Part shown: positions 1-64,000 of the stretch, piece after piece
Numbering within the stretch: position 1 is the first letter of the stretch
How the letters are laid out: each line of letters begins with the position of its first letter
Assembly (NCBI GenBank): GCA_030295235.1
Contig: AP026133.1
Location: 868,001 to 932,000, forward strand
Source of the DNA: Fistulifera solaris
Lineage: Eukaryota
Length of the DNA: 64,000 nucleotides
Reading direction: 5' to 3'
Program-made: the position numbers and the translations under genes
The notes under the pieces: generated by a model
The model's input: only the letters and a program-made list of their open reading frames with translations
Told to the model about the DNA's origin: nothing
The model's database searches: none

Positions 1-6
1 ACTCCA

Positions 7-316
7 ATTGGACGCTGCCCTGGCCGAGTGCTTGTTTATCGGTTCGAGAGAGGCATCGAAACACGATTCGAAAGAAAAGCGGAAGTGACAATCTCCATTC
101 AAACCATTAAGCCCAAAGAAACCGAATGAATAGAGCTTCTGAGTTGCTCACAATGGGCCTGATGGACTCACAATGGGCCTGATGGACACTTTACCAAGAC
201 GTTGGGTGATTTTCTATGTATTGACGCTTTGGTGATTCGATATCGGCGCTTTTTTCTCTGCTCTTTGTTGGTGATAGGACGGTAGCACTTCCTTCCGTGC
301 ATTGGGAAAGAAATCA
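7..316. repeat. Dispersed ~300-bp repeat, copy 1 (may extend beyond the window start)
   Basis: Aligns by eye with 44882-45182 (ctggccgagtgcttgtttat, gcggaagtgacaa, ctctttgttggtgataggacggtagcacttcc). This copy has an internal tandem duplication of ctcacaatgggcctgatgga. Confidence 0.9.
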
Positions 317-1556
317 ATATGCAACGTTGAAACGCAATAAAAAGTCTAAGCGAAGTCGGGAAAACATGGTCTTGCCGAAGCGGTCGAATGGTCAGGACGT
401 TTCGAACGAAGATCCTAGTTTGATTTTGATGGGTGCACCAGCAATTAATGGGTCCCTTCCGAAGCGGGTACGATCTGCCGCACACACTTTGTGAGAAAGA
501 ACTATTGAGTCCATGTAGAATTGATTTATTCATATATCTAAGCTTTTCTACTGTATAACGTAGTGTGTCCTTTGTCGAGTTGCTACAGTTTGACTTGCCA
601 TTTTTGTGTCTCCTCACTCCAACAGGTAACCATCAATCGTTTGAAGTGCATGTAAGGATCCCTCGCGGACACCGCGTCTTCCTACAATGTTCGATGGTCA
701 CTTTAACAAAACTATGGCCAATAAAAGATGGATGAGTAGATTAGCACGAGTATCGTTCCAACCTTGTTGAGCAAGAACCTTCCATGTAGGAAAAGTGAAA
801 GAATGGGTATGCAAGCTTCGGACCTGCATCAGTTCGCGCTTCTCCTTATAATCACACGTCTAATCAGCTTTGTTTGTTCTGACTTTCAGCGCCCACATTC
901 AATACGCATAACTGGAAAGTTAATTTGGTTGTCAATTTGAAATCTACACGGCTTTCTATACAAACCCGATAACTAGGAAGTGCCTTCCTTACCCCAGTGT
1001 GGTTTTTATCATGCTCCAGGAGTACAGCACGATGGAGCGGCGTCTTGCTACAGTACATCGAGTCGAAGCCAAGGGTGTACTGATTTAAAAGATTACGATG
1101 ACAAGCTTTCATATAAACCATAGTTTGGAACTTGAGCGTACCGTACGTTCGAAACCTATGCGACGTCCAAACAAAGGATATCTTTTACAACGTACCAGGT
1201 ACCCCGTATTATTTTGCGTTCGCACAAACTTGATTTTTTTTTGAAACTTGTCCTTTTATAGTATTACTTTCTCTACTTGTTAATGACGGAGAAACAGTTG
1301 AGTTGTATCTGGTACACTCAGACGGAAAACGGAAGATTGCGAAGGAGCCGCATTAAGAACACGGTCAGTAGATAGAAAGACCCGCACCATCGAACCAAAG
1401 CGGATGAGAGCTAAGGGGCAACGCGCTAGGGCATGCAAAATAAATGATCACGTACAAGAAACGCATCGTCGAGCATTAAGGAACACATCAAGCCAGGTAG
1501 AACAGTCAACATCCTTCGTAAAAGAAGTCATTCGCTCGTAAAAACAATAGCAAGAA

Positions 1557-2749
1557 TGGCCGGTGATTCCACCTCGTCATTCATCGAGGACCTCGTTCAC
1601 TCACTCGCACATCACTTTATTGTGGAAAAGATCCGCCCTACGAAGGGATAGATACATGCTTGCAAGAAGATCCTTGGTGTGCAACCTGTCACAAGAGACC
1701 AGAAAGCGGTCTCTTGTGCTGCTCGCGTTGTCATACGGCTTGGTATTGTAATAGTAGTTGTCAGAAAGCTCACTACAAATCCGGACATCGCGAGATATGC
1801 TTGTCCGTTGCCAGAGATATAAAGAGCTTAGAAGAGGAGATTATTCCATTACTCAACACTCCCTTTGGCGACGACCCAGCACCACACAATATATTTGAAA
1901 CAGAAATCGGAATGTTTAGCGAGGGACCTGAAGCACATCGCTACATGGTGGCGCGCCGTGAGTTGGTCGAATCCTATTTTCAGGCAGCATTTGACGTCGA
2001 AATAAAAGAAGTCTGGGAAAAGGCACTCTATCACGCGTTAGTGCAATTGAGAGAGGCTGTTTCGGACCACGTGGAATGATATATGTGACCCCTTTCATTT
2101 TTTTTGGTATTTAAACCGGGACGACGACGCGTTTGACTTTGTTCAGTATTGGGTGAATCTGAAGTACGTCCGCGGTAGCGAAAGCATGATGGAGATAATG
2201 AACCGTCACGTCCAAAGCAAGGAGGGCGAATTTTTCTATCCGCGTAAGACCAACAGCCGTTTCCTCGACCTTTTCGATCAATGCCCCGATGCAGATGACC
2301 AAGATGTGTTCTTGGTCTTTCTTGTTACTATCCTCATCATCAAACTTCGTCTTGTGGCAGCCTATGATGCTACACTCCAGTCTTTAAATGTGGTGTTCGT
2401 TGAAACAACAGGTGGTCGATACATCCAAGAGGTTAGACTCGCCGTAACTGAAATGCTCCTTGATGAAAGCTTGGTTAACATTGATAGTCAGCGGCAACAA
2501 GTCGAGCGACTTGTCAACGTTATCGACCGAAACAACCCTTCCATGCTCCCAGCAATTCTCAACCCACTCCCGCTTCTGACTCAAAGTCGACCGCCACCCG
2601 ATATTCGAGGCGATCCATCCGAGGCGTTTGATATTGTCAATTACTGCAATCGATGTTTTAGTCGCATACCAGGAGCTTTAAAATTGCTCGAGGAGCGCTA
2701 TGGACCCAATCCAACCTATAACACAACAATGCGCTGCGAATACGATTAA
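1557..2749 (+). CDS. MYND zinc-finger protein (frameshifted in this assembly; start uncertain)
   Basis: CATCHK...CSRCHTAWYCNSSCQKAHYKSGHREIC is a MYND finger. ORFs 1660-2079 and 2153-2749 join through indels near 2070-2105 (poly-T), giving LNRDDDAFDFVQYW. Confidence 0.7.
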
Positions 2750-4017
2750 TGACATGGAGTTTTTGCAAATGGTTAGCAGTTATCGAAGATCTTCGTCACC
2801 CTAGATGTACAGAATTTGAAAGCAGCGAAGCCATTGCTGGACGGTGAAGGTCAAGCAGTAAGAAAGTGCCAGAAAAGGTCGTTTTGAGAGCGTTGCTCTC
2901 CCACGGCACAATGATCAGTGGCGAAATGGCAAATGTTGTATTCGATGTAGTACCAGGTCGTTGTAGCAATGAAAAGGCTTCTCCTCGAGTGATATGTTCC
3001 GCCTATAATGCTTGCATTCAAAATTCGAAATAGTTTCGACACTTATTTAAAAAGTGAGACCCAAACCCGCCCGACTCGTGTACCTGTTGCGGAAATCAGA
3101 GCCAAAGCGTAATTATTTTGACTACGGATTAGACACAACAACATTGGAACGTAGTTTTGACGCCTATGTTACATAAGCAAAACAAATGACGAGACAATTT
3201 CATTACCGTATTGTACCAGGTATCTTGCCGGTACTGCGCTGCACTCTTTTTTTCTTCTCCGACAAAGATCGACAACTGTGAAACAATGAAACGCGACCAA
3301 AGCAAACGACGCAATGCAAGCCATTGTGAAATGTTCATTACTTGATATTGCCGCTAAACGTGAACTAGATGGCAACAATGAACACTGATTCTAATGATGT
3401 AAAAAAAGATTTGGTCGATTGTATCAAAAAGCAAATGGCGGAAAGAGAGCCTTTTTCTACGAAGGGAAACAAGACCCACACTTGCAAGGTTCATGACTGA
3501 TATGATTCAGTCGTGGCGAAAGGTATTCTCTACAGACTGGGACCTACAGCCTACAATGCATTTGACAAACCGATTTGCGACAATTTTCGACATCAAACAT
3601 CAAGATGTTCCTTGCAATGACTGCCAAAGATAACTTCATCATGGTTAAACTAATTTGACAAACTAGCAGATCGAATGGACTAAAATAGAAATTGAATGCT
3701 CCGTAGCATGTTGGCTCGGAAAAGTAATGGCTATTGTCTCATGACTGAAATGCAGTCGCTGATCGTGTGGTAACCCTGACACTTTGGGCTACAGTGGAGG
3801 GACACCGAAAGATAACGATGATTTGCACCATAGCATCTACTTGTAGCTCACCACAAAAAAAAGCCATTGGCACATTTCAGACCCGTGCGTTCAAGACTAT
3901 TCATCTTATAACAAGTTTCTTGAGGGCCTTGAATAACCGTTGCCTGCTTGTGTTGCATCCTCATTTCTGAGAAGAATTTTCCGTCAAACGACAAAATATT
4001 TGGATAACAAAATCATC

Positions 4018-4923
4018 ATGCGCGTCCGTCTTGCTCTGGATTGGGCACCCAACGCCAATCACAGTGGTATTTATGCCGCGGTGAAGCACGGATGGTACAA
4101 TGAAGCAGGTGTAGACCTCGATATTCAACACCACGATTTTACAGAAAGTCCGGCGACCAAGTTGGAATTGGGCAAGGCGGACGTCGCGCTTTGCTCCTTG
4201 GATTGTTTGCTGAATTATCGTTCACGAGCGGAACCGCTTCCGGTCAAAGCCATTGCAGCAGTCTTGCAAGACGACTTGGCCAGTATCGCTGTACTCGAAA
4301 GCAGCGGAATCGAACGTCCGGCCCAGTTGGACGGCAAGACTCACGCATCGTATCGAGCATGCAACAAGGACGCCACCATTGAGTGCCTCGTCCGTAATGA
4401 CGGTGGAAAGGGCGATTTGAACTTTGCTTATCCCGATCAGGTCACCATCTGGAATACTCTTGTCAAGAACAAGGCTGATTCGATCTGGATTTTCATGAAT
4501 TGGCAGGGTGTACAAGCGGAATTGGCTGGCGTTGCTTTGCGCCATTTCAAAATGGCCGATTACGGTATCCCTTTTGGTTACTCTCCCATCATGATTGCCA
4601 ACGAAGACCTCAATACGGATCAATCTGCTGCTTTAAAGGCTTTTCTCGCCGCGACGGCCAAGGGCTATGCCTGGGCGGCCGCTCATCCGGTGGAAATGAC
4701 GGACATTCTTTTGGAGTGGGTCTCGGAAGACGATAAGAATAAGCCCTTTCTTCAGGCAGCACAAGCTGCGACGAGTCCTCATTATATTTCCACCATGACT
4801 GGCTCCTGGGGTCACATGGAATCGGAGAAAGTTAACGCTTATTTGAAATGGCGTGTGGAACTGGGTCTCGATTCGGAACCGTTCGCCGTCGACAAGCTCG
4901 TCACCAACGATCTCCTAAGATAA
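4018..4923 (+). CDS. NMT1/THI5-like (ThiY/SsuA-type substrate-binding fold) protein, paralog 1
   Basis: LALDWAPNANHSGIYAA, GWYNEAGVDL, SGIERPAQLDGK, ADSIWIFMNWQG, DYGIPFGYSP and FLAATAKGY motifs. Intronless; ATG at 4018. Confidence 0.88.
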   Translation: MRVRLALDWAPNANHSGIYAAVKHGWYNEAGVDLDIQHHDFTESPATKLELGKADVALCSLDCLLNYRSRAEPLPVKAIAAVLQDDLASIAVLESSGIERPAQLDGKTHASYRACNKDATIECLVRNDGGKGDLNFAYPDQVTIWNTLVKNKADSIWIFMNWQGVQAELAGVALRHFKMADYGIPFGYSPIMIANEDLNTDQSAALKAFLAATAKGYAWAAAHPVEMTDILLEWVSEDDKNKPFLQAAQAATSPHYISTMTGSWGHMESEKVNAYLKWRVELGLDSEPFAVDKLVTNDLLR

Positions 4924-4966
4924 TCGAGATGATTGTAAAGTGCTTCTCGTGACATGATAATATGAA

Positions 4967-5112
4967 ATTGTACTCTCGCTGCGGGAGCTTGATGTTTGGA
5001 AATAATATGCTGAGAGTTAAGCAAAAGTCCGCTCTTTTTGTATGGACTTTTGCATCGACCGTTCGAACCTGCTCATGGTAATGCATGCGAAAGGGAATGT
5101 GAGTTGTGCAAT
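4967..5112 (+). promoter_or_regulatory. TPP riboswitch-like aptamer in the 3'UTR of paralog 1
   Basis: GCGGGAGC...GCTGAGA, then P3a hairpin GCAAAAGTCC/GGACTTTTGC, then GACCGTTCGAACCTG..ATGGTAATGCAT GCG..AGGGAA. P1 is ATTGTACTCTCGC/GTGAGTTGTGCAAT. Follows a thiamine-related gene family. Confidence 0.88.
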
Positions 5113-5518
5113 GGAAGATTATCACTCAAGTGTTGCTGTGGAGAAGTAGATAAAAGAAACATAGTAGTGAATGATTGATCTAGCATTGAGCAAACAATAG
5201 TGACTAACTCCTTTGGAGACCCGGGTCTTTTGTTCGGCGTGCGACGCACACTCGTCATCGGCGGCGCGCGCGATCGTTTCATAAGATCTTTATGGATTTT
5301 CGTCCTCTTATTTTCGTTTAGAACCTATTTTACATTATTTGCTATTTGCTACTTGTACTGTTGTCATTTGGCCGGATCTTGTTGTATGACGCGGGTCTGC
5401 AACGTTCATAAATCATAAGGTTTGTTTTAAGTTTAAAAAAAGCCCCGACCGAACGATAGAAACAATCAACCCACATCGACGCGACAGACAAGAATTTCAT
5501 TTTGATTCGACAACCATC

Positions 5519-6424
5519 ATGGAACGTCTCCGCTTCACCCTCGACTACACCCCCAACGCGAATCACAGCGGTGTGTTTGCTGCTATCCATCACGGATGGT
5601 ATAAGGAAGCAGGTATTGATCTTGAGCTTCAACATCGTGACTTTCAGCACGGTGGTATCGCCAAGCTGGAGCTCGGGATCGCCGATGTGGCTTTCACGGC
5701 AATGCTCGTTCTAGGAAGCTATCGTAAACACGATTCGTTTCCGATCAAAGCCATTGCTACGGCGATGCAAAACGACTTGAGTACGATTGCTGTGCTCGCC
5801 AAGAGCGGCATCGAGCGTCCGGCTCAGCTCGATGGCCGATCCTACGCATCCTGCCAAGCGGGCTTCAAGAACCCCACGGTTGCCGCTCTTATCCGTAGTG
5901 ACGGTGGACAGGGTGATTTGACTTTCACCTATCCCGAAAAGATTAGTAGTTGGGAGGCGCTGGCGGAGAAAGAAGCCGATTCGGTCTGGATTTATCGTAA
6001 CTGGCAAGGCGTGCAAGCAGAGTTGGCTGGTGTTGATCTGCGTCACTTCACGTTGGGCGACTACGGTGCACCCTATTGCTACTCTCTCGTCATGGTTGCC
6101 AACACGGATTACATTGCCAAGAAAGCGTCGACGTTGCGTGCTTTTCTGGCGGCAACGGCCAAGGGTTATGCTTGGGCTGCGGAAAATCCGGTCAAGATGG
6201 CGGAAATTCTCTACGAGTGGGTCGCGGAAGCCGATAAGCATTTGACGTTTCTCAAGGCAGCGCAAGCTGCCACCAGTCCCCACTACATCTCTTCCAAGAC
6301 TGGGTCCTGGGGACACATGGAAGTAGAGAAAGTTAACGCTTATTTGAAATGGCGTGAGGCACAAGGTCTCGAAACGACTACCGTGGAGGCCGACGCGCTA
6401 GTTACCAATGAACTCCTTGGATAA
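5519..6424 (+). CDS. NMT1/THI5-like protein, paralog 2
   Basis: FTLDYTPNANHSGVFAA, SGIERPAQLDGR, ADSVWIYRNWQG; intact 301-aa ORF collinear with paralog 1. Confidence 0.88.
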   Translation: MERLRFTLDYTPNANHSGVFAAIHHGWYKEAGIDLELQHRDFQHGGIAKLELGIADVAFTAMLVLGSYRKHDSFPIKAIATAMQNDLSTIAVLAKSGIERPAQLDGRSYASCQAGFKNPTVAALIRSDGGQGDLTFTYPEKISSWEALAEKEADSVWIYRNWQGVQAELAGVDLRHFTLGDYGAPYCYSLVMVANTDYIAKKASTLRAFLAATAKGYAWAAENPVKMAEILYEWVAEADKHLTFLKAAQAATSPHYISSKTGSWGHMEVEKVNAYLKWREAQGLETTTVEADALVTNELLG

Positions 6425-6466
6425 AGAAGCGATAAGAAAATACTTCTCGTGACATGGTAATTTGAT

Positions 6467-6613
6467 ATTGCACTCTCGCTGCGGGAGCTTGATGTTTGGA
6501 AATAATATGCTGAGAGTTTCAAAGTCTATGGTACCGTACCTGAAAAGACTTTGTATCGACCGTTCGAACCTGCTCATGGTAATGCATGCGAAAGGGAATG
6601 TGAGTTGTGCAAT
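6467..6613 (+). promoter_or_regulatory. TPP riboswitch-like aptamer in the 3'UTR of paralog 2
   Basis: Same core motifs as copy 1 (GCTGAGA, GAACCTG, GTAATG, GCG, AGGGAA); P3a stem is CAAAGTCT/AGACTTTG. Confidence 0.88.
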
Positions 6614-7147
6614 GGAAGATTATCACTCAAGTGTTGCTGTGGAGAAGTAGATAAAAGAAACATAGTAGAGAAAGACACATGGTTTGAAAAAGAGATAGAG
6701 TCAATAGACGTTAAAATGGCTCCCTAGCTTGTCCCATTCGAAGGCGTGAAGCGTGAATGACACGACTCGTACGTCGTGCGTCAGTTATCTGTTGTCCCGG
6801 ATCGGATCTTTTTTTGGATCTTTCGCACTCGCGCGTGCATTCTGCAAAATACCTTCCAATAAATCTCTCGACCTTTCCTCATTTTTGTCGAACTCCTTTT
6901 CACGGCATTCAGTTTAAATCTTAATACACTATTCAGTCGCAAACAGATGAAAGCGTTGAACTGGCATCACCTTATCCGCCATCCACCCATTACGTCGAAA
7001 TGGTATCCGATCATCAAAGTTACGTATGAGTATGAGAAAGATCTTGGCGCGGGTCTGACGGAAATTGATGGTGGAGATAGGCGCGTCGGCTTCACTTAAT
7101 CCGAAATGTGGTGACGGTGTTGAATACCCACATTACCAACAACCAAC

Positions 7148-8055
7148 ATGGAACGCATTCGTCTCGCTCTAGACTGGAAACCCAACGTCAATCACAGTGG
7201 AATTCTCGCTGCGATTCACCATGGGTGGTACAAAGAAGCCGGCATTGAGCTCGAGCTCATCGATCGCGAGTTGACGCAGAGTGCCCCGCAAAGGTCGAGT
7301 CGGGCGTAGCAGATGTAGGGCTTACCTGCATTGTTACGTTAGCGAGCTACCGTGAGGAAAAGGATTCGCATCCTTTGAAAGCCATCGCGTCGCTCATGCA
7401 AGAAGATTTGAGTTCGATGGCGGTGCTCGAAAGTAGCGGCATCGAGCGTCCCGCGCAGCTCGATGGGAAGCGCTTCGCGGCTTGCTCTGTGGGAGGACGG
7501 AACCCCACGATCACTTGTCTCATTCAAAACGACGGAGGAAAGGGTGATATCACCTACATCCAGTCCGATCGTGTGAATTTGTATGAGACGGTGGCGGAGA
7601 ACAAAGCCGATGCTATTTGGCTCTTTAAGAACTGGCAGGGTGCTCAAGCAGAAGCGGCCGGTGTCAAGTTGCGTCACTTTACGCTGGGTGACTACGGCGT
7701 ACCTTATTGCTACCCGATTACCATGTTTACCAGCCCCGCGTTCATCGCCGAGCATTCCAAGACGTTGCGCACGTTTCTAGCGACAACGGCCAAGGGTTAT
7801 GCCTGGGCTGTTGTCAATCCAGAGAAGATGGTGGACATCCTCATGGAGCAGGTGCGTGACGAACACAAAGATAAGGCATTCTTGGAAATTGCCTTTGCTG
7901 CGACTCGTCCGTACTTTATTTCGTCAAAGACTGGTTCTTGGGGGCACATGGAGCCCGAGAAAGTCAACGCTTATTTGAAGTGGCGTGCGGAGCAAGGGCT
8001 ATCCAACGGGCCCCTCGAAGTCGACGAGTTCGTCACTAATGAACTCCTCGGATAA
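7148..8055 (+). CDS. NMT1/THI5-like protein, paralog 3 (one-base deletion in the C-run near 7285)
   Basis: ATG 7148 gives MERIRLALDWKPNVNHSG. Restoring one C in gccccgcaaag joins it to the frame of ORF 7375-8055. Confidence 0.85.
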
Positions 8056-8097
8056 AGAAGCTATAAGAAAATGCTTCTCGTGACATGGTAATTTGAT

Positions 8098-8239
8098 ATT
8101 GCACTCTCGCTGCGGGAGCTTGATGTTTGAAAATAATATGCTGAGAGTTTCAAAGTCTATGGTACCTGAAAAGACTTTGTATCGACCGTTCGAACCTGCT
8201 CATGGTAATGCATGCGAAAGGGAATGTGAGTTGTGCAAT
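8098..8239 (+). promoter_or_regulatory. TPP riboswitch-like aptamer in the 3'UTR of paralog 3
   Basis: Nearly identical to copy 2, with a shorter P3a loop. Confidence 0.88.
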
Positions 8240-8537
8240 GGAAGATTATCACTCAAGTGTTGCTGTGAGAAGTAAATAAAAGACATAGTAGTGAATGAGT
8301 TAAATGAATCTTGAGATTGCGCAGAGCAAACTGGATCTCATCAGCTTGGTTTTACAATCGGCCTCGTTCGTCTAGTTATGAAAAGCATGCGGTCAGTTAC
8401 GTCGTGTGGACGAAGTATCTAAAAGTGGTTATTATTTGTTAAAAAAACTCACTGCAGTAACATGATAGCCATATGTTGGCGAGAGACAGGGAAATATGTT
8501 TCAAAAAACAATCCGTCATAATAAAAGATAGATGAAC

Positions 8538-11013
8538 TTAATCGACAGTAACTGCCTTGGCAAGATTTCGTGGAGTATCCGGGTTGATTCCTCTGAAAGT
8601 GAAAAGTGTGAGTCGAACTACTTCTTTTCATGCTGGCAGCACAGCCACAAGAAACGTACCGTAACATGGCCAACTCGTACGAAATCAACTGTAGTGGAAG
8701 AACAGCACCCAACGCGGTCAACGGACCATTGTTGGGGATGATGATGGGATCGTCGTCTAAATCACGGGCCAATTCAGCTTTGTCAGTAATAATTATGACT
8801 TGAGCTCCGCGTGCTTTCACTTCTTCTGCCGCAGTACGCATGTGATGCGCGTGCTGATCGTCTAGAATCAACATGATAATAGGCGTAGCACCAAACTTTC
8901 CGTTGTTGTCATCTTCAATCAACGCAAATGGACCGTGCTTCAAAGCGCCGCCACTGTACCCTTCGGCATGCAAGTAGCACATTTCTTTAATCTTCAAAGC
9001 ACCTTCCATAGCCACCGGTTCTCCATACCCTTTGCCCAAAACAAAGCAATGCTCCTTCGTATTGAGTTTTTGAGCCACCTTTTCACATTGTTGACGCGTT
9101 TTCAATGCCATACCGAAGGTAATGGGCAATCGCATGAGTGCTTCCTTCAATTTGATGGCCTCAATACTAGGTGGATGACCTTCGATTTTGTCCCTCGTTT
9201 GACGGAACCACAGAGCAATCAATGCCAAGACGGTGACTTGTGTGGTGAAGGCCTTGGTACTGGCCACGGCATTCTCGCGTCCCGCATTGCAGTAGACACC
9301 TGCCTTAGTCGTTCGGGCAATCAAACTACCGACGGCATTGACGACACTGAGTACATTGATGCCACGGTCCATGGCCGTATTCACAACACGAGCAACATCT
9401 TTCGTTTCACCACTTTGGGACACCACAATGAGTCCGGTCGATTCTGGATTCGACGGACAAGGAAAATCCTTGGGTTCCGTTTCAGCCGCATCCAACGAAT
9501 ACACACTATCAAAACTACCCAATTGCTTCATGAGGCGTTCACCGTACTTGGATGCATTGAGACTGGTCCCACAAGCCGACAAGACCATGTGTTTGATTTG
9601 ACTGAATCGATCAAAGTTCCCGTCCAACCCACCGAGATTGATGTTGTCCGCCCCCAATCGTCCACCAAAGCCCATGGCCCGGGCAATGGCTTCGGGCTGT
9701 TCGTAACACTCCCGGAGTGTCCAGTGCGGATACGGCGCCGGACTGAGTTTGACATCTTGATCGGGTGCCTTTTGTTTGCGTTTCAAGTCCAGTGACCGTC
9801 CGTCGGCATGCAACACACCAATTTCTCCATCTTTCATGGAAATGAAATTCTTGGTGTACCGATTGAACGCCGACGTTTCACTGGCGATGAAACAACGATC
9901 ATCTCCGATTCCAATCACGAGAGGGGAACCATTGCAGGCGACGACCAGTTCATCGGGCGAATCGACACACATGATCCCCAATCCCCAGGTGCCGTCACAC
10001 TTTTGCAGGGCCTGTTCGGTGGCATCACGGAGTGTCATGCCCGGATTGTTCGCGTAGACGTGTCCAATCAACTTGGCAATGACTTCCGTGTCAGTTTGTC
10101 CTTCAAATTGGTGTCCGAGTGCTTGCAACTCTCGTCGTAATTCGTTGGAGTTGTTGAGCGTTCCGTTGTGGACTAAGGCAATCTTCCCTGACGAATCGGT
10201 ATGAGGATGGGCATTTTCATCGGTTTTTCCACCATGTGTCGCCCAACGCGTATGCGCAATGCCTACCGAGTGTCCTACCGATGCTTGCGAATGATCACGG
10301 ACCATTTCAATGGAGTCGGCTTTTTCTCCGACACTGGCAAATTTGGTGATGGCCTAGAGAAGAAAAGAGAGAGAGAGAGGAGGGGGAGGGAAATAAGAGC
10401 GATAGTATGAGAGATTAAGAGCTAACATTTGCAAATGTCAATGTCTTTGTAATCATAAAAGTAACGCACCAATTTTCCTCCATGATTGTCCATGGTCGCA
10501 ATTCCAGCACTGTCATAACCACGATTCTTCAAAATGGTCAATCCATCGACCAAAAAAGTCACTGTGGGAATGATGATCCGAAAGCAGATAGATAAATACT
10601 CGACGTGAGAAATCGACAGAAGAAACAGAATGAATCAATCAATCAATCAATGAAACAAAAGAACATGTTTTCGTATCCGACTCTTTCCCGTTGTGTTGTT
10701 TCTTACGGTTTTTCGTTCATTATTTCATTATTCGCTGATATTCATTCGTTCAGACGTACCGTGCTTCGACGCCTTTCAAGGCCACAATTCCAGCAATCCC
10801 ACAACACTCGGCTTTTTGTTGTTCTTGTTGTTGCCATACCGCCATGGCAGTGACCGCCGCGGCCGCCACTATCCAGGAACGATCGTTCTTTTGGTGGGTC
10901 GACGACGACGACGACGACGACGACAAGGTCGAGAAAGCCGCGAATGTCGTCGGACGTCTCGTTATCGACATCGACTGGACGATTAGTTTTCGAGATGTCA
11001 ACCACAATGTCAT
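8538..11013 (-). CDS. GFA1: Glutamine:fructose-6-phosphate aminotransferase (GFAT), 4 exons, with an N-terminal presequence
   Basis: Exons 11013-10760, 10561-10470, 10353-8660 and 8592-8538 with GT-AG introns. Motifs [49 protein letters not shown], and C-terminal [11 protein letters not shown]. Confidence 0.95.
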
Positions 11014-11648
11014 TTTCAAAGAGAGAGAGAGTGCAAGGAAATCAATGAAGATACGACTAGCTCTCACACACTTGAAAGGCAATGAATGAGCGAATCAAAT
11101 AATCGACAACGACTACACAATACGCAATCCAAACATTATACCGGTAGTCGCACGAAAAGCCAACAAAGCCGGGTCATCGTCCCCTGTCCTCTCCCAAGAA
11201 TGCCAGCATACAAGATACGCGGAGTCCCGAGGAGCACTCTTCCGTGGAGGGTGTCCAAGGCTACTGTTTTCGATAGAGTACAAGACGTTTTTCGCTCGAC
11301 CGGATACAAGAATGTACCATCCGTGACCGGTGGGATTTTGATATCGGGATTCGTGATTGTGACTTTTCACTTTTCACGTTTGTTGAAGTGGTCTGTCGTC
11401 TGTCGTCTGTCGTCTGTCGCGTTTTTTTTCGCACGCATCGCAATCGCGTGACTCAAAAATTCATTCACGTTTTTGCGGGAAAAAGAGAGATCGCGAAGCC
11501 GCAACAACGATGAGGATGATGATCATTCAATAATGCCTATAGCACTGCTAGCTACCCATTTCTTCGTTCCTTTTCTTTTTTGATTCTGTTCTGCACTCGA
11601 TCCACTTTATACCATTACTCTCCTCCTATCCCGTGACTCATAATATAT

Positions 11649-14161
11649 ATGAATCATCATCATAATATCACCAACTCTTTCTCGCCGTCACAAATTTGTG
11701 CTTCACTGACGATTCAAGAGGCACACTGGCCCGAATCATGTCCTCCAGAAGAAGGATTTCTTTCTGTTATTACTGGGAATACACATTGTAAATTTGCCTA
11801 TCATGATGGAAGTGATTATCGTCCTCGGTCCTTTTGGAGGTACGTGTTGGAGTGGTGTTCGAAGAAAAGAAAGAAAAGAAATGGAAAGGCACATTACTCA
11901 TCAACATCCTTCTCTTTATTCTTTCTTCTTTTTTTCTTTTTTTCTTATTTAGTATTCCCGTTGCACCGTTGTCACACAACAATCACACGACACAAAATAA
12001 CCGAGACAGTTTTCTGGAATCCATTCCCCATCAATGTACTGCGGCACAAGCCTTGTGGAAATCACCCAATGATACAATCATCAAGCCACTCACACGCGCG
12101 GCCATCTATTATTATCGCGTCACCACGAAACGAATTCCGACCGTCACAATCTATCTCATTTCGACCAATCCTGTTCATGAAAGCATATTAGGACAATGGT
12201 TGCAAGGATTGCCTGTACGATGCATTCGATTGCGTCCGAAGGATGTTGTGTCAATGTCCTTGCCGTATCCGACAATGGGGATGGATCGATTTGTCGCGGT
12301 ACAAGCCATTTCGAAATATCCCGCACTCATTGTAGATGGAGGAACGGCTTTGACGACGACTGTATTGAATGAAAATGGACACATGGTCGGTGGAACGATT
12401 GCACCGGGTTGTATGCGCAATGTCGGGCATTGCATATGGGAAATTTGCCGCTCTTGACACCGGACGAAATACAGCAATTCATGGAACGTAACGAACCTTT
12501 ACCATTGTGGGCGAACAATACTCACGACGCCATGTGGAATGGAGTAATGAGGAGTACGGCTTTGTTCATACGCGCGGTGGTGCGGGAATTTTTGCAGCAG
12601 TATCACGTGCCGGCTAAGAATGGTTCAACAATCGTACATGTGATTGTGACAGGATCGGATGGACCGTTCCTGATGAAATTCTTAAAATCCGAATCATGTC
12701 ACCGATTGTTGGCCCAGATGCCCCGCGATAGTGACTTTGAGTGTGATGACACCACCGTGATGGAATACAATCCACATTTGCTGCATTTTGGCATAACACA
12801 GATTCTGTTGCAGCATCGAGAGAGTAATGATGTCGATGAGTCGTTTCACTCGGAATGGATTGGATTGCGGGTCGCACGGAATGTTGGGCGTGGATATGTG
12901 GATCGGGTCGAACAAACGGAGAATTTGGCACAAGCTTTGTTTCATGTCGTCTATGATCATGGTTGTAGCGAAGTTTTGGGGGTACTGGCATTCTATGGTA
13001 TGTGTCTGTTGCATATTTTGTCGAACTGTATAACTGTTTCTGACAAAAAGGCACTTTCGGGAATCAGATGCTTTGATTCGATACAGTCTAAACGGAGAGA
13101 GTATTGCGACAGTCAACATGACGGAGAGTTCCGCTGTCGAACGAAAACAAAAGGAAGCAGAACGAGCCGCCGCTTTGCTGGTGGAACGGTGTGCCGTCGT
13201 CAAAGAACACAAGGAAAGTACTATTGGTGCCCCGCCTGTGTTTAGTCCAGAGAAAGCGCTGCAAGGGAATGCGTTGTTGCCACATTACATTATACCAAAC
13301 GGGCCAACGCCAGTATTTAGTCCAGGACGAGCCAGGGCGCCACCGAGTCGGAAACGTGGTCGACCTCGAAAGAATTCTCTGTCCCCGCAGCCGATTTTGA
13401 ACGGAGCGATTGCAACAGAAACGAGCAGAAACGTTTCATCACCGCAACTGAGTAGTATCTCATCCAAACGCGGCCGACCTCGCAAGAATCCATTGTCCGC
13501 GACGCTAGTTCCGAATGAGGCGATTGTTGCTAAAACAGGAATGAATGTTTCGGTATCGCAACAGAGTAGCACGCCACGTAAACGTGGTCGACCTCGAACG
13601 AATCCTCTGTCCCTGCAACCGGTTTTGAGTCCAGGTCAAGCGACTAAACGAGGTCGACCTCGAAAGAGTTCTTTGTCCCTGCAACCGGTATCTAATCAGA
13701 ATGAAGCAACTGTAACAGAAAAGGACCTCAATACACTAGCGCTGCCGCAGAGTTCGTCACGCAAACGAGGTCGACCGCGCAAAGATTCTATGCCTACGAG
13801 TCCAGATCGAGCTCCTAGAATGGATCCGAATGACGAGGCAACGGCGTCGCAGCAGAAGCAGAGTACGCCACACAAAGTTGGTCGTCCTCGAAAAAATCCT
13901 ATGAGTTCAAACAAACAAGATCGAAGGCGAAAAGAGTTTCGAAATACTCTGCCTGACGGTGTCCTACCAACGGATTATGTACACCGCCGCGTCGCTAAAT
14001 TCTTTGGGGATGGAAAGACCCCGTTTTACGGAAAAGTTGAGTCTTACGATCCCGAGAGTCAATATTGGAAAATATTGTACGACGATGGAGATGAAGAAGA
14101 AATGGAGTTCTATGAACTAGTTGTTCAATTGAAATGCTATGAAGAGAATAATAATGAGTAG
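11649..14161 (+). CDS. Type III pantothenate kinase (CoaX-like) domain fused to Tudor-like domains and six AT-hooks
   Basis: ITGNTH, MGMDR, IVDGGTALT, GGTIAPG, NTHDAM..GV and VIVTGSDG motifs. Introns 11840-11952 and 12998-13067 join the frames; one-base deletion in the G-run near 12407. Six GRPR[K/T] repeats. C-terminal VAKFFG..FYGKVESYD...WKILYDDGDEEEM. Confidence 0.8.
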
Positions 14162-14813
14162 AACCATGCTTGAGAGCTTGGTAGGCATCTAGTTTCATCT
14201 TCTAAAAGTCTTACGCTAATTCCCAAAACAACATTTAACGCAGACAGCTCCTCCTTTATTCTACCAACTGGGGCCTCGCAATCGAGTTTCGAATCAGCCA
14301 AAGGAGTATACTCCTTTGAATCAGCTATGAGTAGCCTTAGCTCTCTCGTTCTCGAGTGACCACGTTTTTTGTCGTCAGGCGCCGAGAGCTGACTACGGTT
14401 TCATTTCCAACGGAAAAGGATCGTGTTAAATAGTGTGCGTGGTACATAATGGTGATATAATTCGTTTCCTGACACTACGTAGTACTTCAAGTAGAGGGAC
14501 AGCACATTATTCCGCGATTCCGTTCGACCAATACTCCCCCTTCCGCGCAACGTGTTTTCCCACGATCGCTCCCTACGAACGATCTCCGCTGTCAACAAAG
14601 AGAAAAGAGATGCAAGAGGAACTGAGGTGAAAGAGCTTTTTTAGAAAAGGCTTTCATTGCTTTCCACTCGAATGTTGAACTCATCCAGCAAAAGTGAAAG
14701 GACCAAATTGTAGATTGGACTTTGCACAAATTAATAGGGTACTTTCCGTGAGCACTTGAATGACAAGCGGAGCGTGAAAGGTATTATCAAATTCCCCCCT
14801 CACCTCCGACACC

Positions 14814-16048
14814 ATGTCTGGAAAGAGTTATATGTGGCGTGTGGCAGCGCTTCTAGTTGTAATGGGTCATGTGATACTACTCGCAAGTCGATCGCTACCT
14901 TCATTCAATATACCGCGACAATCGCAGCAACGCCAGCTTTCGACGAAAGAATCTCGAACGTGCTCTCTTTCCGAGGAAACATTACGCTTCCAGTTTCATG
15001 AATGGACGAAGACTTATCGTCTCGTCTCGGATGGTACAACCGCCGATGAACGATGGAAATGGACCGTTGATAATTCCTTCAATCAATCCGTAGCGAATAA
15101 GGGGACAAATATTTCCAATCAGAACGAAACGAACCGACTGTTACAAGCCGGAAACAGCAACAATACGACAACGAATCCGGTGACGTTGCGAACCTTTCAC
15201 AAACCAACGGAGCCATTATTGAAGTACGCGCGTGTTGGTGTGCCGAAGCTTATCTGCATCGACCTATTGAATATTGCCCGGCCAGTTTTGATACATGCCT
15301 CGTACGAGGAGAGGAAGGTTTGGTATCATGCTACACGACTACCGGCTCTCATGGTTTTATGAGAAGCTTTTGGCCGTTGGCGTCGTTCTGGATTCTGGCG
15401 CTGGCTTATGCTTTGACATGTACGGACGGAGGTACTTGGGCGCGGCAATACATTCGACGGATACTTGCGCATCCCTCGGAGGGCCAAGTCATGTTGGAGG
15501 AAAATTTGGATCAGTTGCTGGAGGAACGACCCGAACACGCCGTGTTTTTATATCGACAAGCAGTCATGCGGATACGACAAGCCTATTTGGAACCGAGACG
15601 GCGGCGGGAATGGTTTTCCACCTCGAGCGATTCGGATGAATCGCACGCAACGCCAGATGGTGGGGATTTTTTGGAGGCCCCTCGCGATGCATTAATATTA
15701 AAAATCACGACGTATGACGAACCGTCCTCGATGGCACTTCGAACGTCATCCGTGGCAAGGAATAACACGACATCATGGCGTTATGATCAAATCACTTTTC
15801 AGCAAATGGATAGTCAAATGGAGCAAGGACTCCGATGCGCTATTTGTTTGGTGCGTCTGGAGCAGGGAGATGCTGTAGGAGATATTCCTTGCGGCCATGT
15901 ATATCACAAAGCTTGCTTAAAAAGTTGGTTACCGCAAGCCAATCGCTGTCCCTTGTGTCGACACCCTGAAATTGCTACTTTACGGACACGTCGCCCCATT
16001 TCGCAACCAGCATCTATCAGCGAGCTATCAATAGCTCAAATTTACTAA
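14814..16048 (+). CDS. Membrane-anchored RING-H2 E3 ubiquitin ligase-like protein (frameshift near 15320)
   Basis: CAICLVRLEQGDAVGDIPCGHVYHKACLKSWLPQANRCPLCR is a RING-H2 finger. N-terminal hydrophobic signal and a TM segment (FWPLASFWILALAYAL). Confidence 0.8.
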
Positions 16049-17004
16049 ACTAGAACTTTTCAAAAATTTGCAAGTGTAGCTAACAAAGCTATCCATGTTC
16101 CTTCAATGTGCTAATGGGTTGAGACTGGAGAGCCTTAGTCCAAAGTCTCAATGCGAAAAATAATAATATGGGGTAACATCGCGATCTCCTGTCCGTCAAC
16201 TGCGTGGAATGGGTTTGCTCAGTCGCCTGCCTGTCCACCAGCCTCCAACTTCAACGCGGAGTCGAACCTCCGCCTACGCGCAAGTCCTACCGCGACAGTC
16301 AACCACAAGGAGACGATGCTACCTTGCTGATAATCCGGATCTATATAAAATCGACATTGTTTGATACTCTACACACTGCATATCGACAATTTAACGACAA
16401 CAATTACCTAATATACATTTCTAATTTCCTAAAGTCAGAATCTAATTATGACATTCGACTGAATTTTCCATTTTTTGTTTCATTTTTTCACATATATTCC
16501 AATCTGGCACTTAGCTGAGTAGGCTTTGGTTCTAGCTCTAGCTCTAGTGCTAGTAGAGGGCCAGGCCAGTCCAGAGTCCAGAGCCAGAGCCCGTCTCCCA
16601 ATGACAATGAGGGCGAGACCGTAAATTTTTTGTTTTTTGACATTCTTTCACGACTAAATTTTTAGTTTTTAGGTCGCTGCACTTAGTACTTCTGATAGGA
16701 GTCTTGAGTCCCGGGTTTCCTATTTCATTGACAGTGTCACACTTCACAATAGTAAACAGTACAGTTTGTAAGTTCAAGAATCAAAGTCATACCTGGTAAT
16801 AATGATGGACAATGCAACAATGACATGACATCGAAAAAATGAGATCCTTGATCCTCTCGATCTTTGATTTTTTGAAGTTTGATCTTTCGCTCCTCGCCAC
16901 ACGCCTGTCCCACCTTGTGACACCTTGTGCGAAGCACAAGGTACGCTGCAAGCGCTATTTCCATTCAATTGTTGATTATTTACCAAGTTACGTGTTACAG
17001 CAAG

Positions 17005-17619
17005 ATGACAATCCGTTCTCTGCTTTTCATCATTCTAGCGTGCGCCCTCTCGAAGCCCGCGGAGCCCGTGCTCTGCGCCATTTTTAAGGAAAATATCGAC
17101 GCAGACAATTTTGCTTGTCGGAACCGACCAGACTTAAATTTGTTGGGAGGACCTGGGTGTCGTATTTCCTGTTTGGCCAAGAACTCTACCTGCACTGAAC
17201 TAGGAGATGAAGGTGAAGTCTGCGGAAAACTCCGTATACGTGTAGGATTCTATGCCCTGGGAAAGGCCGTTTACCAATTCTGCCTCATTCCAGACGGCGG
17301 CTTCTTGACGGGCTACTTTGGCCGATACTGCTTGTCCGTGCGATACTGTGCCTTGCGGCGCCGCGCATGCGGTTGCCGTATCGTCGCCGATGGGAGACCC
17401 TGCCGCTGCCGAATCGAGATAAACAATGGAAATCCTGAGGTTGTTGGCAATTGCCCTTTTGTTGATCAGGATAACACGACGAACATTATGACAGCCTATC
17501 TGCCAAGTGACGAAGACATTGAAGACGATATCGAGATGTTTATTACGGATGCTTCAGCTGCGGAACAATTCAATGATGCGTACTCGTTGTTTCTTGATCA
17601 TTTGGCCTCGCTCGAGTGA
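17005..17619 (+). CDS. Secreted Cys-rich protein with an acidic tail, paralog A
   Basis: Signal peptide MTIRSLLFIILACALSKPA, many Cys, D/E-rich C-terminus; clear paralog at 18268. Confidence 0.8.
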   Translation: MTIRSLLFIILACALSKPAEPVLCAIFKENIDADNFACRNRPDLNLLGGPGCRISCLAKNSTCTELGDEGEVCGKLRIRVGFYALGKAVYQFCLIPDGGFLTGYFGRYCLSVRYCALRRRACGCRIVADGRPCRCRIEINNGNPEVVGNCPFVDQDNTTNIMTAYLPSDEDIEDDIEMFITDASAAEQFNDAYSLFLDHLASLE

Positions 17620-18267
17620 ATCATAGACTTCCATTGGTGGTTCTTTGTTGGAGAGCAGAATGAAATTCAATTATTACGTAGTTCTCGTTCTTTAATAGTG
17701 AGACGTTTTCGTATAATTTTCCTCTAGAAAGTAATGGTGACGCATTAGTTCGTGGCCCGTCAGTCTGGGGACTTGGGACCAGAATGAATGGGAGATCCGT
17801 TATCATTATCATTTATCATTCTACTATCTCATACGTTTCCTCATTCCTCTATGGTTTTTCGTTTTTTCTGCATCCTGCATTGCAAAGCGATTTAAAAAAT
17901 GTACAGACGATAGGGGGCTGCGATAGACTAGCTACAAAGTAGTCACTCTCCAGAGAGAGATAGAGACTGTACGTAGTACCTATACTACGTAGTAGGCTCT
18001 AGGCATTTTACCGTTTAGCCTTACCAGTACTATTATGATAAACAAAAACCGTTTCTGTCTTTGTACTTTTGTAGATGTAGTCCAAAATGGCTAAAGGTTC
18101 CAGTGAACTTCTGAGTACTTTTTACTGTCGAACCGAAAACGGATTCATTGTTCCATTCTCTTTCGAAAGATTAAGAATTAAGAAGAAATATTGGGGAACT
18201 GGATGAACTGTCCCAACTTTACTCACCGTTTCAATCACAAATAAAGCATCAAGGATAACAAACTAAC

Positions 18268-18904
18268 ATGAAAGTCAACTCCTTTTTCATCCTCCTTCTT
18301 ACCCTCAGTCGGCTCATCCCGACGGCGTCCGTGGTCTGTCGCATCCTTGCCGATGATTTCGAAAACGAATTGGTTTCGTTCAACTGTCGCAACCGTCCTG
18401 ACTTTAATCTGTTGGGTGGTCCGGGGTGTCAGTTCACTTGCCTAGCCAAAAACTCAACGTGTTCCGAACTGGATGGTGGTGAAGTTTGTGGCAAGTTTCG
18501 TTTTCGCGGAGGGTTCTATGCCTTTGGGAAGACCGTGGCAGAGTTCTGCCTCATACCAGACGGTGGGCTTCTGGCGGGGCGATTCGGTCGTTACTGCGTA
18601 ACGTTTCGAGTATGCCTCCTTCAGGGGGGGTCTCTGTGGTTGCCGCGTTGTCGCTGATGGACGGCGTTGCCGATGCCGTATTGAGACTGTGGATGGAGAA
18701 CCCACACCGGTGTCGAATTGTCCTTTCTACACCAATGATCCAAGTCAACCAGAACGTTCTGCGGCGGGATTCTTTCCGAGTGAACATGAATTTGAAGCAG
18801 AAATGTCATTGATTGTTGGTGATGATGATGGGTTGCAGTATAACGTCGAAGAAGCATACTCGTCTTTTCTCCATCTTTTTGGGTCGAGGAATAGTAGTAC
18901 ATGA
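18268..18904 (+). CDS. Secreted Cys-rich protein with an acidic tail, paralog B (frameshift in the G-run near 18625)
   Basis: Shares CRNRPDxNLLGGPGC, CLAKNSTC, GEVCGK, FCLIPDGG, FGRYC, CGCRxVADGRxCRCRIE and xxAYSxFL with paralog A. Confidence 0.78.
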
Positions 18905-19313
18905 AGAATGGATGAACTGCCGTTAAAAAATCCTAATCCCTCGCTTGTGCGCAGTCTCGTGGCTCGTTGCCAGGATGTCGTCGTCCTTTTCATGTTTCAC
19001 GTTTTACGCCTACATTATTTTTTTTTTGGTCTAAGAGGTTTAGAATAATGATTATCAACGGACATAATGTAAATTGCACTACACTCGCATATAAAGTACT
19101 AAGCCACGTATCAGAAAGTCGACGTGGAAGGAAAAGATCCACGACCCGCACAACTTCATTCGGAACAGTGCAAACGCGAGGATAAATAATACAGTAAATA
19201 ATAGGATCGCTCAAAAAATCGTCACGTGTCGCTTGCGGCAAAACATTCGACGTGCTAGATAGCAATCGTTTGTCCTATTTCTTGATATTAATCTATCGCA
19301 ATCCTTTTGCATC

Positions 19314-21136
19314 ATGTTAGACGATAAAACGCTTGTAGAATACTTCGCGGAAGTCACCGTCCCCAAGATGGGCGATCGCATATTCATGACGCAGCCCATG
19401 GGAGGTGACAAAGTTGTTACCTACACCTTCAAGCAAGTTCTAGAAGAAGCTAAAAAGGTAGCCGGGTACATTGAAAGTCTGCAGCTGCCTCCAAAGTCGC
19501 AAATTGCCATTATGAGCAAGAACTGTGCTTGGTGGATCATTGCCGATTTGGGTATATGGATGAGTGGGCACGTCTCGGTGCCGGTGTACCCCACATTGAC
19601 AACGGAAACGACCAAATTCATTTTGGAGCACTCGGAGTCGAAGCTTTTGTTCGTAGGAAAGCTCGATGAACACCCGTGGAAGGAAATGAAGAACGGTATT
19701 CCCGACGGAATCCCCACGATCTCGTTTCCTCTCTGCCCCGAGGGTCAATGTGCGGAGAAGACGTGGAAAGAAGCTTTTTCGAAGGCGAAACCGATCGCTA
19801 CTCCGGTCAAGCGCTCTTTGGAGGAAATGGCAACCATTATCTATACTTCGGGTAGGCATTTCGTTAGATAGGTTGTGCTTGAAAGTTTGCATAGAAACTC
19901 AACTCTCATTTTTTCGCAGGATCAACGGGAAATCCTAAGGGTGTCATGACGAGCTTCAAAGCCATGCGCGATACGACAGAGGGGCTTGTCAAAGTCCTCA
20001 AAGTAACCAGCAATGATCGTTACTTGTCGTACTTGCCTGTGGCTCACGGTATGGAACGCTGGATCGGAGAAGTAAGTGTTTTTCTCGTTGCTGTCCTTCA
20101 AAATTAGGATGAAAATCTCAATCACTGCGTGAATTGCAGTGCATTCCTTTGTACTCGGGAGAACATCTCTACTTTGCCGAGTCGCTCAACACGTTTGTTG
20201 CGGATCTGAACCGGTGTCGTCCTACTTTGTTCCTTTCGGTCCCCCGTCTCTGGACTAAATTCCAAGCCGGTGTGTTCACTAAAATGCCGGAGAAGAAACT
20301 TAGTACGCTATTGAGCATTCCCTTGATCAGCTTTCTCGTCAAGAAGAAAATTCTCAAAGGGCTGGGTCTTGATTGCGTTCGCTACGCTGGTTCTGGTTCG
20401 GCCCCAATCCCTGCCGAGCTCATTGCTTGGTATCGTCGCCTCGGTCTTGAATTGTTGGAGGGGTACGGTATGACAGAAAACTTCAACTACTCGCATGTCA
20501 GTCGACCCGGAAAGTCACGCGTTGGCTATGTGGGTAACACGTACGATGATGTCGAACATCGTATTGCTGAGGACGGAGAGATTCAGGTCAAGACCCCTGG
20601 CAAGATGATGGGCTACTTCAAAACGATGAAGCCACCAAGGAGGCTATTACGGATGATGGATGGGTCCGTACGGGTGACAAGGAGAAATTGACGCACAAGG
20701 GCGTCTGAAAATCACGGGTCGTACCAAAGACATTTTCAAAACAAGCAAAGGAAAGTACGTTGTTCCTGCTCCTATTGAGAATCAGTTTGTAGCGAATCAT
20801 TTGGTCGATTTGGCGTGTGTCTGTGGACGATCGGCCCCACAACCGCACGCTATTCTCCAATTGTCGGAAGGACCCAAGGCCAAAGCCGCCAATGCAGCAG
20901 ACCGTGAAGCTATGGGCAAGGAGCTGGAAGAGTATTTCACAAAGACGATCAATCCGTCGTTGGATGCCCACGAGCACTTGGACTTCATTGTGATTGTCAA
21001 GGATGACTGGCTTCCTGAAAACGGCTTTTGACTCCTACTCAAAAGATCAAGCGAAGCTTTATTGAGGATGCCTACGGCTCGAAAGTTGATGCGTGGTATG
21101 CAGAAAAGAAGAAAAGTCATCTGGTATGGATGGTAG
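19314..21136 (+). CDS. Long-chain acyl-CoA synthetase / AMP-binding enzyme (2 introns, several homopolymer indels)
   Basis: IIYTSG|STGNPKGV across the intron at ~19852-19919; LSYLPVAH, FLSVPRLW, EGYGMTE, RTGD, ITGRTKDIFKTSKGKYVVPAPIEN; ends KVIWYGW*. Confidence 0.9.
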
Positions 21137-21407
21137 ATTACTCGCTCTTAAACCGATGGCTTTCCGAGAACGTTTTAGATATCCGATAATATATGTTAGG
21201 TACTTTGCAGTTATAATAAATATACTTGATGCGATTGAAAAGGATATTTGAACGATGTTATGTTCACGAAAGGCGAGTCGTATCACCATCCTTAACTCCA
21301 ATGCACAAGCAAGACGCTCCAAGATACGCAGAAAAAACAGCTGTCATCTCCGAACATTTATCACTTTCTTCGTTGCTCGCCATTATATTGTCATCATTGG
21401 CTGTCTT

Positions 21408-22706
21408 ATGTCTTTCTCAACCGAGATCAAAAGCGTCTTTGAAGAGGACGCTGTTCCGCGTAACAATACTTCCAGGCGATGTCCACGTTTCCTGCCTCGT
21501 ACACTCCATCGACGCTTTCCTGCCCAAAAAACCGTTCCGCGTTCTTTAACAGTTCATCTGGCTGCGATGAAGGATCATAAAAATGTGGTTGAGACACGCT
21601 TTTACCAGCGAAAGGGTGATATTCGGTGCACGCTTTGCTCTACTCGACCACGTGTGAGTACCAATCGAATTCACTTCATAATTGTTGCTGGCCATAGAAG
21701 TCACTCATTTTTTCTTCAAGATGAAAGACAGACACACCCTTTGGATTCATTGTGCTCGAAAGCATTTAGATTTGAACCCGGAGTTAATTAGGTTAAGCGA
21801 CGGAAATGTAAGTCCACTTTCCCAAGGCACGTTCTTTCTACTGATTTTCTTACATTTAGTGGTTTGTGTTTCGCTTTTGTCAACCTCAGGTTCGGTTACT
21901 TCTTAGCCAAAAAAGAAGAGTGTCTGATGACAAGTTACACCCAAGCAAAAGTATCCTCGAGATGAGCTGTCTCCTTTATTGTCACGATGTGCGTTTGAAT
22001 CAATTAGCTGCAATAAAGCCACCTAATAGCGTCAACCTGCCAAAGCGTGTTTATTACGACTCAGTGTTTAAAGTCGCTCAATCTGACGCTGTGTGGCTGG
22101 TCGATGTCGACAGTGACGATGAAGCAAGGGATCATATAAGCTCTCTCAAGGACACGGACGCTGTAAGTGAAAAGATCTCTGGTGTTGAGTCGACTATGTG
22201 CGGCTTAAACTCATTCTCTTTATTATAAAATACAGGAAATCAATGATTTCACCGATGTTACTCCTGGTCAAAAGCGTTTCATGAAATTGTGGAATCATTT
22301 TCTTGCCCATCGAAGTGATGGTGTTACACTCGCCCCGAAGCAGCTGCCATCCCTTTGTGTGGATTTTGCCCGGTACTTTGCGCAGTTTAGCACCTGCGAT
22401 GATGATGAAAAGCAATTCATTTGTTGCTTATTCAATTTTATGGATGAAAACTATTTGGGAGCGTTGCAAGCGGAGGAAATCATTGCTGTGTATCGTTGTG
22501 CGCGGAAAATTTCATTGCAAGAGAATGCTCCCGAGGCAGAATTCTCTTCCTTATCGCTACCTACTCGGTCGGCATCAAAACAATCTTCCAACGTGGAATA
22601 CAACGACTCATACGCAGCTGACGAGTCGGAGTCACAAATATCGTTAGAATCTGATCATGAGAATTTTCTTTCTAAGAATCGCGAGAGCAAAGAGACTAAT
22701 GCATGA
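21408..22706 (+). CDS. SUZ12/EMF2-like Polycomb (PRC2) protein with a VEFS-box
   Basis: PRFLPRTL N-terminal motif; CTLC...HCARKH putative zinc finger. VEFS-like segments RVYYDS, DSDDE, INDFTDVTPGQKRFMKLWNHFL and LPSLCVDFARYF. Probable introns at ~21654-21697, ~21808-21889 and ~22163-22235. Confidence 0.75.
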
Positions 22707-23569
22707 GTTTGCAGAGAATACAACCAGCTATGCGAGTTTGTGTCTGAGTTATGAGCTTTCAGCTTTCTTTGGATCAATTGTGGGATTCTTTCATGCTTCA
22801 ATCCATTTCAAGCCATCGCCGACGAAATTAACATGGTATGTAATCATCACACACAGAAAGCTTAAACAGTCGTGCATTTGTAATATATTTAGAGATAATG
22901 TAAGTTTATTGTTTCGAACTTAATCTATGCTACGTTTCCGCTACGATTGCAATTGCGCCTGTTGTGTCAGTCTAAATGGAACAAAGACTGGCAGCAACTA
23001 CGCTGGGAGAGGTTCTCATCTTTGAAGAAATTAAATCTGGAAAACCAGTATTGCCTTCCGATCAAACAACGTCTTGATCCTACGGGTGTCCTTCGGTTAT
23101 CCAATCGCCGCGGACACACTATGTGTTCACTTGCGAATGTTGGTAATAAACCTCTGTGCCTTAGAAACCAATTCTTACCACTAACCGCGGAAGTTGACGA
23201 CCGCGATGGGGCAACGCCGATCCCTTGAGCATCAATGCTATTGGATAGATCTCTGTAAATCATGTTGCACCTCGCCATTGTGGTTTCAAGACTCTCTCAA
23301 TCCTTTCACTCTTATGATTTCGTGAGCTGGTTTTCGTCTTTTCTGCCTCCTAATTGCTTTCTGTTATCGTGGCTTTAGCCGATTACCGTACCCAGTGATT
23401 CTTTAGGGACTTTTTTGGATGGAGCAACACCTCCAAGCAAAGGCAGTGATCAACCCAGTCAGTTCGTGGAGTTTTAGTAGCAGGTATCAATGAAGCAAAG
23501 CCTTAGTAGGTGCGATACAGAGAGGTGAATTCACCGGAATCACAATAATAATCATTATCGAAAGCCGAT

Positions 23570-24520
23570 CCAAGAAATCAGTGGTATTCACACTGGTCCA
23601 GAAAATCTGGACCAGTTGTAATGTCACGGTCCCAGGAAATCTGGGAGAGTGGTATTTACATTGGTCCAGAAAATCTGGACCAGTTGTATTGTCACGTCCC
23701 CCGAAAGTCTGGGAGAGAATATTTTAACTGGTCCAGAAAATCTGGACCTTTTGTATAGTCCGTTCCCAGAAATTCTGGGTGAAGGTATTTTCACTGGTCC
23801 AGAAAATCTGGACCAGTTGTATTTTACCTCTCCAGAAAATCAGGGGGAGTGGTATTTACACGAGTCCAGAAAATCTGGACCAGTTGTATTTTCAGTTTCC
23901 CAGAAAATCTGGGGAAAGATATTATCACAGGTCCAGAAAATCTGGACCAGTTGTATTGTCACGGTCCCAGAAAATCTGGGATTTTGGTATTTTCACTGGT
24001 CCAGAAAATCTGGACTAGTTGTATTTTCAACGTCACCAGAAAATCTGGGGTTGTGTTATTTACACTGGTCAAGAAAATCTGGACCTTTTGTATTGTCCGT
24101 TCCCAAAAAATCTGGGGGTGTGGTATTTTTACTGGTCCAGAAAATCTGGACCAGTTGTATTTTTAACTTCCCCAGTAAATCTTGGGCTCTATTACTTACT
24201 TTTCCAGGAAATCTCGAGGAATGGTATTTACCCTGGTCCAGAAAATCTGGACCAGTTATATTTTCAACGTAACCAGAAAATCTGGACCATTTTATTTTCA
24301 ACTTCCCCAATAAATCTTGGGCTGTATTATTTACGTATCCAGGAAATCTGGGAGAGTGGTTTTACATTGGTCCAGAAAATCTGGACCAGTTGTATTTTCA
24401 GCTTCCCAGAAAATCTGGGGGAAGGTATTTTCACTGGTCCAGAAAATCTGGACTATTTGTATTGTCCGTTCCCAGAAAATCTGGGTGATTGGTATTTACT
24501 GTCCGGAAAATCTGGTTCTA
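23570..24520. repeat. Tandem array of ~28 hairpin monomers (~34 bp) arranged as A/B dimers (~68-bp period)
   Basis: A = CTGGTCCAGA-AAA-TCTGGACCAG (perfect 10-bp stem). B = CCCAGA-AAA-TCTGGG. Linkers are GTATT-like. A copies start at 23593, 23661, 23728 and onward. Confidence 0.95.
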
Positions 24521-24693
24521 AAGGGAAAAACTGGCGCCTCGAAAAAATTCACGACCGCATTTCGGCAAATCATCGTATTATACCAGTACGGAGTAACAAT
24601 TAACAATTGATTAGAAACTATAATATGTTCCTAAGACCCTCAAGATTTCGTCACACGCAAAATACTAATGGAGTAATCATCCGTGTGTGTTGG

Positions 24694-25713
24694 ATGGCAT
24701 CCTATAGCCGAATGTTGGACATGGGCGGAGTTCCCAGTAGCATGCACAAAAAAACGGGCAGCATCAACGCCAGCAAAAACTGCAAAGTACAAGCCATCTG
24801 CTTCGACTTTGGTACTTTGACGGGTTCAATCTCCTCAAAAGAAAAGGAAAAACTTCTCTTAACAAAAGTGACTCGTGTCTCGAACGAAGAACAACGTCAA
24901 GAGCTGGGGGAAATCATGCCAAAAATAACGCAAATAGCCGATATATTGAATGTAAAAATGGGAAACGAAGAAAGGATATCTTCGGATCGCACTTTATCTT
25001 CCAAAGAAGTCGCAGATTTATCCCGGCTGATGGAAGCCGATTCTTCAAGCGAGACGAAAGTGGTTGAAAAGGAAACAAATCCTCTATTACGGTCCGATGT
25101 CCGTTCGAAATACGCGGCTCGATTGGCGAGAAAAGGTGTTGACTTAGCTGGAGTTGATCGAATGAAGCAGCGCTTAGAAGACGAAAGATCAAATTCAAGA
25201 GGAGACGCTGCTAGTCATTTTGCTGCCCGAAAAATCGCACTGAGTGAGCCATCGGCGGCCAGTGGTGACAAGTGGATGGCTCTGACTGGTACGGGGGCGT
25301 TGTTACAATATCTCACGCAAAGGTCGATGAAGATCTGCTTGTTTCCAAGTCCTACATCATTCGAAATATCAAATAAGGAAGAACGAGATAGAATGGAACA
25401 GATGAAGGCTCAGCTGAATGATGTAAATTTTCACTCATTAATCAAGACGGGTAGCGATGCTGAACATGTTTTGCAAACTGCCCTGCGTGACCTAGCCTTG
25501 GACAGTCCTTTACGGATTCTCGTGGTTTCAGATCGGGATGAATATATTCGAGTCGCAAAAGAAAGTGGGCTAGTTACTTGTCGTATCATTCCGCCAAATG
25601 CTCGTCGGGGTAACGTCTCGGCTCATTATTCTGTTCCTTCTGTCCCAGATGTGAAAGACGTAGTCGATGAGATCAATGGCATCTCATTCAATGCTGTACT
25701 GCAAGGAAGATGA
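24694..25713 (+). CDS. Uncharacterised HAD-like fold protein
   Basis: Long ORF. VQAICFDFGTLT resembles motif I but lacks the second Asp; ILVVSDRDEYIRVAKESGLVTCRI resembles motif IV. Confidence 0.65.
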   Translation: MASYSRMLDMGGVPSSMHKKTGSINASKNCKVQAICFDFGTLTGSISSKEKEKLLLTKVTRVSNEEQRQELGEIMPKITQIADILNVKMGNEERISSDRTLSSKEVADLSRLMEADSSSETKVVEKETNPLLRSDVRSKYAARLARKGVDLAGVDRMKQRLEDERSNSRGDAASHFAARKIALSEPSAASGDKWMALTGTGALLQYLTQRSMKICLFPSPTSFEISNKEERDRMEQMKAQLNDVNFHSLIKTGSDAEHVLQTALRDLALDSPLRILVVSDRDEYIRVAKESGLVTCRIIPPNARRGNVSAHYSVPSVPDVKDVVDEINGISFNAVLQGR

Positions 25714-25732
25714 AAGCCCATTCACTAGCCCC

Positions 25733-27298
25733 TCATTTTTCACTAGCCGAACTGAATTTTTGTAAAACCCTATCCCACCATTTCCTCGAAGTCATTTCTG
25801 TCAGGCGACTGATAGCTCTCCTGTAAGCATGTGGCTTGTCTCTACGGACACGTTCTACGTCTCCGATCAAAGCATCTGAGTTCATCGTCCAATCCTCATT
25901 CGAATCCAGTGAATCGTTTTGTGTAGAGGGCACTGAAGCAAAGACAGCGTTGGGCGGGACGACACTGGAGCAAAGCAGAGCTCCGCGCGCTTCGTAGAGC
26001 TCGTCCATGAGTATGACAAAGCGTCTGGCCGGATCGATGTCACGCATATCTGATAGATCGAGAATCGGTATATTTTTGAGAATTAGGATGGGAAAGTGGC
26101 GAGCAATCGCGCGAAATTCCAAGGTACCATAATCTTTTTCGCGACATAATTCATCAAATGTAAATTGTCCTACCCCGGTTCCCGGGACAGAAATGTGCCG
26201 CTGAAAACCAACATCAAGATTAACAAATGTGGATGGATCGGAGCTAAATTCAAAGAGTAGGTCTTCCGTGATTGATTCCATTCGCTCTGCTTGGGATTGG
26301 AGATCGTCATTATCAGGAAGCAGATACATGCTCTCTTGGTTCAAAAGGCTTGGCAAGGTCCGATAGTCCACAGTCGAGTCCAGGTGATGAATGATACAAT
26401 GATGCTGTAATAGAGCTACAAATCTGGAAAAGAACATGTCGGTGCTACCTTGGTATGACGACGACAAATTATCAGGAGGCTGATTGGATGTAGACACTAC
26501 AACCGTCCCCAATGTGAGCAAAAGTTCCAACAGTTGCGTTAATATGTAGGCATTGCCAACATCGGTCACTTGTAGTTCATCCAGGCATAATACGGTCGTT
26601 TCAGTTGCTATTTGTATCGCTACATGCTGTACAGGATTGGTAATATATTCCTCGGGATCGAAAGTGACCTCTGCATTCGGTGCGTCGCGTTCGCTGATTG
26701 CTGTATGAGCCTGTTGTTGCTTTCGTACGTCGTGAATCCTTTGATGTAGCTCGTTCATAAAGGAATGAAAATGGACTCGACGGCCTTTGTTTTCCCGCTT
26801 GTTATATAGATCGAAAAATGTATCCATTAACATGCTTTTTCCGGTCCCCACCGATCCATGAAGATACAACCCGCGTGGTATACGAGGGAGTACGGGGCGT
26901 GCTGTGTCGTTATAAGATTGTTTCTGTTCAGAGATTTCGGAAGTATCGGTCCTTGAATGAACGTTCGGGAGCATTTCTTCCTGTTTCTGCTGCTCGTTCC
27001 GTCGCTGCTCTCGAATACGTTCACTTTGTGTCCGATGCCATGTTTCTACAATCGGCAGATTAGAGTAACCGGTCACTGCTTCCAGAAGTCTATCAAACCG
27101 TTTTGCAGCTCTCATTTGAATTCGATCTGCTGTTAATTCCCCCCGTCCAACTCTTTCCTGTAGCTGATCAGCTACGGAACCAAGAAGGCGACCGAACACC
27201 CACGCACTTGACAGCGGAAGAGTTCGTTTCCTCCTCGCTAACTGCCGGCTGCCGCTCAAAGACCTGCACTGCATGTGACCCAGCAATCTTGTGTTCAA
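25733..27298 (-). CDS. AFG1/LACE1 (ZapE-like) ATPase
   Basis: RGLYLHGSVGTGKSMLMDTF (Walker A), RVHFHSFM, LCLDELQVTD (Walker B), STSNQPP, DYR, ARRFVILMDELYE, RAISRLTEM. Arg/Ser-rich N-terminus suggests mitochondrial targeting; exact start uncertain. Confidence 0.92.
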   Translation of the reverse strand: MNTRLLGHMQCRSLSGSRQLARRKRTLPLSSAWVFGRLLGSVADQLQERVGRGELTADRIQMRAAKRFDRLLEAVTGYSNLPIVETWHRTQSERIREQRRNEQQKQEEMLPNVHSRTDTSEISEQKQSYNDTARPVLPRIPRGLYLHGSVGTGKSMLMDTFFDLYNKRENKGRRVHFHSFMNELHQRIHDVRKQQQAHTAISERDAPNAEVTFDPEEYITNPVQHVAIQIATETTVLCLDELQVTDVGNAYILTQLLELLLTLGTVVVSTSNQPPDNLSSSYQGSTDMFFSRFVALLQHHCIIHHLDSTVDYRTLPSLLNQESMYLLPDNDDLQSQAERMESITEDLLFEFSSDPSTFVNLDVGFQRHISVPGTGVGQFTFDELCREKDYGTLEFRAIARHFPILILKNIPILDLSDMRDIDPARRFVILMDELYEARGALLCSSVVPPNAVFASVPSTQNDSLDSNEDWTMNSDALIGDVERVRRDKPHAYRRAISRLTEMTSRKWWDRVLQKFSSASEK

Positions 27299-27671
27299 AA
27301 TTGTCTTCGTAGAATGGACAAGATACCGTTATGTTTGTGATCAATAATCAATAACGACATGTGGTCGGTGTGAAAAGAGTTTCGCGTTTCGCAGTCACAT
27401 CAGCTGCAGCTGCAGCTAGCGCTACCGGGACTTACGGTACTCAAAACGTACATAATCCGCTAGTGTTGCCACCTGCGGTACTCAAGAGCTACAAAAGTGC
27501 AACAGTCAAATTCATCCTGGAGTCTTTTTTTTCCTCGCGATTGCGTTTCCCATTTTTTCACACTTCCCTCCATGCTTCATGCATTCTGCTTAGCATTTCT
27601 TTTCCCGTAACTCTTGACCGCTCGCAATACATTCGTTTTAACTACAGTCTATCATAAACATCATATAAAGC

Positions 27672-29073
27672 ATGTCTTTTGCTATGAATTCCGATTATAC
27701 AATCAAGCGCATCGGCAACAAAGGCGACTATCGTCTCATCGGTTTGGAAAAGGTCGAGAGTCTGGATGTATTCCTCAACGAAGTGGACGAGGCTACGCGA
27801 CTGTGGATTGAAGATCTCAAAGTGCTTGCGATGACAAGTCAACCGAAGCAGTCTCCCGGGGACTACATTCGCTTCAAGTGCGAAATTGATACAGACCATC
27901 CGATTCGCCCAACGCAAGTCCTTTTGTTTTACGGCAAGAAAGTCAAGTCGCTGGCTTTAGCCGTCGAACGCGTCTTGTCTCTCCCGGATGTTGGTCAAGA
28001 TCGCAGTGTCGAATTCTTGGGTTTGGCCGGTGGTACGAGCAAGAGCCTGATTTTCTTGCCTGCGCAGCTCGAAAAGTTGCTCACGGTACATGCTACCCGC
28101 TTGTACATGTTCACTTGCTTCGATCTTTCTCCTCAGCAAGCCATTGTACTCGCCAAACACAATCTAGAGGGTGTACGATTTTGCTCGGTCAGTGACAAAG
28201 GGAAAGCGTTGGTAAAGTATTTGGAACAAAACAATGACGAACGTACGTTGGGTGCATACTTGCATCCATTCGACAACGCGTGGAACAACATTGTCATGTT
28301 TTTGAGTCGCTCTCCTATCCGGTATTCGAGGAACTATTCTTCGATCCGTGTCACGATACAAACGCGGGCTGTAACGCTCAAATCGTCCAAGCAAATGTCA
28401 AGTCGATTGCGATAACTCTTAGTCGAGCCACTTCTTCATGCTCTGAACGATGGCACGCTCATGGCTCCCAAACTTGGCGCATGCTTTGACTCACACGATC
28501 GCAACCAAGATATATTCCTGGACTTCTACGAGATTGCTATTCATAAATTGTTCATTGCTATTTCTTCCACCAAGTGTCAACTGAAAGAGCTCTATTTGCA
28601 GTTGTCCCATGTTGCTGACAAAGATACTTTGCATTTCATCGTCGAAGAATTTCTAGCGCCAATGCTTGGACTAAACCAAAGTCTCGAAACGCTGGGTATC
28701 GAGTTCCTGGATAAGTCCATTCTGAAAATTATTGCAGCATCCCCGTCTGCGAAACATTGTTTTTGTTCCCTTTGAGGAACCATCTTTACGCGAGTATAGT
28801 TACCTTCGAGAATGGTATCCCCAGCATCCGTCCCATCACATTCGGTTCGACCACATGACAACAATTTTACCACATGAAGGACGCCGCGTCGTCACAAAAT
28901 GCCCGGTGAAAGAATGGCAGAAATTCGTGTTCTTTTGTCAATATAAGCGTCTTCGGCATGCGACCAACGAACGGGTCCGCTCTCATTTGCTGGTCAGGGC
29001 GTTGGCGAATCATTCGGATTCTCCGCAACAAGTCTATTTTCTGTTGCGTGGAAACCGAGACCTCTTAACGTGA
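27672..29073 (+). CDS. Lineage-specific hypothetical protein (RNI/LRR-like), paralog 1, frameshifted
   Basis: Fragments 27672-28415, 28280-28489, 28461-28775 and 28732-29073 are collinear with the intact paralog at 33877-35298. Confidence 0.65.
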
Positions 29074-30285
29074 ACCTGTATATTTTTGCGTGTGTAGAGG
29101 AGTAAATGGTAAACTTTATTTCAACGGTGCGCGAGTGATCGCCTGTAAGCTCGATTGTGAGTAATCATACAAAGTGCACTCTCAATAATCAAAGATCACC
29201 GAAGTAACTTTTTAGATGTTGCTGCTGCTGAATTTTGAACAATTGCACGAGTTGCCGACATGTCACCTTGCCTCTCCTCAAAACGTTTTGCGATCGAAGA
29301 GCATGGCCTTGGTCCTGTGTCCTGTCTAGTGCTATGTCCAAGCAGTACCGTGAAAAGCACACAGATAATGCTAGACATCCGCCACGTAAATGCAGTCAAT
29401 ACACATTCATTCCCGACACCAAACTTGTACCACCTGGCTAAGATTGTCTCGAAGTCACCCATAATAATCCAGTCGGCATTATGTCATTCAAATTGATACT
29501 GGGTTTGACTGATGACAAGTGTATAGATCAGGCCGCATGAATCAAATCAACGACACTGCGACACCAGCACATCAGTAAATGGTTGCACCTCGGCTAATCG
29601 CACGATTACCGATGATACCATCGTTTCGAAACGAAGCACTTCCTTTTGTCGCTATCACCCATAAATAAAATATCATAGCAGATTCCATGTTGAAGGGAAA
29701 AGTGCGCCATTCGCTCGTTTTCGCTCGCACGGACTACAGAATCCCAGCACATCTGATTTGACCGATCTGGAAGGATTTTTGAGCCATGGTGCTCCGTAAT
29801 TACATGATATCAGGCAGCTCGATCAAGATAATCAATTGTCAGACGAAATGCATGGCTGCTCATGCCGAACTTGACTGAAAATCTAGTGCGGTAGCCTCTA
29901 TCTGCAATGGCCAGCTTGCCTGGAATCATTTGCTGTAGCAAACCGCCAGCATTGTTACCTACTCTTATCGTTCTAAACAACGTGAAGGGAACGTTCATCC
30001 GATTTGAAGACAACGAAAACGATGGAGGTTTTTTTTATAAAAACCTATACCGGTACTCCTTTGTAAAAACAGTCTTTGTTGTTGCTCGTCCCAGCCTCCC
30101 GCGCGTCGCGGTCCGAACGAGCGGCGAAGTGGTGCAAGTTTGGCGAAAACACGCGATCGAATAAGTTGATTGAAATCTTTGATACGATGACCGAAATCTT
30201 TTAACCATTCTGTACCCGTGAAGCTCCACGCAAGCTGCTTCCTCGATGAATTCAGAATCGCGTTTCACGGAACACAATACGAAGA

Positions 30286-31752
30286 ATGACTTATTCAATC
30301 AAGCGCCTTGGCATGAAAGGCGATTTCTGTCTGTTTCATCTGCAGAATGTCGATAATTTCGATGTCTTTGTGAGCGAAGTAAACAAGGCTACGCGACTGT
30401 GGATCGATGATCTGGAGGTTTTTGTGAGGAATGAGGATAGACCAGCTCCTGATGGCTACAGTCGAGTGAGATGCGAAATAGATACATAATTTCGAGTTGA
30501 GGAAGAATCATCGCAGATTGTGACATTCTACGGGAAAGATTTGTCTTCTTTGACAACCACGATCATGTCCGTTTTTAGTCTACCGGATTCTCGAGAAGAT
30601 CGAGTCCTTCGTCTGCTGGGAATAATAGGAGAAGGCATTTGTACGGACCTGATTTTCTCCCCGGAACAATTGCAGACCCTTCTTTGCTCGCACGCGTCCC
30701 GCTTGTTTGAATTCCGGCAATTCAACCTCTCAGCAGAGCAATCTGTTATGCTAGCGAGAAAAACTGATCTGAATGGCCTCTGGTATTGTCCAGTGCAGGA
30801 TAAAGGACTGCTGCTATTGGATTATCTTCAGCATCACAACGGAAGAAGAACCTTGGGTGCGTTTTGTAATCAATTTGGCTTTGACGATGCTTGGGAGAAC
30901 ATTGTCACATTCTTGTGCCAATGTACATACCCCTTGTTTGAGGAAGCTGTAATAGATCAGCACAATATTCATCACCGTGATTCGCATGTGAACGCTCTTC
31001 TTGCTCGGGCAAACGTCAATTCGTTGACGATAATTATTGATCCTTATCTATTTCATCATAGTGACGAATGTGAGCCGATTGTCGAAGCCTTACGCAATGG
31101 AAGTTTTGTACCGCACAAACTTTGTTTGTACTTTGATACATATGATCTTTTTCGGGATGAAGACATCGAAGCGTTTGAGACTGTACTAGATGAACTGTTT
31201 GGTGCCATGTCGTCGAGTGAATGTCAATTGAAAGAGCTGGACATGCAGTTAGAATTGGCTCAGCTAACTAGTACTGCTGGCGTCTTTGAACAGCACTTAA
31301 TCGACATGCTAGAAGAAAATACGAGCCTCGAGACGTTGACCATCGAAAGCACCGCCGGTCCTTTACAATTTCCAGCAATGAGGGTCTTGGAAAGTGCAGC
31401 GAAGCATCCGCGTCTTCGAAAAATTGTCTTCTTGCCTCCTTATGGTCGTAATCCGCCGCCGATCGATCAGTCCGACCTATTTCAGATGTGGCATCGCACG
31501 AATCTTTCCCATTCTATTCAGTTTGGTGATTCGCGTAAGGTTAGACTTCAAGAAGGTTGCCGTGTCGCAACTAAGTTTGAGGTTGAAAAATGGCAGGATT
31601 TCGTCTTTTATGATCGATTCGAGCTTTTACGCCAAATGGAGGACGAAAATGTTCGCTGCCATATGCTTGTAGTAGCTTTGGCAAGTCATTCTAGTAATCC
31701 CCAGCGAGTCTATTCTCTGTTGTCGAGAAATCAGGACGTTTTTGCAAAGTGA
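30286..31752 (+). CDS. Same family, paralog 2 (in-frame TAA at 30487-30489)
   Basis: ORFs 30286-30489 and 30520-31752 share a frame and are separated by one stop. Motifs RLWI, LIFSPEQL, RRTLG, CQLKEL, SLETL, HPRLRK. Confidence 0.7.
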
Positions 31753-32124
31753 GTAAATCAAGCACGACCTGCTGTTTGTTTCTAGTCTAGCTTGTTGTTT
31801 TGACTGTAGGACAAGAGAGCTAGTGATCTTTTGAAATGGTTGCCATGCCTCAATTTATAGCCCAGAGCAGAGACTGGGAGTATCGTCTCTATAATGATTT
31901 GATTTCATGCAACTAATTCAACCTGGCAAAACGGGACGATTGAAATTGGGACCTCTCGACGGCGTTTACTCGTAAGGGTGATCATGTTAACAATTTAAGT
32001 CGGAACAATCACGGCACGTTTTCTTCTGTAGTCCGGAAATCTTTCGAGAACTCCAATTCTGTACGTTTTAGGCCTATACGGTTAATAACTCAGATATTCT
32101 CAAACATCGGTTCTTCACAATACC

Positions 32125-33482
32125 ATGTCTCATTCAAACAAGCGTCTCAAAACGAAAGACAGCTCTTTCTTCATCGATCTAGAACGTGCCGAGAGTCTCG
32201 ATGTGCTTCTGGGCGAGACAAATGCAAGACAAACAGATCTGGATTAGAAATTTTGATGTTTTCGCAACGACCGACGACACAGCATCACATGAGGATTGCA
32301 TCCACTTGAAATGCAACATTAATTCTGACACAGACTTATCAGTACTGCTATCGTTCTACAGCAAAACGTTATTGTCGTTGACGTCAACGGTAGAGCAGGT
32401 CCGATCTCTCCCTGAATTACGCAAAGAGCTAAACATCGGATTTTGGGGACCAATGGACGAAACGTACGAGGACTTGATTTTCACGCCAGAACAACTAGAA
32501 AAAACTTTTTGTCTCGAGGGACACGCACGCACTCGTTCTGGTATCTCAACCAGTCTCCTGAGCAATCCGTCGTGCTCGCCATCTGGTTTTGTTCTATAAG
32601 TGACAAGGGTCTAGCACTGATAGATTGGTTAGGTCATCATAATCAAAGAAGAACGCTGGGGTCGTTCTCGTGTCAATTGTACAATGCATGGCAGAGCATC
32701 ATCAATTTTTGTGCCGTTCGATGTACCCTGTCTTTGATCAGATTGTCTTGGACCAGTTTCACGGATATAGCAATATCTCTTTGGCGTATGAACTCCTTGT
32801 CAGCGCAAATGTCGGGTCAATTTTTGAGCTCATAAATCCTTTTAGATTTGTGATCAATGAGAGCAAAATATTGATTCAAAGCCTCGATCATGGTACGCTT
32901 CGATGCCCCAAGCTCGAATTGTGTTTCGATGCAGGAAGCTCCGAAGTAGATCATAAGCTCGACATTTTTTGAAGTTGGGTTCAAGCGGTACGCTCATGCC
33001 ATGTCTTCACTCAAATGCACGTTGAAGGAACTTCATTTACGGTACGGCTCAGTAACTCGGCGGTTGTCTTGAAAGTTACTTGGTAGCGATGCTAAACGAA
33101 AACCAGAGTCTTAGCACTTTGGGAATCGACAGCCTCGTAGAACCATTAGGTTTCCCTGCAATGGGGATACTGCATGCAGCAACAGAGCATCCCAAACTCT
33201 GAACACTGACCTTCATCCACCCTGCCACCCTTGACCCACCTAATTCTGACAGTTCAGAACCGTACCAAGTGTGGGTTCGGGCAAATCTTTGCCATTCTCT
33301 TCGCTTCCACAGCTCCCACTCCGATACGAAATACAACAAAGAGCAATGGCAGGGCAGCATCTTTTTCAGTCGACGCAGCCTCCTTCAATACGTACCGGAC
33401 GAACGAATACGTTCATACCTGCTTGTCGCTTTACTCGCAAATTAGCAACACTCTCTGCAACGAGTTTGCAAAACAAATGTAA
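32125..33482 (+). pseudogene. Same family, paralog 3, degraded
   Basis: Family motifs (IWIRNFDVF, LIFTPEQL, SPEQSVVLA, RRTLGSF, NQSLSTL, HPKL) are scattered over several frames, with a short deletion and a decayed C-terminus. Confidence 0.7.
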
Positions 33483-33876
33483 AGGACTGAACGTTGAGGA
33501 AATATAGCCTCTCGTCCCCGTACTCCAGGTTCATCGTAGAGAAAGCCCGTGCAGTGAAATCTTGCTGCGCCGTATGGTGAAAACCATGAGGTTACATCCA
33601 AGTCGCCTAGAATGGAAAAATGCATACCGTGCCGAGCGTGTGTTTTACATTTCAAGATTCTTCCATTCGGAAGAATGATTTTCAAATGTTCGCAAAAGGC
33701 CCTGAATCTTTCTGAAGGAATCATTCCGGAAAAAGAGAACTCTCTCGTGGTGACGGTTCTCATCTCTGTTTACAAGTACTTTTCAAAAGCCCCGGTTGAG
33801 GCTTTGAATATGTTCAAAACTTTTGAATCATCCTTCAAAGATAATTATTTTAATAGAAAAGAACACAACTGCCATT

Positions 33877-35298
33877 ATGCTGCAATCCGGCACGAGTTTT
33901 ATGTCGCCGTGTGATGATTGTTTAGTTGACTTGGAATCAGTTCAAACTTTTGACGCGTTCATTGGTGCGGTCAGCAAAACAAACCGCTTGTGGATCAGAA
34001 ACGTCAACGTGTTTACCACAATTCACAGTTGCCCATCTTTTTATGGATACATCCAATTCAAATGCAATATAGATTCTAACAAACAGTCGACATCATCGCA
34101 TACCATAACGTTCTGTGGCAAAGACGTGACATCGCTAACTTCGATCATCGAAAGTATCTTGTGTCTTCCTGACACGAAGTTAGAACGTTCCATCGCATTT
34201 TCCGGTGCCAGTGAGGATTACGAGGATTTGATTCTTACACCGGAGCAGTTGCACCGGATTTTTGATGCCCATGAATCCCGCTCGTACTCATTCTGGTATC
34301 TCAATCTTTCTCCTGAGCAATCAGTCATCCTAGCGGCCAAAACAAATATGGAGGGTATTTGGTTTTGTTCATTGAGTGATAAGGGCCAGGCTTTGGTCAA
34401 TTGGCTCGAGAATCGTAATGAACAAAGGACGTTAGGGTCGTTCTCGTGTCAGTACTATGGTGCCTGGGAGAATATTCTCAAATTTGCGGGCCGCTCGCCG
34501 TACCCAGTCTTCAACCAGATCGTGTACGACCAGTTCTATGTCGTCAACAGCGATCCGTACCGATACTCACTTCTTGTCAATGCAAATGTCAATTCAATTT
34601 CGGTCTTGGTTAACCCATATAGTTTTGCGAACGGCGAATGCGACGTACTTCTTCAGGCTCTTGGAAACGGAACTATGGTATCTCCAAAAATAGAGTTTGA
34701 CTTTGATGCAGACAGCTCCGTACTCGACGAGAGACTGGCGCTGTTCGAGACTGGCCTTCGCGCTCTGTTTGCAGCAATTTCTTTGCCTGAATGCACGCTG
34801 AAAGAACTCGATTTAAAAATGGAAACGGTTCGGCTCAGCAGGTCTGGGCTTGTCTTTGAAGAGCACATTATCGACATGTTGCAACAGAACAAACGCCTGG
34901 AGACATTGGGTCTCAACTGCACCGTAGCACCATTGCAATTCCCCGCCATGGGGATCTTGAACGCCGCTGCCCAACATCCGTGTCTTCGGAAACTAGTATT
35001 CATTCCTCCACCTCATTTGGAGCCACCCGCAGTAAAACCCTTTTCACCGTTTCCACTGTGGATTCAAAGCCATCTGGACCACTGTATCTCTTTTCATGAT
35101 TGGGGACGTAATAGTGCGAAACAACAGAGGGAAAAGTGGCAGAATTATATCTTTCTCAGTCGCTTCGCACTTTTGCAACAGGTCAACGACGAACGGATGC
35201 GGTCTCATTTACTAGTCATGGCCTTGTCAAATTACTCATCTGCACCGCAAAACGTCTACTTTCTCTTGTCTCGAAACGTAGATGCTTTTGCGAAGTAA
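33877..35298 (+). CDS. Same family, paralog 4 (intact)
   Basis: Uninterrupted ORF ending ERMRSHLLVMALSNYSSAPQNVYFLLSRNVDAFAK. Confidence 0.8.
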   Translation: MLQSGTSFMSPCDDCLVDLESVQTFDAFIGAVSKTNRLWIRNVNVFTTIHSCPSFYGYIQFKCNIDSNKQSTSSHTITFCGKDVTSLTSIIESILCLPDTKLERSIAFSGASEDYEDLILTPEQLHRIFDAHESRSYSFWYLNLSPEQSVILAAKTNMEGIWFCSLSDKGQALVNWLENRNEQRTLGSFSCQYYGAWENILKFAGRSPYPVFNQIVYDQFYVVNSDPYRYSLLVNANVNSISVLVNPYSFANGECDVLLQALGNGTMVSPKIEFDFDADSSVLDERLALFETGLRALFAAISLPECTLKELDLKMETVRLSRSGLVFEEHIIDMLQQNKRLETLGLNCTVAPLQFPAMGILNAAAQHPCLRKLVFIPPPHLEPPAVKPFSPFPLWIQSHLDHCISFHDWGRNSAKQQREKWQNYIFLSRFALLQQVNDERMRSHLLVMALSNYSSAPQNVYFLLSRNVDAFAK

Positions 35299-35329
35299 AC
35301 TAAAACTCTGCCATGTCTCATCACACCTT

Positions 35330-35917
35330 TCATGATTTCGTGTTTGTTGATGTAGAAGAGCTCCAATAGTATACATGTTGTCGGGCGCCCGAGAATAACA
35401 GCCGCTTCGAATACCACAAGTGAAACGGATAAAGGAATCGAATGACGGCATTGGGCTCTTTCGTCAAGGTTCCGAACTGATAGGTAATTTCTTGATCGTT
35501 CGGAGAGATTGCCAACCACGTCAAAAAGGGACCGCTGTCTAATATAAGTTCGTTTCTAGTGACAAGCGATTCATCGCTTTGCTTTTCTTCCACGACGCGA
35601 AAGAATCCCGATCCGAATGACGCTGGCTTTGTATCGGGACGAGGAGCAGCGGACCGCTGATGGTTCAAGTCCATGCACCAACGAATCGATCGTAATAGCA
35701 ATGACTCCAACCGGAATGCTTTGCTTCGAAAGAAGCACATAGCCCAGCGTTGTGCCGAGAAACTGTCGTTTGCACTCATTTGCTGCGTAAAAGAAGGGGC
35801 TGTGACACGCAATGCCAAGCAATCCTGAATCGAACAAGGGTGACGCTGCGCATGAAGCGCCAAAAGTGAATCCTTCGGCGCTGCGCATGCTACTATTTTG
35901 GAGAATTTCATTTTCAT
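35330..35917 (-). CDS. Hypothetical protein
   Basis: ~195-aa ORF from MKMKFS with protein-like segments (FFRSKAFRLE, TWLAIS, YQFGT, PFHLWYSKRLL); divergent from the TRIC gene. Confidence 0.5.
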   Translation of the reverse strand: MKMKFSKIVACAAPKDSLLALHAQRHPCSIQDCLALRVTAPSFTQQMSANDSFSAQRWAMCFFRSKAFRLESLLLRSIRWCMDLNHQRSAAPRPDTKPASFGSGFFRVVEEKQSDESLVTRNELILDSGPFLTWLAISPNDQEITYQFGTLTKEPNAVIRFLYPFHLWYSKRLLFSGARQHVYYWSSSTSTNTKS

Positions 35918-36079
35918 AGATGAATGATGTGTTGTATGAATGAGGAAGCGAAAGGAAGAGGGAAAAAGATGTACTCGGCAATAAATGAGTCGACGCAACA
36001 GTTAGCATGAAAATGTGCGGCAAGTGTCTCAATCTTTCGGTCGAGGAGGAACTCGTCGTGACGTGCGTGCTCACACGCT

Positions 36080-36168
36080 CACACCCCAGAAAATCTGGGG
36101 GTGTGGCGACTTCACATGCCCAGAAAATCTGGGTGTGTGATATTTTCGCGTTTCCAGAAAATCTGAGG
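36080..36168. repeat. Three outlying copies of the CCAGA-AAA-TCTG(G) hairpin motif
   Basis: CACACCCCAGAAAATCTGGGGGTGTG, CACATGCCCAGAAAATCTGGGTGTGTG and TCCAGAAAATCTGAGG at ~34-bp spacing. Confidence 0.85.
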
Positions 36169-36458
36169 TGTAATAAGCTTCTCAACAGTTACTATAGCTC
36201 CGATGTGTTGTCTGGTTTTCGCCACGACTGCATTTCGGTCATGAATAATGAAGGATTTTTTTTACAATTGATGATCGTGATCTCGCGTCATTTTTCGCAT
36301 TTTTTTTGTTCGATAAATCATAAATAAATAATAATGTTGCCCTTAATGTCTTGTATTCAGTGAAAATACTGTCACGAGACAAACTTAAATTAGGGAGCAT
36401 CCGTATTTGCTGCTACTTCTAGAGGTTGTACCCCACCAGGCAACACAAACAAATCAAA

Positions 36459-37403
36459 ATGCAGATGAAACATCTTTCGTGGATGATCATACATTTGTGT
36501 GTACCGATTGAAGCACAATCCTTGCACACAATCCACTCCCTATCATCGCAACCCGTTCGACTCAAATCAATCGTGAAACAAAATAGTCTATTAGAGAAAA
36601 CTACTACTGCACAAAGCGATCAATCGGCACTGTCACGACTTCGTGGCGGTGGTAGTACAACAGTCTACCGTCAAAACACACAACTCGTTCTCGATGCACT
36701 GGAAGTATTCGGGACAAGTGTGTTTGCTTTCTCGGGTGCCGTGACAGCGGGAAAAGCAGGAATGGACTTGTTGGGGATGATGATTGTGTCGATGCTGACC
36801 GCGACGGGAGGTGGTACCGTCCGTGACTTGTTATTGGGGGCGACACCTGTATTTTGGATACAACAACCGATCTTTCTTTCCCTTTGTTTGTTCACTACAC
36901 TGGTTACGTATGTGTTATGGCCGAAACTGGAACAAAACTGGGGATGGAAGGATTCTGACAAGGCGATATGCGTGGCAGATGCGATTGGTTTAGCCGCTTT
37001 TGTCGTCATTACAACAGACAAGGGGAACGTCTACAATTTACCACCCTTGTACTGGATCCTGATTGGTTTGATTTCTTGTACGTTCGGAGGTATCCTTCGG
37101 GATGTAGTGTGCGCTCGACCCGCACGTGTCTTGTATCCGAATCGAACATTATATGCGACTCCGGTCTTGTTGGGGAGTGCTGTTTATACCCTTTGCAAAA
37201 CTAGCAGGCTCGCTGATCATTTGAGTAATGATCAAACGGCAGCACTGACATTTTGTATAACGTTAGTCTTACGCCTGTGGGCATTTGACAATCCGATCCG
37301 GTTACCTCATTGGAAATCGTACAAAAGGACATGGAAACGCCACATGCCCATGAACATTATTCTTAGATTAGAGAAGATGTCATACCTTCCTTTTATAAAC
37401 TGA
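36459..37403 (+). CDS. TRIC / UPF0126 (YadS-like) membrane protein with an N-terminal presequence
   Basis: GTSVFAFSGA, MDLLG, TATGGGTVRDLLLG, DAIGLAAF and FGGILRDV are the duplicated UPF0126 signature. Presequence ends RLRGGG. Confidence 0.88.
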   Translation: MQMKHLSWMIIHLCVPIEAQSLHTIHSLSSQPVRLKSIVKQNSLLEKTTTAQSDQSALSRLRGGGSTTVYRQNTQLVLDALEVFGTSVFAFSGAVTAGKAGMDLLGMMIVSMLTATGGGTVRDLLLGATPVFWIQQPIFLSLCLFTTLVTYVLWPKLEQNWGWKDSDKAICVADAIGLAAFVVITTDKGNVYNLPPLYWILIGLISCTFGGILRDVVCARPARVLYPNRTLYATPVLLGSAVYTLCKTSRLADHLSNDQTAALTFCITLVLRLWAFDNPIRLPHWKSYKRTWKRHMPMNIILRLEKMSYLPFIN

Positions 37404-37416
37404 ATAATTTAGCATT

Positions 37417-39436
37417 CTACGCGAACTTCTCCTTGACATCTTTCGCAACATCCCACATGTTCACCACCGAATCAGCACCGACCGACACGAATTTGTAGCC
37501 GTCATTGACGAACGACAATCCGGTCAGGCCACCACGGTGGGCAAATGGATAATGGACGCGCTTCATCTTCTTGTCCATACTCCACAAATAAATAGAATCA
37601 TCGGCGCCGCCACTCGCAATGACTTGATCGTCTGGCGACCAAGATAGGCAAGTTACTCGTTGCACGTGGAAGCACCAGCGCCCTTTCGCGACCAACGCAC
37701 TGTAGTTGGATAAATCCCAAACGCAAACATCCCGCTGATCACCGGCGGCCAACTTGGTACCGTCATTGGACAGAGCCAGGGCCGTGAGAGGTTTCAAATG
37801 ACCGTTTTCAATGACGTGATTTTCCACCGGTTGGTCTCCTGAAATGTCGTAGATGTGGATTTTGCAGTCATTGCCGCCTACATACAGAGTCTTGTCGTCT
37901 TTCGAAACACAAATCGCGGTGGCTTCGTAGTTGGTCGCCATGATGGTTTGCAAGGCACCACCGGGCCCACAGAGTGCCAAGCCAGCAACGGTCGCGACTG
38001 CACCTTTGTTGGTACCAACCGCAATGGCCGAGGGTTGTGCGCCGATAACTTCCGGTTCCATATTGACCTGAAGACTACCACTGGGTGTGACAAAGAGTTT
38101 GTCATCCCAGCCAACACTCTAACAAGGCCCCGTTCATCACGGCCAAACCAGAAACAGCCCCCGTGTGCACAACGTACATGAGATCCGCATTTCCTTCGGA
38201 TGGCAACAATCGTCCCTTGGCAGTACAAGTCTTCAAATCCCATTGACACAACACCCCATCCGAATCACCCGTGTAAAAGACTCCATTTGCTACATCCAGT
38301 GCCATCGCACCGACTGCCGCCGAATGTCCTGTTATAACTTGAATCGGATCACTGCTACCGAGCGGGGGTAGCAACGAAATTTGCCCATTCAATCCCACCG
38401 AGACGGGTCGCTTTCCACCCGAAAAAGCACACGCAACTTGATTGCCACCGACGGGTACTTTGTCGTACGTTCCACCATTCTGGTGTTCGGCTGGCTTCCA
38501 GGTATGTTGTTCCGACAAGGTTCCGTTGTCATCAACCGCAAACAATTTACAGGTACCATCCCCTGACGCTGTCATGACGTATTTATCGTCACCTGACCAG
38601 TCAACACAGTAAATCGTAGCCGAGTGGACTTGTTCCAGTTTGTGTTTCAATTCCAGTGTTTTACCATCATAGGTACAAATCGCTCGATCCGACGATACGG
38701 AGACCACCAGCGTTCCGGTTTGATTGTATCGAACACACGTGACCGCTCCTTTCGAATGTCCCGAATCCTGTGGAATACCATCCACGGGAGGAATTTTGGC
38801 AAAGGGTGGACCTTGATGAAAGTACGTTTTCGTATCATCTTTCCCGGCCGTAACGATCCGGAAGGGTCGATTGGGTTTGTACGCGACTGACGCCACCCGA
38901 CCTTTGAAATGCATCGCCAAGGCTCCAACGGTGACCCCCGTATCGTACTGCAAGACGCGGGCACAATCACTCCGGGCATCCAATCGTTCTCCTCCCATGG
39001 CGACTTTTTTGGATTCCCCATCCCAGGCCAAATCACGAATGACACTGGTCAAACCCGGATTCTCGTATTTGCACAAATGATCTTCGTGATCAAAGGCCCA
39101 AATGCGGAGCATCCCGCGTTCATCTCCCGATGCCATGTACGCCCCAGAGGGACTCAATTTGAGTGCCGTGGCCGTGTAATGATGTCCCCGATAACACAAG
39201 ACGGGGAGCGGACTGATGCTCGGTAAGAGTGCACTACCGTCGAGTGTGCGAGTGACAATGAGTTTTCCAGAACAATAACTTAACATGGGTTTGTCATTGC
39301 CGTGCAAACGACCGGACGTTCCATCCAACGAGCAGCGTTCGCCGCGTTCCGTGTGAGGGATCGGCGGTGTGCTGATAATGACGGGCGATGTGGGGGGCAA
39401 GCAACTGTTGGAAGCGTCGGGTCCTTTCGGTGCCAT
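37417..39436 (-). CDS. WD40 actin-interacting protein 1 (AIP1/WDR1)-like (frameshift near 38100-38120)
   Basis: PHTERGER, SPSGAYMASGDERGMLRIW, AWDGESKK, DTGVTVG, KPNRPFRIVT, QGPPF and FHVQRVTCLSWSPD...ASGGADDSIYLW motifs. Confidence 0.88.
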
Positions 39437-39942
39437 GTTGATTGTTACGAGTAGTAAAATATGGCTCTGGAAAAGATGTTGATGCTGATGTTATTTCGTT
39501 TTGAAAGCTACCAGGTATAGCAAAGAGGTCAGCTTCTTGATGAGGAGCAAGATGTGCCACAACTACTACGTACTACGTACTAGAAATAATGACCGTTTGG
39601 AGGTGCGAAGTGCGAAGAATGACCGTTGCGATGTTTCTCACCGCACGTGACTTGTTTATTCGTGATTGATTCAAACGATGACACCCCCACTGACACTATG
39701 ACGGACGCGTTCGCTTTTTTGAGTGAGTCCGATCCATCAAGGAAAATCAGAAACCTCATTTCCACAACATTCGTGTAGTTGGCGACGATCTTTTGGTCAT
39801 CGTCCTTTATTACTGTGAAAGAATTCTCAGTTCTAAAACGAAAACTCTTGTCAAGCGGCTTTTCAATAAATACGATTCATCAGTTTAGTTTTACTTCTCG
39901 ATCGATTCATTTCAACTCGTGCTCGCTTCTTTTACCTCAAGA

Positions 39943-40496
39943 ATGAAGATTGTTTTGCCAATTTTCGCTCTCTTCTTCGTCATGAATGCCGCCCAAGCTT
40001 TCACGGCACATTTGACGCGTCGTCCAACAGACACATCCCTCGACATGGAACGACGTGAATTTCACGAGGCGATTCTCTCCATCGTGGCAGGTGTTTTGGC
40101 GGTTCCGACGGTAGCGTCCGCCAAACCGGCATCGACCTTTTTCTTTGACGACGAATTGGTGCAAGAACCGGCTCAGCAAAATACCGGAGGAAAAGTTGAT
40201 GTGAACGCGGCCTTTGTGGTAAAGCCCAAACAAGGTTCTTTCTACTTTTTCTTTTCGTTCTTCATACTCACTTTTTTTGCCTACAGGGCGACTATATGCA
40301 ATTCCCAGGCATGTTCCCTCATGCTGCGGGAAAGATTGCTAGCAACGGACCCTACAAAACCGTAAAAGACATTTACAAGATTGAAGGACTCACCGATCAT
40401 GATATTGCCATGTTCAAAAAGTATCAATCCGAGTTGACGGCCAATCCACCCGGCCGTGTGTTTACGGAGCGCATCAATGCGCGTGTTTCGACTTAG
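39943..40496 (+). CDS. psbU: Photosystem II 12-kDa extrinsic protein PsbU, 2 exons
   Basis: Signal peptide ending AQA-F and lumen signal ending VASA. Intron 40219-40286. Mature region KVDVNAAFVGDYMQFPGMFPHAAGKIASNGPYKTVKDIY...ERIN. Confidence 0.9.
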
Positions 40497-40643
40497 AAGC
40501 ATTACGAGGAAAAACGAAGCCAGCGTTCATGCAACAACATACATCTATGTTTTTTTACTATCAATGATTGAGATCACTTATACTAGAGTTCCATTTACAT
40601 TCATCCGAGTCATAATGTTTCGCTTGTCAGCTTCATATCTCCA

Positions 40644-41416
40644 TTACATTGTTTGCGTCGCAATCGAATACATTTTCAACGAAAACTGTGCCAAAATACT
40701 AATCATGAGCATGACGCACAAGACGGTGGGACCCACCGTGTCTTCGTAAGGACCAGGGTGTCGATTGCGAATCATGTTGGCGCGTCGCTGATATTGATAC
40801 ATGCTGTAGACGATAAAAGCAATTGCGACGGGTAGCAGCACAATACCGTACAGTTGACCGATTTGACCTTCCGAATCGTCCGCGACGGCCAAAATGGCAA
40901 TCGAGGCGCCTGCCAAAATGACGGAAAGGTGCATCCACGCCAAAAAGGTGCGCTCGTTGGCAAAAAAAGACTTTGGGTTCAATTTTGATCGGTGCTTTGC
41001 GCAACTTCATCAAAGTTCCAATTTGGCCGTAAGCGGGTTCTTTCGCCTTTCCGCCACTAAAAAGGCCTCCAAAGAAGCCTCCGATAGAATTACTGCTGCT
41101 ACCGTTTGCTGGGGCAGCGGCAGTAAGTTTAGGGGCGGTTTTGCGTCCCTTGATATACGGCGATGGATTAGCCTTTATGACGCGAATTACTTAGAAGAGA
41201 GCATACAAGCAGCAACTGCAGATACTCACAAAATGAACTTACTTGTGGTGGAAGCACACGTGGTGCAAATTCATCCTCGGAAGTGCCCGCAGGAACGGAC
41301 TCGATTTCTGAAAACTGGCGCTCGTTGCCGCCTTCTGTGGCTGATTTTTGAACAAAGTAAAAATTGCTAGATTTGTCGCCGCTGGCGTTCGATGGCGATT
41401 TTCCGATACCGAACAT
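40644..41416 (-). CDS. VTC1: Vacuolar transporter chaperone VTC1-like protein (DUF202; polyphosphate)
   Basis: PIKIEPKVFFANERTFLAW (one extra base in the homopolymer near 40965), three TM helices, GPYEDTVGPTVL. Intron at ~41242-41150. Confidence 0.8.
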
Positions 41417-42506
41417 GGTAGATAAAAGGTATGGATAAGAAGAAGAAAGATTGAAAATGTAAGGAGAGAGTGTAATATAGTCAATGAGAAAGGATTTCTC
41501 TATTATTTGTTGTGCCGCGCGTGATATTCCTTGTGCTGCTTGCGACGCCAGCTAAAAAAAATAGGAGTAAATTGCAATTGCGGGGGACTTTGGTTTCGAA
41601 TTCCGAATTCCTTGTGTCAGGTGCGGAAGTTACTCTACCATAGAGAGTAGTCTTGCCTTGAAGTCTTCCTAAAAACTTAAAAGCGTTGCGACACCGAATC
41701 TTGCAAGAATCTTTATTGACTCGTGACCGGACTCGTCGACATCTTGAGTGACCTAATAACTACCGGTAAGTACCAGTACCGACCTTCGCAACGGCGTTAA
41801 AATTCTGTTTCGTCGTAAAAGCTACGTAGAATCTTATACTGGGAGGCAGAATTTTAACGTCCTTCCGTCTGGTACATGTACCAGGTATCGTTCGAAATCT
41901 GGGGGACCTTTTCTCAAGACTAATTTGCAGTCATGAGTCATTACCCACCTTTTTATGGTTCACTCTCTGCGACGTTTCTAAAGCATCTGCGTCCACCTTC
42001 TTTTTCACAAAAACAAGATCTCGTAACTACGTTTATCACATTTTGTTTGCTCTTGTAGAATATTGAAAATCGACGATATACCGTTTTCCAAATGCATAGG
42101 TTTCTACCTACAACATCCTGCAGATGATTCGCATACATGTAACTTGGTCACTTGCTGCTTTGAATTTCGTAATCCACAAGCATTCCGATGAAGGGCTTAT
42201 CTCAACAAAGCGCAAAGCATGTCGAAAATATCTTGATTCCGTGTACTAGCTTCTTTTCATAAAGCCCCCCTTCTTTTTCGACCTTCTTACAGGATGTGCG
42301 ACAACATGTCCATGAATTCAAGAAACAATGATTAGCTTCGAATATAAGCTTTGCTATGAAGTTTGGCTTTACTTTATAATTGTGGGGCACATGCGTTCAA
42401 GTAGCAAAGTAACATTATCCCCTTATTTCTTCAGCGCAAACATACTCCGTATCCATTCGATGCCTCGATATTGTATCCCTTCCGATAATACTCTGATGTG
42501 TGTGAG

Positions 42507-42838
42507 TTATTCTTTGGGTGTGCCTAACATCAATTGCGCTTTTGTCTTGGCACACTTTTGTTTGCATTCGGGTAGACATTCTTGTCGCGATTTTTGCTCT
42601 GATCCTTTGGGTTTCGTGCAATCGTACATACAGACACTGAGGCATTTTTCGTAATTTGGATCCTTTTTCGTGCCCTTGATGGCAGGATCGACTTCTTTGG
42701 CGTAAGCGGGGAGTGCGATCGTAGCGGTAGCCGCTGCCCCGAGCACATGTTGTAAAATTGAGCGCGTGTGCCTGATAACGACCAGGCTTGCACGGACCAA
42801 ACTAGGGCAGTGATGATAATTGATCGGAGAACGAGCAT
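42507..42838 (-). CDS. Small Cys-rich protein, probably targeted to the thylakoid lumen (indel near 42800)
   Basis: Signal-like start, hydrophobic stretch ending LPAYA, mature CLSVCMYDC...CLPECKQKC. Confidence 0.65.
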
Positions 42839-44881
42839 GGTGGTTGGAGGGAAGATTAATTAGATAAGAATAAAGGAAGACAGGAAACGCTTCTTAATGC
42901 GCCGATGAAGGATGTTACAATCGTTTACTTAATGGCCGAAATCATCCAGAAACGTCAGTTTGCCACCGTCATCGCATCGCAGAGCGACAAAGCGTTTGGC
43001 GGACAGACCGATCGTGAAACAAATAAACGCAAGAAATCGTTTTGGTCGAAAAAGACAACGATGGCCTTGGAGTCACTTCGCAAAACAGAGTCTCCAAAAA
43101 GAATTTCTACATTGGGAACCTTCCCTCACATGGAGACGAAATTTATTTGGTGAAGCGACTCTAACAAGCCCTCGAGACTCGTCGAGACTCGAGTGTAAAT
43201 TCCCTCTCCAGACGGACAAGGCCGATTTAGAGATTCATTCGTCGGAGTAAGCCTTTCGTGCTTTGCTGCAGTGCGACAATCACTTGATGCCTAGGAAAGA
43301 GTTTTGTAGTGCAAAGAGGACGAAAGAAGAAAGCCTAAGACACCGGTCGAGTTTTTAAAGAAGAGAATTGAACAGTCAGATGACCCGACTTTATCAATGC
43401 AGCTAATATATTGCTGCAACTGCTGCCATGGGTGTGATATTCTCTTTGTCATCAAATCGTTTTTTGCTATCGCAACCTATGAATGACTTATTCAAGCAGA
43501 CTAGGGAGAGCTGGATTTGAATTGAAAGCATTGTTAAAGCGGCCCAACAACATAGCGAAAGTCGGATGATGCAACTCCGAAAAGCAACACCAATTCACAT
43601 TCAGTTCTATTCCTTCGCATATCATCATAGTGCACCCAATAAGGTTCGAAATGATATGTCATTTGTTTTACTATCACAAAAAGCGCACGGTTTGAAAGAA
43701 GAGGTCAGACAAATGTTGTACGACTGGTTGTTATGTGATCTCTTTGATTGGGGGCAAAGTCTGGTGAGTTGTTGTGAAATCAATAGCTGTACAAAAGCAT
43801 CATAAGGACCAAATGAGCGCTCATTTGGGATTCTTCAAAAGGCATTCTTCGCTTTAAATGATTCAACCTCGAAAGTCTGCAGACACCACTCCCCGCAGAA
43901 GTTGCTTTCTATTCAAATCAGATGGTTGGCTTCGTTGGAGTGGACGATTCTTCGGGGAAATATTTGATTACATCCTCAGTTTATTGGAGAAATGACAATC
44001 AACCTATAACTTCACAGCAGGGCATTTGTGAAAAGAATTTCATTATTAGGCAAAGAGAGCCTACAGATGATCTCGAATTGGATTGAGGCTCTGGGGTGTT
44101 CGGCTTGTTCACCTATCAACCTACCATCCTCAGCACCGATACGCTTCTACCATGGACGCACAACGCATAATGGAGCGTCAAGCCGGTGTCGGACCCTTTG
44201 GAATATGTTTACGCGAAGTAACATGAGGTATACGGCTGTCCCAGCCTTGATGGCGAGTCTCGCCATTTAGTCGGTGGCGCTATTCGTTTATCATTCTCCA
44301 GTAAGTCCGCTATTTTTGCAGCAACTGTGGTCTCAAGTAAATCGTGAGCGTCGCCACGCTCATTGCTTCTTTTGCCGTCGACTCCGTGTGTTTTGACGTA
44401 TCCTAAAGTAAAGCAGGTGTTTATAATACAAAAGAAAGAAAGATGTCTCTTAATCAGACGGGGACTGTTCCAGAAGATCGACGGGTAGCTCGAGTGCTTC
44501 TCTTGCAGCTCCCGTTACGATCGCAGCGCATTCCTCATGAAGGGTTTGAATTTTTATGACGCCTGTTGTTCTCTTGACTCGACAACATGCCATTCTTGGT
44601 CGTTATTAAATATATCTGACTCAGTGTTGGACAAAATTCAAATGCCACCAGTGTTGGAACTAGCTGGCGATGACGATTATTTGGCGTTATGGGAGCTTCA
44701 GAACTAATTCAGCAAAGCTGACCACTTTTGCTTTCAAAGATGTAATCGGCATGTATTTTTGTGCGAAGAAACGTGCGGCCTCCTATCCATTTGCTTTTCA
44801 CTTGCTGAATGAGGAGTCACGGCACCTCTCAGGGTAGCCCGTATTTTTCCCAAAGACGTTTAAGCTTTCGGTTGTATTCCG

Positions 44882-45182
44882 ATTGGATGCTGTTCTGGCC
44901 GAGTGCTTGTTTATTGGTTCGAGAGCGGCATCGAAATACGGTACGAAAAAAAGCGGAAGTGACAAGTTCCATTCAAAGCGTATAGCCCAAAGAACCGAAT
45001 AGAGCTTCTGAGTCGCTCACAATGGGCCTGTTGGACACTTTACCAACACGTTGGGTGATTTACTATGTATTGACGCTTTGGTTTGACATTTGATTCGATG
45101 TCGGCGCTTTTCCTCTGCTCTTTGTTGGTGATAGGACGGTAGCACTTCCGTTCGCCGTTTCGTGCATTCGGAAAGAAATCAA
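44882..45182. repeat. Dispersed ~300-bp repeat, copy 2
   Basis: Direct-orientation homolog of 7-316, lying in an ORF-poor region. Confidence 0.9.
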
Positions 45183-47338
45183 CGGGTTTTTTGCAAGAAA
45201 TTGAAGTGAATCTTAGAACATACAGCGCAACACAACAAGAGGCAGAGAAACTAGAGCAAACAACAATCCTCACGACCGCAAAACCGCTTGAGCGCACAAA
45301 ATTGGACAGTGTTAGATGGAGGAGCTCCTCTGTCACCATTACCCATCGCGCGAATCCATCAGTTGTATTAGTTTATGAATTTTTAGTTTATTTGCTTTTG
45401 AAATGAACAAAGTGTTCGCATGAAGGTGTTATGGTCAATTTTTCATTGTGCTGGGACATTTGGGGGACCCTTGCTAGTGCCCGTAACCGCTACCCTATTT
45501 CTAGGATAACTCATAAGCACCGCAAGAGCTCCGAAGACGTTAAGCAGATGTCAACAAGCGATCACAAACGCCCATGTATCCGGTTGGGAGCGGAAAGGCG
45601 AATGTGGCTTTCATAAGCTGCTCAGCGGGTGAACCCCAAACCCCGCTCAACCGTTACCATTGCTTCACCAATCATCGGCGCACACAGTTCTTCGGCACGC
45701 CTAATGGATCCCACAATTCAGGTGAAGAACTTTTCCCAGCACAATGCTCCAACTGCGTGTTTTCCGGTAAGGCAGGAAGCCTCGCAAGCAGGCAAGCGAA
45801 TCGTCGAGGCGATACGAGGTTGCCGTTTCGCGAGACGACTCCTCCTTCCTCGGGACATACGCACCACAACCCTTCATGCGCTCCCACTATGTATTCAACC
45901 ATAGGGTCCCAAGCTGTGATCGCAGGTCACAGCTTTGGCAACAACTGAATACGGGGAGGACATCAAACCTCTCTCAGTCGCCTTCGAGAGATGTGAGAAG
46001 AAGAAGAACGCAGCGAAAAAAGAGAGGAACAAATTCAGCGATGCTTCTCCTACCGTAAAATCAAAATTACGTTTGTTTTCACAAAATCATTTTAAAATCA
46101 TTTAGAGGGAGCTATCTAAGTATTCCTGTCTCGAGCAACGGTTTTTCCATGTATCGGTTGGGATCCCACCACTCACGAAAGAATATCACGGTATACGCAT
46201 CTTTATATCTTTCAACAATGATGAACGCAGCTGCGAGCCCGGCCTGCTCGTCTCTCCCTAATGCGATAAGCGTTTGAAATTCGATTTGCACAAGGGGAAA
46301 GAATGGATCTCGAATCTCGAATGGGTAAGAGATGATTTCTGGATGTCTCGTTTGTTGCGTTTTGTTTGCGATCCGTTCACGCACTGTTTTAGTCTTGTTA
46401 TTTCAATCGCACTCTTTCAATGTGTTGCCGCAGTCGGCGTGTCTGTGTCTGCTTGTTGTTGCCAACGAGACACAGTACGAGATGATGATGAGGATACGAG
46501 CGGCTGGCGGACGAAGGGCACAATGAATGGAGATGTTGCGCGATCATTGAACGAAGAAACAAGCAATTACTGAGTATGGAACAACAAGCTTCTCGACTGA
46601 TGATAATTCGGAAGTGAAACGTTCAAATGATTGACTTGAAAACGAAGCTATGATATGACGACAACAGACATCACCGCTAGATGAAACTGACGAGGATATC
46701 ATCGAACGTTGTAGACGATGTGCTATATCCATGTGTTCCTCCTTGAGAATTCGCAAGGGTGAATGCCCTGTCATTGTACTTGAGGAACCGCCATACGCTT
46801 TGGAAATCGATGCCTTTAGTTGACGATGCCATAATTGCCAATTGCTAGTTGCGTGTTGGAGGAGTAAAAGAACACGATTTTATGAAACTGCCTTCGTTTT
46901 GAACTCATGATACTGCGATCTATTTTCGGATTTGTAGTTTTCGGGCACCGGGCACCGACAGCGTCAACGTCGCTGAATCCGTATTCCTTTTGCATTTCAA
47001 CGCGACGCAGTTGATCCATGCAGACACAAACGAATGATGACGGAAGGCAAGTCAAACTTGGCGTTCTTGAGTCGTGACGCACGGGATGCGAACACTGCTG
47101 GAAATCTCACGAACAGTCATGAAAAGGATGAAACGTTGGTTCTACGACCTTTCGTAGGGGTCGTATAGAACGCTTTAAATCGATACGACAAGAAAATCAT
47201 CCACAGAACTGGAAAGTGTAGAAAGCGAACGGTCTTTCGTCTCATAATGGGAACTGGATGATCGACTCCAAACGAAACCACGACACCTTCCACATTTTCT
47301 TGGTTGCTCGGCGATTCGAAACAAAATCTTCATCAAAC

Positions 47339-47530
47339 ATGTGTACCTTATGCAAATGTCCTTCCTGCGGGAAGGCAACATGGTGTGGCTGCGGAATGCA
47401 CATTGAGAGTGTGCTCCGTAATGTCAAAGAACAAGACCGATGCCCCAATTGGAAAGGTGGATACCGCAAACCCTGTGGAGAGGTTCATTTCGTGGAAGTA
47501 CATGAGCATGCTGGTCATTATCATTACTAG
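47339..47530 (+). CDS. Small Cys-rich putative metal-binding protein A (His-rich tail)
   Basis: MCTLCKCPSCGKATWCGCGMHIESVL...DRCPNWK..KPCG followed by HFVEVHEHAGHYHY; paralog at 48328. Confidence 0.75.
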   Translation: MCTLCKCPSCGKATWCGCGMHIESVLRNVKEQDRCPNWKGGYRKPCGEVHFVEVHEHAGHYHY

Positions 47531-48327
47531 TAAGTCGAGAGAGAAAGAGGCCTCTCAAACCATGGCATGTCGCGAACGAAGTATGCTATCGCCGTGACAG
47601 CAATATCGTGAGGTTTGGGATGATGCCTCACAACATCGTTTTTAAGTTGTAACGCTGTAAAACCACAAGAGTCGTCAATTACTTTATTTCACATACCAGG
47701 TATGTCATTGTAATTTTACTTATTGACACGACTTGTAATCTCGGACTAAGCATCGCTTTCCGTGTTAGCTCTGGCAAGTAGATACCAGTGGCAAAATAGC
47801 GAAGCACGAAGAAACCAAAACGTCTCGATTGTGACGCCGTGCTGTCTAACTTTTGTGAAGGCTATAGACAATCCGAAAGCGCATAGATCAGGTGCAACCA
47901 ATGGTTTAGATTCAAAATCCAGGATTATGATTGAGCGACAGAAATATGAAAATTTTACAATTGGGCGCAAAGCTAACATTCGATCTAGCTCCCATCTTCG
48001 GCTTTCATCGTCGTTTGCAGTCTGATGAGTCTAAATGTTGAATCATCTTATATCGATTGGAGATAAACACAACTAAACGGAGTGTCTTGGCATCCCAGCT
48101 AGATCTTGAAGCGCTAAAATGTGACTCAAGTTCGTGATTGCGCGAACGGCCTTATTCATTCACAGAGGTATGGATTGTATTTCGCCGACTGTGTAATGTT
48201 CAGTAGAACTGCAACAAAACAAGGCCTATCGACCGCTGCATTTTTTCTTTTGCCATCCCTCGATGCTCATAATTCACAACATCTGCCATTAAAAAGATAT
48301 TCTCGCTCACCATCCTACTACAATCAG

Positions 48328-48513
48328 ATGTGTTCAAAGTGCAAGTGCCGTTCCTGTGGGAAAGCAACGTGGTCGGGATGCGGAATGCACATTGAAAGTG
48401 CTCTCAGAGGAGTGAAAGAAGAAGATCGTTGCCCGAACTGGAAAGAAGGATATTACAAGCCTTGTGGAGAGTTTAAATCCGGAGGGGGATTCATGAGCTT
48501 CTTTGGAATGTAA
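48328..48513 (+). CDS. Small Cys-rich putative metal-binding protein B
   Basis: MCSKCKCRSCGKATWSGCGMHIESAL...DRCPNWK..KPCG; protein sequence conserved with A despite many third-position differences. Confidence 0.78.
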   Translation: MCSKCKCRSCGKATWSGCGMHIESALRGVKEEDRCPNWKEGYYKPCGEFKSGGGFMSFFGM

Positions 48514-48699
48514 TCAACGAATTAAAATTGGAATTGCGTCTCATTGTGACCTTACATTCTCAAACGCTCGGGTTCAATGTACATGTCCAGCTCTATTAAC
48601 ATTATTCAAAACTAACTGGAAATATGTGAGTACTTACAATCTTCAATGGCATCGAGGCTTTCTCGGGTTGACAGCGTCAATCGCCAATGAGGTTGCCTT

Positions 48700-49925
48700 T
48701 CAATTTCGTGGCTTTCGGAAAAGATTCGCATCGTCGGGCACTCTGGCCCACCATGGAATTCCTTCCTCGACATGTTCTTCTGAAGAATAGTTTTCCTCTT
48801 CTGTTGACCTCAGTTTCTCTTCGTTTTTCTTTACCTTGGTTCGATTACGTTTATCTTCGATAAGAACAGAACCTCGTCCGAAACGATGAACCATTGCCGT
48901 CCCTCTCAATTTTTCGGGACGAATGGCGTATCCATTAACCTTACTCATAGCTGCTTCCACTCGAAACTCCATGGCTTTCTTTATTGCTTTCAGTTCCGTC
49001 ACAAAGCGTTCCGATCTCATTACGTATGCACCCGCGCTCTGGGCTGCCACACGAATCATGGCATCATCACTGGCAACAATCAAGCTGCTGGTCAACTGCC
49101 CTTTTGTTATGTTCTTAGCGTCCGCACACCGCTTTTCAATGTAAGAATCCGCTTCAACGCCTACTCCGGTGTATACCACACGAACCCCGTACTTTGTCAC
49201 ATCTTTGCGTGTCGCTTGATCCATGGGTGTCGCTTTCGAGCCACCAGCGCTACTCCCCAACGGCCCCGTGAGACTGCGACCCGTTCCGTCAAAGACCACT
49301 TCCAGTCTCCATCCTTTCAAACTACGCAAATTTTCTAAATCATCGACCAGCAAATCACGTGCACGTTTTGTGTCCCCCTTGACCATGTGCTTTTTCAATC
49401 TCGACCATTGATGAATAATATTGTATCCATCGACTAGCACTAACGGAGCACTCGCTGTGCGATTCAAAATGACATCCCAGTCTGGATCCTGTCCTTTACG
49501 GCGGCGCTCTTCCGCTTTCTCTTCGATTTCTTCTTCATCCCACTGACGCCGATAGCTCGTCCGTCGCACTTGCCGAAAAGACGTTTGACCACTGCTCCGC
49601 TGTGCTTGTTTGTTGAGTTGAGCGTACATGATTTGTCGTCGGACTGGAACATTGATTTGGTTGGTGACACGGAGTGGTGCCGACGGAGAGGGGTATCGCC
49701 ACTGCTACAGGAAGAACTCGCGTTGGAACTGCTCTTTTGCGTTTCTTTTTGCCGTCGCCCTTGCCCATAAAAAAGTAGAGTTACTGGAGCGCGAGAAGTG
49801 CTAATGTATGAAGAGCCGTTCGAAAGCGCTGCTCCATGTTGTCTCATTTGATTCATAACAAAAGCGTGCGCAGAAAAGAAGAAAATGAGGAGAATTCCAA
49901 TACCAGTCCATTGCTTCCTTTTCAT
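48700..49925 (-). CDS. YacP/Rae1-like NYN-domain ribonuclease, probably plastid-targeted (indels in the 5' part)
   Basis: LVLVDGYNII, ARDLL, VVFDG, ADSYIE and VASDD motifs; signal peptide ending AHA-F. Confidence 0.85.
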
Positions 49926-51057
49926 GATCAAAGCAGATAGCTCTCTGTATATTGAATTTGAAGCATAAACATAATATTCTGTTCCTTTTCACGATTCTCT
50001 TTCGTTTATTCTTTTAAGAATAATCATCGACTGAGGACGTAATGCGACCGTTGGCCAATTGACCGAGTTGCGGCTTGCAAAATTGCAAGGTCAGTGCGGA
50101 ATTATGGGAGAAGCGGGCGACGGTGACGAGTGACGAGAGACGGATGACGTGTTCGCATCTCACTCAGAACTCGTAAGAAACTCCTACCGGTATCCAGCAG
50201 ACGAGCAGTAGTGGATCATGAGTCATGAGTAAATAATGGTAAACCCTGATACACCGCTTTTATGCGCATGTCAGCCTTGGTGTTCCCCTTGTCATTGTCA
50301 GGTGCTACATTGGTCGAAAATCGAGCTGTGAAAAGTATTCACCGTGCAATTATGACGACAAAATGAACGACCTTTGCATGTCAAAACCATCATCGAAGTA
50401 GGGTCCGAGTCTTGGCCTTTGGACGAATTCTTTTCATTATACAAAGAAAGAAAGATTTGCGACGACAGCATAGACTCAGACCATACTTTCATATCAAGGT
50501 AGACAAGCTAAAATCAGCATCGAGACGCGATTTTACGCGGTGATTTTTTCGTAGCATTTTTTTATCAGCACGAAGGTGAAGGGTTTGCCATTCGTGGGGG
50601 TGTGTGGTGTGTGGTGCGTGGTGGAAGGTGGACGCTAGAATGAATCTTCGTTTTAATGGCACTACTGTTAGAAAGAGAGAATTTTTATGTTTCTCTCAAT
50701 CAAGAGGATGTATTACTACTATGTATTCACCGAAAATACGCCCGATAAAAACAATGCCCAAGTGTCATGACAATTAGTGTGTGTTGGAGAATGAATAGAA
50801 CTTTATTTTAGGTTACCTTACAATTCGCATCTTGGATATTTCATAATATATGATAATGAGTACAGAAATCATCTTTGGGCCTCCCAATCGGGAGCATCTC
50901 TTTTGTAATCTCTTTTGTAACAGGAAACAGGAAACATTTTTTCATGTCATGGGAGGAGAAAGCCTCAATTGCAGTTCTCGACATTAATTTGATTGGCGAT
51001 CGAAAACATTTCTTATCATAATCTTGATCAAAACAGTCTCCATTTCAATTTTGAACA

Positions 51058-51575
51058 ATGCGACTTCGAAATTTCGTTCTTCACGCGCGTAGTTCTTCGT
51101 TCAGCAAAGAAGGTGCCGACTCGGAATGTCCGAAAGCATCGTCACCCTCGTTCTTTAAGAGCCGACCTTTTCCCTTTCAAAGAAAGTGTAGCCGAAAGGC
51201 ACTTGCGAGCACGATTGCAACCAAAAAGACTGTTTCCTTTGCTCCTCTCGTTAGCGTTATCCATGTACGAAGCTATGCAGAGACCATAAAGGATGAGTTG
51301 TGGTACAGCAAAGAAGACATTCAAACAATCAAAAGAAGAACTTATTCCTTGTCAATCAATACAAGAGCGGCTATTTCTTTGAAAGTAATCTAAACACATT
51401 CCTTGGGCTGGAGCAATATTTGATATTCGAGGAAGCACGATTCAGACGAGACTGTGTGTATGATGCTGTACTCGGTCTGCAGGATCGGTGGAAGGAGAAA
51501 AGTTTTCCATCAGATGCAGAGCGACTCGCGAAAGCTTACCGTAGAGTGCTTCAACGCACTATTGTCTCAGAATAG
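51058..51575 (+). CDS. Diatom-type hypothetical protein (KxVSF...LWY...GLE family), frameshifted
   Basis: KKTVSFAPLVSV..ELWYSKEDI, then in another frame GLEQYL...VYDAVLGLQ...AERLAKAYRR; 3' end uncertain. Confidence 0.6.
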
Positions 51576-52879
51576 GCACTGATGAGATATATGCCATGAA
51601 GAATGATCTGTCGCAGTCAATTTCGCGTTACGCCACCAACGGCTAGTTTCCGATCTCAAGCTTGCAAGAACAAGACGCGGATACTTGTTCACGCCGCCGC
51701 TCCCTGGCTTTTGCGGGCCATGTCACTCTTTGTCATCCTTTATGCAGCGGTGACGGTTAAACTAATTTCGACGTCGATTGGTCACAAGAGCGTACAATTT
51801 CTTGCTATCCCCATATGGTTTGAACCACCTTCTCTTCATGTATCGACTATCCAGTGCTTTTATTTTCTGACACGCAAAAGTGCGAATGTATAACCATCAG
51901 TTAGAATATGATCTGCTGAAAAGTTCTGCTCTGGATTTTTGGGGTAAGAGCGTGAAAATCAATTCTATTGTTAACACGCGAGACTGGGATCGAGTGAAGT
52001 CGGGTCTAACTGCCAATAGCGATTCGAGTTTCTGATTCAGTGATTCAGATGGGGGTCAGAAGTATCGTACCGTAGTGTATGTAAAGGCAGATTGCCGCTA
52101 AGCTTGATAAAGCTACAAGCTGTCGCAAAAGGTTTCTCTATTTCGACTTTCGGAATTTGATGTTTGAACGCTTGACGCAAGCTTGGCTTAACTCAATTAT
52201 CAGGTTGAAAGGCAACAGTGAATAGGGTTTGCCCAGTTGCTACGTAGTAGGCTTTAAACTAATCGCGGCATCGAAGACACGCTCTTTACTAGAGACTGCT
52301 TGGGAGCTCGAGTGATAGAGTGCAACGAGCAGTGGTTGGTTCACGGATCCAGCAAGGATAGTTCAAGTTCAAGTAGGTTACCTGGTACTGGTATTCAGGC
52401 TTCCAGGGGGAGGATTCGTGTTTCGTGTGCCATCCGTGATCTCTCATCCCTCATTCAATTCTACTTAGGATTTATCACTTAAGCCCACAAATTATCACCA
52501 CCTTTTGATCATTCTTTATGTTCTATGTTTATTTTATCGATCGATCTGTGATCCATGCAGTTTCGAACTGTGAACAGAGTACATTTCTCATGACTCTCGT
52601 CTCAATCTTTCTCAGGAACCTCTTTAGTTCGTGTACGGTGTACGGGGAAATTAAAGGCCTAACCCGAACCCCCGTACACAACTGCCCAAAGTCTTGTACC
52701 TAAAGAACATCCAATGGCCCCGGTATCTTTTGTCGCTTCAAAAGAATGAGGTCGATCATGAAGATAACGCCTTTTTATCATGATTTCATTGCCTTTGACT
52801 GGGATACCTTTCACATTCTTTGATCATTTCATCATTTAAAAACCTCTTTGTTTAAACAGAACAGAAAAGACTTTTTATC

Positions 52880-55732
52880 ATGACAGCCGGAGACCTTGAG
52901 AGCGGCGCAAAAGGCAAGATATTCGATCCAACGGACGCTGACACCGTCCTTGGCAGCCATTGCATTGTGTACGTCGAAACGGAAGATACGGAGAATGTTG
53001 AGAGTGAGATCGATGCCTGGATTGAAAACAATACAGTTGTCGTCTTTGGCAAATCGTGGTGTCCGTTCTGCAAGGACGTCATCGAGTTTTTGTCTCAGCG
53101 CCTCAATGTTGTTACGCACGTCGTCAACATGGATTCGATTAACGGCGGTTCGAAGATTGCTACGTACGTTCAAGAGAAGACACAGCACAAGACTGTTCCA
53201 GTCGTCTTTATTAATGGAAAATTCAGAGGTGGATGTGAAGATGTCAAGTCGAAACAAGAACAACTTGAAAAGAATTGCTGATGCATCGTAATACGACGCA
53301 TGAAGAAATCAAGAGCTTGGATGCCGCCAGATTGTCCCTCGAGTACCGATCGACTGCTCGTAATCCATTGTTCTGGTTTCCAAATACGGTCAACAATCGC
53401 GTTGTTCGACTCACAGGTTTTCAAGTCTTTGTTTGTAGCGTCCTTTCGGCAGCCTTTCATACGGAGCTTTGGGGTCGCTATCTCGCCGTCTTTCTGTTGG
53501 TGGATTTCGGTCTCCGTATGTCCGTTGGAAGCTTTCTTTCCCCGCTCGGAATGATCGCTACGGTCGTAGCGAGCCCGTTCGCTCCCACCTTCCGACCGGG
53601 TGCACCCAAGCAGTTTGCTTCCTTCTGTGGTCTCACCTTTTCGCTCCTGGCCACCATCTTTTATTTTGCGAAATTCGAATACCACGAGGTCGTGGGTGCT
53701 ATTTGGATTGCCATGATCGCGGGTGCGTCCGGATTGGAAGCCTTCTGTGACTTTTGCTTGGGTTGTGTGTTTTTGGTCTCGGTATTCAGTTCGGACTCCT
53801 TCCCGACGACTGTTACCGCATTCATACACAAACGATTCGTGAAACGCAAGAGTCGTATGACTACAAGATGACCAATCAAAATGTTCCAGCTCCGGTCGCA
53901 ATCGACACCAATCCCTCTGATCCGACTGCACTCAAGTACAAGGTCAAGACCGACGAGTGGACGAAGAATGACTTTGATCCTATCAAGCACATGCAGGTCG
54001 GCTACTTTGCCATGCCTTTGTCGCTTGCGGGTCTCGCCGTGGCATTTAAGATGGCGACGGTAAAGGGAATGCAAGATTTGGTCGTACAAGAAGAATACTA
54101 CTACGTGATCAGCTCACTCGCCGCCGGTATCATGGCAGTTTTCGTTGGCTTGTACGGTCTACGCTTGGCCATGTATCCACACAAGTGTTGGACGGAATGG
54201 GTGAGCCCTCTTCATTCCAACAGCTTTGGAGCTATTACTATCACATTGCTGCTCTTTGCGTTCTTGGTGCACGATGATTTGGATGCAGAAAACAATACAA
54301 CCGGTCGCGTCTTGTTCTGGTGTGGTGCTATCGGACAGACTTTCATCACGGTCGCCAAGACGGGAGAGTGGGTTGGTCGACGCTTAGAGACCGAACACAT
54401 TCATGCGCATTGGATGATTGTTCCAGTTGGCTTGGCTGTGGCTTCCTTAGTGGCTTCCACTATCGAACCGTTTGCGACGGAGGAAAATTCCAACTCGAAA
54501 GGAAACCTGATGCTGGCTCGGTTTTTTCAGTCGTTTGGCTCGCTTATGTGGATTGCTCTGTTTGCCGTCACCTTTTTAAGACGGTAATTGATCACAACAG
54601 CGACAACCGTGTTCGCCATGGCGTTTGGATCTGGTTGGCTGCCCCGTGTATGATTGGCCTCTCGCAGTACAACATTTGCATTCAAGAGAATATCGTGAAC
54701 TCGACATGCGAAGGTGACTTTGCGACCTATTACTTTATCGGCTTATTTTTTCTCATGGGACTATGCTATGCTGGTCTCTCCGAGTACGCTTTCTTTGGCC
54801 AGGACACGTTCAACTTTGGCTACTGGATCGAGTGCTTCGCCTTGGATGCATTGGCTGCTTGTGCTTGTTTGTTCTACGCACTAAATGGCTGGCGTATCAG
54901 TCAAAACTTGCAGTGGCTTGCTCTTTGTGCGGCTGCAGTTTGTAACTTTTGTGCCCTCTGCCACACCCTTGTTGGAATCGTCAACCAGCGCGGTGTATTT
55001 ACTCCAGAGATGAAATGGGGACCTCTTTCGTTCATGAAATTGACACATGAAGCTTTCCGGGGCAACATCGAAACGCTTAAGCACTATCTCCAGTCTTCTA
55101 ACCTTGTGACAGAAGAAGGACGTCACTGCGTCGATATGTTTGCTGTTCATTTCCAGCGATTCCGAATCTTGCATGAAGAACACGCCAAGCACGAAGACGA
55201 GATCATTTTCAAGACTTTTAACGATTTCTTTCCCCAGCACGCCAAAAAGTGGAACGACGATCACAGCGAAGACCACGCCCATTTGGATCGCTGGGTGAGC
55301 CTAGCCAATAAGCTTCTCGACACCTCGCTCACCCTTGCCGAACGGGAAAGTGCGCTTACGCAGTTGCAGCAGCAGATCACTCCATGGTTTGGTCACTTTG
55401 AAGGGCATTTACGCGGCGAGGAAGATCATTTGAACCCAGTTGGACGCAAGTATCTTCCCTTGGCTGTTATGAAAGAAATGTCGCGCAAGACATGGGAAAT
55501 TACTCCGGCCGATCGCTGGGAAGTCATCATTCCTTTCATCGTGAACAATTTGCCCCGCCACGAGCAGCGCGTTCGCTATTTGAAGGTTCTGACCTGGAGC
55601 TTGCAAGAGCGCGCGCAGCAGATTGGTGCCATTTTGTACCGTCACACGGATGCTGTGATGTGGGAACGTTTGACCCGTGAAGTTCCCGAGATTATCCCCC
55701 GTGGCGTTCCAGGATGGCGCCGTTATTACTAA
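52880..55732 (+). CDS. Multidomain membrane protein: glutaredoxin + DUF4395 + SLAC1/TDT-type anion channel + hemerythrin (HHE) domain
   Basis: Grx: KSWCPFC, TVPVVFINGKFRGGC. DUF4395: VRLTG, DFGLR, GAPKQFA, LEAFCDFCLGC. TDT: YFAMPLSLAGLAVAFK, EW..PLHSN, WMIVPVG, WIWLAAP, GYWIECFAL. HHE: HEAFR, HAKHEDEIIF, DH, HLRGEE. Four overlapping ORFs joined by indels at A/T runs (~53268, ~53772, ~54575). Confidence 0.8.
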
Positions 55733-56366
55733 GGCGACGATCTTACATAATTACACGTTCAGTCTTCGATAGTGCAACAGCATTATTTGAATACTTGTTC
55801 GTTTGCTGATCGATAACCTTGATGATTTCAAAACGGAAGAAGAAGTGATGTTCTTTGTAATAGCGGATAGCGGCGGTTTAAACCGCATTTATCACAAAGG
55901 CCGCATCCTCCACTCTCTACAACTCGTCCATTATCTCAGTGCCCATCATCCAGCATCCATCCGCCCATGCCATGGCATGGTGCCTTTCCTTCGTCCTTCG
56001 TCCTTCGTCGTCCGTCTCCACCCTTGTCTGATAGCTGATGGTGTAAAGTCACTGGTTTGAATCTGGCACTGAGTTTGTTATGACTAGCTCTCGCGACAAT
56101 TTATATTGCCTACTAAATGTATCGGAGAAACACTTTGCGTATTTTGTACGGAGCATTTAAATCCACCACGTTTGCGGAGTAATAATATCGATTGCTTTTG
56201 ACAAGAAATACTCCGTTAACCGAGGAAGCCACAAGCCAAACGCCGCCTCGGTGAGGCTGCGTTAGCGCTTATCATCTATCCTCTCATTATTTTTCCTTGA
56301 AACTTCGTCCTGAAAACAGCGTCGCATGTTCACATCACATTCGCTGAAATAACTTCGTTGAAAGCC

Positions 56367-57047
56367 ATGAAACCTCGAACATCAAGTGACTTAAATAATC
56401 TTGCTATTTTGCTTTTGCAAAGCAACTGCTTTCGCCCTGCCTTAACAGCGTTCCAAGATGGAGAAGTGTTGCAGCAGAAGAAATGTTTGCCTTCACAACG
56501 ACGTTATTCTGCAGAAGCCGTCCCGCCACCGATGGCGCGAGCAGTATCCACTGAAGCCGTTGATGTGAATGATATTTCTAGAATGCCTTGTGCAAGGTCG
56601 CTACTTGAATTTCTGAAAGTCACGACGTCCCGGAAAATTTTACTTCTTGTTCGACTGCCAAGGAAGTCGCCATTTGCTAAAGCAGTCCTACATTACAATC
56701 AGGCAATGGCACACCTTGCCGCATCGTCGGCGAATAACAAAGAGAATGTCGAACAGTGCAAAGCCGAAGTAAAACATTTCCTTGAACTTGCATCCGTCAC
56801 CTTACAAAAATGGTACGCATACCTCACTAAGGTGAATGCTGGGCATTCGAATCTCATGAGGGAAACTTTGATGCTACTAATGTTGGTAACATACACACTT
56901 TACCAATGGACGGGCGTTCCATCACTCACTCGCCGAATTCATGCAATACAAGCTCTTATATCCTCCAACGATTCGCAGAACAGCGTTCTAGGTGTTGGAG
57001 AGGCGCCGCTCAGTGCCAGTCCGTTAAACGCAGTCGTAACAGTTTGA
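56367..57047 (+). CDS. Hypothetical helical (TPR-like) protein, paralog A
   Basis: SDLNNLAILLLQSNC, LVRLPRKSPF, YNQAMAHL and LQKW shared with 57687-58397. Confidence 0.65.
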   Translation: MKPRTSSDLNNLAILLLQSNCFRPALTAFQDGEVLQQKKCLPSQRRYSAEAVPPPMARAVSTEAVDVNDISRMPCARSLLEFLKVTTSRKILLLVRLPRKSPFAKAVLHYNQAMAHLAASSANNKENVEQCKAEVKHFLELASVTLQKWYAYLTKVNAGHSNLMRETLMLLMLVTYTLYQWTGVPSLTRRIHAIQALISSNDSQNSVLGVGEAPLSASPLNAVVTV

Positions 57048-57686
57048 GTTGCCCGCTGCTTTTGCTCGAGCAATGTTGGACGAACAAAGCCCTCTACAAT
57101 TGAATACATACATTGTCATACAAATTTACTGCGAAAAGACTTAATTTGATTCACATGAGATCTATGTCATGTTTAGCGACTCTTCATTTTTTCCATGGAA
57201 AGTTAACTAGTCCGTCACTCTTTTTCTTCCGCTTTTTCTTGCGGAAAAAGTGAAGCGGGGTGGGTCACATCGTCACATCTGCCGTCAGCGACAAGTCAGA
57301 TGCTCTCGCGAGAGCGAATTATCACTGGATTAGGAGATAATACACTTTACTTTATAGTGGAACATTCACGGTACTGAAGAGTTTTTCTTTTCTCTACCTC
57401 CTGTTCCATGTTCTCTATTCCTCCGCCCCTCCCCCCGACACCGACTAAAAGACCGCGCTTGACGCTCGTTGCTCGTTACCATCAACCGCAACGCAAGCCA
57501 TTCAAAAGGAAAGAAACAAAACCAAAATACTCCGACGTAACAACGATAGACATACTACGCCTTGCTTCTCAGAGCAATAGGAACGACAAATTTATTTCAG
57601 AGTCGTGTGTTGATCCTCGTCAACAACTTACACGGCAAACGACCCCCTTGTATTTTCTTCGTTTGCAATCTGCTTTAACCAGAACG

Positions 57687-58397
57687 ATGAAATCGCGAAG
57701 CGATTTGAACAACCGAGGAATTGTATTGTTACAAAGCAACTGCATTGCCGGCGCTTGTCAAGTTTTTGAAGAAGCTGTGAGGAAAACAACAAACGTACCT
57801 CGCTCTCGAAGAACTACGACCGAGGCATTACCGCACCGTTCTGTGAATTCTTCGTCTCACGTTATAGACTTCCATACCTTGGAAAATAGTGCCGATGCGA
57901 AAGCTCTGTTACTTCTGATGCACCAGGCTTCAATTGTTTTGATTCGACTGCCTCGCGAGTGTCCGTTTACTGCTGCTGTCGTTCCTTATAACGCAGCCAT
58001 GTCGCAATTATCTTTGGCTGCAGTCTGTGTTCTAAATACGATCAAGGCGGAAGAATGCCGGGAAGAAGCGAAACGATGGCTTGATCAGTCGCAACAAAAA
58101 CTACAAAAGTGGTGTACTATTTTGGCCCGTAAATGCTCCATTCTGCAATCTACTTGTGAGAAGAATTTGGAATTAGCTGCATTGCTGCGCACGGCCGTTC
58201 TCTTGCAATTGTGGGTCACTGTCACATTGTGCCGTCTATGCCCGAGTAAGGAACGACACAACGAAATTCAGCAAATACAATTATTTTTACTGAATCATGA
58301 TCAGAGGCAGCGACTTCAACAAGGCGTGCGGATAGAACCTCCTCCCATTTCGCCGTCTTCCACAAAGGCACAAGCGCCCAGCAAAACTGCGGCGTGA
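57687..58397 (+). CDS. Hypothetical helical (TPR-like) protein, paralog B
   Basis: SDLNNRGIVLLQSNC, LIRLPRECPF, YNAAMSQL, LQKW; start taken at MKSRSDLNN by analogy with A. Confidence 0.65.
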   Translation: MKSRSDLNNRGIVLLQSNCIAGACQVFEEAVRKTTNVPRSRRTTTEALPHRSVNSSSHVIDFHTLENSADAKALLLLMHQASIVLIRLPRECPFTAAVVPYNAAMSQLSLAAVCVLNTIKAEECREEAKRWLDQSQQKLQKWCTILARKCSILQSTCEKNLELAALLRTAVLLQLWVTVTLCRLCPSKERHNEIQQIQLFLLNHDQRQRLQQGVRIEPPPISPSSTKAQAPSKTAA

Positions 58398-58535
58398 CAC
58401 AATTAACAAGGCTACAAGAACTCAGAATATGTAAAACTAGTTGTTTCAAAAGTCAATTAAACTACTTTCAAAGAGTCATTTCAGCGTTTGCAAATCGCTG
58501 AATCGCTCAGACTATGTTACTCCACAATGAACGAC

Positions 58536-60440
58536 TCAGGCCGAGGGCGTCAAAGAAGACGTACTCGTGGCATTTCGATTTTCTACAGATGTCTGTACGT
58601 AGATTTGCTCAAACAGCTTCTCATCTTCCGCATCATTCAATACAATCGAAGGTTTCGACTCCACTATTTGTTCGTTTAACAATGCTTGATCGCGATCCAA
58701 CTGCTCCAAGACACTGTCGACAGTTTCCACTTTGATCTCTGTTTGTGTTTGCATTTCATGGAACGAGCCTTGCTTGGCGGTTTCGGGGATATCGCCCAAA
58801 ACGCGCTTGCCAAGTAGTTTCGCCACACGGCCTACGGTGTTTTTCAATGCAAAAGTCACCACAAGATCCACACCCAATACAAGCTTACGTCGCAAACTCT
58901 TTTTCTTCTTCTCTTCTTTGGCTTGCGATTGCTTGACGCGTTTCAATTCTTCACGTCGGACCATGCCCTTCGTCACAGCCCCCACGACGTTGAGTGTCGG
59001 ACACGGGCTAGTGACTGCCTTCAACTCGGGCCATTCCGCACCTGTGATCTTGGTAGCATAGTGAAAAAGTAATGTGGCTCGGTCGACGTCCAAAACTTTG
59101 GCACTTTGATCGTTTTCAAAAATAGAGTCCCACCCGCCACCGGCGCCTCCTCCACCACTAATTTGTCCATTTTGCTCCAACGCACGTTTACCACGACCTT
59201 CACGGGGGCCACCATTCCAGCCCCAGTACACACCCGACTTTGCGCAGCGCGGATCGTGCGCTGTTTGAAAGAGCCGTTGACCGGCTTCGTGTTCTCCCAC
59301 AAAGCCCCCTATATGAGTTGAAAAAAATCAAAGCGTGAGCTCGGCAGGCACGTCCGGCGAAAGAGCCATGATTCACACGTACCAGTAATAAACTTCATAA
59401 AGACCGGAAAGTATTGTCGAAACCAGGCTCGCTTTTCGCGAAACAAGGGCGATTCCGCAATGCATCCAGGATACATGCTACTGAACGAGATACCCGTCAG
59501 TTTGTGATACTTGGTGTGCAAGTAGTTGGCCATCATCATCAAGCACAATTTAGAGTCTTTGTACGCCTTGGCTCCGATAAAATCGTACCCGTCAATCATG
59601 CTAATCGGATTGGTGAAGCCCTGTGCAAAGCCTTCCAACTCGTGCAGATCTGCAATGGGATAAACGCCACCACCACCGACGGTATTGTCATTTCCGGTGA
59701 CACTCCCCACCATGATGACTCTCGCATCGGGTGCATCACGCAAAGCGGGTAAGAGTCTGGAAATCATGAGAAAATGACTCAAAAGTTGATTTGCATGGTC
59801 TGCTCGTGATTGTCGACCGACCACTTGGGATAAGGAAGACTTGGTTGGTAGACACCAGCGTTGCACAAGAGTCGATCAATGGGCTTTCCTAAACGAAATT
59901 CGTCCAGTTGATCACAAAACTTGCGAACACTATCAAAAGAGTTCATTTCGCAATACATGGGAGTAAAGTTGTCCGTGTCAAAGCCATCAACTTCCATGAC
60001 GGCTTCCATCTTGTCCATGCTATTTGTGTTTGAAGAAAACGCAGTGAGTCAAAAGTATCTCCACCGGGATCAAAGGCGCAAGAAAGATGGGACACACGCA
60101 AACATATCATCCCTAAAACTTACTCTCGCACGGCTCCGACGACGTGATATTCTCCCGATAGCAATAAGGCTTGTGCGGCTTTGCGACCCAAACCCGACGA
60201 GGCACCGGTCAAGACGACCAATTCTACATTGATTCACAAAGAGAAAACGATGAGCGAATGTGCTTGACTGGTAAAGAACTGCGCTATTTTTTGTAACTTA
60301 CTCTTGTCACCGAAACGCTCTTCGGCAGCTTTTGCGTTCGGATCGTACGTTGGCAATTTCCATCCTTGCATGAATTGAAAGGCATTCGTCGTGCCAAGGA
60401 TAGCGATCCATAACGAAAGATTGAAAAGACCACGCATCAT
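58536..60440 (-). CDS. por: Light-dependent protochlorophyllide oxidoreductase with a C-terminal extension (3 introns; indel near 59782)
   Basis: Presequence ending TNA-F; LTGASSGLG, LLCNAGVYQP, VGSVTGN, KAYKDSK, SMYPGCIAESPLFRE, AGQRL and KSGVYWGWN motifs. Confidence 0.93.
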
Positions 60441-61021
60441 TTAACAACTTTACTGCACAATATAAACGTCGACAGGTGAGAAAAAAAAGATTGTCAAAAT
60501 ATTATGATATCTTGTTGTTCTCTTTGCGATGCTGTCCTGTTTGTGATGGCCGCTTATGGTGAAACGTATGTTTTCCTTTTTTTCCCACCCTGTTTTGAAT
60601 GGTTGAAGTTTTAGACGAAGATACCAAGACGAACCCGGTTATACTACAGTAAGAACTATAGTCGATGTCGTGTGTCTGTTCTATGCACATTCGACGGAAT
60701 GCTTCTGTCACACCGAACCCAAGATACTTAGGGGTGTTTCTGAGAAATCGAAAGGAAAGAACGAAACAACCGGCTGGTGGCTGGACGGTGATGGGAGAAA
60801 GATCGCGCAGAAAAGATGATGCGATTGATGGACTGCGTTGAAGAAAGCAATCAACTGCGCCATTAATTTTTGTTCATAAATTCCATTCTTTTACCTTTCG
60901 TGGTCACTTGCTTGGTGTTTATACTCCAACTCTTCTCCAGAATCGTCGAAAATAGTCACTCGCTCGTCGATATCCGCCTTGACTATTCATCAGCAAGATG
61001 CGTTCGCTTTCGGCATCCGTA

Positions 61022-61734
61022 ATGTTGTGGCTTTATTATTGCTGCCTCTATCCAGTCGCAAGTTTCTCTTTGCACCAATTATCCGCACCTTTGACTTCGT
61101 CTTCGTCGACGACGACTCGTCTCTATTCAACCAAAGAAGCTCGACCGGGATATCAGCCGAAATGGAAAAGAAGGCCACTCTCGCCGAACAAATGGGCGGC
61201 ACGCCTTCGGATCTCTCACAGATTGGACTCAAAGGGGATATTCCGGTCGTCTTTCAACAAGGAAATGTCACCAAATCAACCGTCGCTTTTGCCGGACAGC
61301 CACTGCGGGATGTTGCTACGCAAGCGGGTCAATACATTCGATACGGATGTGGAAAAGGAGAATGCGGTACGTGTGAGTGCATGGTTGATGGTCAGTGGAT
61401 TCGTCCGTGTGTCGCCACCATCCCTCCACGGGCCAGCCAAGATGCTCCGCCCTACATGGTACGTCTTAAAGAACAAACTACGAAAACCGTCAGTTCCGGA
61501 AAGTTTTATACCGCCCGCAGTTTCGTATTGGGATTTTGGAACAATCTCCTCGGGATGGTGGGTTTCGTCAAGGCGCGCCGAGACGCGAAACGGAGCTGGG
61601 AGGAGCGACTGGAATATGAAGAGTTGATCCGTGTGAAAACATTGGAAAAACGACAGGCTCGGTTGGAGCGAGAACTTGCGGCGCAACTGAAGGAGGAAAA
61701 GGCAAACGGAAGCTGTTCGAATTTATCGCCTTAA
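61022..61734 (+). CDS. 2Fe-2S ferredoxin-like domain protein, probably plastid-targeted (indel near 61160)
   Basis: AGQPLRDVATQAGQYIRYGCGKGECGTCE...WIRPCV (Cx4Cx2C...C); signal ending VAS-F; C-terminal coiled coil. Confidence 0.82.
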
Positions 61735-61794
61735 AACCAGCGTCAGAGAATCAAACTTAAATGTAATTCACTAAAAACGATTTCATTTCTAAGT

Positions 61795-63311
61795 TTACAC
61801 ATTATGGTGATAAATCATGTTCTCCGTGCTGAATGGAGGTACAACCTTGGTCACATGCGCTCCTTCACTAGCGGCTTTCGTAACCAATATAGTCCCCTTG
61901 ATACCGAACTCTTCCGCCGTTTTCATCATGGCACGAGCGACAGACGAATCACTGCGTTCTTTTTCTCGCTGTGCGAATATATCTCCCGAAGCACCCGACG
62001 TAATGGCCATCACGGTGGGCCCAGCGCCGCTCAAATAGGCACAATGAGCTCCAGCGGCTTCGGCGGCTTCAATCATGGGATATAAGTATTTGTATAGCTT
62101 GCCACCTCGTTGCGGCTGATGTAATTTATCCTGGACGCCCCATTTCAGGTTGTCCAAGTTGTTGGTACTCAACGCCAAGACCAAAAACGCCGTACGACTA
62201 ATGTTGAAGGCCGCATCGCTACGCGTAATGCCTCCCTGCAAGACCGCACGCGCGTCACTGGTTTTGCCGATAAAGTCAGGGATGAACATGACCAACTGCA
62301 AGCCGGGGGTGCCGGAACGCGTTCTGTGGCCCATCGCGTGCCGTTGTGAATGCCTACCTGGATTCCACCGTAAATGGCGGGTGCGACATTGTCGGGGTGG
62401 CCCTGTGCGAAGGACAAGAAAATAAGTCGAGAGACATTTGTAAGTGAGAATCGTTCAAAAGCGCCTTCCTTCTCAATAGAACTACTCTAAACTTACTTCA
62501 ATACCTGCAGCAATTTGCAACAACGCTTCGGATCCCCAACAAGGCAGCCGATGTCCCGCCAAAATCAATCCGGCAATAATCCCCGCCACAATAGCCGCAC
62601 TACTTGAACCCAATCCTCGTGCAAAGGGAATACGACTGACAACATGGTACGATAAGACAGGCATTGGTTTCCGGGCTGCTTCGAATGCTGCTTTGCAGCC
62701 CAATACCAAGTAATTTGATTCGTCTTTGGGCATTTCATTCGCTCCATCACCCTCTCCAGTAATCTGGAATTTGTCCGAACGACTCACGGTAACCTCTGAC
62801 CACAAATCTACCGCCATGCCGATGGTATCATCTATAGGCAAATAGAGAAATTAATGAGAATGATGCAAAAGGGTCTTCAGAAGTAGAACAAGGATTTGCG
62901 AATCTCGATGCGAACCAGTCATCAACACAAGCAAACTAATCAATGAAGTAACTCACATCCCGGTCCCATGTTAGCAGAAGTCGCGGGAACTCGTACTGTA
63001 ACGCTATCACGCGCCACAGCGTTTTCTTCTTCGACAACTTGTCGTGCGGCAATTTGACGACGCATTCGTTCTTCATGATTGTGCGGGAAAATGAATGAAT
63101 TTCGGGACGCGACGGGAGCTTCTTCGTTGTAAATCACCGTCGGGTGTTCCGCCCGATCCATGGAGACCCTTGTCTGGTATTCCTGTTGAGAGGCCTTCGA
63201 TCGGGCGGCATACAACTGCGACGCGACGACACCGGCAACCGCACCGGCGACGGCAGCACTTGCCGCAATGAGAGCGGATTGGTTACTACTCTTACTGTTC
63301 GAAGACGACAT
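61795..63311 (-). CDS. thrB: Homoserine kinase (GHMP family), 2 introns, indel near 62310-62330
   Basis: VRVPATSANMGPG, IPFARGLGSSSAAIVAG, GHPDNVAPAIYGG, DKLHQPQR and YLSGAGPT motifs. Confidence 0.93.
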
Positions 63312-64000
63312 TTCAGACTCTCCACTTTATGAAGAACGTTCAAAGTGAATAGTGTAGGTCACGTTCAAGCTGGTCCTTTGAGAAAGAACTCCTTTTCGCA
63401 GCTAATACTTGTAAAATAATGATGATTGCAGAGAGGTCGGTCGCTATCTTCATTCTCACTTTTCATTGCATGTGTGTTTTTGGTGGACGAACTACGAAAA
63501 ACGTAGTGACGGATAGACACTGACGCACATCCGAACGCACATCACGACAACTAACCTTAACGCTTATCTATCTCTACTTTCGTCCAATGTACACTAGCCC
63601 AAAGTGCAGGCGGCGTGTCACCACGACTCCATTTCAGTCATGCACTTTTTTCTCGACCACGATTGCTATTCAATATCCATTCGATCTTCTTGCTTCGTAA
63701 AAGAAAATTACCTTTCTTATAACAAGTAAAGTTTCCTTGAAACTTCAGGTTCAATTTTCTTGCCAAACGTTGTTTTTCAATTCACTGTAATTCTTGAGTG
63801 TTCGTTCTCGCAATCTTGTTGCATTCAGTCATGAATCAAATTTTTCGGCATTAAACATTAAACAGCTATTCAAGACCAACTCGATCTGCTAGTTGGGTAG
63901 AACGAATTGTCTTAATTAGAAAGTAACATTCAGTAGCATTTTGAATTCACACCTTGATCCTTCATGTCGAATAATCAGAACTCTTTCAGCTTTCAATTGT

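Follow-up and report, generated by a model that had tools for sequence, protein, structure and literature searches.

Three tandem NMT1/THI5-like (PF09084) genes of Fistulifera solaris are each followed by a cassette of ≈220 nt that contains a TPP-class aptamer. The cassettes are 90–98.6% identical between copies (203/221, 197/218 and 215/218 sites), while synonymous sites between the genes themselves are near saturation (dS 1.3–2.4). The original prediction had attributed this likeness to strong selection or gene conversion acting on the RNA. Through the two subgenomes of the hybrid genome these causes could be separated, and both act. Positions given below are those of the window, i.e., the whole stretch of 64,000 nucleotides that was analyzed.

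The gene array and its 3′ cassettes

The three genes share 55–59% identity in protein and 63–68% in DNA. Gene a has neither an intron nor a signal peptide. Its neighbors are a gene resembling glutamine-fructose-6-phosphate amidotransferase and a short ORF that matches no Pfam family; no ABC permease or ATPase gene was found among these neighbors. Genes and cassettes are arranged as follows:

4018–4923, + strand: gene a, NMT1-domain, 301 aa (ORF and PF09084, E 7.7e-47); FisN_2Lh419 (PMC9544697)
4942–5147, + strand: cassette a, interrupted P1 rod (≈32 pairs) with the TPP-class aptamer on top; fold z −2.84, 0/100 shuffles as stable
4971–5114, + strand: TPP aptamer match a; RF00059, 41.1 bits, E 9e-6
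5519–6424, + strand: gene b, NMT1-domain, 301 aa (ORF and PF09084, E 9.7e-48); FisN_2Lh420
6442–6648, + strand: cassette b, P1 rod and aptamer; fold z −2.44, 1/100 shuffles
6471–6615, + strand: TPP aptamer match b; RF00059, 42.3 bits, E 4.5e-6
7148–8055, + strand: gene c, NMT1-domain, 302 aa in public record P0053; FisN_2Lh421
8073–8273, + strand: cassette c, P1 rod and aptamer; fold z −2.49, 2/100 shuffles
8102–8241, + strand: TPP aptamer match c; RF00059, 43.4 bits, E 2.4e-6

The description of the array as a triplicated gene holds in that there are three tandem copies with diverged proteins, but in the window gene c has no open frame, one base being missing at 7289/7290. This is most likely an assembly error. 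The halves of the gene on either side of the break are identical, letter for letter, to P0053; the spacing between the b and c aptamers is 1626 in the window vs 1627 in an older assembly; and a single contig in each of X1, X2 and X5, which may represent the homoeologue, has one extra base at this point.

As expected from the aptamer motifs that had been noticed in each 3′UTR, all three copies gave full-length matches to the RF00059 covariance model. The scores (41.1–43.4 bits) lie below the gathering score of 54.3, so an Rfam scan of the window at the default cut-off returned no matches. Insertions in P3/P3a are likely to cost covariance-model score. Twelve aptamers were found in the genome, all of them behind the six NMT1 genes and the FOLR genes (6/6), and the cut-off was passed by two of these 12 homologous cassettes, both FOLR.

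In aptamer a, the CUGAGA motif is located at 5010–5015, P3a at 5021–5053 and the P2/P4/P5 core at 5057–5097. The pyrimidine-sensor UGAGA of J3/2 and the P2 helix are invariant in 12/12 cassettes, as are G60, C77 and G78 of the pyrophosphate sensor, P4/P5 and the L5 UAAU. The motifs to which ligand contacts are ascribed in PMC3764141 (UGAGA, G60, G76-C77-G78 and L5 UAAU) are unchanged in all 12 copies. The compensatory change reported in P3a was recovered: copy 1 has GCAAAAGTCC (5021–5030) opposite GGACTTTTGC (5044–5053), and CAAAGTCT faces AGACTTTG in copy 2 (6520–6527/6546–6553) and copy 3 (8151–8158/8172–8179), with a loop-closing C–G pair in copy 1 and U–A in copies 2 and 3. Copies 2 and 3 are indeed almost identical, as had been stated for all of the 3′UTRs, but copy 1 differs from them at 18–21 sites, the majority of which fall within the P3a stem-loop. 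Covariation supports the predicted structure: over 12 cassettes and 36 pairs, 94.4% of cells were paired and 21 cells had both sides changed (counts that are inflated because the cassettes are related). Neither figure was reached in 500 shuffles, and slid registers left 31–57% of cells paired. The number of pairs in which both sides had changed (8) was reached by 77/500 shuffles.

The conserved block was previously taken to end at 8275; it extends to ≈8291, the end of a short motif, CATAGTAG, that is kept in 11/12 cassettes of the genome. There are 10 genome matches to ACATAGTAGTGAA, seven of which lie at cassettes (control, 3). The 3′ features are as follows:

5160–5167, + strand: CATAGTAG motif, copy a, 3′ of the rod; probable 3′-end element, a role assigned by inference
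6661–6668, + strand: CATAGTAG motif, copy b, 18–30 nt before the poly(A) site
6686–6691, + strand: probable poly(A) site of gene b, 3′ of the whole cassette (contig X3 record 22)
8284–8291, + strand: CATAGTAG motif, copy c

X3 record 21 covers 6141–6602 with no other letters and joins gene b to its own aptamer. X3 record 22 matches 6573–6691, again with no other letters, and continues into 16 A, where the DNA has just five A and internal priming may have occurred. The homoeologous c contig ends at a like word, at which the DNA has three A. The aptamer is thus inside the transcript, as poly(A)-ending contigs pass the cassette in 2/6 copies (b here and c on the homoeologue), evidence that comes from one study whose runs we presume, by guess, to be RNA. 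This contradicts the possibility that poly(A) sites are always upstream of the aptamer. Among the contigs listed, there was no joint that pointed to splicing within the UTR.

Selection and gene conversion

Between the subgenomes, synonymous sites of the NMT1 genes differ by 27–30% and spacers by 22–41%. The single-copy FOLR-x cassette differs at 2/217 sites. Among the six NMT1 copies, none of the 74 core columns varies, vs 17 of the 20 P3a-loop columns. By this measure, the aptamer core is held by selection.

The relationships between the copies are different from those of the genes. Within-chromosome cassette pairs, b/c here and a/c on the homoeologue, are each identical at 215/218 sites, vs 190/217 (27/217 differ) for the homoeologous c cassettes and 194/218 for those of a (Fisher, p 2e-6 and 3e-5). 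A grouping of the two c cassettes was rejected by the AU test (p = 1.7e-7), which did not reject the homoeologue pairs of a and b (p 0.09 and 0.11). Informative sites follow gene position at 1/26 in the cassette vs 234/262 in the coding regions, and copies are split by subgenome at 6/26 vs 0/262; no mixing of copies was seen at the 262 informative sites of the coding regions. Within-genome paralogues are thus closer than orthologues over a bounded tract, which begins near the stop codon and ends at the CATAGTAG motif, as in concerted evolution by ectopic gene conversion. These comparisons prove gene conversion at cassette c; conversion across the whole array is suggested by just the six subgenome sites. 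Within the repeat unit, only this stretch, with a core held constant by selection, is similar enough for exchange to continue, so that the UTRs would have been reset repeatedly after the parental genomes split.

We considered the possibility that the likeness of the UTRs arose through misassembly, with repeat reads being merged, or that selection alone produced it without conversion. The probable one-base error in copy 3 is in keeping with the former, and the single-copy cassette, which stays 99% identical without a tandem partner, with the latter. However, the UTR sequences of all six copies are the same in the older and present assemblies, the contigs link gene b to its own UTR without other letters, and selection alone cannot make c resemble b here and a on the homoeologue, the free P3a loop included. 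We consider this explanation highly improbable.

The paralogues had been proposed as a natural test of what the aptamer does. The role is worth testing here, but the test is weaker than thought, because conversion makes the copies non-independent; the apparent lack of thiamine synthesis in the host (see below) is the better reason. Conversion is also a wider caution: where regulatory RNAs of paralogues are nearly identical, the strength of selection is overestimated, and each copy cannot be counted as a separate piece of evidence.

The proteins, their origin and the host

The label “THI5/ThiY-like” is right as to fold, but the defining residues of both proteins are absent. The model of gene a (pLDDT 94) predicts a class II binding-protein fold, with a TM score of 0.92 to thiamin-bound 4NMY and 0.88 to 3IX1, and these ThiY/thiamin-binding ABC proteins are the best matches in both sequence and fold. 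Unlike ThiY, however, the array proteins have no signal peptide (the domain begins at residue 2–3) and no adjoining permease or ATPase, and the position of the ThiY NHE glutamate, acidic in the GWD of 4NMY, is Q in 12/12 array-type and E in 17/17 ancestral-type proteins. We take this glutamate to be the residue that binds the aminopyrimidine. A ThiY-type protein was rejected on these grounds. The fungal THI5/NMT1 HMP-P synthase (4H65, 4ESW) is cytosolic, belongs to the same Pfam family and has a similar fold (TM 0.74–0.80). In the array, K62 is replaced by C/T/T and H66 by C/V/T in a/b/c, and the stretches aligned to GCCCFC read GIPFGY, GAPYCY and GVPYCY, without the cysteine cluster. Lys62 is presumably the PLP-binding residue, His66 (H66 in the title of 4ESW) the substrate residue and GCCCFC the iron-binding cysteine cluster; with all three replaced, this identity was rejected as well.

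The cleft has changed in other ways. Glutamates 121 and 167, present in 17/17 ancestral-type proteins, are K/R and Q in 12/12 array-type proteins, and one loop is shortened. The paralogues differ further around 63–66 and 113–122, yet dN/dS is 0.05–0.07 (0.067 and 0.064 for a and b against their own homoeologues, 0.054 for c). From alignment to 4NMY and 3IX1, we assume that the residues that have changed are part of the pocket lining.

The lack of a signal peptide and a likely horizontal origin of these genes are stated in PMC9544697. In our tree, the diatom NMT1 genes nest among Bacteroidota loci and unnamed relatives (support 100/99), and signal-less Bacteroidota NMT1-domain proteins (L048–L052) share 44–52% identity with the ancestral-type paralogue along its whole length. 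In contrast to the array, these proteins keep the acidic cleft residues, and TPP matches were found at 0/5 of their loci (some flanks being short). The ancestral-type paralogue (C19/C20) likewise gave no TPP match; it may have lost a cassette, because algal NMT1-like genes elsewhere are reported to carry 3′ aptamers. The aptamers in the 3′UTRs of the F. solaris FOLR (PF03024) genes (G000 C25/C26) are homologous to those of NMT1 over the whole cassette (61–79% identity), with the same rod, compensatory changes and 3′ motif, but follow unrelated coding sequence on other chromosomes and have GAA in J4/5 in 4/6 cases. FOLR-x cassettes are 77–79% identical to those of NMT1, with GCU in both. J4/5 of other diatoms is GAU or GAA in the part of Table S1c of PMC9544697 available to us.

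A well-supported and very likely history is that a bacterial-type NMT1 gene was duplicated and that one copy gained the cassette and was triplicated, the clefts then diverging under purifying selection. The graft probably ran from a FOLR 3′UTR to the NMT1 gene.

Searches of the host genome gave no match to ThiC or ThiE. Two of the four ThiD-family matches were checked and rejected, being a pyridoxal kinase and a ribokinase, and the one ThiG-family match checked was PdxS. Table S3 of PMC9544697 has no THIC or SSSP match for F. solaris, and plastid thiG and thiS have been lost in Fistulifera (PMC3971590). Because the synthesis genes were not found, F. solaris probably cannot make its own thiamine and would be an auxotroph. 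The species is, however, listed as having a TENA salvage gene, which fits poorly with the lack of ThiD and ThiE.

Possible function and known systems

Our best guess, held tentatively, is that the cassette acts as a functional off-switch that responds to B1 and controls uptake genes. About 15 nt past the stop codon, the long interrupted helix opens, carries the aptamer at its top and closes again; CATAGTAG and then the poly(A) site follow. In a host unable to make thiamine, a core kept fixed by selection would bind TPP or thiamine and, when the vitamin is plentiful, lower the output of B1 capture and binding genes, by way of translation or the stability of the mRNA and not through splicing. 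In Micromonas, riboswitch-bearing genes rise 10- to >100-fold without thiamine (PMC4260697).

Alternatively, the cassette may no longer switch, its fixed structure setting mRNA stability or 3′-end formation, with any thiamine response arising at the promoter, which we regard as plausible, if rather doubtful. Variants of a fixed structure include a helix that brings the stop codon beside the 3′ end and a protein-binding platform. The original prediction stated correctly that Phaeodactylum aptamers were reported not to confer thiamine regulation: according to PMC9544697, neither thiamine nor HMP elicited a response from aptamer-bearing genes of Phaeodactylum and Thalassiosira, and the aptamer of PtTHIC did not work in reporter constructs, which favors loss of switching. 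So does the rod, which is formed with high probability in the ligand-free model (pair probabilities mostly 0.65–1.0 in 5/6 NMT1 copies), while an alternative 3′ hairpin that includes CATAGTAG is 2–7 kcal/mol less stable (pair probability 0.00–0.04 in the six NMT1 copies), so that no expression platform is evident. Conservation of the rod flanks and CATAGTAG equals that of much of the aptamer, and the equivalent of A61 is changed: thiM A61 in J4/5 is C in 6/6 NMT1 and two FOLR cassettes. A61 coordinates Mg and bonds to C77; A61U weakens TPP affinity to 2200 nM and A61G is harmless, A61C being outside the set tested (bioRxiv 2025.01.21.634073). On the other hand, the contact motifs are invariant in 12/12 cassettes, more than a simple scaffold would require, and the cassette occurs solely behind thiamine-linked genes, a new one of which seemingly gained it.

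A promoter response would also accord with words common to the upstream regions of NMT1 and FOLR-a genes. The upstream regions of the array were described as unrelated, and they do not align (mostly 17–50% identity in 60-column windows), but they have short words in common:

3878–3885, − strand: CGGGTCTG, gene a, possible promoter element; kept in the homoeologue
5392–5399, + strand: CGGGTCTG, gene b; kept in the homoeologue
7050–7057, + strand: CGGGTCTG, gene c; kept in the homoeologue

There is one match before each gene and three in all in the window, a count that is not above chance for 64 kb (17/100 shuffles) for a word picked post hoc.

The aptamer might instead bind a different ligand, such as thiamine or TMP, or respond to TPP only at high levels, the RNA and the cytosolic rebuilt-cleft proteins forming a store or buffer of scavenged vitamin. 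The J4/5 GCU fixed in 8/12 cassettes, the replaced glutamates and shortened loop, and the low dN/dS of paralogues that differ at 63–66 and 113–122 are consistent with this. However, a single RNA sequence accompanies three distinct proteins, and the pocket assignment depends on alignment. Nor did the J4/5 base co-evolve with the array proteins, because FOLR-x cassettes have the same base. We consider such a store quite improbable. The off-switch has a more elaborate form, in which an auxotroph grafted the FOLR cassette onto a bacterial gene, conversion limited to the UTR keeps it uniform in three neofunctionalised paralogues, and a splicing-free riboswitch, retuned by A61→C for thiamine or high TPP, controls B1 scavenging by the rebuilt-cleft proteins; taken whole, it is unlikely.

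The genes and aptamers are already catalogued as “THI5-like” (FisN_2Lh419/420/421 and FisN_2Hh419/420/421; Llavero-Pasquina et al. 2022, PMC9544697). Tables S1b and S1c list the same aptamer sequences (genes a and b in rows 28 and 27 of Table S1b), with long P1 arms, which lowers the novelty of the present description. Gene conversion and concerted evolution do not occur in the main text, and the available parts of the paper include no discussion of F. solaris auxotrophy, FOLR cassette kinship, poly(A) position or cleft changes, nor any test of an F. solaris aptamer. Added here is the separation of selection from conversion. That paper gave no answer as to why TPP aptamers of diatoms are so conserved, given that no regulation was seen in two species that make thiamine. 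The question can be put more sharply in F. solaris, which seems to rely on an external supply of the vitamin: 12/12 aptamers belong to candidate capture genes, and its two subgenomes allow selection on the cassette to be measured. A positive result would also mark vitamin B1 as something that a biofuel strain requires.

Compared with RF00059 aptamers (E. coli thiM, plant THIC), the F. solaris cassette matches over the full length and keeps UGAGA, G60, G76-C77-G78, L5 UAAU and P2/P4/P5, but scores below the gathering score, has A61→C and an extra P3a stem, and extends P1 to ≈32 pairs. Its P2 reads GCGG and lacks the AG that serves plants and green algae as a splice acceptor. That it switches is a prediction; if true, this would be a eukaryotic riboswitch that acts in intron-less 3′UTRs by an undescribed route.

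Tandem NMT1-domain genes and their 3′ RNA cassettes

The array comprises three tandem genes, copies 1–3:

4018–4923: gene a, PF09084 (NMT1/THI5-like), intron-less; open reading frame with Pfam match
5519–6424: gene b, PF09084 (NMT1/THI5-like), intron-less; open reading frame with Pfam match
7148–8055: gene c, PF09084 (NMT1/THI5-like), intron-less; Pfam match, one base missing at 7289/7290

The proteins share 55–59% identity, with synonymous sites near saturation, in agreement with the original prediction of tandem genes with diverged proteins. The halves of gene c on both sides of the missing base are identical to the intact public protein P0053, and an older assembly sets the aptamers one base further apart than the window does, so the frame break is most likely an assembly error; on the same grounds, we ruled out that copy 3 is a pseudogene. 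By database names and by identical aptamer sequences in Table S1b of Llavero-Pasquina et al. 2022 (PMC9544697), the genes are FisN_2Lh419, 420 and 421. Since that table gives the same aptamers and Table S1c already writes out the long P1 arms, the RNA element itself is already catalogued. What this analysis adds is proof of gene conversion limited to the UTR, the relationship to the FOLR cassettes, the place of the poly(A) site, a putatively rebuilt cleft in the proteins and the setting in a probable auxotroph. The surroundings of the array contain:

1912–2749, forward strand: broken-looking ORF region 5′ of the array, no Pfam match; shorter counterpart on contig C7
8449–10305, reverse strand: glutamine-fructose-6-phosphate amidotransferase-like gene (GATase and SIS domains), convergent with the array; synteny kept on C7
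13118–14161, forward strand: gene carrying roughly seven KRGRPRK (AT-hook-like) repeats, which show up as a six-copy DNA repeat family

The ~220-nt block 3′ of each stop codon is 90–98.6% identical between copies, whereas synonymous sites are near saturation; the UTR is indeed, as predicted, better conserved than the proteins. A match to the Rfam TPP model spans the full length in the three blocks (41–43 bits, E about 1e-5), upholding the predicted aptamer in each 3′UTR, though all three matches lie below the curated cut-off (gathering score 54.3), at which a scan of the window gave no matches. The proposed compensatory change in P3a was also seen: the pair that closes the loop, C-G in copy a, is U-A in the other two copies.

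Genome-wide, we found 12 cassettes, a lower bound from an RNA search that scored 49 of 1427 candidates. They belong to the window array, to a second array on C7 and, for the remaining six, to all six FOLR (PF03024) genes on C25 and C26. The FOLR cassettes (loci L022–L027), homologous to the NMT1 cassette, are:

C25:819770–819902
C26:726057–726188
C25:876631–876758
C25:882866–882994
C26:782463–782591
C26:787038–787164

One FOLR copy (L025:3024 onward; C25 near 882000) has the most diverged cassette, and its straight reading hits a stop ~25 codons past the start; a broken gene, an intron or an assembly error is possible. Metagenome scans gave no loci with the aptamer-core pattern and one distant locus (28% identity) with the protein, and thus no third array for analysis.

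Comparison of the 12 cassettes showed that P1 is prolonged into an interrupted rod of ~32 pairs. Over the 36 pairs counted in the rod and P2, 94.4% of 430 cells were paired and 21 were changed on both sides, counts that overstate independence, the cassettes being kin. None of 500 shuffles reached either value, and slid registers paired 31–57%; whole pairs that show a double change numbered 8, a count which 77 of 500 shuffles also reached. All 12 cassettes keep UGAGA, G60, G76-C77-G78 and the L5 loop unchanged; at the position of thiM A61, C stands in all six NMT1 cassettes and in two of the FOLR cassettes. In thiM, A61U lowers TPP affinity to 2200 nM and A61G leaves switching unimpaired; A61C is not among the variants tested (bioRxiv 2025.01.21.634073). 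We tentatively read the cassette as a working B1-responsive switch, which we would place just short of probable. The rod could instead be a fixed scaffold, possible but doubtful, and the changed A61 equivalent might mark a retuned sensor or store, which we hold to be unlikely.

Folds of the whole UTR with loose flanks were no better than shuffles (z = −0.92 and −0.33); folds trimmed to the rod ends, a trim picked after the structure was seen, gave z from −1.06 to −3.92 over the 12 cassettes, those of the C7 array (7a–7c) and one FOLR cassette (F25b) being weak. RNAalifold favoured a 3′ hairpin between the 3′ arm of the rod and the downstream motif CATAGTAG, a potential competitor of the outer rod. 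Single-sequence ensembles preferred the outer rod, the hairpin of each of the six NMT1 copies being less stable by 2–7 kcal/mol, and we rejected it as a demonstrated switch.

Contigs came from four of five runs, which belong to one study and were only guessed to be RNA. None of the five is on record as holding RNA, a blank to which we give no weight in either direction, and the spacers left uncovered in X2 and X3 likewise do not enter the argument. One contig covers 6141–6602 without a single mismatch and so links gene b with the aptamer in its own UTR, and another lies on 6573–6691 followed by 16 A, where internal priming is possible for b. For the homoeologous c copy, contigs from two runs reach poly(A) just past the cassette, at a point where no more than three A stand in the DNA. 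Most simply read, the entire cassette would be part of the mature mRNA; for gene b and the homoeologous c, the contigs match the expectation that the aptamer is transcribed and that poly(A) does not lie upstream of it. Contigs of run X5 (a wetland metagenome, share 0.09), mostly 90–95% alike, covered 27 of 30 bins. A loose end in X5 hinting at a different post-stop sequence common to two copies was dropped as evidence, because that contig might just match at two sites. As a standard diatom poly(A) signal, CATAGTAG was rejected, since it does not match the published signal, the triplet UAA (PMC6413133).

Selection and gene conversion on the cassette

F. solaris is described as allodiploid, and C7 carries the homoeologue of the window array, with a coding identity by position of 92%, dS of 0.33–0.38, dN/dS of 0.05–0.07 and spacers that are 59–78% identical. 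Of the 262 informative coding sites, 234 sort the copies according to position, and not one according to chromosome. Among the 26 informative cassette sites, one groups them by position, eight unite C7 a with C7 c, and six split by chromosome. Window b and c cassettes match at 215/218 sites, as do C7 a and c (215/218), and the homoeologous c pair matches at only 190/217. Grouping of the two c cassettes was rejected by the AU test (p = 1.7e-7); the a and b homoeologue pairs were not (p = 0.09 and 0.11).

Because the sequence common to the converted cassettes takes in the free P3a loop, selection alone cannot account for the likeness of the UTRs; that the near-identity is an artefact or due to selection alone strikes us as very improbable. 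Selection is shown separately from conversion, since the 74 core columns are all constant across the six copies, as against 17 of 20 variable columns in the P3a loop, and the FOLR-x homoeologous pair, which is single-copy with no tandem neighbour, has 2 differences in 217 sites (exchange between homoeologues is possible there). The original prediction of selection or gene conversion on this RNA was thus borne out in both its parts, conversion by the AU test and selection by the core and the FOLR-x pair.

Homologous recombination depends on sequence identity. On that basis, core-seeded exchange is the likely mechanism: the selected core would be the sole stretch alike enough to seed exchange, and conversion would be limited to the interval from the stop codon to the 3′ motif. 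An alternative route that fits these data equally well, cDNA-templated conversion, would likewise end near the poly(A) site. The terms “gene conversion” and “concerted” have no occurrences in the main text of PMC9544697, and no report of UTR gene conversion here was found in literature that covers few subscription journals. In the tandem FOLR pairs, stretches of the 5′ coding part reach 90–99% identity and the cassettes are mosaic, which hints that conversion may occur among them too.

Origin of the genes and of the cassette

In an unrooted tree of 38 proteins (13 of 51 hits and the C27 and C50 paralogues were left out, and long branches touch distant rows only), the array copies group in a single clade (100/99) adjoining the ancestral-type paralogue FisN_6Hh163 on C19 and C20, and together these nest among Bacteroidota proteins and other relatives. 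The main text of the HGT preprint has no passage on thiamine or THI5. No TPP match was found in the ancestral-type paralogue or in the five bacterial loci scanned (5/5). The NMT1 and FOLR-x cassettes are 77–79% identical and have J4/5 GCU in common; among the entries of Table S1c compared (PMC9544697), J4/5 of other diatoms is GAU or GAA, and in other algae aptamers occur on NMT1-like genes too (PMC4260697). The NMT1 cassette is most simply read as having been gained from a FOLR UTR.

Both copies of the aptamer-less ancestral-type paralogue (L028:4146–5069 and L029:4308–5312, on C19 and C20) look frameshifted in this assembly, and the public protein P0009 is whole; single-base errors of the assembly are again the probable cause. 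An NMT1-domain gene of more remote kinship (31–38% identity) at L030 (C27:8214–9090) and L031 (C50:26143–26289) is split or broken, and the genome-wide RNA search gave no aptamer at either. A bacterial relative from Polaribacter (L052:4001–4909) lies between hisA and hisF in an apparent histidine operon (names read from translations); fungal THI5 uses a histidine. Another, from Maribacter (L048:57–2614), is directly 3′ of an apparent TonB-dependent receptor gene that is cut by the contig start and has no NCBIfam match.

Thiamine status and the array proteins

Thiamine auxotrophy is probable in F. solaris, because ThiC and ThiE had no match in searches of its genome (controls were positive in 13 and 11 of 14 genomes), the ThiD- and ThiG-family matches checked are other enzymes, Table S3 of PMC9544697 lists TPK1, TENA and FOLR for this species and gives neither THIC nor SSSP, and thiG and thiS are gone from the plastid (PMC3971590). 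The enzymes are pyridoxal kinase, ribokinase and PdxS, from two of the four ThiD-family matches (one per homoeologue pair) and the single ThiG-family match. The SSF family has 8 matches in the genome, so that the family search is uninformative on SSSP, whose absence rests on Table S3. No growth test of a thiamine need was found in the literature searched; one F. solaris medium contains thiamine (PMC5408240). The negative riboswitch results in diatoms come from species that make their own thiamine (PMC9544697).

The NMT1 genes and FOLR-a share upstream words, CGGGTCTG and a paired GATCTT, which are kept in the homoeologues. Before the NMT1 genes, they are located at:

3878–3885: CGGGTCTG
5392–5399: CGGGTCTG
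7050–7057: CGGGTCTG
5272 and 6805: paired GATCTT

Because paired GATCTT has 90 matches in the genome versus 25 for a control, and only 5 precede aptamer genes, it is a general, genome-wide common word, and we rejected it as a thiamine-specific promoter element.

In the ancestral-type proteins, 77 columns are conserved in 16 or more of the 17 sequences; at 44 of these columns, one or more of the 12 array-type proteins depart from the conserved residue. In all 12, E121 is replaced by K or R and E167 by Q; these positions, which we take to be ligand-contacting, correspond to acidic residues in ThiY and in 4NMY, a binding protein with thiamin bound. A THI5 enzyme in place of THIC was rejected, since the defining residues are absent and HMP is useless without ThiD and ThiE.

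The label “THI5/ThiY-like” holds for the fold but not for the residues that define either protein. The model of the gene a protein (pLDDT 94) is closest to 4NMY (TM 0.92), followed by ThiY (0.88), whereas K62, H66 and the cysteine cluster of fungal THI5 are all absent from the array proteins, which share with their Bacteroidota relatives the lack of a signal peptide.

Follow-up and report, generated by a model that had tools for sequence, protein, structure and literature searches.

The window analysed here, a 64,000-nucleotide stretch of DNA from the diatom Fistulifera solaris, contains at positions 11649-14161 of the plus strand a three-exon gene. Its translation is identical, letter for letter except for one missing G, to a deposited F. 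solaris protein of 776 amino acids (P0001) that carries the database label 'type III pantothenate kinase [Fistulifera solaris]'. The gene runs from an ATG at 11649 to a stop codon at 14159-14161. Exon 1 (11649..11839) encodes a 32-amino-acid N-terminal extension and strands β1–β3 of a pantothenate kinase (PanK) domain, including the PHOSPHATE 1 loop ITGNT; in the AF2 model these strands occupy residues 36-42, 46-53 and 59-66, with pLDDT values above 90. No hydrophobic signal or N-terminal signal peptide was found in the extension, and the top Kyte–Doolittle mean of any 15-mer in the first 60 amino acids is 0.59. Exon 2 (11953..12997) encodes the remainder of the PanK domain (Pfam PF03309, TIGR00671) and, from 12856, the four strands of a Tudor-like module (Tudor 1). 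Exon 3 (13068..14161) encodes the helix of that module, a helical segment (13118-13222), an AT-hook linker, a C-terminal Tudor domain (Tudor 2) and the stop codon. A preliminary description of the locus, made from the letters alone, had listed CoaX-like motifs, a Tudor-like segment, six AT-hooks and a C-terminal Tudor, and all are found where it placed them.

Both introns are, as that description had it, canonical (GT..AG) and frame-restoring, and their splice junctions are exactly those of P0001. Intron 1 (11840..11952) is T-rich, 113 nt long and in phase 2, with the junction SFW-S-IPV; intron 2 (12998..13067) is 70 nt long and in phase 1, with the junction AFY-D-ALIRY. Retention of intron 2 would keep the frame open to a stop at 13245, and the gene model of a relative (P0002) runs into the equivalent intron. 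The Tudor-like segment had also been described as following the kinase by way of an intron. This applies to its last helix, which crosses intron 2; its four strands are encoded together with the C-terminal half of the PanK domain in exon 2, so the join between kinase and Tudor 1 is independent of splicing. Upstream on the minus strand, an open reading frame at 10422-10634 has no Pfam match.

Within the PanK domain, at 12405..12408 on the plus strand, a run of G is one base short (window CCGGGTTG, expected CCGGGGTTG), a break that is absent from the preliminary description. In three runs (X1, X2 and X3), all of one study, the contigs carry, at full depth, one extra G behind 12405, and P0001 reads IAPGLYAQ across the site. 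With this G, the window yields P0001 exactly (215 amino acids, G216 and a further 560, 776 in total). Because the contigs of 3/3 runs have the missing G and the corrected window gives P0001, the frame break is an assembly indel and no feature of the gene. We treated the runs as DNA because their contigs retain both introns and intergenic flanks. Repair of the break by an intron was considered and rejected: the length would have to be 2 mod 3, and the only GT..AG candidates end at 12474 and start at 12408 (67 nt) or 12411 (64 nt), both lengths being 1 mod 3. They would also remove a conserved ALHxGxLP segment.

The kinase domain (11745..12819, residues 33-353, split by intron 1) was recognized by profile, by Foldseek and by VIA structure comparison. 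P0001 scores 68.1 bits against PF03309 (Pan_kinase; cut-off 24.7), the window piece 11954-12454 alone scores 43.9, and the 'baf' subfamily model TIGR00671 of NCBIfam matches residues 39-318 with 81.3 bits (cut-off 58.2). None of the equivalog cut-offs is reached by P0001; the best model, the cyanobacterial NF009871, gives 90.4 of the 251 bits required. The closest structure by VIA is 2gtd_A (Z 20.7, rmsd 3.1 over 239/248 residues, with the alignment beginning at model residue 33), followed by the PanK-III structures 9b78_A (Z 20.6), 3djc (20.5) and 4o5f (20.1); the best non-PanK structure reaches Z 12.8. Foldseek gave 5b8h as its best match (E 1.8e-13), and the top 15 among the matches listed are all PanK-III. 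A family profile searched against the PDB matched PanK with E 1.7e-31. The match is far above chance level. AF2 pLDDT exceeds 90 across most of residues 20-365, and both splice junctions are modelled with high confidence. Type III PanK is usually regarded as a bacterial enzyme; the kinase part of this protein is a type III PanK domain truly fused to chromatin-type modules, as had been proposed.

The kinase is predicted to form a homodimer, the form in which type III PanKs have their active site at the interface. The ipSAE is 0.82 (best of three controls, 0.01), runs agree on 100% of contacts and the partner has a pLDDT of 83 or more. When the method was calibrated, 20/30 solved one-chain pairs and 1/23 solved single chains came up to the mark, and the pass here may reflect memorized structures, because PanK-III dimers have already been solved. 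In the model, the symmetric dimer uses the same loops as bacterial CoaX.

The domain carries five motifs: ITGNT (PHOSPHATE 1; 11769-11783, exon 1) and, in exon 2, GMDR (12278-12289, residues 173-176), DGGTA (PHOSPHATE 2; 12335-12349, residues 192-196), the adenosine-binding loop GGTIAPG (12389-12409) and TGS (12649-12657), in place of TGG. We take the general-base Asp of GxDR to be the equivalent of Thermotoga maritima Asp105, the PHOSPHATE 2 Asp that of Asp125 and the PHOSPHATE 1 Asp that of Asp6, all presumably catalytic; the equivalent positions were checked in the 3bex alignment. Residues G173, D175, R176, D192, G194, A196, T198, G211 and G216 are kept in 102/102 diatom-type relatives, D175 and D192 also in 37/37 bacterial-type sequences, and at position 195, 94 of the 102 have T and 8 have S. 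As aligned, the GxDR, DGGTA and GGxIxPG positions are thus invariant or close to invariant in the family. Position 299, in the TG[GS] motif, is G in 86/97 diatom-type sequences and S in 9/97, F. solaris among the latter. F. solaris deviates from the family at C42T, H48K, W49F, F162V, Y199T, G212T, E265S and G299S (the TGG motif), substitutions at family-conserved sites that could mean a kinase weakened or inactivated in this lineage. G43 of the PHOSPHATE 1 loop is present in 33/46 diatom-type versus 32/32 bacterial sequences, a comparison confounded by poor N-terminal gene models.

The first motif keeps Gly-Asn-Thr but has Ile41 in place of the Asp of DxGN[ST], which the preliminary description had read as a hint of a pseudo-enzyme. 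That reading does not hold. Asp is missing from the motif at all 24 cyanobacterial genome loci that have it (the residue is M in 9, E in 7, I in 4 and A in 4) and from nearly all diatom relatives; among Bacteroidota, the Asp is present at 35 of the 37 loci that have the motif. The diatom consensus, [VSI]CGN[ST]xxHW, resembles the cyanobacterial [MVIA][IV]GNSRxHW, and the Asp-less form xxGN[ST]xxHW is common to both. Because cyanobacterial CoaX and the diatom relatives share the loss, it defines a sub-clade and is no bar to membership of the type III PanKs. The Asp-less motif is ancestral to the clade of cyanobacterial and diatom proteins, and it is no sign of a dead enzyme, however tempting that misreading. 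Cyanobacteria are annotated, in one source, as dependent on CoaX for PanK (PMC7133116).

Other comparisons also point to cyanobacteria. The nearest prokaryotic clusters with names are cyanobacterial in 4/4 cases, 3/3 diatom proteins tested score best with NF009871 among the NCBIfam models, and the next cluster in the ESM Atlas belongs to Cyanobacteriota. By sequence comparison, cyanobacterial CoaX proteins are the nearest prokaryotic relatives. In a tree, the split of diatom and cyanobacterial rows from Bacteroidota has an SH-aLRT of only 79, and P0001 sits unresolved on a long branch; the prokaryotic loci came from a single peptide pattern that took in Cyanobacteriota and Bacteroidota only, so that this is no broad taxonomic test. 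In word-index protein searches, residues 1-450 of P0001 recovered P0001 alone, and the alignment recovered P0001 plus three near models of F. solaris type; with the candidate lists swamped, neither search gave a taxonomic range.

Tudor 1 (12856..13093, residues 366-421, WIGLRVAR...FHVVYDHG) spans intron 2 and consists of four strands and a helix. In the AF2 model the strands are at 370-373, 376-384, 393-398 and 403-406 and the helix at 408-421, with pLDDT of about 90. No Pfam domain matched Tudor 1; a custom HMM of the family Tudor matches residues 366-408 (i-E 0.006). Its cage is degenerate, reading YDHGCSE versus the family YDDGDxE, with both cage Asp residues gone. Tudor 2 (13973..14143, residues 715-771), which resembles PTM/DIR17 and RDM15/PDS5C, matches PF21743 with 45.3 bits (cut-off 27.2, E 7e-12), a family classed as an SH3-like Tudor in the literature on DIR17. 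AF2 models it (pLDDT above 90) as four strands forming an SH3-like barrel and then a helix, the topology also seen in Tudor 1. Matches of Tudor 2 to Kelch, SAKe and KEAP1 were rejected as spurious: they are sums of weak 'YDPExxxW' repeats, and no stretch passes singly.

Tudor 2 carries the signature Y750-D-D752-G-D754-E-E756 and the aromatic residues F725 and F732, and Y-x-D-x-D-x-E is invariant across eight aligned Tudor 2 domains. The best PDB match of the family Tudor profile is 7de9_A (E 4e-4), whose YDDGDQE aligns to the invariant Y, D, D and E of the family. In this alignment, Y750, D752, D754 and E756 fall on RDM15 Y641, D643, D645 and E647, and F732 on Y623; the counterpart of W616 lies beyond the alignment, with F725 as a candidate, and Q654 was left unmapped. 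The cage of RDM15 is described as W616/Y623/Y641, with D643 and D645 contacting the monomethylammonium and E647 contacting H3R2 (PMC8184781). Judged by these residues, Tudor 2 keeps the methyl-lysine reader signature of the Arabidopsis H3K4me1 reader RDM15/PDS5C.

Between the two Tudor modules lies a basic, disordered linker that contains six AT-hooks (13349..13900, found by Pfam AT_hook, regular expression and repeat search): RKRGRPRKNS, SKRGRPRKNP, RKRGRPRTNP, TKRGRPRKSS, RKRGRPRKDS and HKVGRPRKNP. The six GRP cores are five RGRP and one VGRP by regular expression, and PF02178 (AT_hook) matches four stretches (E 1.2e-8). Residues 470-704 have pLDDT below 50 nearly throughout and contain 46 K+R in 235 amino acids. 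The hooks are encoded by a DNA repeat family (D1) with a 30-nt unit in six copies, 73-100% identical to the reference copy and spaced by multiples of three; this repeat is dispersed, and Tandem Repeats Finder reported nothing in the AT-hook region. Only 2 of the 115 relatives scanned have AT-hooks, both of them from F. solaris. On this survey the hooks are confined to Fistulifera and therefore dispensable to the family.

The fusion of kinase and Tudor is conserved beyond F. solaris. A domain search and architecture survey, in which the Pan_kinase profile was matched, found PF03309 together with PF21743 in 64/115 relatives (45/80 and 19/35), 40 of the 64 reaching the Pfam cut-off for the Tudor. 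Named members are from Entomoneis (three species), Nitzschia, Cylindrotheca, Mayamaea and Epithemia, all raphid pennate diatoms. The three Entomoneis proteins derive from MMETSP transcriptomes, so PanK and Tudor are on one mRNA there. At least one copy of a signature motif of the Y-x-D-x-D-x-E type occurs in 64/102 diatom-type relatives. A second F. solaris copy (P0154), probably a homeolog, retains every module. It is 80% identical to P0001 over PanK, 84% over Tudor 1, 88% over the helices, 85% over Tudor 2 and 63% over the linker. From the proteins surveyed, PanK plus Tudor is a conserved family trait of raphid diatoms. Full-text literature searches on type III PanK in diatoms, on PanK in Phaeodactylum and on PanK combined with either Tudor or AT-hook returned no description of the family, and the architecture appears only in automatic database labels.

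The protein is most likely a chromatin-tethered, dimeric protein of the PanK fold. The fuller reading that we prefer, at a probability of roughly 0.45, is that an intact nuclear gene of F. solaris encodes a homodimeric type III PanK of cyanobacterial ancestry that is held on chromatin by its reader modules. From the features above we infer its nuclear and chromatin location, histone-mark specificity, dimerization in vivo, catalysis and biological purpose. The kinase domain would be expected to bind ATP and pantothenate because GMDR with its general-base Asp, the PHOSPHATE 2 motif DGGTA and the adenosine-binding loops are kept, and on its motifs it most likely still phosphorylates pantothenate. 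Tudor 2 appears to have the aromatic and acidic residues that plant RDM15/PDS5C uses to read H3K4me1. The six AT-hooks in the 235-residue linker would hold AT-rich minor grooves and could double as nuclear localization signals, Tudor 1 would in F. solaris be a structural remnant, and a dimer would present two flexible chromatin anchors. The purpose might be local production of 4′-phosphopantothenate, or merely a compartmentalized PanK. We also consider a wider scenario, which is tentative and on balance doubtful: that the dimer is a chromatin-resident reader of vitamin B5/ATP status or a local source of 4′-phosphopantothenate, placed by its RDM15/PDS5C-type Tudor on H3K4-methylated gene bodies. 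It would be a raphid-diatom invention, made from an enzyme of the cyanobacterial ancestor of plastids and coupling the supply of CoA precursor to chromatin state, with the six AT-hooks reinforcing the tether in the oleaginous F. solaris.

The PanK product, 4′-phosphopantothenate, is four enzymatic steps from CoA. Because of this distance, and because nothing here puts those four enzymes on chromatin, the feeding of histone acylation that the preliminary description envisaged is a long reach. For a tethered kinase in general, the benefit of making this product on chromatin is not obvious.

Among the alternatives, an artefact or decaying gene is largely refuted and very improbable. A pseudogene was suggested by the out-of-frame window at 12405-12408, and a wrong merger of a PanK gene with a downstream AT-hook/Tudor gene by two automatic models of a relative, which end in intron 2 or begin in intron 1. 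Yet all three runs contain the missing G and a full-length protein is deposited; P0154 shares this architecture, its structured domains being 80-88% identical and its linker more diverged; PanK and Tudor 1 share one exon, and the Entomoneis transcriptome proteins have PanK and Tudor in one open reading frame; and the AF2 fold is confident over both junctions. That the gene encodes an ordinary housekeeping PanK, perhaps the only one of the diatom, is unlikely, although less so than an artefact. Its Tudor/AT-hook tail would then have a function other than histone reading, such as binding proteins or RNA, stabilizing the protein or storing it in the nucleus, and the link to chromatin would be incidental. 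The conserved catalytic motifs fit this, as does the restriction of AT-hooks to Fistulifera, by which they are not essential to the family; CoaX is said to serve as the PanK of cyanobacteria (PMC7133116), and mammalian PanK1α is described as nuclear or nucleolar with no chromatin role given in that account (PMC3496714). However, the signature shared by all eight aligned Tudor 2 domains matches the RDM15 residues for H3K4me1 and H3R2, and its presence in 64/102 diatom-type relatives is hard to explain without selection at the level of a ligand.

A chromatin-resident pseudo-kinase or sensor is a possible but rather less probable reading than the tethered enzyme. Pantothenate and ATP would be bound without turnover, and occupancy would alter what the anchored dimer recruits or occludes, relaying vitamin B5/CoA-precursor status to transcription as a eukaryotic counterpart of Mycobacterium tuberculosis CoaX. 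The latter is described as a pantothenate-binding pseudokinase that regulates depupylation of PanB, with two Gly residues replaced (R8 and H229), its motifs nearly intact and the fold otherwise kept (PMC11626117), and its structure 9b78 is as near to our model as those of active PanKs (Z 20.6). Sensing would suit the changes that F. solaris shows at positions conserved in the family, TGG to TGS among them, and the Campylobacter jejuni 'Baf family transcriptional activator' 2nrh, which shares the fold (Z 16.2); reader domains, moreover, provide a location and create no evident need for catalysis. Against it, the Gly of xxGNT that became Arg8 in M. tuberculosis stays Gly here (G43), and P0001 is no member of the pseudokinase group of proteasome-bearing actinobacteria. 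The core motifs, invariant or nearly so in 102 relatives, fit catalysis no worse than binding, and beyond the anchors there is no output or effector domain. Placing M. tuberculosis H229 onto S299 by way of a 66-amino-acid piece gave only insignificant adseverin/gelsolin matches. The data do not decide between an active tethered kinase and a metabolite sensor.

Seen beside known systems, the diatom kinase has the ASKHA fold of bacterial CoaX (T. maritima 2GTD/3BEX; cyanobacterial NF009871/PRK13331) and its GxDR, DxGTA, GGxIxPG and TG[GS] motifs. It differs in its introns and eukaryotic host, in about 420 additional C-terminal residues with two Tudor modules and six AT-hooks, in an insertion of about 16 residues after β3 and in lineage-specific substitutions, and scores 90 versus 251 bits for the cyanobacterial equivalog. 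M. tuberculosis CoaX (9B78) illustrates a regulatory use of the PanK-III fold that may also apply in the diatom; unlike the diatom protein, it is described as acting on the depupylase Dop, with no reader domains in that account (PMC11626117). Comparable in logic are plant RDM15/PDS5C and MSH6, in which a Tudor is reported to anchor an 'active' module at H3K4me1 by way of a disordered linker (PMC8184781; bioRxiv 10.1101/2022.05.28.493846, 10.1101/2024.10.15.618488). The diatom Tudor 2 appears to be of the same type (7de9 being its best match), with Y-x-D-x-D-x-E and a preceding aromatic residue kept, and the combination of reader, long disordered linker and catalytic module is alike. In the diatom protein, however, a small-molecule kinase takes the place of the cohesin or mismatch-repair factor as the tethered module, the Tudor stands at the C terminus, the W616 counterpart is probably F725 and the reader is putative.

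The nuclear type II PanKs of mammals are under feedback control by acyl-CoA, to which type III enzymes are reported to be insensitive. Both are ASKHA proteins of different PanK type, and the best type II match to our model, 6uj5, reaches only Z 11.4. In mammalian type II PanK (PanK1α, and human PanK2 with its NLS and NES), an appended terminus is described as placing a PanK isoform in the nucleus, through targeting signals alone and not histone-reader or AT-hook modules (PMC3496714). The diatom protein is, by contrast, a conserved eukaryotic type III PanK of predicted nuclear type, in which the domain for the first step of CoA synthesis is joined to a predicted reader of histone marks, a fusion that may connect vitamin B5/CoA metabolism with chromatin. 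In animals, the relationship between metabolism and chromatin has mostly been approached indirectly, via nuclear ACLY, ACSS2 and PanK1α. Should the Tudor read H3K4me1, and should the kinase be active or responsive to ligand, diatoms would provide a compact and genetically tractable example of a metabolic enzyme or sensor built directly into chromatin. A link between the CoaX fold and transcription has a bacterial precedent in name: Bordetella Baf (Bvg accessory factor) has historically been tied to transcription, and 2NRH of C. jejuni, a bacterial, single-domain protein labelled 'putative transcriptional activator', is matched by our family profile with E 4.5e-13.

The PanK–Tudor gene runs on the forward strand from an ATG at 11649 to a TAG stop codon at 14159–14161, in three exons (11649–11839, 11953–12997 and 13068–14161) separated by canonical GT..AG introns of 113 nt and 70 nt. 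A query with the latter half of exon 2 retrieved P0001, a deposited protein of 776 amino acids with the source name 'type III pantothenate kinase [Fistulifera solaris]' and the precomputed Pfam domains PF03309, PF21743 and PF02178. Translated by coordinates, the exons match P0001 letter for letter over its first 215 and last 560 residues, with only G216 missing. The window is thus from the raphid pennate diatom F. solaris, and the splice sites placed in the preliminary description are the deposited ones. Residue numbers below refer to P0001.

Within the kinase domain, the frame of the window DNA changes at a run of G (12405–12408), a break absent from the preliminary description: one frame reads ...GGTIAPG and reaches a stop at 12455, and the adjacent frame goes on with LYAQCRALHMGNLPLL. 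P0001 reads IAPGLYAQ across this point. Repair by a GT–AG intron was rejected: the intron would have to be 2 mod 3 long, the sole candidates measure 64 and 67 nt, and a conserved segment would be lost with them. We compared the contigs of three public runs at the locus, all from one study that is possibly the source of the assembly itself, and found an extra G behind 12405 in all three at full depth (17/17, 6.4/6.4 and 6.2/6.2). Both introns and the intergenic flanks are retained in the contigs of these runs, which therefore behave as DNA. The frame break is an assembly homopolymer indel and no pseudogene lesion. A second single-base homopolymer indel relative to the run contigs lies upstream (an extra A after 11479, within a run of A), so further apparent frameshifts in the assembly may be similar errors.

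The type III PanK domain that had been recognized from sequence motifs is borne out by profile and structure searches. P0001 scores 68.1 bits against the Pfam Pan_kinase profile (cut-off, 24.7) and 81.3 against NCBIfam TIGR00671 over residues 39–318 (cut-off, 58.2). An AlphaFold2 model built from a 73-row family alignment has a pLDDT exceeding 90 for most of residues 20–365, and the solved structures that match it best are without exception type III PanKs. The closest, 2gtd, aligns with residues 33–351 of the model at Z 20.7 (rmsd 3.1, 239 of 248 residues), followed by 9b78 (Z 20.6), 3djc (Z 20.5) and 4o5f (Z 20.1); the next ASKHA family reaches Z 12.8, and a Foldseek search agrees. Strands β1–β3 of the fold come from exon 1, an independent argument for the first splice. 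Residues 20–365 are also predicted to form a homodimer, with an ipSAE of 0.82 versus 0.01 in the best of three controls, 100% contact agreement and a partner pLDDT of at least 83. The mark for a dimer had been calibrated on solved structures, where 20 of 30 one-chain pairs reached it, as did 1 of 23 single chains. The prediction may be recall of a known complex, since PanK-III dimers have been solved.

An exhaustive HMMER search with residues 65–216 recovered 155 proteins at E values up to 1e-3. To 152 of these we added P0154, a second F. solaris copy; 139 of the 153 contain the GxDR...DxGTA core and were aligned, and the 14 that lack it were dropped. Length and the GG[GT][IV]xPG loop divided the aligned proteins into 102 diatom-type and 37 bacterial-type sequences. 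The first CoaX-like motif (PHOSPHATE 1), which reads ITGNT in the window, had been taken as a possible sign of a dead enzyme. This does not hold, as the Asp is also missing from both the diatom-type consensus ([VSI]-C-G-N-[ST]-x-x-H-W-A) and that of the nearest bacterial sequences ([MVIA]-[IV]-G-N-S-R-x-H-W-A). Each of G173, D175, R176, D192, G194, A196, T198, G211 and G216 is kept in 102 of 102 diatom-type sequences. The F. solaris lineage departs from the family at other conserved sites (C42T, H48K, W49F, F162V, Y199T, G212T and E265S, and TGG to TGS at position 299).

The bacterial affinity of the domain points to cyanobacteria. Among the ten nearest short relatives, all four clusters that bear an organism name are cyanobacterial (Limnothrix, Merismopedia, Synechococcales and Cyanothece). 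Across phyla, we compared the first motif at 80 genome loci found by one peptide pattern: Asp occurs in none of the 24 cyanobacterial copies with a recognizable motif (M in 9, E in 7, I in 4 and A in 4; 8 more have no motif) whereas in Bacteroidota 37 copies have the motif, 35 of them with Asp, and 10 have none. Among NCBIfam models, the cyanobacterial equivalog NF009871 scores best for all three diatom proteins tested, and a Merismopedia protein passes its cut-off; in the ESM Atlas, a Cyanobacteriota cluster comes next after the diatom cluster. CoaX performs the pantothenate kinase step in Synechocystis, according to a review (PMC7133116). A quick maximum-likelihood tree of 111 rows took in only those diatom rows that have the N-terminal motif and no more than 24 loci per phylum, each of 220–330 amino acids. 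It separates the diatom and cyanobacterial rows from Bacteroidota, with an SH-aLRT of only 79, and P0001 has a long branch whose placement is not resolved. On these sequence comparisons, a cyanobacterial origin of the diatom PanK domain is therefore likely, not proven. One protein of 430 amino acids (P0130) groups with cyanobacteria in the tree, yet has a 160-residue N-terminal extension.

The chromatin-type modules follow the kinase. The C-terminal Tudor domain (Tudor 2, residues 715–771) scores 45.3 bits against PF21743 (cut-off, 27.2) and is predicted to fold as four strands and a helix with pLDDT above 90. For a profile built from eight Tudor 2 domains of the family, the closest solved relative is 7de9 (E 4e-4), the Arabidopsis RDM15/PDS5C Tudor in complex with H3K4me1 (bioRxiv 10.1101/2022.05.28.493846; PMC8184781). 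The RDM15 aromatic cage is described as W616, Y623 and Y641, with the monomethylammonium held by D643 and D645 and H3R2 bound by E647 (PMC8184781). Y750, D752, D754 and E756 of P0001, which are invariant in the family, align to Y641, D643, D645 and E647; F732 aligns to Y623, and the W616 equivalent falls just beyond the alignment to 7de9. VESYDPESQYW in Tudor 2 (13976–14158) resembles a Kelch-repeat motif, an identity that we rejected, as no single stretch is significant; six-bladed designer Kelch proteins, KLHL and KEAP1 reach high scores by summation, a trap for automatic annotation.

Tudor 1 (residues 366–421) has the same predicted topology as Tudor 2 (pLDDT about 90), weak sequence similarity (custom HMM i-E 0.006) and no Pfam match. 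The YDDGDxE signature kept in both Tudors of other diatoms reads YDHGCSE here, so that both Asp residues are lost. Helices at residues 430–464 follow, and then a linker whose pLDDT stays below 50 over almost the whole of 470–704 and which has 46 Lys and Arg in 235 residues and six AT-hooks. A 30-nt unit present in six copies (73–100% identity to the reference copy), at spacings that are multiples of three, encodes these hooks. Diatom plastid proteins use a signal-peptide route, and the absence of a hydrophobic signal at the P0001 N terminus argues against that route.

The joining of PanK to a chromatin-type module extends to other diatoms. Of the best 80 relatives (E up to 1e-3), 45 combine PF03309 with PF21743, with the Tudor at or above the Pfam cut-off in 28, and so do 19 of 35 further proteins (the 34 longer of the 72 outside the best 80, and P0154), with the Tudor above the cut-off in 12. 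AT_hook was found in two of the 115 scanned proteins, both of them F. solaris copies. Eight of 20 diatom-type clusters examined bear an organism name, and all are raphid pennates: F. solaris, Entomoneis paludosa, Entomoneis sp. CCMP467, Entomoneis sp. CCMP2396, Nitzschia sp. Nitz4, Cylindrotheca fusiformis, Mayamaea pseudoterrestris and Epithemia clementina. The ESM Atlas cluster of the protein is eukaryotic, most commonly Bacillariophyta. In one relative of 1,593 amino acids (P0105), PanK at 1145–1247 and Tudor at 1535–1580 lie behind a long N-terminal part without a Pfam match, which could reflect either the merging of gene models or a larger fusion. Automatic database labels alone show the architecture; we found no description of such a family in the full-text literature, a search in which absence is unproven, as most subscription journals lie outside its coverage.

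F. solaris is allodiploid, and the second copy is therefore probably a homeolog. It retains the entire architecture (P0154, 748 amino acids, GAX26643.1), with identities to P0001 of 80% in PanK, 84% in Tudor 1, 88% in the helices, 85% in Tudor 2 and 63% in the AT-hook linker (29 gap columns). Its automatic models look mis-built: P0154 and the JGI model P0002 miss the PHOSPHATE 1 exon because they begin within the counterpart of intron 1, P0002 reads on into intron 2, and P0155 is the AT-hook and Tudor half only.

We tentatively propose, at a probability of about 45%, that the protein is an active kinase tethered to chromatin. The dimeric PanK fold would bind ATP and pantothenate, Tudor 2 would tether the protein to chromatin methylated at H3K4 through the long flexible linker and, in Fistulifera, the AT-hooks would add a hold on AT-rich chromatin. 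The earlier idea that such an enzyme could feed histone acylation is weak, because the PanK product is four steps away from CoA. Plant PDS5C and MSH6 have the same 'anchor plus active module' layout as the one proposed here (bioRxiv 10.1101/2022.05.28.493846). Nuclear PanKs have precedents in mammals, where PanK1α is a nuclear protein and human PanK2 contains both an NLS and an NES (PMC3496714); these are type II enzymes and lack reader domains.

A less probable reading is that the tethered protein senses a ligand. M. tuberculosis CoaX, reported to bind pantothenate without phosphorylating it and to regulate PanB depupylation, is a precedent (PMC11626117). Of the two residues that replace Gly in that protein, Arg8 and His229, the inactivating Arg8 has no counterpart here, where G43 is kept. 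A housekeeping PanK with an incidental tail is more doubtful still, set beside a Tudor that recurs with PanK in other diatoms. Three Entomoneis proteins from MMETSP transcriptome assemblies carry both domains in one open reading frame, which places the fusion on one mRNA in relatives, and the C-terminal half of PanK shares an exon with the four strands of Tudor 1, so that this join needs no splicing; an artefact appears highly improbable.

Four tandem GTCTGTC copies followed by a run of T lie about 230 nt 5′ of the start codon (11391–11418). Farther upstream (10739–11094), a GAT/GAC-rich repeat gives open reading frames with long Asp, Thr or Ser runs on both strands; the only one scanned, 10750–11094 on the minus strand, has no Pfam match. 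Downstream, 14778–15362 has no Pfam match, and the overlapping forward-strand frame 15101–16048 encodes a RING-H2 finger (PF13639 zf-RING_2, E 2.5e-13, residues 245–287 of its product) and probably an E3 ubiquitin ligase.

Follow-up and report, generated by a model that had tools for sequence, protein, structure and literature searches.

An Intact Glutaredoxin-DUF4395-TDT/SLAC1-Hemerythrin Fusion Gene in Fistulifera solaris: a Candidate Redox- and Iron-Responsive Anion Pore

A single intact gene without introns from Fistulifera solaris is broken in the genome assembly by three single-base deletions in homopolymer runs and therefore appears as four open reading frames (ORFs) in the window, the analyzed stretch of 64,000 nucleotides. 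The gene product is a membrane protein of 951 amino acids, identical to the public protein P0001 (NCBI hypothetical protein FisN_2Lh445, Fistulifera solaris), whose residue numbers are used here. From the N terminus to the C terminus, it contains a glutaredoxin (Grx) domain, a DUF4395 membrane module, a TDT/SLAC1 pore domain, a hemerythrin-like domain, and then a conserved tail of ∼70 amino acids, an order found across the family. Comparison with relatives and known structures suggests, with a probability of about 0.55, that thiol chemistry and a di-iron sensor control a TDT anion pore or are coupled to it. The features of the gene are located in the window as follows.

52880 to 55732, + strand: whole gene; ATG at 52880, TAA stop at 55730 to 55732; 951 codons after restoration of three missing bases; no introns
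53036 to 53224, + strand: glutaredoxin domain, residues 53 to 115; CPFC active site at 53060 to 53071
53268 to 53271, + strand: joint 1, A4 run; one base absent from the assembly
53389 to 53780, + strand: DUF4395 membrane module, residues 171 to 301; about four hydrophobic segments (hydropathy peaks)
53626 to 53628, 53755 to 53757, and 53764 to 53766, + strand: conserved DUF4395 cysteines C250, C293, and C296
53770 to 53774, + strand: joint 2, T5 run within the DUF4395 domain; one T absent from the assembly
53988 to 54949, + strand: TDT/SLAC1/TehA-type pore domain, residues 371 to 691
54573 to 54577, + strand: joint 3, T5 run within the central part of the pore domain; one base absent from the assembly
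54836 to 54838, + strand: putative gate residue F654, aligned to the TehA position at which mutant chains differ
55010 to 55516, + strand: hemerythrin-like (HHE) domain, residues about 712 to 880
55517 to 55729, + strand: C-terminal extension of 71 residues (881 to 951), the most conserved stretch, in no named family

Gene Structure and Assembly Errors

The four ORFs of the + strand extend from 52856 to 53281 (frame 2), 53269 to 53871 (frame 1), 53751 to 54587 (frame 0), and 54278 to 55732 (frame 2), which corresponds to a shift of −1 at every step. The base absent at joint 1 changes the frame from 2 to 1, the missing T at joint 2 from 1 to 0, and the base absent at joint 3 from 0 to 2. The initial annotation had proposed that these ORFs join at single homopolymer indels into one chain of ∼950 amino acids, and short-read contigs confirm this, with one extra base instead of a real stop at all three joints. 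The joints were checked with contigs of four public short-read runs (X1, X2, X5, and X6) aligned to positions 52800 to 55800. At joint 1, the contigs contain an additional A behind 53267 or an additional G behind 53271, with depths (extra base/total) of 40.5/40.6 in X1, 79.8/79.8 in X2, and 17.5/17.5 in X6; X5 has no cover here, and stretches lacking cover in single runs are not counted as evidence. Joint 2 shows an additional T behind 53769 (depths of 34.3/34.3 in X1, 57.1/57.1 in X2, 4.24/4.24 in X5, and 11.8/11.8 in X6). The inserted base at joint 3 is a T behind 54572 or a C behind 54574 or 54577, with depths of 28.3/28.3 in X1, 87.5/87.5 in X2, 3.62/3.62 in X5, and 21.6/21.6 in X6. Contigs that are elsewhere identical to the window (records 1 and 4 of X1 and record 21 of X5) show exactly one gap per joint, and contigs from an RNA library also have the extra base.

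P0001 exactly matches the four in-frame pieces with its residues 1 to 130, 132 to 298, 299 to 566, and 567 to 951 and reads QLEKELLMH across joint 1, CLGCVFFGLG across joint 2, and AVTFFKTVID across joint 3. Its homoeolog P0266 also comprises 951 amino acids, 909 of which are identical to P0001. Since ∼8% of the bases of the second haplotype differ from the window in the short-read contigs, the changes between the homoeologs are mostly synonymous. All five segments are encoded by an uninterrupted single ORF in 6 of 11 long environmental loci.

Real frameshifts, whether in a pseudogene, in four separate genes with TGATG and ATGA stop/start overlaps at two of the joints, or through programmed frameshifting, are extremely improbable. 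The assembled window does present ORFs in three frames, with ATG codons overlapping the stops of ORF1 and ORF2, but the extra base occurs at each joint in all short-read contigs, including the window-identical and the RNA-library contigs. Furthermore, Pfam domains span joints 2 and 3, both public homoeologs are intact proteins, and the relatives are single ORFs. Introns as the source of the frame changes are ruled out by the collinearity of P0001 with the DNA, the insertion of just one base per joint, and the absence of splice-like joints from the short-read contigs aligned to 52800 to 55800. The same evidence, together with the location of joints 2 and 3 inside domains, rules out an operon-like series of separate genes, as the TGATG and ATGA overlaps could suggest. 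The split into four ORFs is thus an assembly artifact and a warning of frequent homopolymer indels in this Fistulifera solaris assembly. A scan for sigma-70 promoters and terminators, a model that is not meaningful for a eukaryote, remained at chance level (4 promoters versus 4.3 expected and 6 terminators versus 4.4 expected).

Thiol Modules at the N Terminus

The Pfam scan of P0001 agrees with the initial annotation on the four named domains and their order (for the score of the hemerythrin match, see below). The Grx domain reaches 46.8 bits with PF00462 (cutoff of 22.9 bits), matches the Pfam family in the window ORF at 2.2e-13, and matches glutaredoxins in the PDB at an E value of 1e-11. 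Its designation as a dithiol glutaredoxin with a CPFC active site is upheld by conservation among 45 full-length relatives, in which C61 is invariant (45/45) and C64 is present in 39, with P62 in 43. The same relatives retain T105 in 38 cases, C119 in 44, and P107, G117, and G118 in all 45. These positions cover the glutathione-site motifs TVP and GG(C)D(D). Together with the Pfam score and the CPxC motif, they are those of a class I dithiol glutaredoxin, and the score of 72.9 for the GRX_euk equivalog lies below its cutoff of 87.25. No N-terminal oxidoreductase is seen in 16 of 43 long DUF4395 relatives; some of these are perhaps truncated models, but the Grx domain may be dispensable.

The DUF4395 module scores 72.6 bits with PF14340 (cutoff of 24.5 bits) and 3.1e-20 in the window ORF. 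P236, G241, Q245, and F246 are invariant in the 45 full-length relatives, and C250, C293, and C296 are each found in 44 of them; apart from those of the Grx domain, no other cysteines are strongly conserved. Of the CDFCLGC motif highlighted in the initial annotation, C293 and C296 thus hold up, whereas its first cysteine, C290, is a cysteine in only 3 of 45 relatives. The resulting CxGC motif, expected at the end of the last DUF4395 helix, is present in 41/45 eukaryotic and 80/80 bacterial members. The bacterial proteins belong to the same fold family and share the motifs FPN.VN, D/G-F-x-L-R, GPPKQ/RFA, LE, and CxGC with the eukaryotic fusions, but they stand alone with a length of 150 to 200 amino acids. 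They also differ in a second CxxC ∼15 residues downstream of CxGC, which is present in all 80 bacterial DUF4395 proteins and in none of the 45 eukaryotic fusions. In its place, the fusions carry the Grx domain and C250 (44/45).

The type of the N-terminal oxidoreductase is exchanged within the family. P0162 and P0188 carry an Rdx/SelW-like domain instead of the Grx domain, and the breviate protein P0194 combines an N-terminal DUF4395 with a TGR-type thioredoxin reductase (TrxR) (TIGR01438, 604 bits) without a pore domain; the reductase model of P0194 ends in SGC, two residues before the end of the family model. That DUF4395 is found joined to an Rdx/SelW-like domain and also to a TGR-type TrxR suggests that it is a thiol-redox client. 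SLAC1 follows directly downstream of DUF4395 in 41 of 43 long DUF4395 relatives.

A search with a query alignment of five sequences yielded 80 bacterial DUF4395 loci. Their neighborhoods show heterogeneous families (82 neighboring ORFs at 24 of the 80 loci) and no Grx/Trx, TDT, or hemerythrin, and family profiles of Grx, TDT, hemerythrin, and the tail gave 0 matches within 6 kb of bacterial DUF4395 at the 80 loci. Bacterial genomic context therefore lends no independent support to the association of these domains. Selenocysteine (Sec) in exchange for cysteine was searched for by reading TGA as U across 39 environmental loci, and no TGA occurs at CPFC (13 loci with a Grx match) or at CxGC (26 loci with a DUF4395 match). 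Loci L083 and L091 each contain a single TGA at another position of the aligned region.

Pore Domain

TDT/SLAC1 pores are gated by kinases in plants, and their bacterial role is poorly understood. Besides channels, the TDT family includes carriers such as Mae1 and Ssu1, so P0001 may be a channel or a carrier. The pore domain matches PF03595 over positions 1 to 321 of 331 with 87.3 bits (cutoff of 27.9 bits), compared to positions 1 to 194 only in the window ORF (1.2e-21). Structures of TehA from Haemophilus influenzae in the PDB match at E values of about 1e-6 to 2e-7, with ∼300 alignable residues. The TDT/SLAC1-like assignment of the initial annotation accordingly stands with respect to PF03595 and TehA but does not extend to plant SLAC1, no chain of which in the PDB matches at an E value of up to 1. 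The scores fall far short of the curated equivalog cutoffs for TehA (NF008032, 37.7 versus 342 bits) and tdt (TIGR00816, 81.3 versus 237.25 bits), which indicates a divergent TDT member and not a TehA orthologue. Hydropathy shows 8 clear peaks in residues 372 to 699, and two further helices are placed only through the alignment with TehA.

Like TehA and plant SLAC1/SLAH, P0001 combines a full-length PF03595 match with an invariant gate phenylalanine, F654 being Phe in 45/45 full-length relatives. The excerpted text of PMC10645844 describes a pore-blocking Phe on helix 9, with F262 of HiTehA equivalent to F450 of AtSLAC1, and cytosolic N- and C-terminal regions of plant SLAC1 that plug the pore until phosphorylation releases them. 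Long cytosolic regions, predicted ones in P0001, flank the pore domain at both ends in plant SLAC1 and P0001 alike. They differ in kind: plant SLAC1 has disordered phosphoregulated tails, whereas P0001 has folded modules of presumed redox and iron function, and P0001 contains an extra, predicted four-helix membrane module before the pore that sets it apart from both TehA and SLAC1.

Hemerythrin-Like Domain and C-Terminal Extension

The candidate di-iron ligands H724, H769, E773, H796, H844, and E848 form an H-HxxxE-H-HxxxE set, and all six are invariant in the 45 relatives, in line with the intact His/Glu ligands noted in the initial annotation. The corresponding profile match is less uniform. 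PF01814 gives 18.8 bits (E value of 0.0024) in the window ORF, below the cutoff of 25.3 bits, and is not reported for P0001 at an E value of up to 0.01, but it exceeds the cutoff in 7 of the 9 relatives that were scanned and in 32 of the 57 with precomputed matches. A search of the PDB with the single sequence of the hemerythrin and tail region returned 0 matches at an E value of up to 10. A family profile of the C-terminal region (18 rows) finds the hemerythrin domain of FBXL5 at an E value of 5.5e-4, ScdA at 3.6e-3, and YtfE at 0.02.

The profile thereby points to a relationship with the group of FBXL5, BRUTUS/HRZ, and the bacterial RIC proteins YtfE and ScdA, and the HxxxE, H, and HxxxE positions of FBXL5 align with the ligand set of P0001. 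The F-box/LRR, CHY, and RING parts of FBXL5- and BRUTUS-type proteins are absent from P0001 and 8 relatives according to Pfam, which argues against an E3 ligase sensor. In P0001, the domain is located directly behind the last pore helix and is followed by the C-terminal extension. This tail has a mean column identity of 0.73, compared to 0.52 to 0.58 for the named domains, and contains the invariant residues W907, G917, W929, P941, and R942. An iron-induced hemerythrin protein of Phaeodactylum, Phatr3_J12097, is of the CHY-zinc-finger type and lies outside the P0001 family, as far as the excerpt of PMC5156380 describes it. A further parallel is found in the part of PMC9388753 on a bacterial hemerythrin-fused metal pump, which likewise carries a cytosolic hemerythrin-like domain on the C terminus of a membrane transport protein and for which O2, redox, and iron sensing are all candidates. 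That protein, as portrayed there, is a primary active pump with the ligand motif H-HxxxE-HxE-HxxxxD and without thiol modules, in contrast to the eukaryotic TDT pore of P0001.

Proposed Function and Alternatives

Predicted inside loops contain 19 K/R residues, versus 7 in outside loops, which places the Grx domain, the cysteine cluster, the linker, and the hemerythrin domain in the cytosol in the resulting topology model. In the proposed mechanism, the N-terminal domain would act as a cytosolic class I-like dithiol glutaredoxin and, together with glutathione, would set the thiol/disulfide state of the DUF4395 cysteines, with electrons passing from Grx to DUF4395. The predicted four-helix DUF4395 module would hold the cluster of C250 and C293-x-G-C296 at its predicted cytosolic face, and the presumed ten-helix TehA/SLAC1-type domain would conduct or carry a small anion. 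An FBXL5-like hemerythrin domain with the 70-amino-acid tail would bind a di-iron center in the cytosol as a sensor of available iron, O2, NO, or the redox state. The thiol and the di-iron input would each bias pore opening, and the two sensor modules may occupy, by analogy, the positions of the pore-plugging N- and C-terminal regions of SLAC1. Conservation and domain-swap data are compatible with the redox- and Fe/O2-gated anion or sulfite flux suggested in the initial annotation.

The arrangement is reminiscent of thioredoxin-glutathione reductase (TGR), in which a Grx domain is fused to a Sec-containing TrxR and the C-terminal GCUG arm reduces the N-terminal domain. Both proteins tether a thiol oxidoreductase to a client domain in one chain, and the N-terminal DUF4395 of P0194 sits where TGR has its Grx domain. 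In P0001, however, Grx would be the reductant, and a membrane module that precedes a pore would be its client. The exchange of Grx, Rdx, and TrxR suggests a function for the uncharacterized DUF4395 that can be tested, that of a thiol-redox client in the membrane. If the gated anion pore is correct, it would directly connect anion flux with the redox state of thiols and with iron or O2 status at the molecular level. It would also be the first hemerythrin-coupled channel, next to the chemotaxis receptors, c-di-GMP enzymes, and P-type ATPases among the hemerythrin sensors reviewed in the excerpted text of PMC9388753.

The same modules could serve reductase-coupled oxyanion handling, a somewhat unlikely alternative in which they act on the permeant (selenite, tellurite, sulfite, or similar) and not on the gate. 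DUF4395 cysteines at the cytosolic mouth would capture the oxyanion, Grx and glutathione would reduce it and thereby trap it for uptake or detoxify it, and the hemerythrin domain would tune this handling to the status of iron or O2. Tellurite resistance gave the TDT family its name, a sulfite pump is among its members, selenite is reduced by TrxR and Grx, and in Acr3-ArsC fusions a transporter is coupled with a reductase. Fusion of DUF4395 to three kinds of thiol/selenol oxidoreductases (Grx, Rdx/SelW-like, and TGR-type TrxR) speaks for such chemistry, as does the occurrence of the family in aquatic protists, with no land-plant, fungal, or animal names among the labeled matches; aquatic eukaryotes have large selenoproteomes, and algal selenium uptake is reportedly a studied subject (review PMC6254913). 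The lack of a Sec codon at either cysteine motif in the environmental loci and the bacterial DUF4395 genes, which are not adjoined by selenium, sulfur, or tellurite genes, argue against it. A more specific form, in which the family would serve aquatic eukaryotes as a channel that couples the uptake of selenite, or of another chalcogen oxyanion reactive with thiols, to its reduction, is very unlikely. Here, the oxyanion would enter through the TDT pore, and the DUF4395 cluster at the cytosolic mouth would capture it as a selenotrisulfide. Reduction by the tethered Grx, Rdx, or TrxR would make uptake irreversible, and the di-iron domain would throttle uptake under oxidative or iron stress. If true, DUF4395 would gain a function, and this reading would also suit a family that presumably occurs in selenoproteome-bearing protist lineages and seems to be missing from fungi and land plants.

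A sensor or redox enzyme anchored in the membrane that is not primarily a conduit is quite unlikely. The TDT domain and DUF4395 would then form a scaffold or ligand site, as in a transceptor, and signal to a partner via the C-terminal tail, whose conservation above that of all named domains would suit this role. P0194, with its DUF4395 but no pore domain at all, points in the same direction, as do characterized hemerythrin-domain proteins, which are mostly signaling proteins (MCP and c-di-GMP enzymes, with P-type ATPases also listed) in the available part of PMC9388753. Against this, the full TDT domain is kept in 41/43 long DUF4395 relatives. In addition, distantly related lineages share an invariant gate Phe and invariant TDT signature positions, an argument for a functional pore.

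Distribution of the Family

The architecture is not specific to diatoms but is also present in red, green, and brown algae, choanoflagellates, ichthyosporeans, diplonemids, and one cercozoan. It thus spans several eukaryotic supergroups, heterotrophs included, and sequence comparison describes a pan-eukaryotic family of uncharacterized polytopic membrane proteins. This old family is widely distributed among protists of ecological importance, such as the diatoms, a group for which limitation by iron is a central issue. The fusion is also not unrecorded, since P0001 and its homoeolog are already deposited in public databases as hypothetical proteins. The view that no characterized protein has this architecture agrees with the literature, as no characterized protein, experiment, or expression study of the family was found in searches of bioRxiv and open-access PubMed Central. 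Leads from the ESM Atlas all stayed below 0.9, and word-based near-length searches gave only fragments of the same family (8 proteins for the DUF4395 piece and 35 for the hemerythrin and tail piece). Each of the 57 longer relatives found for the C-terminal piece contains PF03595. All four Pfam families occur together in 32 of them, which shows the domains as fused in homologs and not always as separate genes. Another 12 of the 57 combine Grx, DUF4395, and SLAC1 with a hemerythrin region that is aligned but remains under the Pfam cutoff.

Integrity of the Gene

The split of the gene at 52880..55732 (+) into four ORFs is an assembly artefact caused by three one-base homopolymer deletions, and the gene is real and intact and encodes a conserved four-domain membrane protein. 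The ORFs lie in frames 2, 1, 0, and 2, every step being a -1 shift, and the frames can be joined at three short runs.

ORFs of the gene and joints between them (window positions, strand, description)
52856-53281, +, ORF 1, frame 2; Pfam Glutaredoxin, 2.2e-13
53269-53871, +, ORF 2, frame 1; Pfam DUF4395, 3.1e-20
53751-54587, +, ORF 3, frame 0; Pfam SLAC1, 1.2e-21, profile 1-194 of 331 only
54278-55732, +, ORF 4, frame 2; Pfam Hemerythrin, 0.0024, 18.8 bits, below the cut-off of 25.3
53268-53271, +, joint 1, A4 run
53770-53774, +, joint 2, T5 run
54573-54577, +, joint 3, T5 run

Nine public sequencing runs match part of this stretch, and the Logan contigs of four of them (X1, X2, X5, and X6, from three studies) were compared with the window over 52800-55800. 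The initial annotation had proposed that the four overlapping ORFs join at single homopolymer indels; these short-read contigs carry one extra base at each joint in essentially all of the depth. At joint 1, where X5 has no cover, the extra base is an A behind 53267 on the window-identical haplotype and a G behind 53271 on a second haplotype (X1, 40.5/40.6; X2, 79.8/79.8; X6, 17.5/17.5). Joint 2 shows a T behind 53769 (X1, 34.3/34.3; X2, 57.1/57.1; X5, 4.24/4.24; X6, 11.8/11.8), and joint 3 shows a T behind 54572 or a C behind 54574 or 54577 (summed, X1, 28.3/28.3; X2, 87.5/87.5; X5, 3.62/3.62; X6, 21.6/21.6). X1 records 1 and 4 and X5 record 21 are contigs otherwise identical to the window with exactly one gap across each joint. 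X1 and X2 are possibly RNA and may lie close to the material behind the public reference, yet they differ from the window at exactly the three joints. A match to X5, which is an RNA library, denotes presence in RNA-derived data and no proof of transcription. The contigs contain no skip-type (intron-like) joints over 52800-55800 and therefore give no sign of introns.

The predicted single chain of ~950 residues likewise has a public counterpart. A search for longer proteins retrieved the 951-aa hypothetical protein FisN_2Lh445 of Fistulifera solaris (P0001), 100% identical to the last in-frame piece, and the four pieces of the window correspond letter for letter to its residues 1-130, 132-298, 299-566, and 567-951. 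Among the 11 long environmental loci of relatives, six encode all five segments without interruption, in an ORF of 922-1022 codons; a seventh has them in an 873-codon ORF with a partial glutaredoxin (Grx), and four are split. The extra base at all joints, the match to P0001, and the uninterrupted ORFs of the relatives therefore confirm the gene as single; that the frameshifts are real or the genes separate is all but excluded as an explanation of the split. The sequence is already public as a hypothetical protein, of a family that is unexplored in function.

In a T run at window 52872, eight bases before the ATG, the only X1 contig that covers the site lacks one base relative to the window (14.8/14.8 of depth), a fourth indel within 3 kb, in which the assembly has the surplus base.

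The reads contain a second haplotype with a base difference of ~8% (24/261, 37/441, 21/253, and 23/302), which is accounted for by the allopolyploidy of F. solaris, for which 9007 homoeologous gene pairs are described (PMC5935921). The homoeolog FisN_2Hh445 (P0266, 951 aa) falls into the same 90% cluster as P0001, with 909 of 951 residues identical. A base change of 8% compared to a residue change of 4% indicates mostly synonymous change, which suggests that both copies are under purifying selection. In the wetland DNA run X6, about half of the depth (13.4/25.2) has six extra bases, in frame, behind 52975. Some contigs of X5, a freshwater metatranscriptome, match the window without a difference over 177-414 bases, although F. 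solaris is called a marine diatom in the literature.

Domain Structure and Conserved Residues

In the protein, Grx, DUF4395, and SLAC1 all score above their Pfam thresholds, and the curated TehA and tdt equivalog cut-offs are not reached.

Pfam domains of P0001 (residues)
53-115, Glutaredoxin
171-301, DUF4395
371-691, SLAC1, profile 1-321 of 331

Conservation was counted in an alignment of 45 full-length relatives (A1). The CPFC motif of the proposed dithiol Grx is borne out, with C61 present in 45/45 and C64 in 39/45, the other six having Ser or Thr. P107 of the T105-V-P107 motif and the glycines G117 and G118 are invariant (45/45 each), followed by C119 (44/45). With its CPFC, TVP, and GGC motifs, the sequence pattern is that of a class I dithiol Grx with a glutathione site. 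In DUF4395, P236, G241, Q245, and F246 are each found in 45/45. Apart from those of the Grx, the only cysteines of the protein with strong conservation are C250, C293, and C296 of DUF4395, each in 44/45. The CDFCLGC motif of the initial annotation holds for its last two cysteines, whereas the first, C290, is a Cys in only 3/45.

The assignment of a multi-TM TDT/SLAC1-like domain agrees with the nearly complete SLAC1 profile and with an alignment to Haemophilus influenzae TehA structures in the PDB (E values of 8e-7 to 2e-7), and no plant SLAC1 chain was matched there at E values up to 1. F654, a Phe in 45/45, aligns with the TehA position that differs between deposited mutant chains. That position is the TehA gate residue F262, which is equivalent to F450 of AtSLAC1 (PMC10645844). 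C601 and C611, in a loop of the pore domain that is predicted to lie outside (window about 54677-54709), are both present in 30/45 relatives and may form a structural disulfide.

The intact His/Glu ligands claimed for the HHE hemerythrin are present, as H724, H769, E773, H796, H844, and E848 are each found in 45/45, but the domain falls short of the Pfam hemerythrin cut-off. H766 and H772 are conserved in 42/45 and 41/45, respectively. As a single sequence, the C-terminal region has no match in the PDB; a profile of 18 natural C-terminal sequences matches the hemerythrin domain of FBXL5 (5.5e-4), ScdA (3.6e-3), and YtfE (0.02), with the HxxxE, H, and HxxxE positions aligned. The highest conservation of the whole protein is found in the tail at 881-951, 71 residues bearing no family name, with a mean column identity of 0.73, compared to 0.52-0.58 for the named domains.

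By hydropathy, DUF4395 has about four segments and the pore domain eight clear peaks. With loops delimited by the helix limits from the hydropathy scan and the TehA alignment, the excess of K/R in the predicted inside loops (19, compared to 7 outside) fits an N-in topology, which would place the Grx, the cysteine cluster, the 70-residue linker, the hemerythrin domain, and the tail in the cytosol. P0001 has no signal-peptide-like N terminus.

DUF4395 and Its Oxidoreductase Partners

DUF4395 is joined to thiol or selenol oxidoreductases in three independent fusions. The partner in most family members is Grx. P0162 from Salpingoeca macrocollata and P0188 carry an Rdx domain (SelW/SelT/SelH-like), with CAES and CSSC at the motif position, in place of the N-terminal Grx of an otherwise complete DUF4395-SLAC1-hemerythrin protein. 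In P0194 from Pygsuia biforma, DUF4395 is followed by a TGR-type thioredoxin reductase (TIGR01438, 604 bits compared to a cut-off of 475.85, model 1-483 of 485). This protein ends in ...SGC, two positions short of the end of the family model, as would follow from a translation stop at the Sec codon of a C-terminal GCUG motif; it is consistent with a Sec-terminated enzyme anchored in the membrane through DUF4395. The motif cysteines are not replaced by Sec in any of the 39 environmental loci tested.

In bacteria, DUF4395 makes up a protein of its own, 150-200 aa long. At least 589 relatives were found among species genomes, and 80 loci, mostly from Actinomycetota and Chloroflexota, were kept. 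All 80 close the last helix with a CxGC and carry another CxxC ~15 residues later, four cysteines that in this spacing could form a metal site. The eukaryotic fusions retain the CxGC (41/45 by pattern) and have, instead of the second CxxC (0/45), C250 and a tethered oxidoreductase. A profile search for the Grx, pore, hemerythrin, and tail segments found none near DUF4395 in the 80 loci, and the 82 neighboring ORFs in 24 of them belong to unrelated families. The neighbors differ from one lineage to the next, with ADP-ribosylglycohydrolase in Arthrobacter-like and Ppx/GppA in Corynebacteriales-like genomes. On account of the fusion pattern and the conservation, DUF4395 is likely a membrane module with thiol-disulfide (or thiol-ligand) chemistry that a cytosolic reductase services.

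Distribution among Eukaryotes

PF03595 is present in every one of the 57 longer proteins related to the C-terminal piece, and 32 have all four Pfam families precomputed. Grx, DUF4395, and SLAC1 with an aligned hemerythrin region lacking a Pfam call are found in 12/57; 13/57 have no Grx call, many being short enough for truncated models. When 1.84 billion representatives were scanned in full with the DUF4395 piece, only 362 proteins matched at E values up to 1e-3. From the best 150, 56 were scanned: the 43 additional ones with a length of at least 640 aa and 13 short ones. SLAC1 lies downstream of DUF4395 in 41 of the 43 long proteins, the N termini of which hold Grx (25), Rdx (2), or no oxidoreductase (16); the short ones consist of DUF4395 alone.

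According to source labels, the family includes diatoms (Fistulifera, Epithemia, Seminavis, and Helicotheca), brown algae (Ectocarpus and Sphacelaria), the red alga Porphyridium, and green algae (among them Chlamydomonas sp. UWO 241, Tetrabaena, Raphidocelis, Ostreobium, a pedinophyte, and the streptophyte alga Mesostigma). The heterotrophs comprise the choanoflagellate S. macrocollata, the ichthyosporean Creolimax together with records tagged Pgem and Clim, three diplonemids (Diplonema, Lacrimia, and Namystynia), and the cercozoan Papus. No land plant, fungus, or animal occurs among the labelled matches; most matches carry no label, so this negative covers only the labelled minority.

A quick maximum-likelihood tree of 24 labelled rows, four of them on long branches, groups the diatoms (SH-aLRT support of 100) as sister to Porphyridium (99), the diplonemids (100) with Papus (98), and two ichthyosporeans (100), besides an unexpected pair of Mesostigma and Clim (99). 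The labels are clustered, with 9 changes compared to 15.4 in shuffles (0/200 as low). The wide source labels and the tree therefore indicate an old, broadly eukaryotic family and no diatom invention, and the diatom copy looks red-algal in ancestry.

Proposed Mechanism and Comparison with Known Systems

The best-supported model, to which we assign a probability of about 0.55, is a TDT anion pore with an opening biased by the redox state of the DUF4395 cysteines and by the state of a predicted di-iron center. Here, the tethered Grx would set the redox state of these cysteines with glutathione, which in turn would bias pore opening. The predicted di-iron center of the C-terminal domain would report iron supply, O2, NO, or redox state and bias the opening as well, with the conserved tail as a possible coupling element or plug. 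The plant SLAC1 pore domain is a trimer of ten-helix protomers, with N- and C-terminal intracellular regions forming an inhibitory plug released by phosphorylation (PMC10645844); in this family, predicted folded sensor modules occupy these two positions instead.

The main rival, which we regard as unlikely, has the thiols act on the permeant itself and capture a chalcogen oxyanion (for instance selenite, tellurite, or sulfite) by reduction. More doubtful still is a role of the protein as a sensor or transceptor.

The initial annotation knew of no characterized protein with this architecture, and searches of the open-access PubMed Central and bioRxiv literature retrieved no paper on it; a TDT/SLAC1 pore with fused redox and predicted di-iron modules is unprecedented there. 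P1B-5 ATPases are the closest precedent for the C-terminal half. FBXL5 and BRUTUS differ in their ligase parts, which this protein lacks. The iron-induced hemerythrin protein of Phaeodactylum carries a CHY zinc finger (PMC5156380) and belongs to a different family. In a review of hemerythrin sensors, the words "channel" and "transporter" are absent (PMC9388753).

Other Features of the Window

Elsewhere in the window, ORFs on one strand again overlap in chains with changing frames, which may reflect more homopolymer indels or introns.

37417-39490, -, ORF chain
11637-14161, +, ORF chain
14778-16048, +, ORF chain

Within these chains, two WD40 ORFs overlap by 17 bases with no obvious homopolymer at the overlap, a Pan_kinase match in a chain of four ORFs spans only profile 98-153, and a RING-finger ORF overlaps its upstream ORF. 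A tandem array at 23579-24515 repeats a 34-base unit ~27 times (periods of 67 or 101 are alternative readings) and has the palindromic core CCAGAAAATCTGG; the ORFs at 23622-24272 and 24019-24603 overlap it and have no Pfam match. Directly downstream of the gene lie two tandem paralogous ORFs (56301-57047 and 57378-58397, +), which belong to no Pfam family and are 32% identical over 236 residues (E value of 1e-25).
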